From Adineta vaga (Eukaryota > Animalia > Rotifera), in the NCBI GenBank assembly GCA_021613535.1, contig CP075492.1, positions 14,136,001 through 14,200,000 on the forward strand: a stretch of 64,000 nt of DNA. The letters are read 5' to 3'. Positions 1 through 64,000 of this stretch are shown here, in pieces (position 1 is the first letter of the stretch; each line of letters begins with the position of its first letter). A model generated the notes under the pieces. It saw only the letters and a list, made by a program, of their open reading frames with translations. It ran no database searches and was not told where the DNA came from. The position numbers and the translations under genes are program-made.

Positions 1-3000
1 TTTCTTTCGTTTTGTATTAAGAGAAAGATTTCTGCTACCTATTTTTCCTGTTACGGTTTATTTGACACTGATTTAAATAAATCTTTCTCTTTCCCTTTTT
101 TAAAAATTAGTTTTCTGCAATTTCTTATTTAGAATATAGGTGAGGCTGCTTCCGAATATTTCAATGTATAAAAAAATATATTCGTATGCATAGAATAAGT
201 ATTTGCGAAGCATAAATTATATGGATGAAAAATGAATTATCTCTCAGATTTTTTTTAGAAAATAGAGGTTTTGTTAAATATTTTTATTGACTAACTAGAA
301 ATAGAATGTAATGAGTGGTACACTACTTTAGATATTGATAAAAATTTAGACAAGTTTGAAAACATTACGAGCAGAGAGCTGATGAAAATGGCAACATAAA
401 TTAAAACGAGAAATAAAGCAGTTCAGTTTGAGGAATAGGAATATCGTTTTTTAGTGCCCCTTGAAATCAAAATAAAGTTGGAATAGTTTAGACGAAATGA
501 TTTCGAGTAGGAGGTAAAAAAGGCAGGGAGTACAATTGGTTAATGAAGTAAATATTTCTACAAAATTTGACAAGTTAAACATGTAACAAAGAGTTTAATA
601 ACTTAATTTAAAATGATTATCATAGGACTATCGCTAAATCTTCATTTTGTAGGAACGAACATCTACTAAGAGAATATAAAATAGAGAAATGATTGTGTCA
701 CTTAGATTTCTTACATAATAATATTTTGAAACACACTCTTTTATTCTTTGATAAAAAGAAAACGGTGTGAATGACAAAATGTTTCTTTATGAAAATCCGT
801 TTATAATATTCCATTCGATTCAGATAGATTTATTGATGAAGAAATCTATTTAATTTTCGTTTCTCTTGTTTCTGTCTATTTTTTTCGCGCATTCCAATCT
901 CAACTGAATTCTCATGTCAACTGTGACATTTTTATTTATAGATTTAGCAGTATCGTTCTGAGCTGTAGTAGATCTAAACACACAGGTAGTACTAGTTATT
1001 GATGGTAATACAGATAGAGACACAGAAAGTAAACATACAAGAGAAGAGATAGTTGACATGAAATACTCGCAGTCTTCACTTTAGCTAAATACTATAGTCA
1101 TTAATCGAATGTTTTCCAGCATACTATTGTTCATCTCCTTCATAACTCTGTAACAGCTATGAATTTTTGTTTTAGAAGATAAAGAATTTGCTGAGCCTGG
1201 TAGCTGTGACAAACTCTATCACAATTATTCATTTGTTCTATGTCCAATAACTAACGAAGCATAGTAAGACAACGGATTTAGACAAAATAATGTAAACGAA
1301 TACAACTTTTGTCATAGGCAATCGTATATTCGATGCTTTATTGCAAATATATTCTAGCAGAACTTCCATGTCTAGTGCGAGAAATATATGAACGAAATGC
1401 TGAAGGGCGTCGTATCTATTCATTTTGTCTGTCAACTATGAACTGTCCATGAAGTGTTATATTTGACTGAAAAGAACAAATAATAATCGAATGCTATGAT
1501 CCTTGTGCAAAATGTCACAAGTGTCGTTGTTCTTATTCTATTATCGTATAATCAGAAATTAACAAATGAACTTCAGACTTTTATGAGATTAAGAAAAATA
1601 ATGGAATAGAACTTTGATTTAAACGATTCAAAGGACATACTTTTTCTTTATGTTGATCGATTGAGTAATATCGCTTTCAAACAACTGAAGTAGATGAATA
1701 TGATCATTGGAATTTTCTAAATCATTCATGTGCTGCGTGAATATCAGTGGTCTATCCGTCTGAAATATGAGCATTATTGTAGACAAAATAGGCTAATACA
1801 ATCTACTGGTGATAGTAATTATTCATTTAATCAGTGAAACGTAAAGCTATGATTATGAACGAGTCATTCATTTCATATTAGTGAAATAGATGAATAGAAA
1901 TGTCTGCCCATGTGGAAAATGATTGTACATTTAGTATGTAATGTTTTCATCTGAAGCAATAAAGAACAGCTTGTTTCTAGAGGAGTCGTATTAATAAACG
2001 AGACTATTGGGTACTGACAATTTGTTTTTCATGTGATTATTTATTGTCTGCGTAGATTGGATACTTCGCATCGTTGTAGGTGAAATAGTTGAATAATATG
2101 AATGTAATAAGAATAATTTAGTTTTCATGTGATCATTTCACAGGTGAACAACATTCAATATCAAATACAAAGTGATTAGTATAGGAGATCATGGCCATTA
2201 CGACAATTATAACCAACCATTTATAGTGCCATCGTCGAACTGTGAGTATGCTTCGATCTTTCTTTGATGATATATCTTATTACTGAATAAGAACATTGGA
2301 GTCCGGAAGACAAGAAAATAATCATTCATTTTACATGGAATAACCTGTCTCAAAGAATAATTAACGTCTTCAATTTTAGGATCTTCGAAATAAGTGAATT
2401 CATCTCGCTGTGGTAAATAGTGATGGATGTATCATGAGATGTATGATTCACTTTGTCATTCGCATACATTAGTAGGATCTTTATGAGATAGATGAACAGA
2501 ATACCGATCATAGTCATCTATGAGTGATACATCTTCAATCCATATTGTAACTTGAAAAGTATTTCTGGTCCATGAGAATGATAAGCGAACGTCACGATGG
2601 TGGAAATAATATATTTGCCATATTACCTTTCATATTCTTGTCAACTCGTTGTACTTCTTCGAATTATAAAGTAAATAAATGAATGAATCCTTCGTTCGTA
2701 TAATACCATTTTGATACGAACTATATTTATTTAAATTAGGGCTGATTTTAAAACTGAGTCGCAAATATACATGAATAAAGTACTTACAATCCTACTATTC
2801 ATTTATATCGTACATTTCTTTTATTCAAACTGATTGAATTAAACCTTGATAGGAAATATTATTCAAGAATGGAATTTGCTTCGCTTTTATTCGTTAACAA
2901 TGTCATATTAACTCTATTGCATTCATTTCTATCAACCGCTTCTAAATAATCTTGATAATTGAACCGGCATATTTCACAAAGCGTTGTCACTATTCATCTC

Positions 3001-3365
3001 ACCTACGATCATTGATGACCTAGAACCAGGGCACCTATATTCATTACAAAGGAATGAATTTTGCGAACAGATCTGTCTCAACAATTCATTTAATACGTGA
3101 TAACAAATTGGCTGCATGAATTTTTCTATCTTTCCGGAGTCTCATATACGAACAGAGTAATGATCTCATATATTCATTAACTTTGTGATATGTTCTCAAA
3201 CATCAAACTTGAAAGCTCTCTTCAAGAGCTCATCCAACTAATAGAGAAATCTTTGGTACAAACTATTTACCTACCATACAATCTTCAAATAAGTGATCCA
3301 CACGTAGATATTACTTCACTGTCTTAACAAATACATGAATATGATATTGCGACTTGTTACTCGTA

Positions 3366-6300
3366 TTCAGTTGTTGTGTGATAGAGGTTGATGTGATTGA
3401 ATGTTGATGTTGGTATGGAAGTGGGAAAGAGAGTTGAATAGAAGAATTATGAGAGATGTTCAGTTGTTGTGTGATAGAGGATGATGTGATTGAATGTTTA
3501 TGTTGGTATGGAAGTGGGAAAGAGAGTTGAATAGAAGAATTATGAGAGATGTTCAGTTGTTGTGTGATAGAGGATGATGTGATTGAATGTTGATGTTGGT
3601 ATGGAAGTGGGAAAGAGAGTTGAATAGAAGAATGATGAGAGATGTTCAGTTGTTGTGTGATAGAGGATGATGTGATTGAATGTTGATGTTGGTATGGAAG
3701 TGGGAAAGGGAGTTGAATAGTCGATTCGTGGTAGATGTTCAGTTGTTGTGTGATAGAGGATGATGTGATTGAATGTTGATGTTGGTATGGAAGTGGGAAG
3801 GAGAGTTGAATTTCGGAGTGGTGGTAGATGTTCAGTTGTTGTGTGATAGAGGATGATGTGATTGAATGTTGATGTTGGTATGGAAGTGGGAAAGAGAGTT
3901 GAATAGAAGAATGATGAGAGATGTTCAGTTGTTGTGTGATAGAGGATGATGTGATTGAATGTTGATGTTGGTATGGAAGTGGGAAAGAGAGTTGAATAGA
4001 AGAATTATGAGAGATGTTCAGTTGTTGTGTGATAGAGGATGATGTGATTGAATGTTGATGTTGGTATGGAAGTGGGAAAGAGAGTTGAATAGAAGAATGA
4101 TGAGAGATGTTCAGTTGTTGTGTGATAGAGGATGATGTGATTGAATGTTGATGTTGGTATGGAAGTGGGAAAGAGAGTTGAATAGAAGAATGATGAGAGA
4201 TGTTCAGTTGTTGTGTGATAGAGGATGATGTGATTGAATGTTGATGTTGGTATGGAAGTGGGAAAGAGAGTTGAATAGAAGAATTATGAGAGATGTTCAG
4301 TTGTTGTGTGATAGAGGATGATGTGATTGAATGTTGATGTTGGTATGGAAGTGGGAAGGAGAGTTGAATAGAGGAATGATGAGAGATGTTCAGTTGTTGT
4401 GTGATAGAGGATGATGTGATTGAATGTTGATGTTGGTATGGAAGTGGGAAAGAGAGTTGAATAGAGGAATTATGGTAGATGTTCAGTTGTTGTGTGATAG
4501 AGGATGATGTGATTGAATGTTGATGTTGGTATGGAAGTGGGAAAGAGAGTTGAATAGTGGAGTAGTGGTAGATGTTCAGTTGTTGTGTGATAGAGGATGA
4601 TGTGATTGAATGTTGATGTTGGTATGGAAGTGGGAAAGAGAGTTGAATAGAGGAATCGTGGTAGATGTTCAGTTGTTGTGTGATAGAGGATGATGTGATT
4701 GAATGTTGATGTTGGTATGGAAGTGGGAAAGAGAGTTGAATTTAGGATTGGTGGTAGATGTTCAGTTGTTGTGTGATAGAGGATGATGTGATTGAATGTT
4801 GATGTTGGTATGGAAGTGGGAAAGAGAGTTGAATAGAAGAATTATGAGAGATGTTCAGTTGTTGTGTGATAGAGGATGATGTGATTGAATGTTGATGTTG
4901 GTATGGAAGTGGGAAGGAGAGTTGAATTTCGGAGTGGTGGTAGATGTTCAGTTGTTGTGTGATAGAGGATGATGTGATTGAATGTTTATGTTGGTATGGA
5001 AGTGGGAAGGAGAGTTGAATTTCGGAGTAGTGGTAGATGTTCAGTTGTTGTGTGATAGAGGATGATGTGATTGAATGTTGATGTTGGTATGGAAGTGGGA
5101 AAGAGAGTTGAATTTCGGAGTGGTGGTAGATGTTCAGTTGTTGTGTGATAGAGGATGATGTGATTGAATGTTGATGTTGGTATGGAAGTGGGAAAGAGAG
5201 TTGAATAGAAGAATGATGAGAGATGTTCAGTTGTTGTGTGATAGAGGATGATGTGATTGAATGTTGATGTTGGTATGGAAGTGGGAAGGAGAGTTGAATA
5301 GAAGAATGATGAGAGATGTTCAGTTGTTGTGTGATAGAGGATGATGTGATTGAATGTTTATGTTGGTATGGAAGTGGGAAAGAGAGTTGAATAGAAGAAT
5401 TATGAGAGATGTTCAGTTGTTGTGTGATAGAGGATGATGTGATTGAATGTTGATGTTGGTATGGAAGTGGGAAAGAGTTGAATAGAAGAATGATGAGAGA
5501 TGTTCAGTTGTTGTGTGATAGAGGATGATGTGATTGAATGTTGATGTTGGTATGGAAGTGGGAAAGGGAGTTGAATAGTCGATTCGTGGTAGATGTTCAG
5601 TTGTTGTGTGATAGAGGATGATGTGATTGAATGTTGATGTTGGTATGGAAGTGGGAAGGAGAGTTGAATTTCGGAGTGGTGGTAGATGTTCAGTTGTTGT
5701 GTGATAGAGGATGATGTGATTGAATGTTGATGTTGGTATGGAAGTGGGAAGGAGAGTTGAATAGAAGAATGATGAGAGATGTTCAGTTGTTGTGTGATAG
5801 AGGATGATGTGATTGAATGTTGATGTTGGTATGGAAGTGGGAAAGAGAGTTGAATTTAGGAGTCTTGAGAGATGTTCAGTTGTTGTGTGATAGAGGATGA
5901 TGTGATTGAATGTTGATGTTGGTATGGAAGTGGGAAAGAGAGTTGAATTTCGGAGTGGTGGTAGATGTTCAGTTGTTGTGTGATAGAGGATGATGTGATT
6001 GAATGTTGATGTTGGTATGGAAGTGGGAAAGAGAGTTGAATAGAAGAATTATGAGAGATGTTCAGTTGTTGTGTGATAGAGGATGATGTGATTGAATGTT
6101 GATGTTGGTATGGAAGTGGGAAGGAGAGTTGAATTTCGGAGTGGTGGTAGATGTTCAGTTGTTGTGTGATAGAGGATGATGTGATTGAATGTTTATGTTG
6201 GTATGGAAGTGGGAAGGAGAGTTGAATTTCGGAGTAGTGGTAGATGTTCAGTTGTTGTGTGATAGAGGATGATGTGATTGAATGTTGATGTTGGTATGGA

Positions 6301-8816
6301 AGTGGGAAGGAGAGTTGAATTTCGGAGTGGTGGTAGATGTTCAGTTGTTGTGTGATAGAGGATGATGTGATTGAATGTTGATGTTGGTATGGAAGTGGGA
6401 AAGAGAGTTGAATAGAAGAATTATGAGAGATGTTCAGTTGTTGTGTGATAGAGGATGATGTGATTGAATGTTGATGTTGGTATGGAAGTGGGAAAGAGAG
6501 TTGAATAGAAGAATTATGAGAGATGTTCAGTTGTTGTGTGATAGAGGATGATGTGATTGAATGTTTATGTTGGTATGGAAGTGGGAAGGAGAGTTGAATT
6601 TCGGAGTGGTGGTAGATGTTCAGTTGTTGTGTGATAGAGGATGATGTGATTGAATGTTGATGTTGGTATGGAAGTGGGAAAGAGAGTTGAATAGAAGAAT
6701 GATGAGAGATGTTCAGTTGTTGTGTGATAGAGGATGATGTGATTGAATGTTGATGTTGGTATGGAAGTGGGAAGGAGAGTTGAATAGAAGAATGATGAGA
6801 GATGTTCAGTTGTTGTGTGATAGAGGATGATGTGATTGAATGTTTATGTTGGTATGGAAGTGGGAAAGAGAGTTGAATAGAAGAATTATGAGAGATGTTC
6901 AGTTGTTGTGTGATAGAGGATGATGTGATTGAATGTTGATGTTGGTATGGAAGTGGGAAAGAGAGTTGAATAGAAGAATGATGAGAGATGTTCAGTTGTT
7001 GTGTGATAGAGGATGATGTGATTGAATGTTGATGTTGGTATGGAAGTGGGAAAGGGAGTTGAATAGTCGATTCGTGGTAGATGTTCAGTTGTTGTGTGAT
7101 AGAGGATGATGTGATTGAATGTTGATGTTGGTATGGAAGTGGGAAGGAGAGTTGAATTTCGGAGTGGTGGTAGATGTTCAGTTGTTGTGTGATAGAGGAT
7201 GATGTGATTGAATGTTGATGTTGGTATGGAAGTGGGAAGGAGAGTTGAATAGAAGAATGATGAGAGATGTTCAGTTGTTGTGTGATAGAGGATGATGTGA
7301 TTGAATGTTGATGTTGGTATGGAAGTGGGAAAGAGAGTTGAATAGTGGAGTCTTGAGAGATGTTCAGTTGTTGTGTGATAGAGGATGATGTGATTGAATG
7401 TTGATGTTGGTATGGAAGTGGGAAAGAGAGTTGAATTTCGGAGTGGTGGTAGATGTTCAGTTGTTGTGTGATAGAGGATGATGTGATTGAATGTTGATGT
7501 TGGTATGGAAGTGGGAAAGAGAGTTGAATAGAAGAATTATGAGAGATGTTCAGTTGTTGTGTGATAGAGGATGATGTGATTGAATGTTGATGTTGGTATG
7601 GAAGTGGGAAGGAGAGTTGAATTTCGGAGTGGTGGTAGATGTTCAGTTGTTGTGTGATAGAGGATGATGTGATTGAATGTTTATGTTGGTATGGAAGTGG
7701 GAAGGAGAGTTGAATTTCGGAGTAGTGGTAGATGTTCAGTTGTTGTGTGATAGAGGATGATGTGATTGAATGTTGATGTTGGTATGGAAGTGGGAAGGAG
7801 AGTTGAATTTCGGAGTGGTGGTAGATGTTCAGTTGTTGTGTGATAGAGGATGATGTGATTGAATGTTGATGTTGGTATGGAAGTGGGAAAGAGAGTTGAA
7901 TAGAAGAATTATGAGAGATGTTCAGTTGTTGTGTGATAGAGGATGATGTGATTGAATGTTGATGTTGGTATGGAAGTGGGAAAGAGAGTTGAATAGAAGA
8001 ATTATGAGAGATGTTCAGTTGTTGTGTGATAGAGGATGATGTGATTGAATGTTTATGTTGGTATGGAAGTGGGAAGGAGAGTTGAATTTCGGAGTGGTGG
8101 TAGATGTTCAGTTGTTGTGTGATAGAGGATGATGTGATTGAATGTTGATGTTGGTATGGAAGTGGGAAAGAGAGTTGAATTTAGGAGTCTTGATAGATGT
8201 TCAGTTGTTGTGTGATAGAGGATGATGTGATTGAATGTTGATGTTGGTATGGAAGTGGGAAAGAGAGTTGAATTTAGGAGTCTTGAGAGATGTTCAGTTG
8301 TTGTGTGATAGAGGATGATGTGATTGAATGTTTATGTTGGTATGGAAGTGGGAAGGAGAGTTGAATTTCGGAGTGGTGGTAGATGTTCAGTTGTTGTGTG
8401 ATAGAGGATGATGTGATTGAATGTTGATGTTGGTATGGAAGTGGGAAAGAGAGTTGAATAGTCGATTCGTGCTAGATGTTCAGTTGTTGTGTGATAGAGG
8501 ATGATGTGATTGAATGTTGATGTTGGTATGGAAGTGTGAAAGAGAGTTGAATTTAGGAGTCTTGATAGATGTTCAGTTGTTGTGTGATAGAGGATGATGT
8601 GATTGAATGTTGATGTTGGTATGGAAGTGGGAAAGAGAGTTGAATTTAGGAGTCTTGAGAGATGTTCAGTTGTTGTGTGATAGAGGATGATGTGATTGAA
8701 TGTTGATGTTGGTATGGAAGTGGGAAAGAGAGTTGAATTTAGGAGTGGTGGTAGATGTTCAGTTGTTGTGTGATAGAGGATGATGTGATTGAATGTTGAT
8801 GTTGGTATGGAAGTGG
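3366..8816. repeat. Tandem array of 93-bp units (about 58.6 copies) with a 14-nt hypervariable cassette in each unit
   Basis: Constant part is agatgttcagttgttgtgtgatagaggatgatgtgattgaatgttgatgttggtatggaagtgggaa(a/g)gagagttgaat, followed by a 14-nt variable segment. Period is 93 bp (gttcag at 3458 and 3551). The + strand is G/T-rich and almost free of C. Confidence 0.98.
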
Positions 8817-8957
8817 CAGCCAAAGATGGATTACATCCTCATGTATGCCTATGCGAGATGCATTAACTTGTTCAATGAACATTCTGCGACTGAGGATAAC
8901 ACTCTTTGTAAATCGATTCGTTGGATGATAATTTAATATTCTTAAAATAAAAAATGA

Positions 8958-9043
8958 CTGGAAACCAGAAAAGGGACACAGCGCGTTAATGCGAGCAAGC
9001 GCAAGCGCTTGCGAGCACGCTCCGAAAAACCGTCGATAGACGG
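8958..9043. other. Cluster of GC-rich mini-hairpins flanking the array
   Basis: ctgg-aaa-ccag (8958-8968), gcaagcgc-aa-gcgcttgc (8995-9012), gagc-ac-gctc (9013-9022) and ccgtc-gata-gacgg (9030-9043), set in an AT-rich background. Confidence 0.7.
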
Positions 9044-9470
9044 CGCTAATTTACGGTGAATTAATTTTTTCCCTTATAAACATAAATACTTATATACGTA
9101 GCCACTGCAAAAGGACACAGAATAATGAAACATTTCAAGTGATACTGAGATATATATCCTTTCGCAAACGCACCCGCTATGAATACCGTTCTGCTCACAC
9201 TTTGCAAGGATTGCTTAATCTCAATCTACCATACAATTGCCACGGGATGTTGCTTTAACTGCACATCTGCTTCGAAATATAAACTGAACAAATCCTTTAT
9301 ACACATATTTTACGCATATTGAAAAATCACGATCGCCCTCTGATCTGCGCATCTAAAACGAAGAAATCCTCTTTCTGCACAATGCATTCAAACCAAGGCA
9401 ACTTTAAACTGCACTATAAAGCACTCGAAAAGGTTCCCTTTATCACCCATACAATCACACTTAAGGTTTC

Positions 9471-9502
9471 CTCTCTTTCCCACTTCCATACCAACATCAA
9501 CA
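9471..9502 (-). repeat. Isolated inverted 32-bp copy of part of the array unit
   Basis: ctctctttcccacttccataccaacatcaaca is the exact reverse complement of tgttgatgttggtatggaagtgggaaagagag in the array unit. Confidence 0.9.
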
Positions 9503-10399
9503 CTGAAACGTATTCGCTCTTTAGTGCAGAAGTGTTTTCATTCTAATATTGGAATGGGAAGAAACTCGTGAAAATGTTCGACGTATAGAAGTCGGTAGTT
9601 TGACAAGCGTCGCTAGTGATTCGAAGTTGTTTGCCGGTTTCATTTGTGTTTAAGAAAGGCGAACTGTTTAAGTTGCTGGTCTAAATTCATCAATTTTTAC
9701 TCTTGCGGATAGTAATATAAAATGAAAGTAGTCAATCAGTACATTAATAACGTGAAATCCGATTCTCCAGAGAGTTCGATATTTTTAGCTGTTTTCTTTG
9801 GTTCAACAGGCCATTTTGACACAGTATGAAGGTAATCATGATTAAAATCGCTTTATATAAGACAAAATCTTGATTAATAAGAGACAAGAGCAGATGAGAT
9901 GAATGGGGAATTGCCGCTGTACTTATCAAGTGTCTTCATTTTATGATATTTTCAGCGTGTGTAAAAAATGATGATTTTTCGACCATCCCCTTTATTCAAA
10001 TCTGACTGCACAACAAGGTTATTCTATATTCGTATTGTTAGTTGAGATGGTAAAGGGCACTCTAGTATTTATCTTCGTCGAGCCGCTCCTGCGGTCTTTT
10101 TGCAGTGTTCATGTTGGGCGCTCGGAATCTTTTCGTCAGGAAATCATTTTTAAATCAGGTTAATATTCGTACACATGGGCCACTTATAAGTCTGATAAAT
10201 ATTCAGCAGTTTTTCATTTATCGGTTGATGAATTTATTATTTAATAATTATTGCAGATGAGTCGATATACTCATCAAGTAGATTAAAAAAAAATAAGCGA
10301 AGAATGAGAAATCTTCGGAAAGGGTATATGACGTTAAACTCAGTTTATGTACATGAATAGTTTTTTGCTTTTGTAAAAATTAGATCGCAATTATTAGAT

Positions 10400-11961
10400 G
10401 TATGTCTGAATAAGAAAAGTACTTCTAGTTCGGTTCGTTCGATTGCATCGGATCGTCTTCTCTCGACCAAAGACTCGTTATCCTTCGGGAAGACCAGGGG
10501 CGTCCCGAGAGGGGGGCGCGTGGGGCGTAACGCCCCCCCCTGCTTCGGGAAAATTTTTGTTTTTTTTGCTCGCCAAAATTTTTTGCAGCAGAAAAAAAAA
10601 ATTTTTTCGGAAAATTTTCAAAAATTTTTCGCTGCGCCCCCCCTGCTTTTGGCACCTCGGGACGCCCCTGACGATTCGTATACTTGAACGAAGCCTTTTC
10701 AGATTCAAGATCATAGTAAATTTCAATCGTTTTCGCCACTGTATGATATTGACTATTCGATCTAGTGATAACAGCAATTGAGATAATGAAACCATTCTGC
10801 TTCAGTTTTTCTGCCATTTGTGTGCTTTTGTGACTGAAGAAGAATGGCTATAGCGACATCGATGAACATAATATTGAGTAATTATATACAACTAAATCGT
10901 TACATTAGCTATTGTTTCGTCCTCTCTCATCTTTGTTCCTGAAAAGTTGAGTAGAATCAATTTCTTTACCTAAATTTTGCTATACTGAACACTTTAGCAA
11001 TGACAGTCGTAATACAGTTGCTTTCGTTGAATCCATCACCTACCACCAGTTTTAACGTATGAATATAGCAGGGTATTCGTAAAAGTTCGCTGGTACTGAG
11101 CGATGTATCACACCAGTGACAAATCACATCTTTTTCGTTTCCACTTCCTATTTCATCATCATCTTGTTCGTCAACAGATTCACTTGAAGGTTCCTCAAAG
11201 TAAGTTTCGAAACCAGGCACAATAACAGTACCATACGCTTTGATATTGTACGATGTCGTGATCATTTCGTATTCTTTGAACAATTTTTCGACGGTATGGC
11301 TGCCTTAACAGAAACATTTGACAGAAAAGAGTTTTAAATAAGTACATGGTTTGATATGCATATCAGACAGATATTTGAATGCCAAAAAATGAGAATGAAA
11401 AATATTTTGATCTATCAAATGAATGGTGATATGGCATAGAAGGAACGCACTCTGCGATGAGTCCAAAGATCAAATCATGTGTTATCATTCTTGACAATTC
11501 GACTTGTCGTGGATGGTTACTTGAATATTTTGTTCCATCTTGAGGGCTTGTCATTGCTGTCTTGCTATCCGGTTGTTGAGATAGAATTTTCTCTTCTTTC
11601 AAAGCCAATATATTCGACCATCTCTTATATTCATCCATGTGATGGCGTTTAACGTGACGTACAAAATTGAAATATGAATCACCAGAGTTATTCACGGTAC
11701 CACTGCAGAGTAAGCACATAGCCGACTTGTGCCAAACAGGATGATCCAAGCTTTATCTTTTGCGTTGGAATCTGCCACGATTGTTGGGCTCACAAGAACG
11801 GCAGGATCGTCATCAATTGTAATCGTTGCAGCATCATAAGATTTATCAGGATCAGAAGCCATTTTAAATGAAAGACAAATAGCACAGCTTCTCAGAAATC
11901 GTCCGTATGCAATATAGCAAGCAAAGTTTGTTTGTGTACAGCTCGTTGTGCTTGCTAACAA
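10400..11961 (-). mobile_element. Decayed hAT-superfamily transposase remnant (boundaries approximate)
   Basis: BED zinc finger (CLLC...NFVRHVKRHH) in ORF 11363-11749 and hAT CxxH motif (RIPCYIHTLKLVV) in ORF 10966-11283. The frame is broken across several ORFs. Confidence 0.75.
10495..10670. mobile_element. 176-bp MITE with 15-bp perfect terminal inverted repeats
   Basis: caggggcgtcccgag ... ctcgggacgcccctg, with GC-rich arms and A/T tracts inside. Flanked by AC on both sides; no 8-bp target-site duplication. Confidence 0.88.
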
Positions 11962-12092
11962 ATTCCCTCTCTAATCGTACGGCCTGTTTGTTAAGTATGT
12001 TAATAATTTACACGTAAATTTATTCTGTTACAAAAAAAAGGCCTCCAGATTAGAATACTTAAAGTGTTAAAATAAAGAAAAATTCATTTAGT

Positions 12093-15000
12093 TTAGCTAT
12101 TAATCGGATCGTTGCTAAGAAGCAGATGTTGAATAAACATATCCCATGATGAATCGTTGAGTTCTAATTGTTTACAATAGATACCATGACGTTGGCTGGT
12201 ATGCTGATAGAAATCAATCGCTTTGTATATCTGTTCGTTCATATTAGTAGATGAATTCTTGCAAATATAGTCCTAAATGGTATTGAGAAATTTAAAGGAA
12301 AATCAAAGAAGATTTAATTTACTTTAATTTGTTCGATATTAAATGGAAATTCAAATGTATCATGATGTAAAATTTGCATTTGAAGAACGAGCCATAAGAG
12401 GATAACACCTGTACCAATCAAACGAAGAATTTCATTTTGTAAATTTAATGCTAATAAAATGATAGTTCATATTTCTTTATAGTTTATATTGATAGTACGC
12501 AGTCGCTTACCGAGTGATTTTAAACCATGTTCGTTTAAATAATACTCAAGATTATGAAAAATAGTCTGATCAAGGTGAAACACATCAGCTAACTCTTTAT
12601 TTAATAGAAATGATCCATTCTATATTCGAATATTAAGAACATGTAACAAATAAATAATGAAATTTCGAAGAATTCTTACTTCAGATTGAAGTTTTAGTAG
12701 TTCATTCATCATTATTGGTGTCGATTGAATATCTTTCAATTGTCGGAGAAATGAAATATCAGTTGTCTTTTCTAAATGCAAATGCTATAACAATGTATAA
12801 CAATGACAAGAGATAAATTACTAGAGAAATTCTGTATTATAGTCTGAACATGACCAGCAAGCTGCGATAAAAGATTTCAAGATATAGTACAAAATCAAAT
12901 TAGAATACGAACTTGATACAAAGGATCATCTGATTTGCGAGCATAAACTATATAAAGAAAACAAGAATTAAATATTATTTATATTGGTTTAAAACTGACC
13001 CGATTTAGCTACAGCATTGGCTTGACTTTCAACGTATGCAATATGTTGTTCAATCCAGTCTTTTGTTGATCCTAGATAATATAAATAATATTCTATCTAT
13101 AGGTAAATCGCTGTCGAACTTTGATGATTAGAATCAACAGTATATGAAACTTTGGCACCTGAACGTGCTTCTTCAGCATCAACATGAAGTATACCATTTG
13201 CATCAATATTCATGCGAACAGCTATTTCAAGTGTTTGAGCAGCAAAGTTGTTTGTTAAACCAGAAAGATTGAACTCTCCCAGAAACATCTACGATGAAAC
13301 AAGATCATTTAAATCATATTTTAAACTGATTGAAATATGACGTACATTGTATTTTGTCAGAGTATGTTCACCTTCAAAAATGCGAATGGTAGCTGTTGTT
13401 TGATAAGCATATGCATTTGTAAATATTGACCAAAGTTCAGTACGAACTGGAATAGTTGTATTGCGACGAATAAGTGTATGCATATGACCATGAATATCTT
13501 CAATGCCCAATCCAAGTGGACAAACATCGAGAAGTAATAAGTCACAGATAGGAGTAATGCATGCTGCATCATTCTTTTTTCTTAATCCAAAGTAAAATAT
13601 TATCGATGAGAAATAGTGGTTCTTGTGAAACTTTGTAATACTTACAGTTTTTCTTGTCTACATTCATCTCCATCGAGAAGTGGTTTATTCGTAGGTACTG
13701 ATCTACACTTACTGATCTTTAACTTTGGTTCTAATGCAATCGATGGCCCCATACAGCCACTACTCATTTGCTGTGTATTCGATGCTGCCTCTTCTGCTAA
13801 TGATATTGTTCGATATGCTCTTTCTGGTGATAGTAGTCTGGCAGGTGAATTAGAATACAGACAGTTAGTATTAAGGTTGTCCATACGATTGAATGTTGTT
13901 TCATATTGTGGTACTCCTCCGGATAGCTCCTCCTCTATGCTTGACATCGGAGAAACGGATGCTGGTTGATTTTGAAGCAACTGAGATGAAAGTTCAAGAG
14001 TATCTGTGAGAGTGAGACGAGACGATTCACCATTTTCACCGCCAACACAATCATTTTTACAGGCTGAATCAGTTCGTTTTGATCGTAGTTCTGATAACCG
14101 GCTTGCTAAAAATAAAGATTGTTTACTGCTATATTTACATTTATGAAGATACTTTCATAAGTATGAATACAGAAACAAGTTCCGCACATCTCATGTTATC
14201 TTTAAATAGTATTACTAACTAAAGTCAATATAGGATGTTTCATCCATACAGTCTAAAAAGCCAAGATCGACATTATTCCAATCATCTGCTGTTTCTAATT
14301 CTTCTAGCACATGTTGCCATGGACAGTCTTCCTTTGTGAGTTCTTCCTCAATCTTGTCAAGATACATCATATTATCAGTAGTTGGAAGCTGTTTGTTACA
14401 TATTGTTGATGAACTTGCTGTTGCTGCTGCTGTTGATGGTTGAAGGAAGTCATTGGTATAATCAGGTACGTCATCTAGCTAATAAAGAAACAGTCTAAAT
14501 ATAGAGTATTGAATTAGGTACCGAAGTGCATAGTTTTCTTATCTCTTCTGTTTTTTCATTTATAAGTACTAAATTGTTCGCTTGACATTGTTGTTCTAAT
14601 GCTTGTCGTTCTTCTGCAGTTGCACCAGCCATTTCCGTTATTATATCTATTTTTTTCAAATTCATTATATATATATATGTGTGTGTGTGTGAATAGTCAT
14701 TTTATATACCGTCTCGCATTTTCTGTTCAAATTCATCTGCTTTATTGTATTCATTCAATGAATAGCGATATGTTCGTATAATACTCATCATTATGTCAAA
14801 TTTCACATCTTCACTTGCTCGATAAGAAATATCCTGACAGATTTTTTCAATATCATGAATAACATCTTTTTTTCTTGCAATCGATGCACTTTCAAGTGCA
14901 ATACGTGCATCAATTAATTTCTGTTTAATTAATGATAAATTTGACACATCACCATCCCATCTCATATATGGAAATAAATCAACATCATGTTCAAGCATAA

Positions 15001-18000
15001 CATCAAGAAGACGAACACCTACAATAGATAGTACATCATTTTACTAATAACGCTGTGCACGAATATACCTGGTACAGATGTTTTTAAATCTGTTTTCATA
15101 TCACGTTCTTCAATAGCAACAAAACTTGTATATGCACTAACAACAGAATGTTTTATACTTAGGTCAATAAGATCTCGTTTATATTGAATTTTCATCAATT
15201 CATTTTCACTTTCGTCCAAATCGAATAATCCATTTTCATAATCATCAATAATCGTTCGAGCAGTTAAACAGTGTAAAATACGACCGGTAGTTGCTGTCAT
15301 TGAACTACTAAATACATTGGTCACAAATTCTTGTCCATCAATCAGTACTGACAATGTTGCTTTATGACAATTTCGTATAAATCGATAGACAGTAAGTCGC
15401 ATTCCATTGAATAATGATCGAATCATTTTCGGTGCTTGCATGTGAAATTTTTCTTGTTCATCTACATGACCATGCCAATCAATCGAAATACTTGTCACAC
15501 ATGGTTGTCGAACATAATCGAGAATATTCAATACTTTTGTTTTCCATTTCGATCGATAATTTGAATCGAATATTGTTGCTAGACCACCTCCACTTGCTCC
15601 ATTAGCTAACTGTTTTAAACAATGTTTATTCGCAACATTACCAATCGAACACGTAAATAGACGATCATAACGCATAGTGAGCTGTTGTTTCAGTAGAATA
15701 AGAATCGAATTGAGATCATTAATATGTCCATCAGATACGAGAATAAACTGACGAGCTACCTTCGATGGTAATAATGAATAACGATGAAGAACAGAGAATA
15801 GATCTGTATTTCCACGATGAATCAATGAATGCTGAAATACATGAAAAGAATAAGATATACTTCAATTTCAAAGTAGATTACAAACCAAAACAAAATGTTT
15901 AGCTCTATCAAGATTCTCTTTTGTAGTTGGTACGGATATTGGAAAACATTCATCATTATCTAAGTAGTTTAAATGAAAAGAATAGAAAACGATCCCTGTA
16001 TTCTACCTGATCCGAAAGTAATGAGATTAAAATATGTATTTTCATCATCGATTTTCATATTTGTTAAAAACAAATGAGTCAATTGTTTTGCCTGTTGTGA
16101 ATGATTTCCATCCATTGAATTCGATACATCAATAATGAAAATAATTTCAATTTGTTCATTTGTATTCATTAATGTTTCAAATCGTGGATAGAAAGTTAAC
16201 ATACATGCTTGAGAAGTGAAATAATCTGATGATAATGTTTCAATGGACATTCGAGGTAAATTAGGATTATGTAATGTGATTGAAAGAATGAAATCTCGAT
16301 CGAGTAAAACATTATCCACTAGTTCAATCATAGCAATACAATTTGTTAATTTTCGACGAAGACGATGCGTTGGTGAAAAAAGTTTTGTTATATTATATGG
16401 CATTCGAATGGATGTTTTAAAAGTAAATTCGACTTTTTCATTTATAATACCAAATGATCGTAAAATTGATTGATCTCTTGTTTCAATTGCTTGTTTTGAT
16501 TGCCATGATGTCATTTTAGCTGGAAGACGAAATATAATATCATCATTTTCAATTTCTAATTCAGCGACATAGGTTATTTTAATGATCACTTCATTATTTG
16601 CTGGCAGATTACCAACAGCTACACTGAAGACTTGTGCTTCTTCCTGATGCATTAAATACGCACCATGACCTTTTTCAATTGCTTCTCGATATTCTTGTTT
16701 AGCTTGTTCTTTTTCTTTTACAACTCCTTTGATTACTTTATTATTAATATGTGCTTCAAAACCACAAACCGTGGAATTTTCATCAAGTGGAAATACATAT
16801 TTAGCTTCGATTGGTACGGAACTTGTATTGTGATAGACTTGATACATAACAACCTTTGTTTAGGAAATAGAAATCGCGAATGTATTAACTTTGATAGAAG
16901 AATTAACTGTATATTACTTCAACTGTAGTATCAACAATTTGTGCACGAATATGAAATGATTTCAGTGGTACAAGTTTTCCTGATGATGGACATATTAAAC
17001 CATAATCTTGTTCAGCTACTTCAATAATTTCATCATCGATGGTCATGAGAACTTCGACTATATGACCTTACCGTCATAGGTTTATTTCTAATCAAGAAAG
17101 ACTTATTCTTACCATGTTCACTTAACTTCAATGTATATTGATCATGATGAGTTATTGATAAGCGTTCAAATTCATTATTTAGAACATCCTTCGGTAACCA
17201 TGATACTTCCACAATATAGAGTAGAAGTTGTTGATCCAGTCGATAGATTGCATATTCATTATCCTAGTTGAATAGCAATCACTTTTATTTTTGGAGTTTT
17301 CAAATTCGAAAAGATACTTACAATAAACATTGAATGATTCTCTTCAGTTCGTTTAATTCCATGAGTACTATGAAATCCATCGGCAGGTTTAGTAAGGGTT
17401 GGTGAAAATGAATAATATTTGGCAGATTCACCTAGTGCTACTCGACAAATGCATAATAACCGACGACCTGGTCGTACTGTGCTTGCTGTCGTATATTGGA
17501 GTGAAGTTGAAACGGAATCAGAAAAATATATTCCATAACCAAGACAACCAACATCCGTACGTGTGACACCTAATTCTTCAACTACCATTTTCGGCATCAC
17601 TAAACCGCTGAATATACAGCATACATTTACTACGTAAATATTTAAGAAATGCAATATAAATATATACTACCGTGAAAGAATTCCAAGAAAATTAGTATAT
17701 TTTGAACCATGGAATAATTGTTGTTGATGGGATAATGTGGTAGAAAAATTAAAAGTATCAGTCTGTTTAGCGACACTAAATATGTTATGAATAACGATCT
17801 GCTCACCACTTAGTATGAACAAATAAGTCTATATTATATTTATCAAGTTAAATTTCAAATATATTTTACCTGTCTGTTGATGATTCAATAAGTTTTACAA
17901 TATTCTTATATTCAGGTGTTGAACTAGATAATGTTTCAATGTAACATTTTAATGCTCGATATTTTGCTTCGATCGGTGCTTTCATATTCCAATTCGTCAG

Positions 18001-19446
18001 TTCATTGACTGTCAGCATATCTCGAAGCATCTTTGAATTGTACAGACGTTCTAGTAGAGCAAATCAAAAGAATATATCAATACATACTTGACATAAGTCT
18101 AATTTTTCAATCAATACTCGACGATTGTTGATGAGATCAATTTGATACTGTGATCGATGTGGTAAGAATGAATAGAAACGAGTTACAGCAGTAGGATCAT
18201 TGGTAGATTTCAATTCCAGTAGTGCAGCTTCAGCTTCAATGATCTATACAATAATTTTGGATATGAACTATATTTTATACGCATGTAGAACAATGAATGT
18301 GAATACCGTTTTAAGAGTGATGGATTCCAGTGATATACTCAACATTTTATTCAGATCACCAATGGATTCTAACCAAATTGATTCAATGAATTGACACACA
18401 TTTTCGTCAAGTATTTGTGCATCAAGACGATGAGTAAATAATGACTAAGTACAATAAGATCATTATTCAGTTATTGATTCAATATCATTTTGCTTACGCG
18501 TAATAATAATTTTGAACCTAATTTATTCGGTAATATGTCACGAATTCGTGTTATACGTGGCATTGTAGATATTCGATTATAGTAAGATGCAAATAATTGT
18601 TGTTGTTCATTCGGATCATTACCAAATGCATACTGTATTAAAACATTCTTATCGTGTTGCTGCACTCGTTCATCAACGATCTGTTTTTCATATCGAAATC
18701 GTATACGATAATCACTTGTCTTCGAATTGTAGTATTGTTCAGGAATAATTTGAAGTTCGAGAGCAAAGAAAACAGTTGAACTATCATTCGTTTCCTATAT
18801 TATGAACAATAAAACTTGTAGAAATTCGAACATAAGTATGTACTTTGAAAATTGCCCATTTACCAATCGTACAATGTGTTAATTCATCAAAATGAGGTAA
18901 ATTTCTATCGTCTGCATTCCATAGTTTGATCTTATTTAAATCGAGTTTAATGATTTTAGTCGCATTTGCTCGAGATTCTATATCGATTAAGAAAATATAA
19001 AACCAATGCAAATAAAAAATACAATACAGTACCTGTAAGAGTAATTGTGCCAGTCTTAGTAAAATTGTCTTGATCTTCAACTGATTTGATACTAAATTTA
19101 TTAATATCGATCGATATTTGATCAGACGATAGGCAACGACATTGATACACATATTCAACATCGATTACTGGTATACCAAGCTTTTTAGCACGACGTATTT
19201 TATAACTATCCACATTGTTTGTAGTTAAAACATAATCAGTCTTAAAGAAAATTTAAACTATGTGTTTACGGACGAGAAGAGATAGAAGGAAAACAAACAT
19301 ACACTAGCGGTAAGAATATATGAGATCTGTGCGTGTTGTTCTCGTAGATAATTGATCAAGTCTTTTTTAGCTTTGAAGCTTTTTTCATGACCAAGTTCCA
19401 ATACAATAGTTTTTCCGTTGAATGGCGATATACGTGAAGAAGTCAT
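12093..19446 (-). CDS. PARP4: PARP4/vault-PARP-like multi-exon gene: BRCT, WGR-like region, PARP catalytic, VIT, vWA, linker, HSP70 substrate-binding-like domain, PARP4-type C-terminal domain
   Basis: BRCT-like N-terminus (FNGKTIVL...AKKLGIPVIDVEYV). PARP H-Y-E motifs LFHGS, LGYGIYFSD and DNEYAIY. VIT (IEAKYVFPLDENSTVCGFEA) and vWA MIDAS motif DVSNSM. C-terminal LLKLQSE|NGSFLL and YCKQLELNDSSWD. The GT-AG junctions I checked by hand between 13645 and 12093 are in frame. Confidence 0.88.
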
Positions 19447-19754
19447 CGATGATATTTAAGGTAATTTTCGATATAAACGTGCAAAAATATAAGTATGGTT
19501 ACTCTGACTCACATACATTTTACACGTTGCGCGTTATTGCACAAGCCGTTGAAATACGTGTATGGTGAATGTTTTCTCCAGTCATGCAAGAAGGATTGTC
19601 GCTAATTGTCTTAGAGAATGAATATTTTTTACTGGAAAAAGTACCTTTTATAAATCTACAGTTTGATAACATGAAACTGAATTTAATCAACGAGGAATCG
19701 CTCTAGACAACGGTAATTGAAAGTTAGAATTAATCTACGTTAAGCTGTCTATAT

Positions 19755-20120
19755 TTGATCAGTATAGGAACATGTGATCATGATACTTGTCAATGCGATA
19801 AAGTTGCTGTTGAATGTTTTCTTCGTCATAGAAATACTACTTATGATCGTGATTTCAATAATTGGAAAGGTCTATGTACTAAAACATCCAACGAACCATC
19901 AGATGATCCTCAGAGATGTCCACCTGTTTGGAATAAGAAAACAAAATATATGCGTAATAATTTAGTAAGTATCAATGGAATTGTATATCAATATCTTCAG
20001 ACAAATAATCCAGGTGAAAATCCCAAGAAAAAACTACCCAGTATGAATATACTAGAACGTGAAGCACGATGGAAAAAGTTGAAACGATGCCGACGTATGG
20101 ACATAGTGAATGACTTTTAA
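19755..20120 (+). pseudogene. Secreted phospholipase A2 C-terminal half plus a CBM5/12-like module; 5' exons not found
   Basis: CDHDTCQCDKVAVECF resembles the sPLA2 C-x-C-D catalytic-Asp helix. PPVWNKKTKYMRNNLVSINGIVYQ resembles the ChtBD3 pattern W...Y..G..V.Y.G..Y. Confidence 0.5.
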
Positions 20121-20434
20121 AACTTGAAAATAAATCATCATGATAGTAGTAAAATGGTTAACAGATATTTATATATTGTGGAATTCTACGATATAACGCG
20201 TGATGTATGATTCATCCTTTCAGTTATACACATTTCATAGTGATTCACACATATGTTAATATATAGAGAAAACGAAAAAAAGATAAAAGATAACTATATC
20301 TGACTATATATATGCACATGTTCGAGGATAGAAAGTCAAAGAAAAGAAGATAAAACTACACAATATATGTTCGCATTTTAACGATCACATCCAAGTGACT
20401 TTTCTTTCTTAAAACATTTTCGTCGAAAATCATT

Positions 20435-21699
20435 ATGTATACACTTTCATACGATACATTTATTAACAATAATGATATCTGTTTATTACCTGGTATTAAT
20501 CCTCAAACAATTGAAACTTGCTGTGATCTACTTCAAAAGAATCGTGAAACTCATCATGTTTTTTTCTATATACCAGGTGGTTTTCATAATCATATTGCAC
20601 ATCATCTTTTAGCTGCTCTTGGACTAGGTGCTTCATCTTCTACATTGAAACATATCTATGAAAAGCAAACAAAGATTCAACAACCATTAGTTGCACTTAA
20701 TCAGAAAAATGATTTTAATGCAGAAAAATGTTTAGGTAATGATAATTATTATCATAATTATTTGGAATTCTTTGAAAACGAATTGAAAAATGAAAAATAT
20801 CATGGAAGTAGTATTGATTTAATTGAAGATTATGTGTTCAATAAAGGTTATCTTGGTCTTATATTAGGTGGTGCTTATCATCCATTTATTCATCTTGGAT
20901 ATGCTCTCGAATTTCAATCGAAAATAATGACTATTGAAGGTTTAGCGATGGCAGCAGTTGATCGAATCAATATGAACGAGATTGTCGAACATTTAAATTA
21001 TGATCAAATAAATAACGATGGTAATCGAACAGCTTTAGAAATTATTGACTTAATTTTGAACGATCGTCGTTTTGATGAAATGATTTTTTATACAGATCCG
21101 AGACCAAAAACAGATACATTCTTGAAAAGAGGTGGTGCTCCATTGATTGCAGAATATGCTCGAATGTGGAAAGTAGATTTAAATGAAGCAAGACAAATTA
21201 GTATCTTAGTGAATACGGCTGCTCTACGACCAAAGAAAGAACCACGTTTAGATTTTTTTCTTATGCATGCAACAACAAGTGGTTTATTCTTGGATATCAT
21301 TGTTCATTCATTAAAAAACAAAGAAAATCAATTGAAATTAATAAGAGCTAAATTTGCCGTCGATCTTTTTATTACGTTGCACGTGGACGACCAAAATTAA
21401 ATATAGATTACTTATGTAATGAATATCAAGTCTCAAAAGAACATTTATATGCTGATGCAACAAATCCATGGTTACCTCTTATTGATAAATGTTTAACACA
21501 TTCAGATGAACATGTACCAAAGACAATAAGAGCATTGATCTATGCAGAAAAATTTGATAAGGCACAAGATAAAGAGAAATTACCGTATTTAAAAATTGCA
21601 CAAATGGTTATGGATACTTTATTTCCAATTGGAGAAAAAGATTGGGTTGAAGAAGGGATTGGTTGGGATGAATATTGGATGACTGTAAACGATTTGTAA
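20435..21699 (+). CDS. Questin oxidase/HypA (AflY-like) oxidoreductase, fungal-like, with a 1-nt frameshift near 21370
   Basis: Motifs GFHNHIAHHLLA, HPFIHLGYALEF and LDFFLMHATTS. After the T-run at about 21365 another frame continues YVARGRPKL...DEHVPKTIRAL...GIGWDEYW to TAA at 21697-21699. Confidence 0.8.
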
Positions 21700-22123
21700 A
21701 GATTTTGATGTCATCTTTGAAATAAACTTTATCTTTGATCATTAGTTTTAATATTTTATATTTAAAGTCTTTCAAAACAATACTAAAAAGTAGAGTGAAA
21801 TGATTGTTTATTGGTTTTAACTGATTGACGAATACTTCAAACAAAATTATTTCAGTTGAAATTACAATCAGTAATTACAACAACATCAATATATAGTTTT
21901 TACAAATTATTACGAATAGAGAAATAATCGTCTACGGAATACGTTTCTATTTCAGCATCATGCCAATCATATATAGTTATATTATCAGATTATTCGCCAT
22001 TCACTTTTATACTTTATAGATAATAATAGTCAAGAGAATTAGTTATGAGTATTAGTAAAAAGCATCTTATGTTAGTATCTACGGATGATAAGAAAACGTT
22101 TCTTTCCATGTTCCATCAGTTGT

Positions 22124-22452
22124 TTAACATGGTTTTAGAACATTTTCCTCATATAGATCGGCCATATTTCCACCTGAAACATAGTTTCCAACGACATACA
22201 AAGTGTTGCTCTTAGACACTGCTCTACCAATACTCGAACGTGTTGTACTTTTCCAGACTACTTGCGTGAAATGTCCAGTAAGCTTCTCCACCTTTTGAGA
22301 ACAAGAAGAAAGTTTTAGATGCGAAAATGAAACAGATATTATGATTTACCTTCGCTGGATACTACTGAACCCGATGAACTAGCTGAATAAAAGTTCTCAC
22401 CCATCCATTCTCCATGGAATTTATTTCCACTGTGCTCTAAATACATCATTAT
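22124..22452 (-). pseudogene. 5'-truncated CAP/SCP (GAPR-1/GLIPR2-like) gene fragment
   Basis: Minus-strand translation gives LEHSGNKFHGEWMGENFY, then GHFTQVVWKSTTR...YVVGNYVSGGN...NVLKPC*. Confidence 0.75.
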
Positions 22453-22453
22453 T

Positions 22454-22470
22454 TGAGGGTGTGGGTGTGG
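22454..22470 (+). repeat. Interstitial telomere-like motif TGAGGG-TGTGGG-TGTGG
   Basis: Sequence tgagggtgtgggtgtgg; TGTGGG and TGAGGG are the known bdelloid telomeric units. Confidence 0.6.
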
Positions 22471-22945
22471 CAATTGATAAGTTAAACGAATGAAGGGTAA
22501 AGTACTACTTGACATGAAATAGAGATTTATTTGCGAAGATCACTTTACAACCATCAGGACTATATGATATGGTTCAACGTTTGGCAATGATCATACTTGG
22601 TATACATAGATAACAAAAACTATTGTAACTTGACAAGTGCGTACAGTTATCTCAATACACACATTCTTATGAACTTCTTCATTTGAATTCGTAATATCTA
22701 GCTCAAACATTGTAAGAAAATTGTGTTTTGTCTAGAAAGCAATAAACATACTTCGCCAAGGTTTGATAAGAAGGGAATATAGAACGTAAAAAACAAATAT
22801 AATTTCGCAACGTGTTAGCCGAAGGTGACGTTTTATATGGTTATCGATATGAAAAATCCAAATCATCATTCTGTATGCCTTACGCAATACGTTTACGATT
22901 CATAAGACTATAAAACAGTAGGATATCAATGATATACTATCGAAA

Positions 22946-24023
22946 ATGAGCTCAGACATTATTACTAACGATAGAACGAAAACAGTCATGAAAAAAACTG
23001 TTTTACTTGATATTCCACCACGATTACAATGGGATCATGGCAATGGTTTCTGTGGTGAAACATCGCTTCAATCTATCGGTAAATAAAATTCGACTTTTTT
23101 TACAAACTCTCACTATAAATGATAATTATTTGATATTATTAGGTCTAAAGTATGGTGCTTGGATTTCACAAAAATTAATTCGTGATATTAACAAAGGTGA
23201 ATACCTTTTACAACCAATGTCCTCCAATGATCGTCGAAATTCATTACGTACTTTGGCAAAACTTCATTTCACATATGACGAATGGGATTGGAAGAATTCT
23301 CCTCAACCACAATTCCATCAGTTTTGTCTTTGGATGAAACGATGTATTTTACAACGATGTCCTATTATATTTGCTATTTTTCTTCCTGGTATGGATTATG
23401 AAGATTATGATCATATTGTTCCTGCAGTTGGCATACAATATCAAAATGAAGATGAATACGATCCAGATGATAAACTGATCTATTATGATTTATACGCGAA
23501 GAAACAAATTAAAAAAAGACTCAATAACGAGGAATTCGGTGCAACTAGAAGAACTATTGATTACAAAAAGAATGCTGGCGATGGATGTTTACCAATTGAT
23601 GTAAGCTTTTTCATTCTAATTCTATATCATCATTGAATACAGACATAGAAATCTTTTCTGATATCGTAGATTGATTATGGTATTGCTATCACTGGTATAG
23701 TCGATGAAGATCAAGTAACATTACCAATTCATTTATCTGTTTCTGCGTGTGATGAACCTGATCCAATCTTTTGTGAAGCTCCACGAGAAATGACTGGAAT
23801 CATTACCGTAGAAAATCTAACAATTGGAATGTTTTACGCTCTACTAAGATATTCATCCTACAAACATGTGCCAACAAAAGGTGATGCGGATGCTTTTCTT
23901 CAATCGAACTTTGATGAAATACATGTATTTATGGCAATGGAAACGAACTATGTGTATGAAGATCCAAAGCAAATATCATCAAAACGATCCGTTTATTATC
24001 GATGTGTTATAGTACCTGAATAA
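22946..24023 (+). CDS. Hypothetical protein with a papain/C39-like Cys-His signature, two introns, microbial-like
   Basis: Exon 1 reads MSSDIITN...LDIPPRLQWDHGNGFCGETSLQSI. A later exon has YDHIVPAVG and YYDLY. Introns at about 23079-23142 and 23601-23669. Confidence 0.65.
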
Positions 24024-24635
24024 TATTTGTCAAATTTCATACAGATGTAAACAGATGAATAACAACTACCAATGTCGACTTTTATCAAGCGATTTTTTGA
24101 TGAAAATATTGCAAGAAATTGATTGTCTTATACTTTACAGATGTTAGATTATGGAGTTAGGTTTTTTTTCTGTAATTATAAATTTGTGAAAACTAAACGC
24201 AAAGGATGTATTCGTAACATAAATAAAACGAAGCGTACAAGGAAAAACGATATCGAAGTTTAGAAGGACATCTATTTATCAGTGAGAAAAATGTGTTTGT
24301 GTATATCCTTCGTTATACAGTAATCTGATCGAAGGAAATAAATCAAAGAAAACTGTTTTGAATGTAGAGCTATAAAATATCAAGTTTTGAACTTTTATTA
24401 ACAAAATACATCCGACGTATGCGTCTCAAAGAAAACGTATCATTGATTTTTGTCGTAAGAAAAGAAAGAAAACATGCCTGTCTATAGAACACTATGATGA
24501 TTTTGCATATACTATAACCAAGGGTATCAATGGTATATTTAGAAAAACTTTCTATAAGATAGTTATATTTTATTCAGACATACTGCATGAAACTCATCTT
24601 AACATTCATCACAGTGTCTCTTTCGTTTTTTTTTA

Positions 24636-27600
24636 TTATGTTTGTGAAGATGGTTGTGAATTAACATTTGATCGAGCCAATGCTTCTGTTAATCGTTTTA
24701 ATGTGATTGTAATCTATGAAGAAAAGAAAATCAGAATACGTTAGACAAATATGATATAGTTTCAAAACATACTTCATTCAATTGTCTTTGCATATCTTCA
24801 TATGTATTCCCGTTGATTGAACTAAAAAGATATTCAATGAATCATACAGTAAACTTATATTCAATACATGTCTCTCTACTAACGATTCCAGTAATTTTCT
24901 TTGTTGATTTAAATTCTTTTCCTTCTCGAAATTTACAACCGATCTAGCATAACCATACGTTGCAGCATTTTCAAATTTACTCCATCGTTTATGAAGTACT
25001 TGACGATTTAATGGAATTATCTCTAAAAAATATTATCTATGCTTCATCTTGAATCTCTTTTAATTCTATTATTCTTACTAAAAATCGGTGTTGTAACAGA
25101 ATTATGTTCAGTTCTGATACTATCAAGATTTGAAGAGCAACATTTCTTCCACAGAGCAAGACACACAATCCATATATGTGGTATAAGTATCAATGGTGGA
25201 TAAGCTAACCATGGACGCTCGAAATATTCACGTACAAATGAATATCGTTGAAAACGCCAGTAGAATTCTGTATTTTCTTGAACTTCATGAATAGTACGGC
25301 TATAAAAGAAAAGAAATTTGATTGCCTAAATCGTCTCGAAAAATACAAGTATGTTGTTACGTAAAAACAGCAATTAATAAATTCAACAATAAGATATTAA
25401 TGAATAACATATGAAATGCTAAAAGAACATGTGTCGCAGTTGCTTCAGCAATAAATGTACTATTTTCGTTATGTATTATATCTATAGACGAAATATTTAG
25501 TCTATATGCATAAGAAAAAAGGCAAGCCTATCAAATGTTCTTACTATCTAGTGTGATTGTGTCGTTATATTGTCCATGAATGAACCAATATGGTGAATAA
25601 AATATATTCTCAAATATACCTTGACCAGTAAATGGTACTTGTTTGTACATAAAAAGTGCACGTGAAACAACACCATATGCAGCAATAGCAATAAATATCA
25701 TATACACAAATGCACCTAAATCACGCAACTAAAATAATCAAAGATAAACTATCTATACAATAATCTTAATTATTTACCATATTTCTCAGCATAAAAAGTT
25801 TTGGTCCTAAAAATTTGAGAGCAATCACAAATTTTAATGAACGAAGATACCACAATTCTAAATCGAATGCCATGATAATTCGTGCTGCTGATAAGACACT
25901 TGGTGTATTACCAAATGCATAACGTAACAAGATTCCAAGATAGAAAAGAAGAAATGGTAGAGCATAGAAAGGATTAGCTAACTTAGTAAGAATTAAATGA
26001 GTAGTTGTATTCCATTTCTCGAGCATTCTTGTATGCAAATCATGAACAATCTAGAAGTTCAAGATGAATAAAAAGAGAAAATTCATTATTTCACATTACA
26101 TACTTGTCGTATTTCTTCGAGAAACATGGTAGTAACAATAATGATGATTGCATATTCAGTCCAATGTAGTTTACCATTTGTATATGCAAGTGAATCGAAA
26201 TGATAAAGCATCATATAACTGAATATCAACAAGAAGAAAATATATGAAATCTAAATTGAAATACAAAAAATGATGTAGAATCGTTTGATCGAATTGTTTA
26301 CTTACGACATGATAGCACATTTTAACGAGTGGAGTTTCGTGAAAACTAACGAATTTCTTCCAAAAACTAGGTTGATCTTCATCAATATCATAATTGATAC
26401 CATTTTCAGATAATCTAAATAAAAATTAATTGATGAAATACTTCGAACATGAATGTAGTATTCCAAAATATTAACATACTTTACATTTCTCGTATGATCA
26501 TCAAATGCTTCCTAAAATGCAAAGAAATGAGAGAAAATAGTTGTGAAGTAATTCTATACATACATTAGAATGATAATCTTCTTTTGATCGATATTCAAGA
26601 ACTTTAGGTGCAACAAGTCCAAATGTTGCTATACTACATGTCAACCAAATTTTCGAGGAAAGAGATTTGTTTGAAAGAGCCAATTTATTATACCAAATTT
26701 GATTGAGTACATGATCAAAACATGCTGTTTCTAAGAATTTAGCATTCTTTCCAGATATTGCAATCTATATCAAGAATTGTCGTAATTATATGACCAAAGT
26801 AATTTGATAAAGAATACTCACCTGCATACATGTGACATTTCCAAATGAAGGAATTACTCTCATTAGTAATTGACAAGTGAGTGCTTCATTAATTTCATAG
26901 CAGAAATTAACACATTGTGCTGAATAATTTTCGAATTCAATCACTTGTCGATTGAGTCTATCTCTAACATCAATAATTGGTGTTTCATTTGCATAACTCT
27001 TGAAGATTTTTGCAGCAATCAATGAAGCAGAAATACGTTCTTTCATATGAATTAAAATAGTCTTTGCCATTAATGAAAGATCCATGAATACAGACCAAAG
27101 AAATAGATCTCTTAACATATCTTGTTGCGAATAATTGTAGTTACTGTCATTTGCTGTCGTATTGTTCGGATTAATACCTATTGTAGTAATGTTTTGAACA
27201 GTTTTCATACCTTCCAATACATCCTGATGAACTTGTAGAATAATATTTTCATTCTCAGACGCAACTTGATTCTTGAAATATTTCACGGAAGACCAATTTG
27301 CTGAGGGTGTCCTTGGTGCAGTCGGAGGAAGAGAATGATATACAGAATCAACGTATGAACCTAACCATTTCCTTAACTTTTTATTCAGTATTCGAATATT
27401 TGTCAAGTCTTCATTTCTTTGACCATAAAATAACTTTACTGATTCTTTGTTATGATACTACAATGAAAAGATTTTCAAGAAAGTGTATTCGAATAGAATA
27501 AGTGACAAAGTTTTATTAACTTCGTGTGCGTTATCTTTGATATGCTTGTATAAGCTAAGAACAAACGTTTGACATGCTGTTGCGGTGTCTACGTTGGGTG

Positions 27601-29496
27601 TTTCAGATTCAAGTTGTTCATTATTGGAAGAAGTTTGACCGGTAAGACTTGATAAATCTCTTGGATCACAATCACAACGTAGGAAATAGTCAACGAAAGA
27701 CGGACGATTTTGTTCTAATGCTAGTTTCAATAATTTTCCACGAAGATACTTATCCTAAATTGTAAAGAACATAAAAAATGTAGTTCAAAAAATAATATTT
27801 CAATTACCTTTGTTTGACCGTCTTTTTCTCTTTTCGTATTATTTACTTCAAGTAATTGTTTTGCACCATCTAAAAAATTCCATCTGATAGATAAATCTAG
27901 TAATCGTGCACGTTTCTCATCATCGGGATTGTCTTTGTAAGCTAGAAAGAATCAAACAATTAGTTTTTATACAAAATACAAGGATCACTTGCAATGACTT
28001 ACCTGAGAAAATAGCTTGAAATATAGTTTCTGAAACATTTTTCTCTGCATCAAGTTGATATACGTGCAATAAATATCGATTGCTACTTTTCATTACGTCA
28101 ATGATCTGTTTGATACGAGTGGATCGATCTTTGTCTCCTATTAGCGCAGGAAAATAGGTATCTAGCTGCTCTTCTATTTCAGATTCTGTCGGTTCTCTAG
28201 AGAAAAGATCTGTGACGAAATAGAAACTATTCAGTACACGATAAAAGCATACCGTAATTTAGTTCGATCAGTATTTGTTGTCAACTGTATGAGACTGGCT
28301 AATACATCAGATATTCGACCACTTTTCTAAACAAAGATTTCATACAAAGTTCGGCATGATTGTCGGATCAACATCAATACTATCGATACAAACTTGCAAT
28401 AAAACAACAGGTCTTTTTACTCCAAGATCAGCTTGTATTACTTCTAAAGTATTAGCACCTCCTTCTACTATGATTGTTACCCCATAGCCTAAATATGATA
28501 CATTTAAATTAGAATATATCGCACCATGTAATAGGAAAAATATGTCTGAAAAGTGATACTCGATACTTACAACTTCCATCGCGTGTTGCTTGTTCGACAA
28601 ATTGTGCTCTTGGCATATCACTCAGATGACCACACAATTGACCGTTGTCTAATATTAAGTGATGGGTATGATTTAATTCTAGTGAATCTGCTTCTTCTTG
28701 CCAGTTTGGATCAGTTTGTCTAATACGTTTCAATTCTTCGGGATAATCCTTAATATAACATTATAAGAGAAATAGATTAGTGCAATCTGTAATAGCTCAG
28801 AATAGCTTACAGGTGAGTTCTGCTTCAACATCATTCGTGTTTGTTCCGTTAGACTACCCCATTGTGTTAGACCAATACATGTTATATTTTTAGGATGTTG
28901 TTTTAAAACTCGATATTGTGAAATGCCTTCTCCAATTAGATTTGCCACACCATTATTCACACCAGCTGTTAGAATCCATGCATCTATTTAAAATGAAAAT
29001 TAAATTCATATTCTAGAATCTGTCAAAATCATGATCATCTACCAGCTCTCGTTGCTAAATCAATAATACCAGTAACAAAATCTTTTTCTATTCGTTCACT
29101 CAATGTAAAATATCTTGCACCACCATAGGCACTTATTAATAGATTGGGCTTTTGATTGTTACAGTCGTTAAGAATTAAATTGTATAATGCTACCGATTTT
29201 GTACGATTCTCGCAACGAACAAATTTCGGACCATTGGATGATAATTGACCATAAATATTAATATCAACTGCAGCTGTGTCTTTTCCTTCATTCCATTTAG
29301 TATTGATATCATCGTTTTCGTTAAGAGTTCCCTGATGAAGTGTGACATAGCTATGCCTTGATTTTAAACGACCACATTGACACAAATCTTTTTCTTGATG
29401 TGCTACATAGATTTTACACGTTCGTGACTTCAATTGTTTATTCTGTTTAAGATCGACTATTCGATCGGTCCATCTAAGAGACGATGCCGTACTCAT
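24636..29496 (-). CDS. TRPM-family cation channel (multi-exon), with no NUDT9-H or kinase tail
   Basis: CQCGR, PNLLISAYGGA, AWILTAGVNNGV, LELNHTHHLILDNG, IIVEGGANT, DLFLWSVF, LGPKLFMLRNM, NILLLNLLIAVF and TRP-box-like YWRFQRY, ending in a short coiled-coil tail. Confidence 0.92.
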
Positions 29497-29881
29497 TAAA
29501 TAAGAATTATGAAATCATACAGTAGAAAAGTATTTCAACTTTTAGAGTAGTGTCGAGTTTGTATGCTGATGTAACTTATGTTTGTGTAATATGAAGTTTG
29601 TTGTTACTAATGAAAAGAACAGGAGACGTTATAGCCACGTGTTTATTGCAACAGCATACAGTGAAGAAATGAACGCAAGAAAGACATTTTTCATTCTTTT
29701 CAACAAGTTTTAAAATATTGACTGAAGAACAAGAAAAAAAAATGGTTGCTACTATGAATATTTAATCAAAAAGCAGATCAATGGTAATTTACCCAAATAT
29801 TTTATTAAAATGATGATAGTTATTGTAATTATGAAACAAAGATTTTATTCATATGATAAACTATGTTATAAATTTAAATCT

Positions 29882-32098
29882 TTATAAAAGTTCAATTTTC
29901 AGATGAATATTACTACATATCGCCGTATGATTATCACTCGTATCAAATAAAACTTCTATTTCAAGGTCAGTTGTTGCAACATTGAGAATTCTACTATCGG
30001 AATGTTCAAAAACTTTCCAAACATTTAAAATCTTCTCATTTACATTTCGTTCAATGATTGTAAATTTAACATAACTATTACAATTACCATTCAAATGTAC
30101 ACTACACAAACGACGACTAATAATCGATTGATAACGTGTCATATTAATTCGTTGATTCATTTTTGCTTTCGTTAAAGATCGAACGGAAAGAAATACACAA
30201 TTATTTTCTTCCGTTTGTTTACTTGTTACAATTGAATAAGGTGGCTCGACTTTCCAATCTTGTTCAAGAGATCGATTACACTGAGGATATCCATTTTGAA
30301 TCAGTCGACTATCGTGTGCAATAGTTCCATTCGGTAATGTTGTATTTTCAATTGAGAATGCAGCATGAAATTGTTCATCGGTTATATGAGCATTTAACAA
30401 ATTTGAATGAGATAGATCAACCATCGATAGATCAGCACCAGTTAGATCTACCTTCATTAAATTGCTTTCTAACAATCGACTAGCAAACATTTTTGCATTG
30501 GTTAAATTTGCTTCATACATATTAACTTGATAAAATTCACAAAGATTAGCTGTAATATTTTGCATTTGAGCTCGATGAAACGTATCTCTGAAAAAATAAG
30601 TATAATCCGAAAAGGTAACATTATCTTGAAAATTAGCATTTTCTAAATTAACGTCGATAATACTTCCTTGAAATATAACATTTGACATTGTCATATTCAT
30701 CAACAAACAATCTTCGAAGTAAGAGGTGAAGAAAGTTGAATCGTTAATTGTTGTATTGATAAATGATGATTGAGAGAATGGTAGATTAAGAAATTCAATT
30801 TGTTTCATGTGAGCAAAATTAAAATTGTTTTTTCCAAATCTCGTAGAACCATCTCTGGCAAGAAGTTTCACATTGTCTAAAGTAGCCATATAAAACGTTA
30901 CGTTCATTAAATCACGTAAATCAGAAAATATAACATCACCAGACAATTCTGCGTATGAAAAATCCAAATTCTGTGCAGAAACTCGTTCAAATATTGTAAA
31001 ACCGAATGATGTATTCGAAAAATTGATAAGATCTAAATCACCCTGGAAATATACACTTCCAAAATTAACTCCAACGAAACAAGTATATTGTAATTGAGTA
31101 TTACTGAAATTCATAGACAATAAATATCCGTTACGAAACCATTCGTTGGCATTCGAATAAGGTTTTGTTATACTTGTAAAATCAATACCTTTTAGATCGG
31201 CATTAACGAAATTAATATTATGTAAGAAAGCATTCTGAATATTGAATGAACCATTGAATATCGCACCAGAAAAATCTAGATGAGTTAATATTGTTGAAGA
31301 AAAATTGACATCACGCAAGATAGACAATGAAAAATTACTTCCATTTAAATCTTGATGAGCAAATGAACTACCGGTTAGATCAACATTTGATAGATGAATA
31401 TGATTCATATGACCACGAGGTTTCGTAGAATTCAAATTGAGATTATGTAATTCAGCATCAGTTAAATCAAGAGATGATTTCGGTCGTGTATCTAATTGAC
31501 CAGCATCATAAAGTAAACGAATTACTTGACTAATTCGATTAGAATCAAGTTGACGAATTAATGTTAATGTTTTCAAACGTGTTAATTTTGCGATAAGGTC
31601 TGTTTTTGTTAAACTTCCATTATTTTTTTCTAACAAATCACTTATTTCAATAATATAATTCGTGAGAAGACCGTCTTGATAATGTTTATCTTCTAATGTT
31701 AATTCATGTTTTCGATTTTGTTCAGTTTGATTTCGTCTTTCATTAGCAATTGTACGTTCAACTTCTCGTTGCAATGTTGTTTGATTTAGATCTTGGAATC
31801 GTTGTTCACGTGCTATTTCCCTATCTTCACGTCTTTGTTCACGTGATATATTTAAATCTTGTTCACGTTGTTCATCCGCTAATCGTCGATCTTCCAATCG
31901 TTGTTGAGCTGCTGAATATTTCTGATCAAACGTAATAACTACTGTGAATATGCCTAACATCAATGGAAGGGCAAGTGAAGTTAAAATAGTTAAAATCTCT
32001 TTTCGTGTTAGACCACAATACTTTCGAGTTGATCGAGTACGATGATTATACATGGGTAATAATCGACGTCGTTGACGAAAGCTATATCGTGATGACAT
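29882..32098 (-). CDS. Pentapeptide-repeat protein with an N-terminal TM helix and coiled coil (intronless, 738 aa)
   Basis: TM segment LTILTSLALPLMLGIFTVVI, EQR-rich coil, and long A(D/N)LxxA-like repeats (ANLTNA, VDLTGADLSMVDLSHSNL). Confidence 0.88.
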   Translation of the reverse strand: MSSRYSFRQRRRLLPMYNHRTRSTRKYCGLTRKEILTILTSLALPLMLGIFTVVITFDQKYSAAQQRLEDRRLADEQREQDLNISREQRREDREIAREQRFQDLNQTTLQREVERTIANERRNQTEQNRKHELTLEDKHYQDGLLTNYIIEISDLLEKNNGSLTKTDLIAKLTRLKTLTLIRQLDSNRISQVIRLLYDAGQLDTRPKSSLDLTDAELHNLNLNSTKPRGHMNHIHLSNVDLTGSSFAHQDLNGSNFSLSILRDVNFSSTILTHLDFSGAIFNGSFNIQNAFLHNINFVNADLKGIDFTSITKPYSNANEWFRNGYLLSMNFSNTQLQYTCFVGVNFGSVYFQGDLDLINFSNTSFGFTIFERVSAQNLDFSYAELSGDVIFSDLRDLMNVTFYMATLDNVKLLARDGSTRFGKNNFNFAHMKQIEFLNLPFSQSSFINTTINDSTFFTSYFEDCLLMNMTMSNVIFQGSIIDVNLENANFQDNVTFSDYTYFFRDTFHRAQMQNITANLCEFYQVNMYEANLTNAKMFASRLLESNLMKVDLTGADLSMVDLSHSNLLNAHITDEQFHAAFSIENTTLPNGTIAHDSRLIQNGYPQCNRSLEQDWKVEPPYSIVTSKQTEENNCVFLSVRSLTKAKMNQRINMTRYQSIISRRLCSVHLNGNCNSYVKFTIIERNVNEKILNVWKVFEHSDSRILNVATTDLEIEVLFDTSDNHTAICSNIHLKIELL

Positions 32099-32254
32099 TC
32101 TTGTTTTTTCTTATATGAAATTTTATCAAATCTTGTTATATCGATATTTATTATTTAGATTAGATTTTACGTAGTGACATATGAATATTAAATTTCAAGT
32201 ACGTCATTAGAAATGAATTCTTACTAACAACACAAATGATAAAAATAGAATTGA

Positions 32255-33918
32255 TCAATAATGACTAATCCATAAGAGTAATAAACTTTCTGTGTTAGTT
32301 TGAAATCGAATTTGATAAGTAAAATTCTTCAATCTTGGAACATTGTCTGTTAACCATTCAAATATTTGTTCATTATTCATTCGTACATCAGTTGAATCAT
32401 ATTCTACTACCATACTATGTACTTTCAACATAGCATTTAATAATAGGGAACATCATGAAGAGATCTAACAGATACGTTTAATTTTTCGAGGTTAATTGAA
32501 AATATTTTGATAAGATTTATAATCGCTTGACATTTGTTTTGTTCAATTTTCGATAGCGATTGTGATATATGTAAACATTTGATTTGTTTTGTTAGTAATG
32601 AACATACATGTTGATTGGTAAAATCTCCAGTTATTTCTCTCAATGTTTGCCAAGGAACTTGTAATGAATGAAGATTAATTGAATATGTTAAAATTTCAGA
32701 AAAGAATTGTTCCGAAGATATAGTATTACTTTTTTCAATAGTTAAATGCTTGATTTGAGAAAGATCAATAAAACCAATTAATGGTATAAAAACAAATAAA
32801 TTTTGAATGGTCAATGAATTAAGGTTGGGAAAATAATATTGTTGGAGAATATGTGAATGATACTCACAATTAATAACTAAACGTAATTTTTTAATGGTTT
32901 GATACACATCTTTTTTCAGTTTAGTTAAAGATTGTATTGATGTAGATAAATAAAATTCTTCATCACAATATGGTAATGTATAGAGATGAATATTTTTTAT
33001 AGTATGAAATGCCGAATTCATCGTCTCATCATAATCACAATGAATAAACCATTGATGTTGATCTGACCAGAATGATGTTTGAAATGGAGCAAACAATTGT
33101 ATAGTATTAACACTATCTAAACTTGGATGAATTTTAAAATGAAAATATTTTAAACTAGGTAAATGTCTTCGAATAAGATTTTCCCATCGATCACCATTAA
33201 CTAATCGAAATCCTTTTTTTGCACAAACTGTTAACACTTCCAATTTGGACATACAAGCAAATAGTGTGTCAAGTTCATCAAATGTAACATTAGATTTTTC
33301 TGGAAGTTTTAATATTAATTGACAAATATTCAGATCCATTGGATTCATACTGAATATATCACCTGTGTTTGATACTTCAGCAAACAATTGAACTTCTATT
33401 TTTCTTAACATTGGCGTATGTACTAACCATTGATGCAGATTTCGGACTGGACATAAACCTAAAGTTAAATATTTTAATGGTAATTCTGTGGTTATTGGTG
33501 ACAGTTGATGAGAAGATTGAATGGAAAGTGAAGTTAACTTTGGAAGATAATGAAGTTTTCGAGCGATTTTAATCCAATCTAGTTCTGATATTTCATTTAA
33601 TGTTAATAATTTGAGATTAATACATCGTCGAATATAAAATGATCGAAAGAATAAATGAATTTGTCGAACTGTATCATTTGTATCAGATAATATTAATGAT
33701 TGAATTTGTTCAGGAGAAATCGATTGACGAACAAAATCAAATTTTGATTTCGGCCAAGATTGAAAATTCAAATTATATTTATCATAATTATTTAAAAGTT
33801 TATTGATACGTTTATTAATTCCTTGAAATGCATAGAGAATGTCATAAATTGTCAAATACTCAAATACTTCGTAAAGTAATTCATTTGGAAAACGATCAAA
33901 CATGGTTCGCATCGGCAT
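32255..33918 (-). CDS. F-box/LRR-like protein with a probable frameshift near 32445
   Basis: F-box FDRFPNELLYEVFEYL and the family motifs NGDRWENLI and FQTSFW...YTLPY. A second frame continues LLLNAMLKVHS...LLLLWISHY* to 32255. Confidence 0.85.
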
Positions 33919-34463
33919 CTTAATGTAAAAGAATTACGAATATCTTATATTTTTCAAAAGTGATGTGAAATTACTCTTGATATTAGTTAGTCACCATGAG
34001 CAACAGTCTCGCTACTGTTCTATTCAATGTTTCAAACTAATCAATAGTAAATATGATAGAGGGCACATTGTACCGGAATGGAAATGCATTGATTTCGTGT
34101 TTTATTCTCTTCCAGAAGACAAATATAGAACATTAGTAGGCAATTGCACATTTCATATTTGGAGGTTTGTTCATCCATTTAAAAGTCGTGGTCAGGTCAT
34201 ATCGTGAATGTATTAAAGACGAGTTTGTTGAGTTGAATTAAATTACAAATGAGACGTGAAGGAGAAAAGATCAGATTATTGAGAAAGACAAATTTTTTAT
34301 AAAGAAGTTCATTTGCTAACACAGACTTCTATATATGCATTATAGTCTCACTGTAGAATTTAAAAATAATCTTTCATTCAATTCATATTTATTATTCTGT
34401 ATGTTAGAAGATATTTTACGATTACAATGTAATATTTTTAAATAATATTCATTGAATTGAAAA

Positions 34464-34844
34464 TTATCGTGGTAGGACAATAGTAGCTTTTGTATTAGCA
34501 CCACCTGAGATTTGAATAGATGCACCAGTATAATAACTAGTATCTAATCCAACCGTTTGAATATTAATTGAAATTTGACGACCGATGATAGCATCACAGT
34601 AATCATCTAATGTTAAATCAACTAATTTAGCATCACATTGAACAGGATAAGATTCACGACAAGTGCCCATTTTCAATTCAAATTTATGTTCTGCACAGCC
34701 ACCACTATATTGAAGATTAATATCGATGGTTTTTGTTTGTTTATTATAACGCGCATCTTTAATAAAAGGCATATATTCTGCATTTATTATTGAAAAACAG
34801 AGCAGAAAAACAGTCACGACACTTTTTTGTAATTGATAAGCCAT
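34464..34844 (-). CDS. Small secreted Cys-containing protein, bacterial-like
   Basis: Signal peptide (VVTVFLLCFSIINA) and motif LQYSGGCAEHKFEL...CRESYPVQC...DYCDA; intronless. Confidence 0.65.
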   Translation of the reverse strand: MAYQLQKSVVTVFLLCFSIINAEYMPFIKDARYNKQTKTIDINLQYSGGCAEHKFELKMGTCRESYPVQCDAKLVDLTLDDYCDAIIGRQISINIQTVGLDTSYYTGASIQISGGANTKATIVLPR

Positions 34845-35351
34845 GAGATAGAGCAAAAAAAACGATAAATGAAGCTTGATTGTAATTCCTTATTTTTATA
34901 TATTGATCCTCACCAGATGCAAACTTGAATAATACAAAAGAAAAAAGTATTTTTTATTTTATACCTTCTTTCTTTTTCGTTCGCCAATCGAATGATCGAA
35001 TGTATGTATTGTAACACGTGATTTTTCGTTTCTTCCAATTTATAACGTCGTTGAAGTGTAATTGATCGATATGAGTCATACGAAATTCAACAGGTGAATA
35101 TATGAAAGAAGTCGAACGTTCAAAGTAATCTAGCTTATCTTCGTCTGTAAAAAAAGAATTAGTCTAGAGGATGGGTGTGCATGTGCCTGTTTTGCAAATC
35201 AAAACTGAATACGTTTAAAAAATGTTGATAAAATAGAAGATATCTGAAAGAAGAAAGAAAATAAAAGATACCATATTGTTGATGACAAGTATAAGTAAGC
35301 AACGAATATATTCTCACTTCTCTCTTAGAAAAGAACCATTTTCAAATAACT

Positions 35352-36279
35352 ATGTTAAATACAACAAAGGATTCATTATTTATGGCTTATTATCCATTAA
35401 CTCTAGTCATTGTTGGTACTATATTAAATCTTTTAACATTCATTGTACTTTGTCGACCAATATTTCGTGATACAATAAAAAGACAACCTGTTATTCATTA
35501 TATGCGTACAATAGCAATCTTTGATATTCTGATGGTATATAGATGGAATCTTGATCATTATCTTTCAGAATTGTTCATGGTTATATTCTTTTAACATATT
35601 CAATAGCGTCATGTAAGATTTTTGGTTTTATGAATTATTTTGCATGTCAATCATCAGCTTGGCTTCGAGTATTCATTTGTTTGGATCGATATTTATCTGC
35701 TAATCGTCTTCATCGAACATGGTTTAGCCGTCAAAAAAATGTTTTAATCATCATTATTTCAGTGATTACAATTATAATTTTATTTAATTTTCATTTCTTT
35801 ATATTTACATGTTACTATAGATCTAATGGTACTATCAATCCTAATGCTCAATTATATCAGGTTTATCCACTTTGGGATTATATTAATCTCAGTGTATACC
35901 ATTTATTCTTATGGTTACATTTAATAGTGGTGTAATTTATCATTTATTTCATCGTAAACAATCACAGATGATTCAACATTCACGTATACCTTATCAAACA
36001 ATCTCAATAACATTGTTAATTACAACATTTCTCTTTTTAATTATGACAATTCCAGCAACGATTGTGGTAGCATTCTTTTTCACAATACCAACATCTACAT
36101 TAGCTAAAATATTAGGTTCGATACTTTATACATATCATATAATATCCTTTTCACTTTATTTTCGTACATTTAAAGAATTTCGTCAAGAATGTATCATGAT
36201 GATTACATGTAGAAAAAATCATCATCGAATTAGACCAATTTTGACAACGATTCGTGCAGAAAAAATGCTCAATAAATGA
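35352..36279 (+). pseudogene. Rhodopsin-like peptide GPCR, frameshifted
   Basis: TM segments spread over three frames: LVIVGTILNLLTF, SAWLRVFICLDRYL and FSLYFRTFKEFRQE. Confidence 0.8.
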
Positions 36280-36609
36280 ACGGTTGAATATACGCCTTCG
36301 GTCTATTTCTTGTCCAATATATAAATAAAAATATTTACGTGAATAAGCATGACTTCTCTCCATTTAATTAAAGGAGGAAATCTTAAAAAAATCTGTTCTT
36401 CATGTTATTATTTGCGAAAAAGTGTTGGAATAAAGAAAAGCATATTGTACATACGTAGAACGTTAGTAATAAAAAAAACACAAATCTTATTCGTTTGAAG
36501 AAATAAAAGTGACATGACTATTTACTTTTACTTTAATTCACAACTACAAGTAAGTGATATTTAAAGGTTTGATACATTGATGTGATACTATTCAGTATAA
36601 CTAAGTTTT

Positions 36610-38199
36610 ATGATGATTTTACATATGCAATTGATTTGTTTCGTCAATGTTCTACTCTGGATTCAAATAAGTATGTGTCAGACACTATATGTATGTTCTT
36701 AGATGAAACCTTTTCTATGTTTATCACATAGCAGCAGGCAAGTCTTATTATGTAACAAAATCTGGTAAGGATAGTAATGCGGGAACGACTGAAGCAACTG
36801 CTTGGTTTACCATACAAAAGGCAGCAAATTCAGCAACACCTGGTTCGACTGTTTATATTGGTGCTGGCATTTATTATGAAGCAGTCACAGTAAACGTGCA
36901 AGGCAATGCAATAGACGGTCCGATTACTTTCACTAATTTAACACCAAATAAAATACCTGTTATTTCTGGCAAACAAACGACTATTGCATCTCCTGATGGA
37001 ACTTTAAATGTAATTTATATTCAAGATAAGAGCTACTTACGTTTTATCAATCTTGAATTAACAGAATTAAAAGCAGTTGAATGTAGTGGAGTAAGAATTG
37101 TGGGCAGTGGAACCAATATTGGTGAGTTTTTTTTTAAAATTTTGATTTCTCTGATAGAAATCGATATTCTATTCTACCCTTGTAGAACTACGAAATTTAC
37201 ACATTTATAATATCCGTGGTGGAGATGAAAGTGGTGGTGCAATGGGAATTACTGTCTATAATAATAATCAAAAAACAAGTCGTCGTCAACTGATCATTGA
37301 CAATTGTACACTTCATGATTGTGATCCAGCATGGAGTGAAGCATTGACATTGAATGGCAATATTGAACAATTTCAAGTGACGAATAATCGAGTATACAAT
37401 ATGAACAATATTGGAATTGATTTTATTGGTAAGTGTAGTTTCATGCATCATCAGAGATATTTTGATTCCCTTTTCGAATAGCTGGCGAAAATTGGTTAAG
37501 CGGTTTAGGAACTCGATCAGGTCTATGTGCTAATAACACTGTCTGGAATATTCATTCAGTTTATGACTCTAGTGCAGCTGGCATCTACGTTGACGGCGCT
37601 TCCAATATAACTTTAGAAGGAAATGAAGTTCATCATTCAGATATGGGAATAGAAGTAGGTGCCGAAAATAAAGGACAAGTAGCAACAAAAATGCTTGTTC
37701 GAAGTAATTATCTTCATCATAATGATAAATTTGGATTAGCCTTTGGAGGATACGATTCTCAGTAAGTCATCCAAACATTCTTTTGCAAAATAAAACGAAT
37801 ATATTGATGATTTATAGACGAGGTCGGGTTACAAATAGTTTATTCATATCTAATCGACTTGAACAAAACGATATGATGCATACAGGTGGTGGAGAAATAT
37901 CTATTTCATTTGCTTCTGACAATACAGTTCTTCGCAATATCGTGAAGCCAAATGATCAAAATATCATTCTTCTTGCAAATCAAGATGGTGGTTTAAATAA
38001 TCAATTCGATTATCAAATATATTATCCAAATGGACAAGGTGCAACACAAGAAAAACTTATTTTCTATTGGGGAAACACAGAGTGTGATGGTTTACGTGCA
38101 TTTCAACAAAATAGCAAACAAGAAATGCATGCTCAAACCAATGCAGTGAAACGTGCCTTCGGAATAAAAGGTTTTTTTCCACGAAAGTTTTATTTCTAA
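36610..38199 (+). CDS. Secreted right-handed beta-helix protein (DUF1565/pectate-lyase-like), bacterial-like, four introns
   Basis: YYVTKSGKDSNAGTT...WFTIQKAANSATPGSTVYIGAGIYYE, NNIGIDFIG and AAGIYVDGASN. GT-AG introns at about 36671, 37122, 37429 and 37762. Confidence 0.82.
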
Positions 38200-38734
38200 T
38201 GAAACAACATACAAATACATATACTATAATTTAAATGCGATATAGTTAGATCCAAATAAAAATAAAGCTCCGTTTGAATCAATATACGCCTTGTAATTTT
38301 AACGAAAAATATAATGATATGGTCGCGAAGTATCATTTGCTGACAAATTTACTTCACATATCTTTCAATGATTCAGAATACGAAATCACGACTGTTTTCT
38401 TTTCTTAAATGCGTAAAGTGCATTAATTGCGTTGAAAGGTTAGTATAACACAATGTCTGAAATGCTTTTTAACTGTGTAATCGAAAACGAAGTAAAATCA
38501 GTGAAGAAAAATTAAAATTAACTAAATATTTTTTTTTGGATATCTGCCTTGGCAACGTTGATAGTATATAACGAAGAAGAAAACTGTGCTGGACACAATT
38601 CGTATTTACTGACTTGATCATGTTTATTCAAGTAAAGATTATATGTCTCATGAATGCACTTTTATGGACTCAGACATGTAAGCATGAAAAATTCTATGAT
38701 AATATATAGGTTTTTGCTGAATTTCTGTTATGTA

Positions 38735-38776
38735 GTGGGTGTGGGTGTATAACTTCTTCTCTTACCCACACCCTCA
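38735..38776. repeat. Head-to-head telomere-like motifs
   Basis: gtgggtgtgggtgt (38735-38748), a 16-nt spacer, then cccacaccctca (38765-38776). Confidence 0.6.
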
Positions 38777-39445
38777 AAGTGACGAATAATCGAGTATAGA
38801 ATATAAATAATATTGGAATTGATTTCATTGGTAGGTTCTGGACCGTTTCTTTAGTTTAAACTTAACTATCTTTTTTTTTATTCGCTGGAGAAAGTTGAGC
38901 CGGTGGTTTAGGAACTCGACCTGGCTGATGTGGTAATAATACTGTTTGGAATATTCATTCAGTTTATGACTCTAGTCCAGCTGGCATCTACATTGATGGG
39001 GCTTCCCGATATGACTTTAGAAGGCAATGAAGTTCGTCATTGAGATACGGGAATAGAATTAGGTGCAGAGAATAAAGGACAAAAAGCAATCCAACTGACT
39101 CTCAGATATAATTATGTTCATCGTAATGATAAATTTGGATTGGCTTTTGAAGGATATGATTCTAAGTAAATGAATAGATTTTTGTATGATAATGAAAATG
39201 ATAATTTGATTTCGTAGACTCAGCCAAGTCATCAATCGTTTATTTGCCGATAATCGTCTTGAAGAAAACGATGGTAATCATGCAATTGGTTTAAAAAATA
39301 CATTTGATTATCAAGTGTATTATTCAAATGGACAAGGTGCAACACAAGCAGATCTTATATTCTCATGGGGAAACACTGAATATAATGGATTGAGTGCTTT
39401 TCAAAAGAAAACTAAACAAGAATCGCAAGCTCAAATTATTTCTGG
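38777..39445 (+). pseudogene. 5'-truncated degenerate duplicate of the beta-helix gene
   Basis: Starts with gtgacgaataatcgagtata, matching 37377 onward. It keeps intron positions and contains stops and indels. Confidence 0.88.
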
Positions 39446-39521
39446 TTAGAAGATATTTTTCGACAACAGAAATGACACATTTTAAACTCTTTTATAGTTC
39501 TCGAAATTTTTCCAAAAGTAT

Positions 39522-41372
39522 TTATCCATCAAATACATAGCTAAATCGACCATCCGGAGCAGTGTCTCCATTCTGAATAAGACTGAGAATATCACCATCG
39601 CGTATCATATTGTCTATCCATTTGAAATTAAACTTAACGGGAGTAGTACTATTGAATCCGAGCAATGTTCGCGGAACCGCGAATTGTAATTCATTACCGA
39701 TCGTAACAAAAGGAATTTGTGAAACAAATTGCCAAATCCAACCAGATTGACTTCTTTCAATAGAAGTGAGAGAACCATTGAGATGTCGATTAATAACAAT
39801 ATCGAATCCTTCCCATCCTGTTGTAAAATTTTGATCAATATCAATGAATAGCAGCATCCAATTGGAGCTATTGCTCGGATTTGTTAATGATCGATTAGTT
39901 CGAGCATAGAAATAAACGTTATTGATGTCTCTCGCCACTTTTGCAAGTACAATATCGTTTCGACCTGTATCATCTGTGTATCGAATATTAGTATTATAAC
40001 CGATCTCGTCACGATGTTCTATATCATTGATATGATCCATAAATGAAGGTCCAACATTGTCCCATTGTTTAAAATCTGATCCAATGGTAATGGTAACGGG
40101 TGCAGTAGGCGTTGGGACCATTCGAGTACCTTTGTAATGACGAATATTAGTTACCAATTGATAGTAATATGCATCCTGGTAATAATTTCCTTAGAAAATA
40201 GCATGCATCGTGTATAAAACAAATATAAATTAACTGTTTCAACTCATACCTTCTGGAAATCCTCCACTGATTCCACCAGCACAAGGTTCAATATCACGAC
40301 TATGTTCCCAATCAAATTCATCTACAAACATGACTGGAAGTTTGATACTAGCAAATTCAGATAGACGTAAAGCAATCCATTCATTCCAACCAGTGACGAA
40401 AACGAATTCGGGATCAACTTGTAAAGCACGTTCCCATTGTTCTTGTATATTGAGTCCATACGGTGTTGATGTTTTTCCAGATGGAATCGTATTATTATGA
40501 AAACTACGTCCTCGAGCACCGACTTCACTCATTGATCCAATACGATTACCAACTGCATTTTGTCCTACACCAACAGTCATTTGTTCAGCTACGTTCGCAC
40601 TATTTTTAAATATATGTTGCGGATATACTTCTAACCAACCCCATTGGTTTACGTCAGTTGGACCAATGAAATAACTAGGTTGAGGAGTTCTAAATGTAAA
40701 AAAATTCAAGATATCTGGACGTGATGGAAAAAATTGTGGATTAGTGAGAATCAATGGTTTTCCTTCCCACATAAACCATAGTTCTGGATGATAATTGATT
40801 TTATAGATGTTATCGAAAAGAGTTTGTACTGTTTGAAAAGGTGCTCCAAAAGGTGTAAGAAATGCGACTTGAGGCGTCGATCCACCTAATGCACGAACAT
40901 CGGAAAATGCTTGACATAAAGCTTGAAAAGATTCTAGATAAACACGATCATTTGTTACATCGAAGAAAATAACATCTACACCAGCATTAGAAAGCATTCT
41001 AGCATGTCGTCGAATAACCCATTGATCTGTTGAACGATAATAACCAAAATAAGCTTCACCCCAATGATGATAATGATTCATTGGTCCCCACGCTGAATTA
41101 TTTGGCTCTAACATTGCATTCGGATTAGCCGTTAGAATTTTGCTTATATCAAACGGTCCATCGGTTGTTTCAAATCCAAGCCAAAGAAAATAAAACACAC
41201 CAACAAATCGATCTGTTCGTGGTGATCGCACTGTTTTAGGTAAAGAACGACCAAGACCATCTGTTGCCGTCCATGTATCACTCATCAAATCCAATGAAGA
41301 AACAATTCCATTCCATGTTAATAAGAGACAGAGAAGTGAAGAAAATAAGGATAGATTGACATGTAACATCAT
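39522..41372 (-). CDS. Secreted glycoside hydrolase, GH99/GH71-like TIM barrel plus C-terminal beta domain, bacterial-like, one intron
   Basis: Signal peptide, DTWTATDGLGRSLP, HHWGEAYFGYY, HARMLSNAGVDVIFFDVTN, GWNEW and SRDIEP. Intron at about 40180-40248. Confidence 0.8.
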
Positions 41373-41689
41373 ACTATTTGTAATATAATCAACGCAGAAA
41401 AACAGTAAAATAATTGTCACTCTATTCTCTCACAAATAGAAAGATGAAATCATTGTTTCTTATCTTATAGTTGCAGAAGACCAACAATTTTATCTTTTCA
41501 ACAGAATATTTTACCTGTATAGTTTTTGTATACATTTGAAGATACCATCCATCCTACATAATTCATGACATTCGTCTTCTATACTATTTTTATTCAAGTC
41601 TTTCTATTCCTAGATGTAACTGACTAGTTATCTAATTAATATAGATTAGAACTGATCATGTCTATATCAGGTACAATTACTCGTTATCA

Positions 41690-42542
41690 AATGGTTTGTC
41701 CATCGTCCGAATATTTATGCTTATCAAACAACCTTCCACAGACGATCATTGTACTATGCTATCGATTACATAATTATCAATCAAATCTTACCAAAGAAGC
41801 TCTTCTTTTAAGATACAACAAGCTACAGTAGTAATGACTATCTCACACCTTATCATCATGGATCATATTTAAACCCGGAAAAACAAGCATTCGGATGGAG
41901 TGCAAAGCAAATAGGCAATACATGAACTCAACATGTGATTTCTAACTCTCATATCAACATTATCAATGCAAACATTATATTACGTAAACCTCATTCATTC
42001 TTTGCTGTTGGCTATTCGATTGAAACAGATACAGCACGATTTCGTACAATCAATCATATTCCTGTACTGTAATGTCACCTATGGATCGTAGTTATTCACA
42101 TATCGAACGTCGAACAATAAAACCAGATAGACGTACGACGGATCTAAATTGTAGTCAATTTGTGATTTGGGATAGTTTGACAGTTGATAAACGAATAATT
42201 ACTGGTCGTAATATGGATGGTGAATGTGATATTCGTCGTGTAACTGTATCGACAACTTTACTATTTGCTATAAACAGTTCAGATGTGTCAAAACAGTATC
42301 GTTATATTAATTTAATATGGCGTGGAATGGTAGGAGCATTACCTGGAGTCAATGAAACGGGTTTCTATTGTATAGAAAATGCTGGATCTTCTCAAATTGG
42401 ATGTCAGATTAAAGGTTTAACACCAGTTTCCTATGTAGCAACTCATGCACTAAGAACGCTCAATGCTCGTACAGCTACAAAAAACTATGTCAAACTTGCA
42501 TTTGAAGCATTCATACTCGATTCTACACTCAAGAAGCGATGA
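41690..42542 (+). pseudogene. Ntn-hydrolase (peptidase C45/acid-ceramidase-like) remnant
   Basis: Motif NCSQF...GRNMDGE...GVNETG. Upstream and downstream frames are disrupted. Confidence 0.6.
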
Positions 42543-42849
42543 CTGATTCGAAAGGTCTTATTTGTGGTTCTGGAGGGTGTGGGACTATTTCAACAATTTG
42601 AATGTTCTCTTACTTGTCAACAATGTGGTCATTCACTACAAATAAAACATTTAAAACTGAGAAACTTCATTCCAAATAAAGTTGACTATTTTAATTCAGA
42701 AAATTTTCGAAGATCTGTTTTAGTTTTTATTATTATCAAACTCAAGAAGTAATCCTTTTTCATTTGAAAAACAATTGATAGAGAATTGTTTAAATGAATT
42801 TCATAAGGGCAATCACACACGTTAATTAACAATAAGATGACGAAAAAAA

Positions 42850-43826
42850 TTATCCACTTTGTGTCGTATTTGTTTGCCAAACAATTGACTTAGTTTTATC
42901 AGTCCATATTAGATTTCCTGAATCTAATATTTCGAAACAGAAAGGAGTTCCACTACCATTATTATAAATCGCAGCTGTCCATAGTACTTGCATAGTACCC
43001 AATGCATAAACAACTAAATTACGATCATACTGTAATGCAAGAAAACATGAAATTGATGTTGATATTTGATTTGCAGTCCAGAGTGTTGTTGAAGTAACAT
43101 TTCCATAGCTGTAAGCACTATAAACACCGAATTGATTATTTAACATACCGACTGCATAAGTTTGTGAAGTTGGTGAATAGATAAATTCATCATTATAAAA
43201 GTATATACTGTTATTATATACGCAAACGGACGACGGAGGAGCTACAACATAGAAAAAAACGAAAAATGATCAGTAGTCATTTACATAATTCATCTACATT
43301 TCTCAAACCTGTCGTAGTTGTTGCAGTTGTTGTGCTTGTAGCTAGAAAACAAATGAGAAAGAATTTCTACTTTAATATACTCAATCATCCTTCTTTTACT
43401 TGCAGTAGTACTTTTCGTTGTCGTGCTAGTGAAATTTATAGTAGTAGAAGTCATTACTATAAAGAAAAAAGGACACATGTATTATTTTCTTCGGAGTAGC
43501 TTACAGTTGATTGATGCCGTAGTTGAATCTGTTCCTGTTGACAAGAAATTAGAAAATATACATTCATTAATTTTATCTGATTCTCTGAATTAAACTTTTT
43601 GCTTACCTGATCTTTGCCATAAAACAACAACAACAGCCAAAACATTTCCTGCTACTAATAAACCCAAAACTAATCCAATTACAAACATTGTTTTTGCTGA
43701 AGTAGTTGATTGTTTCGTTGTTGATTGTATTGTAGTAGAATCATGATCAACACTATCTACTTCAGACAACCCATGAGTACTAGCATCCAAGGTTTGTAAT
43801 TCATAGCCATTTTCTAACGTATTCAT
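42850..43826 (-). CDS. Type II membrane bulb-type (B-) lectin with a Thr-rich stalk encoded by micro-exons
   Basis: TM segment FVIGLVLGLLVAGNVLAVVVVLW, short Thr-rich exons, and last exon LALQYDRNLVVY...LDSGNLIW..WQT carrying the QxDxNxVxY motif. Confidence 0.8.
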
Positions 43827-44470
43827 ACTTCTTATTTTGCGATTTTTTACTAACTATGATGTACTTTTCTGCTCATTATCATTTTCAATTACTTATGTTT
43901 CATCAGATTATGGACAAAAATAATTAAAAAAGAGGCCATAGTATAATGCAGTCTATTGAAGAAAAGAAAAGTAATGATTGTTTAAATATATCCACATGAT
44001 GTAAGTACCCGCATGCACAGAGAAATAAAAGGTTATACGTATTTATTCCAACATGTCGATGAAGGTGAAGATGTGGAAACATATTTTTTTCATGAATGTC
44101 AAGATTCTCTTTTTTAGATTGAGAACTATAATAAAAGACACGTAACTTCCATCAACGAAACAATCGTTTTAAATTCAGATCCTACATTTTTATCAGATAA
44201 CTTCTAATTTGATGTGCTTTTCGATGATCCATCATTTTCATGACTATGAAGTGTTTTCACCATTGTTTTTTATCCTTACTCTATCAGTAAACTACGATGT
44301 TTACAATAATTCGATTGAAATAGATATATCCCACCGAAAAATCATGTTCATACAACGCTGATGTTTATTTCAACGGCTTTTCATTTGAAAAGAAAATCAT
44401 TTGAATATCAATGATGTATAGAATTATTTTACAATTCCTTTTCTGTTATAAAAAAAACAAAGTTTTCATT

Positions 44471-46006
44471 CTAATAGTTTTCTGCACGTTTTTTACTGTT
44501 GTTTAACCATTGTTGAAGATCATCTAAATTTCTTGGTTCAAAACGACATTTAAACATTTTCGGTTGAACAACGAGTGCTGTAGGTCGTGTATTGACTTCC
44601 ATACCATCTAAAATTGCTGCGTATTCTTTATTCAATGGTTCAAGAATTCGAAAACCAACGATAAGACGAATAAAAAATGTAAATAATTCTCGATTTGCTA
44701 AATGAGCACCAATACACATTCTTGTTCCAGCACCATAAGCATAGTGAGGTGTGCCATCAGCATCACCAAGATAACGATCTGGATTAAAAGTATATGGATC
44801 TTCAAAATGATTTTCATCATAATCACCAGCAAATGCATTCATATAAAATGAAGTACCAGCAGGAATTCGTGCACCTTCATATTCAATCTCTTGAATACTG
44901 CGACGAGGAAGACTCATATGATGAACAGTATAAAAACGAAGAATTTCTTTATATAAAGCAGTTACATATGGAACACGTTCCTCGTCTATACATCGATCCC
45001 ATGCATCACCATCGGGATAAACATCGAGAATTTCTCTATAGGCACGTTCTTGAATATCTTGACCATGTGGTGAAGAAAGATAACCAATACCAAGAATAAT
45101 ATTTGTTGGAACTGTTTCAAGAGCAGCACTAATCATTGTCAAGCAAATACTTCGAATTTCTGTTTCATTCAATTTTGCAGATGGATCTTTGAGAATATTA
45201 CCGGTAATACATGGTTTATCTACTCCATTAGCAATATCTTTTTTTAAACCCTCTAATAATTGTCCGAGATAACGATCACGACGAAGACGAATCGTCGCAG
45301 CTTCATTCGATCGGGCTGGAAATAAACGTAGAAGAGGAACATAATCTTGCCAATTATTTGATGCTGATCGCAGTTGTGCAACAGCTCCTTCGACTATCAC
45401 AATTTCTTTGAGAAGTTCATCAGATGATGAACCAATACGTGTACCATAATTCAATGTTAACGATGTATTTAAAGCAAATCGTTGAAGATGAGGAATAATA
45501 TTAATATCTGCTTGACCATTTTGACATTCATGTAGTATTTCATTAATAGCGACATAGGATTCGAGATCAATAATGGGCATATAGGATTGAACAGCTGGTT
45601 TATTCAGTGCTGTTGCTGCTGCTTTACGACGTTGTTTACATGATTCATCCCAAGGTGAAGTACCGATCGATAATACTTGACTACTTACAACATTGTGAAA
45701 TGTATGTAATGTAGGTCGACTGATTAATGCTGCTTGATTTTTAACCCAAAAATATTTGATTGAATCATAAGAATTAGCAATGACGATACGTTTGTTTCCC
45801 ATACGAATTTGAAAAACAGGACCCAGTTTTTTCGCAAGTTTTGAAAGAGATTTTGAATGATTGTCACCCAATAGAAATAGACTTCCAAATATAGGCCAAC
45901 CAGATGCTTCGGGAAGTCCATGAATCTTAGGAATTTCGGTTGTATCGAATATTTTGATGAGAAGTAAAAGAATAACGATGACACCAAATAAAACAAGAAT
46001 CATCAT
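44471..46006 (-). CDS. Cytochrome P450, fungal CYP504-like (phenylacetate hydroxylase family), intronless
   Basis: ALISRPTLHTFHNVVS, IGTSPWDESCKQRRKAAATALN, KEILR, PDRY and heme motif YGAGTRMCIG. Confidence 0.88.
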   Translation of the reverse strand: MMILVLFGVIVILLLLIKIFDTTEIPKIHGLPEASGWPIFGSLFLLGDNHSKSLSKLAKKLGPVFQIRMGNKRIVIANSYDSIKYFWVKNQAALISRPTLHTFHNVVSSQVLSIGTSPWDESCKQRRKAAATALNKPAVQSYMPIIDLESYVAINEILHECQNGQADINIIPHLQRFALNTSLTLNYGTRIGSSSDELLKEIVIVEGAVAQLRSASNNWQDYVPLLRLFPARSNEAATIRLRRDRYLGQLLEGLKKDIANGVDKPCITGNILKDPSAKLNETEIRSICLTMISAALETVPTNIILGIGYLSSPHGQDIQERAYREILDVYPDGDAWDRCIDEERVPYVTALYKEILRFYTVHHMSLPRRSIQEIEYEGARIPAGTSFYMNAFAGDYDENHFEDPYTFNPDRYLGDADGTPHYAYGAGTRMCIGAHLANRELFTFFIRLIVGFRILEPLNKEYAAILDGMEVNTRPTALVVQPKMFKCRFEPRNLDDLQQWLNNSKKRAENY

Positions 46007-46499
46007 GTAATAAAAAAAAGAAGAAGAAACGTAATAGTGATGCAGTTGCAATCGTGTTGAATATATATGAGATTTATTTTTTCATTCTATACTCTTTATA
46101 ATACTGATAACACATTTTATCTCTTCATCTTTTTCACACAATGTGTTTCGTTACTTTGTCATATAGACGTTATAATAGGCGTATCTGATTTTTTGTACGC
46201 TGATCTGTTATATCTAATTGTGTGCAAGTGATATTATCGATTGCGTAATTGATAAAAAGGAAGCTAAAACAAACAGTAAGAGAATTCTGATTACATTAAT
46301 ATGCCAATCAAATAGTTGATGTAATCACTTTTTGGTCCGCGAAACAAGAAACAAGCCATATTGTACGATAATAGTTAGCATAAACTAATAAAAAAAATAT
46401 TTTCTGTAAATAATAAATCATTTCGAAAATCTTATGATATATTAATTCACATATGATGAAGTTTTATTTTCTTAGCAGTAGTTCTCAATTGGTACTTAT

Positions 46500-47328
46500 T
46501 GTTTCAGAAAATACGTCAAGTTCATGATAGAGATTGTCGCTTATTTCATTTACTTCCAATCTAGATTTCAAACATATCAAACTGGAGAAAAATGAGAAAA
46601 TCGTTCGCTATTACAAAAAAGAATGGTATTGAAATGAATGGATAAGAAATATCTTACAATGTTGTCAACCTACGACGATGATGATGATGTGACGATTATT
46701 CATAAAAGAAACAAACAAACTGAAACAATATCACTATGGGAGGCATTGATCTGGCCGACCAACAGATAACACCTTACAGTGTTCCTCGAAAACGGTTGAA
46801 AAAATATTACAAAAAATATTTATGATTTTATCAGATTTAGCTATACTGAACTCTTATAATTTATGTAAAATACAGACTCTTCAAACAAATCATACTGTGA
46901 TGACACAACTTCAACCTACACTAATCCATTTGATTGGATGTCATTTTCCGTCTACAATTCTCCCTAACTCAAATACAAAACGTTCAAGAAGACGATGTTT
47001 TGTTTGCAGTCATACAAAATCCCAAAGCAATCGAAGACGACGTGAAACAACATACATGAATCTTCAATTTTTAGTGTTCAGCTTTGTATTGATCTATGTT
47101 TTCGCATTTATCATACTGTACTGAATTTTTAAACAAAACATTCTATTTTGAAAAAATTTACTGAAAGAAATATTTTGCTATTTCTTGTTCAAAAGTAACA
47201 TCTGTCTCATACACATATATATATATATCAACAAAAGGTTCATTACTCTTAAAGACCCATAAATTTGTAAAATTTTAGGAAAAAAGAATTTTTAGTTAGT
47301 GAAAAAACTTAACAGTCAAGATGGTTAA
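46500..47328 (+). mobile_element. piggyBac transposon 3' remnant
   Basis: GGIDLADQQ (third catalytic Asp region), RLKKYYKK and Cys-rich RRCFVC...RRETTYM. A probable terminus reads ...cagtcaagatggTTAA at 47325-47328. Confidence 0.75.
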
Positions 47329-47781
47329 AGACTTATCACCAGTTCCATTTTTTTCCCGTGAAATATCATGTCAAAAACGCGTTAACTATAGTGCCACCAA
47401 TATAGTGGAACTGGCTTTTATCAGAAAAAAGTATAGTTTGAATAAAGAATTATTTTATGATATTTCTGTGATATTTTTTTCAGTCTTTCGTAGTAAATTT
47501 CAGATGTCGCCACGCGTTTTCAGTTGTTAGTGATTGGCATTTCTATTTTACTGTTTTTCATCAGATTAACGTACTAATGAGATATTTCTACTATGTTTTC
47601 TGTAATCGAATCTATTGGACAAGCTATCCGTCCAATTATTTTTTTTGTTTTCTTGTCGCTCACATTCTATATACATGCCATGTGCCAAACGTAAGAACGC
47701 CATTTTCTCTTCACACACGATTACGATCGTACACATAAGCAGTTTACATAACATATTTACTAACTATACCATTATAAGACA

Positions 47782-48780
47782 ATGTTAACACGTTGGTATC
47801 ATCTACCGAGCGGATTGAGTTTCTATGTACCATTTCAAGTATTCTATCGTTTATTTTGTATGATCTGTGCATTGATTTATTTCTTATTATTCTGTTTACG
47901 AGAACCAATTAGTTCATGTTTTCGAACACGTTATGCTAAAAATGCTTTGCCAACACTGATCACTATTCGATTCTCTCATTATTGTGAAAAAGCAAGATGG
48001 GCTCTTGATCTACTACAGCATGCATCAACTCGACATGAAGATGAAAAACAGAAATGTTCGCACAATTATGTCGAATGTGCTCGTTCGATTCTTACACACA
48101 TGGTGACATCACTATGGCATACTAGTGGGTTTTCATCCAGTACACCAATATATATTACGCAAGATAAACGCGTACTGAAAGAATCATCATTAATCATGCA
48201 TTATGTAAGTGATGAACTGTGTAAGTTAGGTGAGCCAACACTTTATCCTACATCTGAAGTAGAAGAACTTGTCAATTATTTTGATGAAACACTTGGTGTA
48301 CATGTACGCCGTTATGCATATTGGATGATGTTTTCTTCGGATGATATGACAATAGAGCTATATCAGTGTTGGCTACGTGGCACAAGAAAGATTGAACGAT
48401 GGATTCAACGTCATTTCTCAGGTTCTATTCAAGCATTAGCAACTGTTGGAATGCAAGTTCACGAACAACCTAGTCTCATTTCTAAACAACAAATTGATGA
48501 AGTTTTCGCAAAAGTAAATCGGATGTTAGAAAAACATGATGGGTTGTATTTACTGAATACTAACTATCCAACAGCTGCAGATATTACCTTCGCAGCACTA
48601 GCCTATCCAGTAATCTTTCCACCGCAATGTGATGACTTAATTTTCGAGTATGATATAAATCGAATGAGTCGAAATTTATATTATCAAGTTTCTATGTATC
48701 GTGGTCAACGCGCAGGAAAATTCGTGCTACGAATGTATGAACAGGACAGAATTATTCATCGAATTCAACCGATGTCTTAG
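47782..48780 (+). CDS. Glutathione S-transferase-like protein with an N-terminal hydrophobic segment, microbial-like, intronless
   Basis: SHYCEKARWAL, STP...LKESSLI and PTAADITFAAL. Confidence 0.85.
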   Translation: MLTRWYHLPSGLSFYVPFQVFYRLFCMICALIYFLLFCLREPISSCFRTRYAKNALPTLITIRFSHYCEKARWALDLLQHASTRHEDEKQKCSHNYVECARSILTHMVTSLWHTSGFSSSTPIYITQDKRVLKESSLIMHYVSDELCKLGEPTLYPTSEVEELVNYFDETLGVHVRRYAYWMMFSSDDMTIELYQCWLRGTRKIERWIQRHFSGSIQALATVGMQVHEQPSLISKQQIDEVFAKVNRMLEKHDGLYLLNTNYPTAADITFAALAYPVIFPPQCDDLIFEYDINRMSRNLYYQVSMYRGQRAGKFVLRMYEQDRIIHRIQPMS

Positions 48781-49899
48781 AAACATCCATTCCTTTCGAT
48801 ATTATACCATATACCCAACGCTATAAAAACGAATAAAATTTCAAGATTGAGTATTTCGTGTCATCTGCACGATTATTGTCTTTTATATTGTAGTTCTTTT
48901 CTCGATCAAATGGATTTTATTGTCTATAAAATATATTCATCACAAAAGATGAGCATTGTAACGTTAGAGCAAAGTTCCTAACGACAAGTTCATGAAATAA
49001 TCACTATGGACTATTTCAGAGTTATGAGTGCAACAATTGAATCTCTGTGTGGACATGGCTTTTTTTTAAATATGTGAAGTCGTTTTTAAATTTAGAACGC
49101 ATAGTATTTTGAAAGTACGATATTTATACTTTAATTCAAAACAAAGATCGTATTTTGAATCATATGATTATATAAAATCAATAAATTTTATAATAGACTA
49201 ACATTCTTCGATGATGTTTATTCCATGGAATGTTGCTAATGATATAAAATAAGAAGACTTTTTCTCTATTCTTAAATTATCATTTTAATTAGAATATAAT
49301 GAAAGATAAAAACCATTTTTCTCTCATTAGTACTTCGGTATATAATAATGTATAGAGAAATGTTGTTCTTCATATGGTAAAATCTATTAGTGATATTATG
49401 AAAATTACACTTTAACACAAAGCACGAACTGAGTTAATAACTTGAAGTGATGTATTCACAGATCATGTCATAAAACTCATCAATTACCGCTGTGAGAGTA
49501 AGAGTTCTTTTAGAGGTAATCTATTGTTAGATGAGAGTATATATTTAGGCATTGTCAATCAATTTTTATCAAATGAGTAATTCCACTTCAAAACTAACTA
49601 GTGTTCCATCAAGTTGGCAAAAGTTGAATTTTCATTAGTTTTATTCGATCGAATCGTGTGATCCTATTATTGCTATACTATAAATTTCTAAATGTGACAA
49701 TTTATTAATCTTTGACATTATAGATTATAATCGTTTCGGGTATGTGTCACTTTTTCATCCTGTTTTGTGTAACTCATATATATTTTTTGGAGAAAAATAA
49801 GTGAGTGTAAGTGTTCAGTCGAGAAATTTGGCCCGCTCTCATCTCCCCCTGCCCTTCATTACAGATATTAGCCCTAAAGGGGCTAAGCTGAAAAGCTTT

Positions 49900-50135
49900 T
49901 TTGTCTCATTTGGCAATTTATTCATCATACAATTGGGCATGGTGATATTTTGTTGATGTTATGGGCATCATTTGAAAGATATATTTTTGTATATCACTCA
50001 CATCTAGTTCAAACTATACGTGGATATATTTTGATTCGTTATAGATCGATCTTGTATTTCTATTTAATTTTTCTTTTTCCATGTGATCGAAAATGCTCGA
50101 TTGGTTTAATCTATATAATTTCTTTGTTTTTATAA
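49900..50135 (+). pseudogene. GPCR fragment
   Basis: LMLWASFERYIFVYH is a TM3 DRY-like motif; no full ORF is present. Confidence 0.5.
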
Positions 50136-50659
50136 TGCGCTTACAATGAACAGTGATATTGCGTCAGTGTCGGAAGATGATTATTCAATTGATACTCATC
50201 TGTCAAAGAACGAATAAGTCTATTCATACGCTCGAACAGGATATTTCTGAATAAACGAATACAATTTAGAGAAAAATAATTTTTTTTTCTTTCTTTCGTA
50301 TAACTTGTTTTGTCATGTATAATCAACCACGTGATTCATTTATTTATACAATTATCGATGCGTAAAACAATACTATCGTTAACTTTTTTGTTACATGGAA
50401 AAAGGCGTAACCCAACTACTGTTATTAAATTCGATACACACTGATAAAATCTCATAGAATAACGCATTATTCATTTTCAATCAATATTTTATAATATAGA
50501 AAGTTCCAAGTAACTCGTTCTTTCTTTTCATTATACATTGTTATCAACACATATTGCACCACGTATTTGATTACGTCATTATCATTCACGTATTATATTC
50601 TTTTTGTTTTGTTTAATCGATAATCAGAAAAGAAAAAGTACAATATATCTAGTATAAAA

Positions 50660-51596
50660 ATGGCGTCCAATGAAAATATGAAAATTCAACAAAAACATGA
50701 ACTATACGAAGTTGGATCAGGATTTTGGAATATTCGTGGTTGTTATAAAATGTTTGCTCAAAAAGTCGATATTGGAACACATATGTCGATTGTTCGATTA
50801 AACGATGGAAATTTTGTTATTTTCGATACAGTCGAACTTGATGATCATCTTAAAGAACAAATTGATGAATTAACTGATAATGGACATTTAATTGAAGGAG
50901 TTATTGGTACACATTCATTTCATACTCGATCATTTCTAGACTTCTATAAAACTTATCCCCTAGCAGCATATTATGGCACACCAAGACATTTACGACAAAT
51001 ACCTGAAATTCCATGGTTAGGTAGTCTTGATGATTGTAATATAAGACAAAAATGGGAGCCAGATGTAGAAATGCGTATAACTGCAGGTGAGTTAATAAAT
51101 CTTCTAATAATACAAAAATAAAATTCATTATTTATTTATGATTCTAGGCGGTGAATTTGTCAATCCTAGACATGGATCTAGTCATCTGATGAGTGTATTT
51201 ATATATCATCGAGCATCAAAAACACTTCATGTTACTGATACAATTATGTATACGGATAAATTTAAACCCATTCTGAGATTCTTTGGAATGACTCGTGGTG
51301 TTATAATTTTTCATCCATCAATTAAAACACATGGTTTACATCCAACAGCTGATGCTCCATTGTTATTTCGAGATTGGATGCGTAATATGTTACAAGATTG
51401 GCCATTTGAAAATCTCTGTTGTGCTCATCTTGATGTGAAATTAGGTGGAGCACATCATCTCGTTACACGACTTTTAAATAAAACAGAACCAACTTTAATT
51501 AAAGTAAGCAAGAAGAATAAGAAGAAAAATCCCAATGGAGAATTACCAACAGGTAGTTTTCCTAATACAGATGTTGTTGGAGATGAATGTGGATAG
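50660..51596 (+). CDS. Metallo-beta-lactamase-fold/DUF4336-like hydrolase, bacterial-like, one intron
   Basis: DIGTHMSIVRL, THSFHT, YGTPRH, LHVTDT and LCCAH. Intron at about 51087-51147. Confidence 0.78.
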
Positions 51597-51725
51597 TCTG
51601 ATTTGTTATTATACGTTAATAAATTACTTATAAATTGACAGAGAAATAGATATCTGTCTATATAGTTATCGATGTGTAAAATTAGAATCTATTCATATAT
51701 TATAACATGAAAAAGAAAGAATGAT

Positions 51726-53458
51726 TTATTTTCGTATGAAATATAATTCGATCCATCGAAATAATGGATAAGTAATTCCTGTAAATAGAAATCCAAATTC
51801 AAAACCAACATCTGCACCTTCTCCACTATTATTATCACTACCGACAATGGCTTTTGCAATTGGTCCAATCAACCACGTTTGTGACATACCAAGTCCAATA
51901 CCAATAACTCCCATCATACCAGACAGTATTGCTGCTAGACTAATTGGTAATTCTTTTCGATTATTCCAAATATGAAAATTATAATTTTTAAATGAACAAT
52001 GTCGAAAGAAAATATGATCATCAAATATAACAACCACTAATATTACTGACAAATATGAAGTTATACTCATAAATGATATTAAAACATCATTAAATCTATA
52101 TGCAGCAATAATTGCTAATAGAACATAAGCTATTGTACCAATAATTGTATATAAAATACGTGGTATACGTTTAAATATTGGTGCAATAACTTGTGCCGAT
52201 AATGATAATGAATAATTATTTGGTATATTACAAGAAATAGTTGATAATGCAAAGAGAATAAGTATCAATTTACCAAAAATACCCAGAGATGAAAGACAAG
52301 CACCGAATAATCCACCGATATTATTTGTTTCATAGGCATACTTCCAATCAGAATTAGTATATGTACCTGTATATGTTGCTGCTCCAAGTAGTTGCAGTGG
52401 AGTCATGGATAAAAAATTACCAAAATAGGTTAAAAGAAAGATTTTCAATTGACTTGTATCCTCAGGAAAATAGGCATTGTAATCCGCTGCACATGAACAC
52501 CAACTAGATGATATACCAAAACATGCTGCACCAAAACTTAATACATGAGATAGTTTTAAACGAGAATTCGGACTATTTGTTATCGTTGTATTGAAAGATA
52601 CCTATAAAAAAAAGGAATATATTAATAGTAAATATTACTTTCTTTATCATTAAATATGCGTATTACTATTGGAGATATGGTAAAATATTTTGCACCAACT
52701 CCAGCTAATATACAATATCCTATAAAAACTGGTATCCATGAATAGCGTTCATAGATATGAATCCATTTATAACCAACAAAGGAGACAATCATTGATAATA
52801 GACCGATAATAATAATACCAACAGTAACAGGAAATGTATCATTGAAAACAACACGAAGTGTTTGTGCACCAGTGATACTGTTTACAGCGGCCCAACCCAG
52901 TGAAAGAATAACATTGATACATGACATTATTGAAGCACCATAATAACCCCAACTATAACGCGATACAAGCATTGTACGTAGACCAGACGCTGGACCAAAG
53001 CATGCGATACCTGCTACTGGAATAGCACCAAGTAAATTGAAAACAAGAATTGTTATAAATGAATCATAGAGATTCAAATTAAAAAGTGCTGGACCGAGTA
53101 AACCACTAGCAAAACTTGGTATAATCATATTAGCACCCATCTAAATAACAAGGTCATACTGACCTTTAATCTATAATATAACGAAATTTCTTACCCACAT
53201 CATTGCTGTATTGATGATAGTTGAATCCGTACGATTTTCTGGTAATATTCGATCACTACCAAGTGTTTCAACATTGAGACAATCGAATTTCTTCAAAGTA
53301 CGCATAATCAGACTGCATTTTTCACCGGTAATATTCGAATTTGAACTCATAATATGATCATTTTTATTCAAACGAATTCCTGTAAGTTCTATTTCATAGT
53401 TTTTCGAAATAGATGATACAATAGGAAATATTGTTGATGTACTCGAATTATCTCTCAT
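51726..53458 (-). CDS. Purine-cytosine permease (NCS1/FCY2-like), fungal-like, two introns
   Basis: W|MGAN, FGPASGLRTMLVSRYSWG, GYKWIHIYERYSWIP, AADY, NNYS and YPLFRWIEL. Confidence 0.87.
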
Positions 53459-54042
53459 GTTCTATTGAAATAATTCACTAAATAAAAAAAGACGTATCCT
53501 ATGGCACATTTGTTTTATGCTCTATACTGACCTCTTGTTTGTTTTGTTGTTCCTTGCTTTCTTTTATTTGACTGATCACTTCATTTATAAACGAAATGTT
53601 ATAAAATAACATGGGCATATGAAAACTGAAAGACATAGATACGATTTTTATTACATATCACCACGATCTTTTTTCTTCATATAAGCGATGTACATGTAGG
53701 TTAAATGAAAAGAACGACATCATAAACAATAAATGGAAGAATTGTAATTGATCATAAATAATAAAATTCATATTTTATTTCACATATCAGTTACTATTGT
53801 CAAGGTTTTTTTTTATACGGATATTTCAGTAATACTTCTGAATTAAAAGCTTTTCAATTGTGAAAAAAATCTATATACGATATACTTCTATATCTCCATC
53901 GACGATATAATTACAGAGCTTATAGAAAATGGTTTTTCTTTCTTAATCCATTTTTTCATTATATTTTTGCATCTATATTTCATCGATACTTATTTTCAAT
54001 TGAAATACATATCTACTGTTTAACTTCATTTCATTTTACCTC

Positions 54043-54792
54043 ATGTTATCATATCTGTTATTCATTACTATCACATTTTTCACTTTGAATACTACTCAAA
54101 GTGATAGCATCAATTATAATCAGGGTAAATCTAGTTATCTGAATAATGGTCAATTACATTTAATTAGTGGAGCTGTTACCGCTCAATCTAAACAAGATGT
54201 ACTCTATTCACTTTTACTTGTTCAATTGGCTGCGAATGCAAAAGCACCTCGAACATCTATTTCTGCATGGTATGAAAACTATGAACGTACTTTACCTAAT
54301 ATTGCTTGGGTGCTGACATCGTCTGCAAAATTGACTCCATTTATTCCATCTACTGATCGTATTTCTCTCAAATCTGTCATAACAACATCGCTAGCCGGTC
54401 GAATCACTCCCGAACTACAAGATATATTAAGTCGTAGTTTTGTGGAAATTCAACAAATGAAAGCTACTGATCCAGCTATCGTAGAATTTACGAAGGATGT
54501 AGGTGATGGAAAAACTTTTAATTTTCAAGTGCAATTCATTGATGAAAGAAATACTGATGTATCAGCTCTTCAATTTTATGTTACATTGACAACTTCGGCA
54601 AGTATTGGAGATGATATATTCTTATTACATCAATTTGACAAAAATGCAGTTACAATTCAAGTAGCCTACGAAAGTATTACTTTGAATAGTGATCTATATG
54701 CTACTATTCGTCAAAGTGTTATTAACAAACTAGGACCTGATCGAATTAATCAATTCATTTCGAAGATATTTGATGATGGATCTAAAATCTGA
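54043..54792 (+). CDS. Secreted hypothetical protein of a microbial-like family (intronless)
   Basis: Signal peptide, motif KQDVLYSLLLVQLAAN...WYENY...NIAW and C-terminal LYATIRQSVINKLG. Confidence 0.75.
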   Translation: MLSYLLFITITFFTLNTTQSDSINYNQGKSSYLNNGQLHLISGAVTAQSKQDVLYSLLLVQLAANAKAPRTSISAWYENYERTLPNIAWVLTSSAKLTPFIPSTDRISLKSVITTSLAGRITPELQDILSRSFVEIQQMKATDPAIVEFTKDVGDGKTFNFQVQFIDERNTDVSALQFYVTLTTSASIGDDIFLLHQFDKNAVTIQVAYESITLNSDLYATIRQSVINKLGPDRINQFISKIFDDGSKI

Positions 54793-54867
54793 TCGTTTAG
54801 TTTGAAAATGCTTTCTCTGATAATAAACGAAATAAAGTTTGTGAGTATGTAGAATATACTCTCATGA

Positions 54868-55710
54868 TTAAGATGTTTCTCTAATAAATCGAGGAATTAA
54901 TTCAGCAGCTACGTCATTACCAGGTTCTGTTAATGATAGGTGATGAACACCACGTTCCACAATCAAGAATTTCCATAATTTAGGTAATTTCAATGTCCAT
55001 ACTTTTGCTTCTTCAATTGGAAAGATGCGATCTTCTTCTCCATGAAGAGCTAATATTGGCATAGTAAGTTTTTCTAGTTCATCATCAATCGCATCACGAT
55101 CTAGAAGACATGTCATTGCTGGATCATAACCTTCAGCACCAGCATATCGTTCAATCCACATTTCTTTGATCTTTTCAAATACTTTCTCATTGAGACGTAC
55201 AGGTCCACCAAAAGATGCTGCTCTTGTCAAAATTGCTTCATCACTTGGAATCTTCGTTTCACACCATTTATCCCGAGCTTTTAGCATCATGATTTTGATT
55301 TGTTCTGCAGTTGAATAGACTGAAGTTCCCAATAATATCAGTCCTTTCACTCGATGAGGTTCAAGTAGAGCCATTCGAAGTGCAATGAAACCACCTTGAG
55401 TCGTTCCCATGGCATAAAATTGATCGATACCAAGTTTAGTAAGAAGTTCTAACGAATCTGAAGCAGTGTCCCAAAAAGTAAATTTCTCATTACGACCTTT
55501 AGTTTGTCCATGACCATGTGCATCAATGGAAATGAGATTGTAGTTAGAATATCGAATGTCTTTCATTTGTTGATCATAGAATCGTGAATCCATGAGAAAG
55601 GCATGATGCATAACAATGGTTGTTAATGGTTTGTCAATTGGATGAGAAAGACGATAAGCAATGGTAACACTATCATCCAATGTCATATAAAGTAGTTCTT
55701 TATGAAACAT
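54868..55710 (-). CDS. Alpha/beta hydrolase, microbial-like
   Basis: IDAHGHG, nucleophile elbow GTTQGG, LHGEED and GVHH. Confidence 0.85.
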   Translation of the reverse strand: MFHKELLYMTLDDSVTIAYRLSHPIDKPLTTIVMHHAFLMDSRFYDQQMKDIRYSNYNLISIDAHGHGQTKGRNEKFTFWDTASDSLELLTKLGIDQFYAMGTTQGGFIALRMALLEPHRVKGLILLGTSVYSTAEQIKIMMLKARDKWCETKIPSDEAILTRAASFGGPVRLNEKVFEKIKEMWIERYAGAEGYDPAMTCLLDRDAIDDELEKLTMPILALHGEEDRIFPIEEAKVWTLKLPKLWKFLIVERGVHHLSLTEPGNDVAAELIPRFIRETS

Positions 55711-56031
55711 GATATATTAGATCGAAATCGAATACAATTGATGATTATTCTTTATACTTTTCGAATATAGAAATAAGTGGCAACAGATGTGCTTTTTATC
55801 ATACTATGAGAATAGAAGAATGAGAGAAAAAAACTTCACAGAACTAAGTGTAATAGGAAAATATATCATAAGCAAACGATCAAGCACTTGTGCTCATTTG
55901 AAAGTTAGGTGAAAATACGTACGATAATTCCATATAGCCATACTCTTATTTGTTCGCAATATTTTTTGTTTCAATTTACAGAAGTGATTCATATGAAAGA
56001 TAAAAAAAGGTGAGAAGAAAAGAAAAAAAAG

Positions 56032-56103
56032 AGGGGACACCCGGAATCGAACCGGGAATCGGTCGATCTGCAGTCGAATGCTCTACCATTAAGCCATGTC
56101 CCC
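56032..56103 (-). tRNA. tRNA-Cys(GCA)
   Basis: GGGGACA acceptor stem, TGGCTTAATGG A-box, anticodon loop CTGCAGA, GGTTCGATTCC B-box and a downstream T-run. Confidence 0.92.
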
Positions 56104-56554
56104 GAAGCTTTTTAACAACACTTCATTGTCGCACGAACAACCAATTAAAATTAATATATTCTTCATTCCAAATAGTATAGCCATCAAATATACAACCATC
56201 TTTCACAAAAAAACGACAACATTCATCAAATAAACTTTGAATTGATATGACAATTCTTTCATTAATTTATCTAATCAATAAATAGCAGACATATTTTAAT
56301 ATTATATTCAAAAAAACTTTTCAAAACATAAAGAAGCTTTACAATACTGTTTAGATAACGTTAACGACTCGTTATGTGCCGTACGTCACATTGTTCATTT
56401 TTTCAATTATAGAAATTGTCTTTCTCAAATAGTCATGCATACAATTTGCTCTGTTGGCTAATGTTTAACTATTCATTCGTCAGTTTGAAAAAAAAATTTT
56501 CAGATACTTTTCATAGTAATAAAAGACAAACTCGTTATCTTCACAACATACAAC

Positions 56555-57656
56555 ATGCTTTGGATAATAATTGTTTTATTATCCTTCTCTTGCATTCATT
56601 CAGCTATTATTGGCAAAATTGAGAATTATATTCTTAGTAATGTAGTGACTCAATCTTTATTAAACCAAACACGTGATCAATGTCTTTGTCAAATGATGAA
56701 CTTCAATACACTAATATCCGCTATCAACTATTTTTCACAAAATCAAACTTGTCAATTATTTTCTTCAAATAATAATTCAATTACTATTCAATATCAAATG
56801 AATTCCACTCTCATATTTATCAATCAATCAACCATCTCAATTCAAATAAACAGTAACTCTATCAGTAGTAGTTATGAGAAATAAAGTATCGAATGAAACG
56901 ATTGTTTATTCCATTTTCAGAAGTGTTAACTTTGATAAGCAGTTCAACGTAAGACTTGATTTGATACGCATAAAAATTGATAGAAGTGTGATGTATAATT
57001 TAGTTCATCAAGTACGACAAGTAGTACAACAACTGCTACTACGACAGGTAAATTAAATATATTTCATACGTAAATGAGCATCTCATTAACATAACTTCTC
57101 AGTGAAAACAGCTAAGGTATAGAACAGGTGTCCTTTTTTTATTCTGTAATACTATATTGTGTAACTTAACATGTATAATCGATTGTAATACAAATATTCA
57201 AACTAAAAGACAGTTATGAGAAAACATTTATGGTAAAATCATCTAGTTACCATGTTTCTTTTCTTGTTTTCAGCTGTGCCATCAACAATTTGCATCAGTA
57301 TCGACACTAAAAATCTCTACAATAATGATTTCATCTATTCACCGACATCACAAATCTATGCAGCTGGTTTGTTAAACAATCAATTCGGTATCTATAGAGC
57401 ATATGGATATGGAAATGTTACTACAAGTATAATATGAACAGCAGGTCAATGTCCATCGAATACCGATTGTTATTTGGCGTTAAAAGACGATGGTAGCATA
57501 GTTCTTTATAGAACAGGTGATTCAAAAGTTATGTGGGTGGGACGTGGTTATAACAGCAATGTTGATCGTCCATTCTGCTTGCAAATGTTAGATTCTGGTA
57601 CTCTAATATGGGTTAATAGTGCTTCGAAAATATTGTGGACATCAAATCCCAGTTAG
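56555..57656 (+). pseudogene. Secreted PAN/apple plus B-lectin gene with a premature TGA at 57435
   Basis: Signal peptide and CLC...INY...TCQLF (PAN-like). The last exon is paralogous to 42850-43240 but has II*TA where the paralogues have LWTA or IWKA. Confidence 0.72.
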
Positions 57657-58699
57657 AATGAGCTACCATCGTCTGCACTTATTTTCATTTACATAACAAT
57701 CTGATCAAAGTTTAAACGATGTTTTATCAACATCAAGCTGTTACTGCTTCAAAAAGATTGAAAGAAAATTTAATTATAATAAACTGCGCTTTTCTAAACA
57801 TTATTGTAGTATGCATTGTTTACAGCTTAGTTATTGTCTTTTTAAACGTCATACAAAGCGTTTCTTCACTTATATTCATATTGCATCAGACAATTGCAAC
57901 AGAGAAAAAGATTTTCTTTTAATTTACATAATGTCGCGAATGATTCATTTTCAAGAAGCAGAGAGAGAGAAGGCGAGAAAAATATTATGCAAAAAGTTTG
58001 CATCATCTGGGGAAATAAGAAAAATTATGGGGACATCCGAAATCGAATCTTATCAAGAAGACTTCATTTTGTCAACAGGAACTACTCGAGTTCAATAGAT
58101 TTGAATATGTATATAGATAACATGAAACAACAATACGAGAGCTGAACATATTATTATTATAATGAATTTATTGAAGGAAATGGAATAACACGAACGTCAA
58201 AAACGTTTTTTCTTATTCTTTTATGTTAATTAAAAGAATGAACACTTATCAACTGAATATGCGAACATAAAATTCTAAAAAATTTGATTATCAAAAGTCT
58301 TTTTGCTTTCTAACGTCTGAATAGAATTTGAGTACTCACATCTATTTGTTTATCTATTCATAAGTATAGGTAATAACGATCGGGAACAAATATTTCCTAC
58401 AAGTTTGAGAGAAATTATGCGAATTGACGTGCAATATATGAATTCTATTTCTCTAATATAATTAAGAACAAACTAAAGATACTTGATGCGAAATACCTGA
58501 AATTCTTCTTGATGTTTATATACACGTATATACATCACGGGCAGCAGATCTGAAACTTCGTGAAAGAACAATTGTGAAATATCTTATATCAGAACAAGAG
58601 ATTCTTCATGCATCTAAAAACTTGATCTTACTTTAATTTGAACTATATTTTGATTGGTTTTCTTAAGCTGATGTTTATAGAATTTGCGATAAAAATCTT

Positions 58700-59120
58700 T
58701 ACAAATGACTCTATGATCTCGTCCACTATCAATGAACAAAGAATATATGATTATTTCACATATCATGCTGGTAGACCACTGAATAAAGATGTCCTCGAAA
58801 AGGATACATGAAAATAAAACTTCTTTATTTTATGGAATAATGAACGTTTGTGAGTTCTTCTATATTGAAATATACAGTTACATTGTTGATAAATGATTTA
58901 ACGGTATTGTTAATATTCGGTCTATATCTCGTTGAGGAAAACATGAATACAGAATTTCAGTAAATTGTTCAGTAGAAATACTTTAACGAAATCTGACAAC
59001 TTTTCATTAGCACATCCAAATATTATACAACTTGTAAAGTTAGGATAGATCTAAAACAATCCATGGCTTTCCATTCATATATACATGTAGTTCATACAAT
59101 TGCTATAGTTTTTGAAAATA
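58700..59120 (+). pseudogene. Possible protein-kinase remnant
   Basis: Only LAHPNIIQLVK (about 59008) and AIVFE are recognisable. Confidence 0.3.
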
Positions 59121-59643
59121 GAAAATGTTTAAAAGAACTTCAATTTGGAATGAAATACAAGTTTTTTTAGTTGAGATATTATTCCATCGGATTTATACCC
59201 AGAAAAAATGAAATTATATGAATTTTAAAACAACACTAGACATTCGATATTTTTGTACTAAGTTTTTTCATATATATATATATATATTTTTTTTTGATGT
59301 CTTAGTAATGATACACTTTTTCTTATTCTAAAATATAGCTTTGTTATTCAATAACGCCATATCTATTATTTATATTGTTCTAAAAACAAAAAATAGATTT
59401 ATTCTAAACATTTTCTTTTTCTTGTTAATGAAAATCATTACGACTATCTTTTCCACTTATTTTTCTCGATTCAATAGTAAAATTTCTTTCGAATAATTAC
59501 GATCACACAGTCGGAATGAAGATTGATAGGATTTCGTTAAATGAAACTCTCACAAGTGTTTTTTTGTTTTTAATCTATTGATTGTTTTATGAGTGTAAAC
59601 AGATTCTTTTCTCATTTCTTTTTAACAGATTTATTCAAATAAT

Positions 59644-61168
59644 ATGACTCAAAGAAGAATTCTTTTTTTATTTATCTTTATTCTTATCAAACAATCAATT
59701 TTACAAGATATGAATTCATTTCGAATGTCTCTTTTGTATAATTCTCAATTTCAATGTAGTAATACAACTTGTTTTCCATTTCATACGAAAATTGTATCAA
59801 AAATTCGTATGTGTCAAATTGAATGTTTACAGCAGAAACAATGTAAAGCAGCGAGTTTTGATCGAACAACTTTTCATTGTCAATTGTTTGCTAATTTATT
59901 CAATGAAAATAGTACGATGTTAAATGACAACAACATTGATAGTATGTTTCTTATATCTCAAACAAGATCTCCACCTGGTATGTATTAATATGTTTAAAAA
60001 ATGATCTTTGAATATACATTAGACAAAAGAGTGCATAAGATTTCGATTCGGACAATTGTTTTGAAATGTATATAAAAACTAATTCGATATATTAAAAATA
60101 ATCAGCGCGAGATTATTATAACCATTCTTAGTTTGTTACCATCTCATAGACTTTAACTCATTTCTTTCTTTGTTATCTTATACGCAGCAACTATTTTAAA
60201 GTATTGTTTATGTAAACTATTATTTTCCTCTGTGTTCTATGTACGCAAGTTTTATTTTCTAGTTATAAAATCTTTTCATCTTTTTTCCCTAAAATTTTTC
60301 ATAGGAGAAAAGGAAACTTTGATATAAACAGAACGAACAGTTCATATATGACCAATAACGATATAACTATTGATAAGAATCATTCTATGAAAATGAAAAG
60401 TGTAATCGAGTTTGTAATTTATTGTAATAAATATTGTACCATATAGCTTACATAAAAGCAATACTGTATGACACAATTATACATGGATAGAAGTTCGATT
60501 CTAAGATAAAAATCAACATTTTTTCTTGAAATAGACCAGAAGAATAATTCAGAATATTTTTATTTTAAAGATCTATTGGATTAGAAGTGTTATACATTTT
60601 AAATTACTTATCTACGATTCAAAACTGAAGTTGTATCTTTAGTTTACTACAAAATATATTAATTAAATTGTTTTTAAGTCAATATGCAGTAGATGTGTAA
60701 ATGATTTAAACTTAGTATATTTCTTCGATTTTCTTATAAAAAGCGTGTCTAATTATCATATCTCTTTTAGCTCCATCACTATCGAGTATTTGTGTGTGGA
60801 ATACACTCGATGCATCTCTTTATAATAACCAGTTTATCTATTCACCAACATCACAAATCTATGCCGCTGGTATGTTAAATAATCAATTTGGTATCTATAA
60901 AGCATATGGATACGGAAATGTTACTACACAAACAATATGGAAAGCACCTCAAAGTTCAACGGCAAATGAGTGTTATTTTTCGCTTCAAGTTGATCGTAAT
61001 TTAGTTGTTTATACAGTAGTATCAAAAAGTGTAATGTGGACAGCTGCTGTTTACAATAGCGGTGAAGGAAAGCCATTCTGCTTGCAAATGTTCGATTCTG
61101 GAAATCTAGTATTGATTGATAATACTACTACTATTTTTTGGCAAACAAATACTGCAACAATTGGATAG
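59644..61168 (+). CDS. Secreted PAN/apple plus B-lectin protein (two exons, intron about 59978-60770)
   Basis: CQIECLQQKQCKAASFD...CQLF in exon 1; last exon FSLQVDRNLVVY...FDSGNLV..WQT. Confidence 0.8.
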
Positions 61169-61453
61169 TTTTTTTGTTCGTATTACTTCAGATATAAACA
61201 GCCGAAGAAAACCTCCTTATCTTATGTATAAAACATAATTTCCGAGAATTGATATACTTTTTAACACCATATTTTTGTAAGTTTACGGTGAAAGCTATGC
61301 GATGCGCAACCGATATCTTAATAGAAAAATGAGGGTGACGAAATAAGTCTTCATTGCATCATTCGGAATGTCGCATTTTGTGAAATTACACAGCTATTGC
61401 ATGGATCGAAAAGAATGAAATTCAGAGAACCTATGAGTTTTGTTGATTAAAAA

Positions 61454-61525
61454 AAGGGACACCCGGACTTGAACCGGGAACCTCTCGATTTGCAGTCGAT
61501 TGCCGTACCATTGAGCCATGTCCCC
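61454..61525 (-). tRNA. tRNA-Cys(GCA)
   Basis: GGGGACATGGCTCAATGGTACGGCAATCGACTGCAAATCGAGAGGTTCCCGGTTCAAGTCCGGGTGTCCCT followed by a T-run. Confidence 0.92.
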
Positions 61526-62181
61526 TGGTATAATTAATCGGTCTTTAATGAGCGGCAAATGTAGCTTTCATTTTACAAATTTGTAATATCTATGATTTGA
61601 TTCGAGATGGCATTACTTTCAGCATAAACAATTGACTTTTGTTCAATTTCTCATTTTTTTTGCTGTATAACATCAGTACAATGACATCAGAATGAATACC
61701 AAGAACTGGGACCTCTGTTCTCAACCATTTTACAAGTTCAAAGTCGATGCTTTTATCCACAACAATGACACCATGTGCTTTGTTTAGAAAAGAAAAAAAT
61801 GTCGATGCGTCACACTTGTATCGTACAGAAAGAAAGAAATAACGCACGTGCGTGCTTAAAAATACTTTTCGTTCGATTCGTCTTGTTGACTTATGTATAG
61901 TCAGTATTTCTTTGCCGTGAAAAATATCACACAGGCCATCCGTTAAATCTTTATAAAGATTCGAATAACTTGATATTGAAATGAACAAGTATGAATATAG
62001 ATGTCATTAGAAATTATAGTATGTTGAGAATAATGTTTTTCTTATCGTTTATTAGTCGAGAAAGATAAACGAAAATGCGCAGAGCCTTTCTATATTACAG
62101 ATATCGTTGAAATGATACACATTGAAAAATTTGGTTGTTTTTTTTTGCATTTAGATTATTTCATCTGGAATATACATTTCA

Positions 62182-63192
62182 ATGTCATCCGATATTGGAA
62201 TATTACGTACACCTGATTCATCATTTCTCAATCTATTAGATTATTCTTTTCAACCGAATTATATTGAATTATCTAATCCGGGTTCGATTGGTAATGGTAA
62301 AACAAAATTACGTTTACATTATTTAGATGAAGGAAATAAAAATAGTCCGGAAACAATACTATTATTACATGGTGAACCCAGTTGGAGTTATTTATATCGT
62401 CATTTTATACCATCATTGAAACAATATCGAGTTATTGCAGTTGATTTGATCGGATTTGGAAAATCGGATAAACCAGTGAATAAAACTGATTATACATATC
62501 AAAGACACGTTAACTGGATACGAGAATTTATTGAAAAACTGAATTTAAACAACATAACATTATTTTGTCAGGTAAAATGTTCTATAGAGAAAGAAATGTG
62601 GTAATTGAAAATATTTAATATGTAGGATTGGGGTTCTTTGATTGGTCTACAATTAGTTGGTACACAGGAAATAGGTGATCGTTTTGCACGAGTAGCTGTT
62701 GCTAATGGTGGATTACCTACGGGTGATGGAAAGATTTCTAAAGGTTTTACTCAATGGCTTAATTTTGCATCACAACAAACAGAAATGGATGTTGGTAATG
62801 TTATTAAACTTGGAGTTGTCCGAGATATGAAAGAGGAAGAAATGGATGCATATAATGCTCCTTTTCCAAATGAAAAATATCAAGCTGGTGCTTTAGTATT
62901 TCCATTATTAGTACCAATCACTCCTGACAATCCATCGTCGGAATATAATCGTCAAGCTTGGCAAAATTTGAAGAATTTCAATCGACCATTTCTTACTCTT
63001 TTTTCTGATTCTGATCCGATTACAGCAGGTCTTGATAAAATCTTACAATCCATGGTGCCAGGTGCTAGAAATCAAGCACATACAACGATTACTCAAGGTG
63101 GACATTTCTTACAAGAAGATAAACCATATGAAATCGTTGAAAATCTAATTAAATTCATTAAAGCTAATCCTTTGATATCTGCACGATTATAG
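62182..63192 (+). CDS. Haloalkane dehalogenase (HLD-I, DhlA-type), bacterial-like, one intron at 62572-62625
   Basis: LRTPD..F, LLHGEPSWSYLYR, DLIGFGKSDKP, Q|DWG nucleophile, FSDSDP and GGHFLQED. Confidence 0.9.
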
Positions 63193-63491
63193 TTCTAAAA
63201 ATACTTTAATAAATACAAAACATATTTTCTATGTTTTAATTGACTCTACATCTTATGTAACTAACAGGACAGGTTATCATCACAAGTAAGTTTTATTTAT
63301 CACGACAAATATTGTCCTTGATCTTATAATAGAAGGAAAGTTGTTACGTGATATCATTCCTTTTTTGAAAGGTATTTGCTCTCCATAAAAAGAAAAAGAA
63401 CAGGTGAAATTTGTTCTCTTATGTAACACAGCCACAATATCAGTATATATACTCATAGATTTTAAAGAGAAGACATATTCTTGAAACAAAA

Positions 63492-64000
63492 ATGAGCAGC
63501 CAAATTTCACCAACGGATATCGAAAATGGTTCAGTATTGACACAATCCACGGGTAGCAATGATGGACATAGTCATGGTTCTGTCATAAGTTTTCATTCGA
63601 TTAATTATACTCTTCCTCTGCCAAAATTTTGTAATTGTATTCCAATACCATGTTTAAAGAAAAAGCAACAACAAATTCTGTTTGATATATCAGGTGTTTT
63701 TAAACCTGGTATGAATGCTATCCTTGGACCAACAGGAAGTGGTAAATCTTCATTATTGGATATCCTTGCTGATAGAAAAGATCGTGAAGGTCTCGAAGGT
63801 CAAGTACTCATGGATGGACAAGTGCAAACAGTAGATTTTAAATATCGTGTTGGTTATGTTGTTCAAGATGATATTATTAGTGGAAATTTAACTGTTAGAG
63901 AAAATTTACTTTTCTCAGCTAATACTCGATTATCTGGAAAAGTTTCATCAAGAGATAAACTAACAATAGTTAATGAAGTTATCGAACAATTAGGTTTAGA
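63492..64000 (+). CDS. ABCG2-like half-transporter, N-terminal part (cut by the window edge)
   Basis: ILFDISGVFKPGMNAILGPTGSGKSSLLDILADRKD...GYVVQDD...LTVRENL. Confidence 0.88.
   Translation, partial: MSSQISPTDIENGSVLTQSTGSNDGHSHGSVISFHSINYTLPLPKFCNCIPIPCLKKKQQQILFDISGVFKPGMNAILGPTGSGKSSLLDILADRKDREGLEGQVLMDGQVQTVDFKYRVGYVVQDDIISGNLTVRENLLFSANTRLSGKVSSRDKLTIVNEVIEQLGL

Follow-up and report, generated by a model that had tools for sequence, protein, structure and literature searches.

The window, by which we mean the whole stretch of 64,000 nucleotides analysed here, carries on its minus strand the gene I4U23_015385 (Adineta vaga, NCBI). Its public protein, P0174 (1868 aa), was used for the whole-protein work, and the exons were searched one by one. 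A tblastn search of P0174 against the window covered 19446..12096, with residues 1-162 placed at 19446..18844. The encoded protein contains, in this order, a BRCT domain, a PARP4-type catalytic domain (H-Y-E), VIT and vWA domains, a long linker, a substrate-binding domain (SBD) of Hsp70 and an MVP-interaction domain. The features of the gene are the following:

12093..19446, minus strand: entire coding region of the PARP4-like gene (tblastn of P0174)
18956..19446, minus strand: N-terminal BRCT exons (Pfam BRCT on P0174 7-82, E 4.5e-5)
17111..17822, minus strand: ADP-ribosyltransferase exons with the H-Y-E triad (Pfam PARP; match to PDB 8sx1)
16007..16856, minus strand: a single exon with VIT and the start of vWA, including MIDAS DxSxS (Pfam VIT, E 9e-33, and VWA; RNA contig piece 16007-16851)
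15069..15959, minus strand: the remaining vWA and an ITIH-like region, in two exons, 15959-15886 and 15831-15069 (sequence reading; Pfam VWA, P0174 848-999)
13647..15018, minus strand: linker, in four exons, 15018-14710, 14646-14522, 14478-14220 and 14105-13647 (RNA joints 15016/15067, 14646/14710, 14478/14522 and 14105/14220)
13581..13645, minus strand: intron before the SBD, phase 2, GT..AG (sequence; spliced out in contigs of runs X1, X3 and X9)
13346..13580, minus strand: SBD exon 1, with the linker DLLLLDV, strands beta1-beta4 and the cleft loops L1,2 and L3,4 (Pfam HSP70; alignment to BiP 385-516)
13120..13288, minus strand: SBD exon 2, with beta5-beta8 (Pfam HSP70; RNA joints 13288/13346 and 13070/13119)
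13000..13071, minus strand: SBD exon 3, with helix A only and without lid helices B-E (end of the Pfam match on P0174; AF2)
12822..12947, minus strand: two micro-exons, 12947-12913 and 12861-12822, leading from the SBD to the MVP-interaction domain (RNA joints 12947/13000, 12861/12913 and 12771/12822)
12093..12771, minus strand: helical MVP-interaction (MINT/MVP-ID) domain and stop codon, in exons 12771-12680, 12619-12511, 12450-12323 and 12272-12093 (alignment to human PARP4, PF26156, AF2)

On the protein, the domains lie as follows:

P0174 7-82: BRCT (Pfam)
P0174 352-513: PARP catalytic domain (Pfam; 8sx1 is the nearest solved relative)
P0174 597-707: VIT (Pfam, E 1.8e-38)
P0174 848-999: vWA (Pfam VWA_3/VWA)
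P0174 1536-1678: HSP70 (Pfam, profile 381-519 of 599)
P0174 1719-1862: MVP-interaction domain (aligned to human PARP4 1571-1705 of the vault cryo-EM entries, phmmer E 3e-4)

The best PDB match of the catalytic domain is human PARP4 (8sx1, E 6e-45, versus 9e-15 for PARP2). The H, Y and E residues of I4U23_015385 align with those of this structure, which supports the retention of the triad claimed in an earlier, sequence-only reading of the locus. The sequence features of the PARP4 clade are present in P0174, namely BRCT, the H-Y-E catalytic domain, VIT followed by vWA, and the C-terminal MINT. I4U23_015385 is a PARP4, or vault PARP (PARP clade 5), by its catalytic domain, VIT-vWA, BRCT and MINT. 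A Pfam search of the linker exons (13647..15018) gave zero matches, and the linker is of low complexity near its 3' end.

The module that follows the linker is encoded by three minus-strand exons (13580-13346, 13288-13120 and 13071-13000), bounded by GT..AG introns of 48-65 nt, and comprises the Hsp70 interdomain linker DLLLLDV, the eight-stranded SBD-beta sandwich and helix A. The first exon is 100% identical to P0174 1526-1603. Two exons match the Pfam HSP70 profile separately, 13579-13346 with an E of 2.8e-13 (profile 381-446) and 13288-13121 with an E of 1.8e-6 (profile 449-499); the third, with 23 aa, is below the length for Pfam scoring. The linker, SBD-beta and helix A recognised in the sequence-only reading are thus real, and its phase 2 intron upstream (13645-13581) is confirmed by the sequence, with GT..AG ends. 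It had also claimed that the ATPase domain and the lid are missing, and this is corroborated by the Pfam analysis of P0174: no MreB/actin-like match was found anywhere in the protein, the HSP70 match is confined to profile 381-519, and it stops in helix A, so that the ATPase domain (NBD), lid helices B-E and the C-terminal tail motif are all absent.

The nearest solved relatives of the module are the SBDs of BiP, Hsc70 and DnaK, with E from about 1e-24 to 1e-21, BiP being the best PDB match by a slim margin. In a HMMER alignment with BiP, four pocket residues (I, F, A and I) are unchanged, and a V is replaced by A. The cleft loops are altered, with EDIHGHM in L1,2 against ETVGGVM in BiP (T>D, G>H, V>H) and NAYAYQ in L3,4 against ASDNQ (SDN>YAY). 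P0174 1520-1868 was modelled with AF2 from 19 homologs (mean pLDDT 76), and the model shows eight strands and helix A, then a stretch of disorder and finally an all-helical domain. The helix lies at model residues 144-156 and disorder begins after residue 168, followed by the MINT helices, the MINT part being all-helical with a pLDDT of about 80-90. According to Foldseek, the SBD half of the model superposes on Hsp70 SBDs (2op6, rmsd 2.0 Å over 133 columns), and its matches include a lid-truncated BiP oligomer, 7a4u (rmsd 3.5 Å, 42% identity). A tree of the SBD with canonical Hsp70s, in which six canonical sequences were usable and the environmental sequence P0240 formed a long branch, did not discriminate between a BiP and a cytosolic donor lineage.

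Splicing of the gene was followed in Logan contigs of runs X1, X3 and X9, whose RNA origin was guessed, the removal of introns being the evidence. No intron between 12322 and 16851 is left in these contigs, and their joints, CT..AC on the plus strand, correspond to GT..AG on the gene strand. The joints seen are 13647/13581, 13346/13288, 13119/13070 and 13000/12947, plus all further ones down to 12322. A single contig of 1069 nt, from 13824 to 12322, contains the three SBD exons and six further junctions, and other contigs span 13896-15547 and 15521-16851 and beyond; within an RNA contig, the pieces 16007-16851 and 15099-15831 are separated by 74 nt. The contigs break at heterozygous sites, and no single one extends from BRCT to MINT. 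Run X7 retains introns and is therefore considered to be genomic DNA. The SBD exons are spliced in frame with the upstream linker exon and with the downstream exons, and the gene is intact and transcribed. The in-frame position of the module between the vWA/linker exons and the PARP4-type C-terminal domain, deduced earlier from the letters, is hence upheld by the intron-free contigs.

With regard to the junctions proposed in that reading, 13646/13580 is spliced, and 12980/12950, together with the module boundary at 12980, falls within an intron, since the exon ends at 13000 and the next one begins at 12947. The joint 13581/13647 is shifted by one base from the canonical sites. The best explanation is a T>G change (minus strand) at position 13646 in the transcribed strain, which turns a Leu into an Arg and keeps the frame. 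The NCBI model contains two errors: the contigs place the donor at 13646 and not near 13708, and a 40-nt exon (12861-12822), present in the transcript contigs, is missing from the model. Homologs carry a peptide matching this exon, the 'LAGQTE..NF' stretch.

When SBD exon 1 was used in an exhaustive HMMER search, bdelloid proteins ranked first and ordinary Hsp70s came after them. Searches of the ESM Atlas by features and by fold brought no informative match. The full-length BRCT-PARP-VIT-vWA-SBD-MINT arrangement was found in Adineta vaga, A. ricciae, A. steineri and Didymodactylos carnosus, and in Rotaria sordida, R. socialis, R. magnacalcarata and Rotaria sp., that is, in all the bdelloid genera sampled (Adineta, Rotaria, Didymodactylos). 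Public gene models of bdelloid PARP4s are often split or truncated, and their linkers are highly variable. The order SBD then MINT (profile 380-526) also occurs in the bivalves Dreissena polymorpha, Ostrea edulis and Crassostrea virginica, in which the SBD is preceded by ubiquitin, an N-terminal actin fragment or a synaptobrevin piece. It is likewise present in the environmental eukaryote sequences P0240, P0216 and P0305, the first from a transcriptome-like contig and the other two from AT-rich, intron-poor metagenome contigs; P0305 additionally carries a 14-3-3 fragment. In a core tree, the environmental clade lies beside the bdelloids, and we discarded this placement as a sign of kinship or gene transfer, both being on long branches. 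A profile of PARP4-type SBDs, run against the fetched vertebrate, echinoderm, cnidarian, annelid and nemertean PARP4s, revealed no hidden SBD.

The linker of PARP4 houses other pieces as well. The PARP4 of Brachionus calyciflorus has ubiquitin in place of the SBD, and in other invertebrate PARP4s this linker contains incomplete pieces of 14-3-3, actin, EF-hand and WH2. One A. vaga paralog combines EF-hands with the SBD, the window gene being without EF-hands. In Rotaria sordida, a gene of 666 aa consists of a low-complexity N-terminus, the SBD and MINT. No PARP, VIT or vWA coding was found within 10 kb upstream of it, which speaks against explaining this short SBD-MINT protein as a split gene model. 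The Rotaria sordida gene may therefore be real, and it would link the SBD with vault anchoring and not with catalysis.

Besides the window gene, the A. vaga genome holds SBD loci of the PARP4 type at C6:12.95 Mb, C6:13.30 Mb and C1:10.18 Mb, four in all. Compared with the two paralogs that are more distant, both SBD-beta exons together show a dN/dS of 0.23-0.38; with the closest one, which is little diverged (dS about 0.08 for SBD exon 1), they show 0.44-0.64 (0.64 being that of SBD exon 2). In the helix-A exon (22 codons), the ratio is about 1.3 with the closest paralog and 0.50-0.62 with the remaining two. The flanking linker exon reaches 0.87 against the closest paralog, and its similarity to the other two is not detectable. 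Among 27 distinct bdelloid copies, identity to the window gene is 0.90 in the linker of the SBD, 0.89 in the RNTTIP turn and 0.88 in beta3-L3,4-beta4; the lowest values are 0.18 just upstream of the linker and 0.45 in helix A. The LLLLDV linker is nearly invariant in rotifers, bivalves and environmental sequences, and in the RNTTIP turn R45 and P50 are invariant and N46 nearly so across all the lineages compared. Most bdelloid copies have a two-residue insertion before beta3.

The layout was already contained in public protein sets, in the NCBI model of I4U23_015385 and in UniRef entries named 'Poly [ADP-ribose] polymerase'. The sequence-only reading knew of no description of it. The arrangement proves not to be a one-off and may be called widespread, being kept in all the bdelloid genera sampled and found again in bivalves and environmental eukaryotes, but our literature search found no paper combining PARP4 with bdelloids or with Hsp70. 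PARP4-like proteins with an appended 14-3-3 have been described by Perina et al. 2014, where the Hsp70 SBD is not mentioned (PMC4245714). In human PARP4, only a disordered region precedes the MVP-interaction domain (Suskiewicz et al. 2023), and the earlier reading correctly stated that canonical PARP4 is devoid of a chaperone module, as is the case in vertebrates (PMC10450202).

A single study was found that offers expression data for genes of this kind. In the supplements of Moris et al. 2024, some A. vaga genes are annotated with PF00012+PF00644+PF08487+vWA. One of them, FUN_013713, has a log2FC of about 0.2 at 0 h after desiccation plus X-rays, rising to 4.5 at 2.5 h, and FUN_002086 has a log2FC of 1.8 (Moris et al. 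2024). Both are filed under 'HSP' in one table of that study and under PARP in another. Radiation thus induces A. vaga genes annotated as PARP4-like and Hsp70, which are flat at 0 h after desiccation and X-rays and are unmapped to the window locus. The PF00153 clue for FUN_013713 was followed, and no mitochondrial-carrier gene was found next to the four loci.

The function of vaults and of PARP4, their only enzyme, has been unclear since the 1990s. Vault-repeat (MVP) genes are found at no fewer than six loci, that is at least six, of the A. vaga genome, and PF26156 appears in the precomputed Pfam lists for proteins of the family. In human MINT, S1614, K1618 and R1689 are reported contacts with MVP, K1618 and R1689 being important for binding, and proteins fused to MINT are loaded into vaults (PMC12280208). 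At the window gene, S1614 is kept, K1618 is replaced by N and R1689 by Q; in view of these two replacements, the docking of I4U23_015385 to vaults is a prediction from domain homology.

We propose that a nucleotide-independent, lidless SBD was captured into the variable linker, directly before the MVP-interaction domain, and that it may act at the vault anchor as an ATP-independent peptide-binding clamp or bait, a reading to which we give about an even chance. The MVP-interaction domain would anchor the protein to the inner wall of vaults, and the SBD beside it would always be open to extended hydrophobic peptide segments, serving as a clamp or bait without the need for ATP. Such segments could come from clients, or be the conserved LLLLDV linker of neighbouring copies, and the bound proteins would be held near the ADP-ribosyltransferase domain or inside the vault lumen. 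As both the ATPase domain and the lid are absent, no chaperone cycle is possible. Work on lid-truncated DnaK has established fast exchange and modest affinity, and by analogy binding of this type would be expected here. Because the cleft loops L1,2 and L3,4 are altered, the specificity may differ from that of Hsp70. The hypothesis put forward in the sequence-only reading, that binding of unfolded or foreign peptides could link stress to vaults, is plausible. Peptide capture, a BiP-like linker-SBD self-association and a bait in a guard-type sensor are three variants of the clamp or bait idea that would all fit the evidence.

It can be hypothesised that the SBD is an integrated bait or decoy, one of several fragments of abundant host hub proteins displayed by PARP4 linkers, although we consider it unlikely. 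The pieces in question would be ubiquitin, the actin N-terminus, the C-terminal part of 14-3-3, a synaptobrevin piece, calmodulin-like EF-hands and the Hsp70 SBD, and the pathogen effectors, toxins or host regulators that they catch would be ADP-ribosylated or sequestered in vaults. Consistent with this, bivalves, a hemichordate, a sponge, Brachionus and environmental eukaryotes have, by Pfam coordinates, partial and not whole domains in the linker from vWA to MINT, for instance actin profile 3-74 of 410, 14-3-3 profile 125-220 of 223 and synaptobrevin profile 19-61 of 89. The A. vaga paralog with EF-hands and SBD and the 14-3-3-appended proteins (PMC4245714) point in the same direction, as does the title of a paper tying rapid PARP gene evolution to host-virus conflict (PMC4038475). 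However, the SBD cleft is conserved within bdelloids and not fast-evolving, and the basis of this reading is domain lists only, with no effector or partner known. Taken further, PARP4 linkers across eukaryotes might be integrated-bait arrays and the vault PARP a guard-type sensor of anything that attacks or binds the hubs, which we find rather doubtful; that pathogen effectors, toxins or damaged proteins would be captured and then ADP-ribosylated or enclosed in vaults seems to us a similarly long shot. If true, such a system would have been multiplied in bdelloids, with annotated family members that are induced by radiation.

A self-association switch appears quite unlikely as well. Here the LLLLDV linker would occupy an SBD as its substrate, either its own or that of a second molecule, as in BiP oligomers, and would keep PARP4 clustered or auto-inhibited at the vault wall for as long as it is not displaced by competing unfolded clients. 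For BiP, binding of the linker by an SBD in trans is established, and the oligomer structure 7a4u was one of the fold matches of our model. The linker is moreover the most conserved segment of the SBD (0.90 in bdelloids) though there is no NBD to dock on, and it is nearly invariant beyond them, in bivalves and environmental sequences; the AF2 monomer, however, leaves it undocked and with low confidence.

We regard as improbable that the module is a docking site of the Hsp70 system, in which the linker and SBD-beta would bring a co-chaperone, or a free NBD of Hsp70 or Hsp110, to vaults. When Hsp70 is in the ATP state, the linker and the RNTTIP turn form part of its NBD interface, and both are kept in all lineages (R45 and P50 invariant, N46 nearly so), but the same residues also have structural roles, and to our knowledge there is no case of an NBD docking in trans onto such a linker-SBD. 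Finally, a functionless exon-shuffling relic or gene-model artefact, which the highly variable linkers, the split or truncated public models and the dN/dS values obtained with the closest paralog (0.64 in SBD exon 2, about 1.3 in the helix-A exon) might suggest, has very little probability left and is already largely refuted, given the in-frame SBD exons of the spliced contigs, the retention of the module in Adineta, Rotaria, Didymodactylos and bivalves, the dN/dS of 0.23-0.38 of the SBD-beta exons against distant paralogs and the cleft conservation of 0.88.

Returning to the clamp or bait at the vault anchor, comparison with known systems sets out what is particular to it. Vertebrate PARP4 has in common with the A. 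vaga protein the BRCT, the PARP1-like H-Y-E catalytic domain, the ITIH-like VIT and vWA, a long linker and the C-terminal helical MVP-interaction domain (PMC10450202, PMC12280208). It differs by having only a disordered linker before MINT, where A. vaga has the Hsp70 SBD, by a single gene instead of four loci per haploid genome, and by the MVP-contact residues K1618 and R1689, which are not conserved in the A. vaga protein. With the SBDs of BiP, Hsc70 and DnaK, and with lid-truncated constructs, the module shares the linker, the eight-stranded beta-sandwich, helix A and the hydrophobic pocket; in contrast to Hsp70, it is without ATPase domain, lid helices B-E and an EEVD or KDEL tail, and it has two His in L1,2 and Tyr-Ala-Tyr in L3,4.

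The 14-3-3-appended PARP4-like proteins (PMC4245714) and the PARP4s with ubiquitin, actin or EF-hands share with the window gene a foreign piece between vWA and the C-terminus. The inserted piece in A. vaga is the Hsp70 SBD, which coexists with other pieces in bivalves and in one environmental protein. PARP4-like proteins with an appended 14-3-3 were thus already known, and the new element is the Hsp70 SBD within PARP4, no paper discussing this layout having been found. The annotation is corrected at the same time, for the two genes of the expression study filed both as 'HSP' and as PARP and for the two mis-spliced sites of the NCBI model. The position of the SBD at the vault-docking domain, together with the captured pieces elsewhere, suggests that the linker selects what PARP4 meets in or at the vault, and offers a testable lead on the role of the vault PARP. 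A further parallel is provided by engineered MINT/INT fusions for vault cargo, in which the MVP-interaction domain likewise has a functional module immediately on its N-terminal side (PMC12280208). The SBD-MINT gene of Rotaria sordida looks like a natural version of these fusions, and the A. vaga module, a candidate for packaging into vaults, differs from them in being natural, conserved and part of an enzyme of 1868 aa.

The NCBI model of the PARP4-like gene I4U23_015385 and the spliced contigs disagree at two sites (window 13646-13708 and 12784-12861). The donor is placed near 13708 in the NCBI model, by which ~20 residues are lost, whereas it lies at 13646 according to the spliced contigs. 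Further downstream, a 40-nt exon (12861-12822) present in the contigs is left out of the model, and the exon that follows it starts at 12771 by the contigs but at 12784 in the model. Position 13646, the final base of the exon preceding the Hsp70 substrate-binding domain (SBD), is on the minus strand a T in the assembly and a G in the RNA-type contigs, whose RNA nature is inferred from intron removal. The G changes a leucine to an arginine, and it is because of this base that the reported joint is displaced by 1 base. The difference is probably one of strain or allele.

The SBD exons have their closest paralog elsewhere in the A. vaga genome:
G000:C6:12946255-12946723 (L004, L009), closest paralog
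The dS between the two is only ~0.08-0.15, a low value suggesting that a duplication or gene conversion between chromosomes 3 and 6 took place recently. Two A. vaga genes, FUN_013713 and FUN_002086, have been reported as radiation-induced and combine PF00012 with PARP, VIT and vWA; they are labelled 'HSP' in one table and PARP in another, and owing to this split their chimeric nature was passed over (Moris et al, 2024; PMC10809525, Tables S5 and S8).

Other ORFs are found in the window:
10966-11961, minus strand, ORFs directly downstream of the PARP4-like gene, including a Cys/His-rich stretch
8332-8823, ORF of near-identical 31-aa (93-nt) repeats
The Cys/His-rich stretch resembles a BED-type zinc finger, and these downstream ORFs may represent a transposase-derived gene.

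One metagenome contig, AT-rich (26-38% GC) and poor in introns, also encodes a PARP4-like protein that carries an Hsp70 SBD:
L002:1574-6844, PARP4-like protein with Hsp70 SBD
The adjoining gene encodes a 1369-aa protein with MJ1316, Exo_endo_phos, 2',5' RNA ligase and poly(A) polymerase domains.

PARP4-like proteins from bivalves, a hemichordate, a sponge and Brachionus (P0354, P0365, P0377, P0227, P0231, P0327, P0320) carry other inserts, every one located in the linker between the vWA and the C-terminus. These comprise ubiquitin, EF-hand pairs and a WH2 motif, together with partial inserts (the N-terminal 50-70 aa of actin, the C-terminal part of 14-3-3 and a synaptobrevin fragment). In Rotaria sordida, the SBD occurs in a stand-alone gene:
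L015:10001-14298 (CAJNOU010000422.1), stand-alone 666-aa gene
Its product consists, in order, of a low-complexity N-terminus, the Hsp70 SBD and the PARP4 MVP-interaction domain, and no PARP, VIT or vWA coding was found within 10 kb upstream. This gene looks like a naturally occurring equivalent of the fusions engineered for vault loading.
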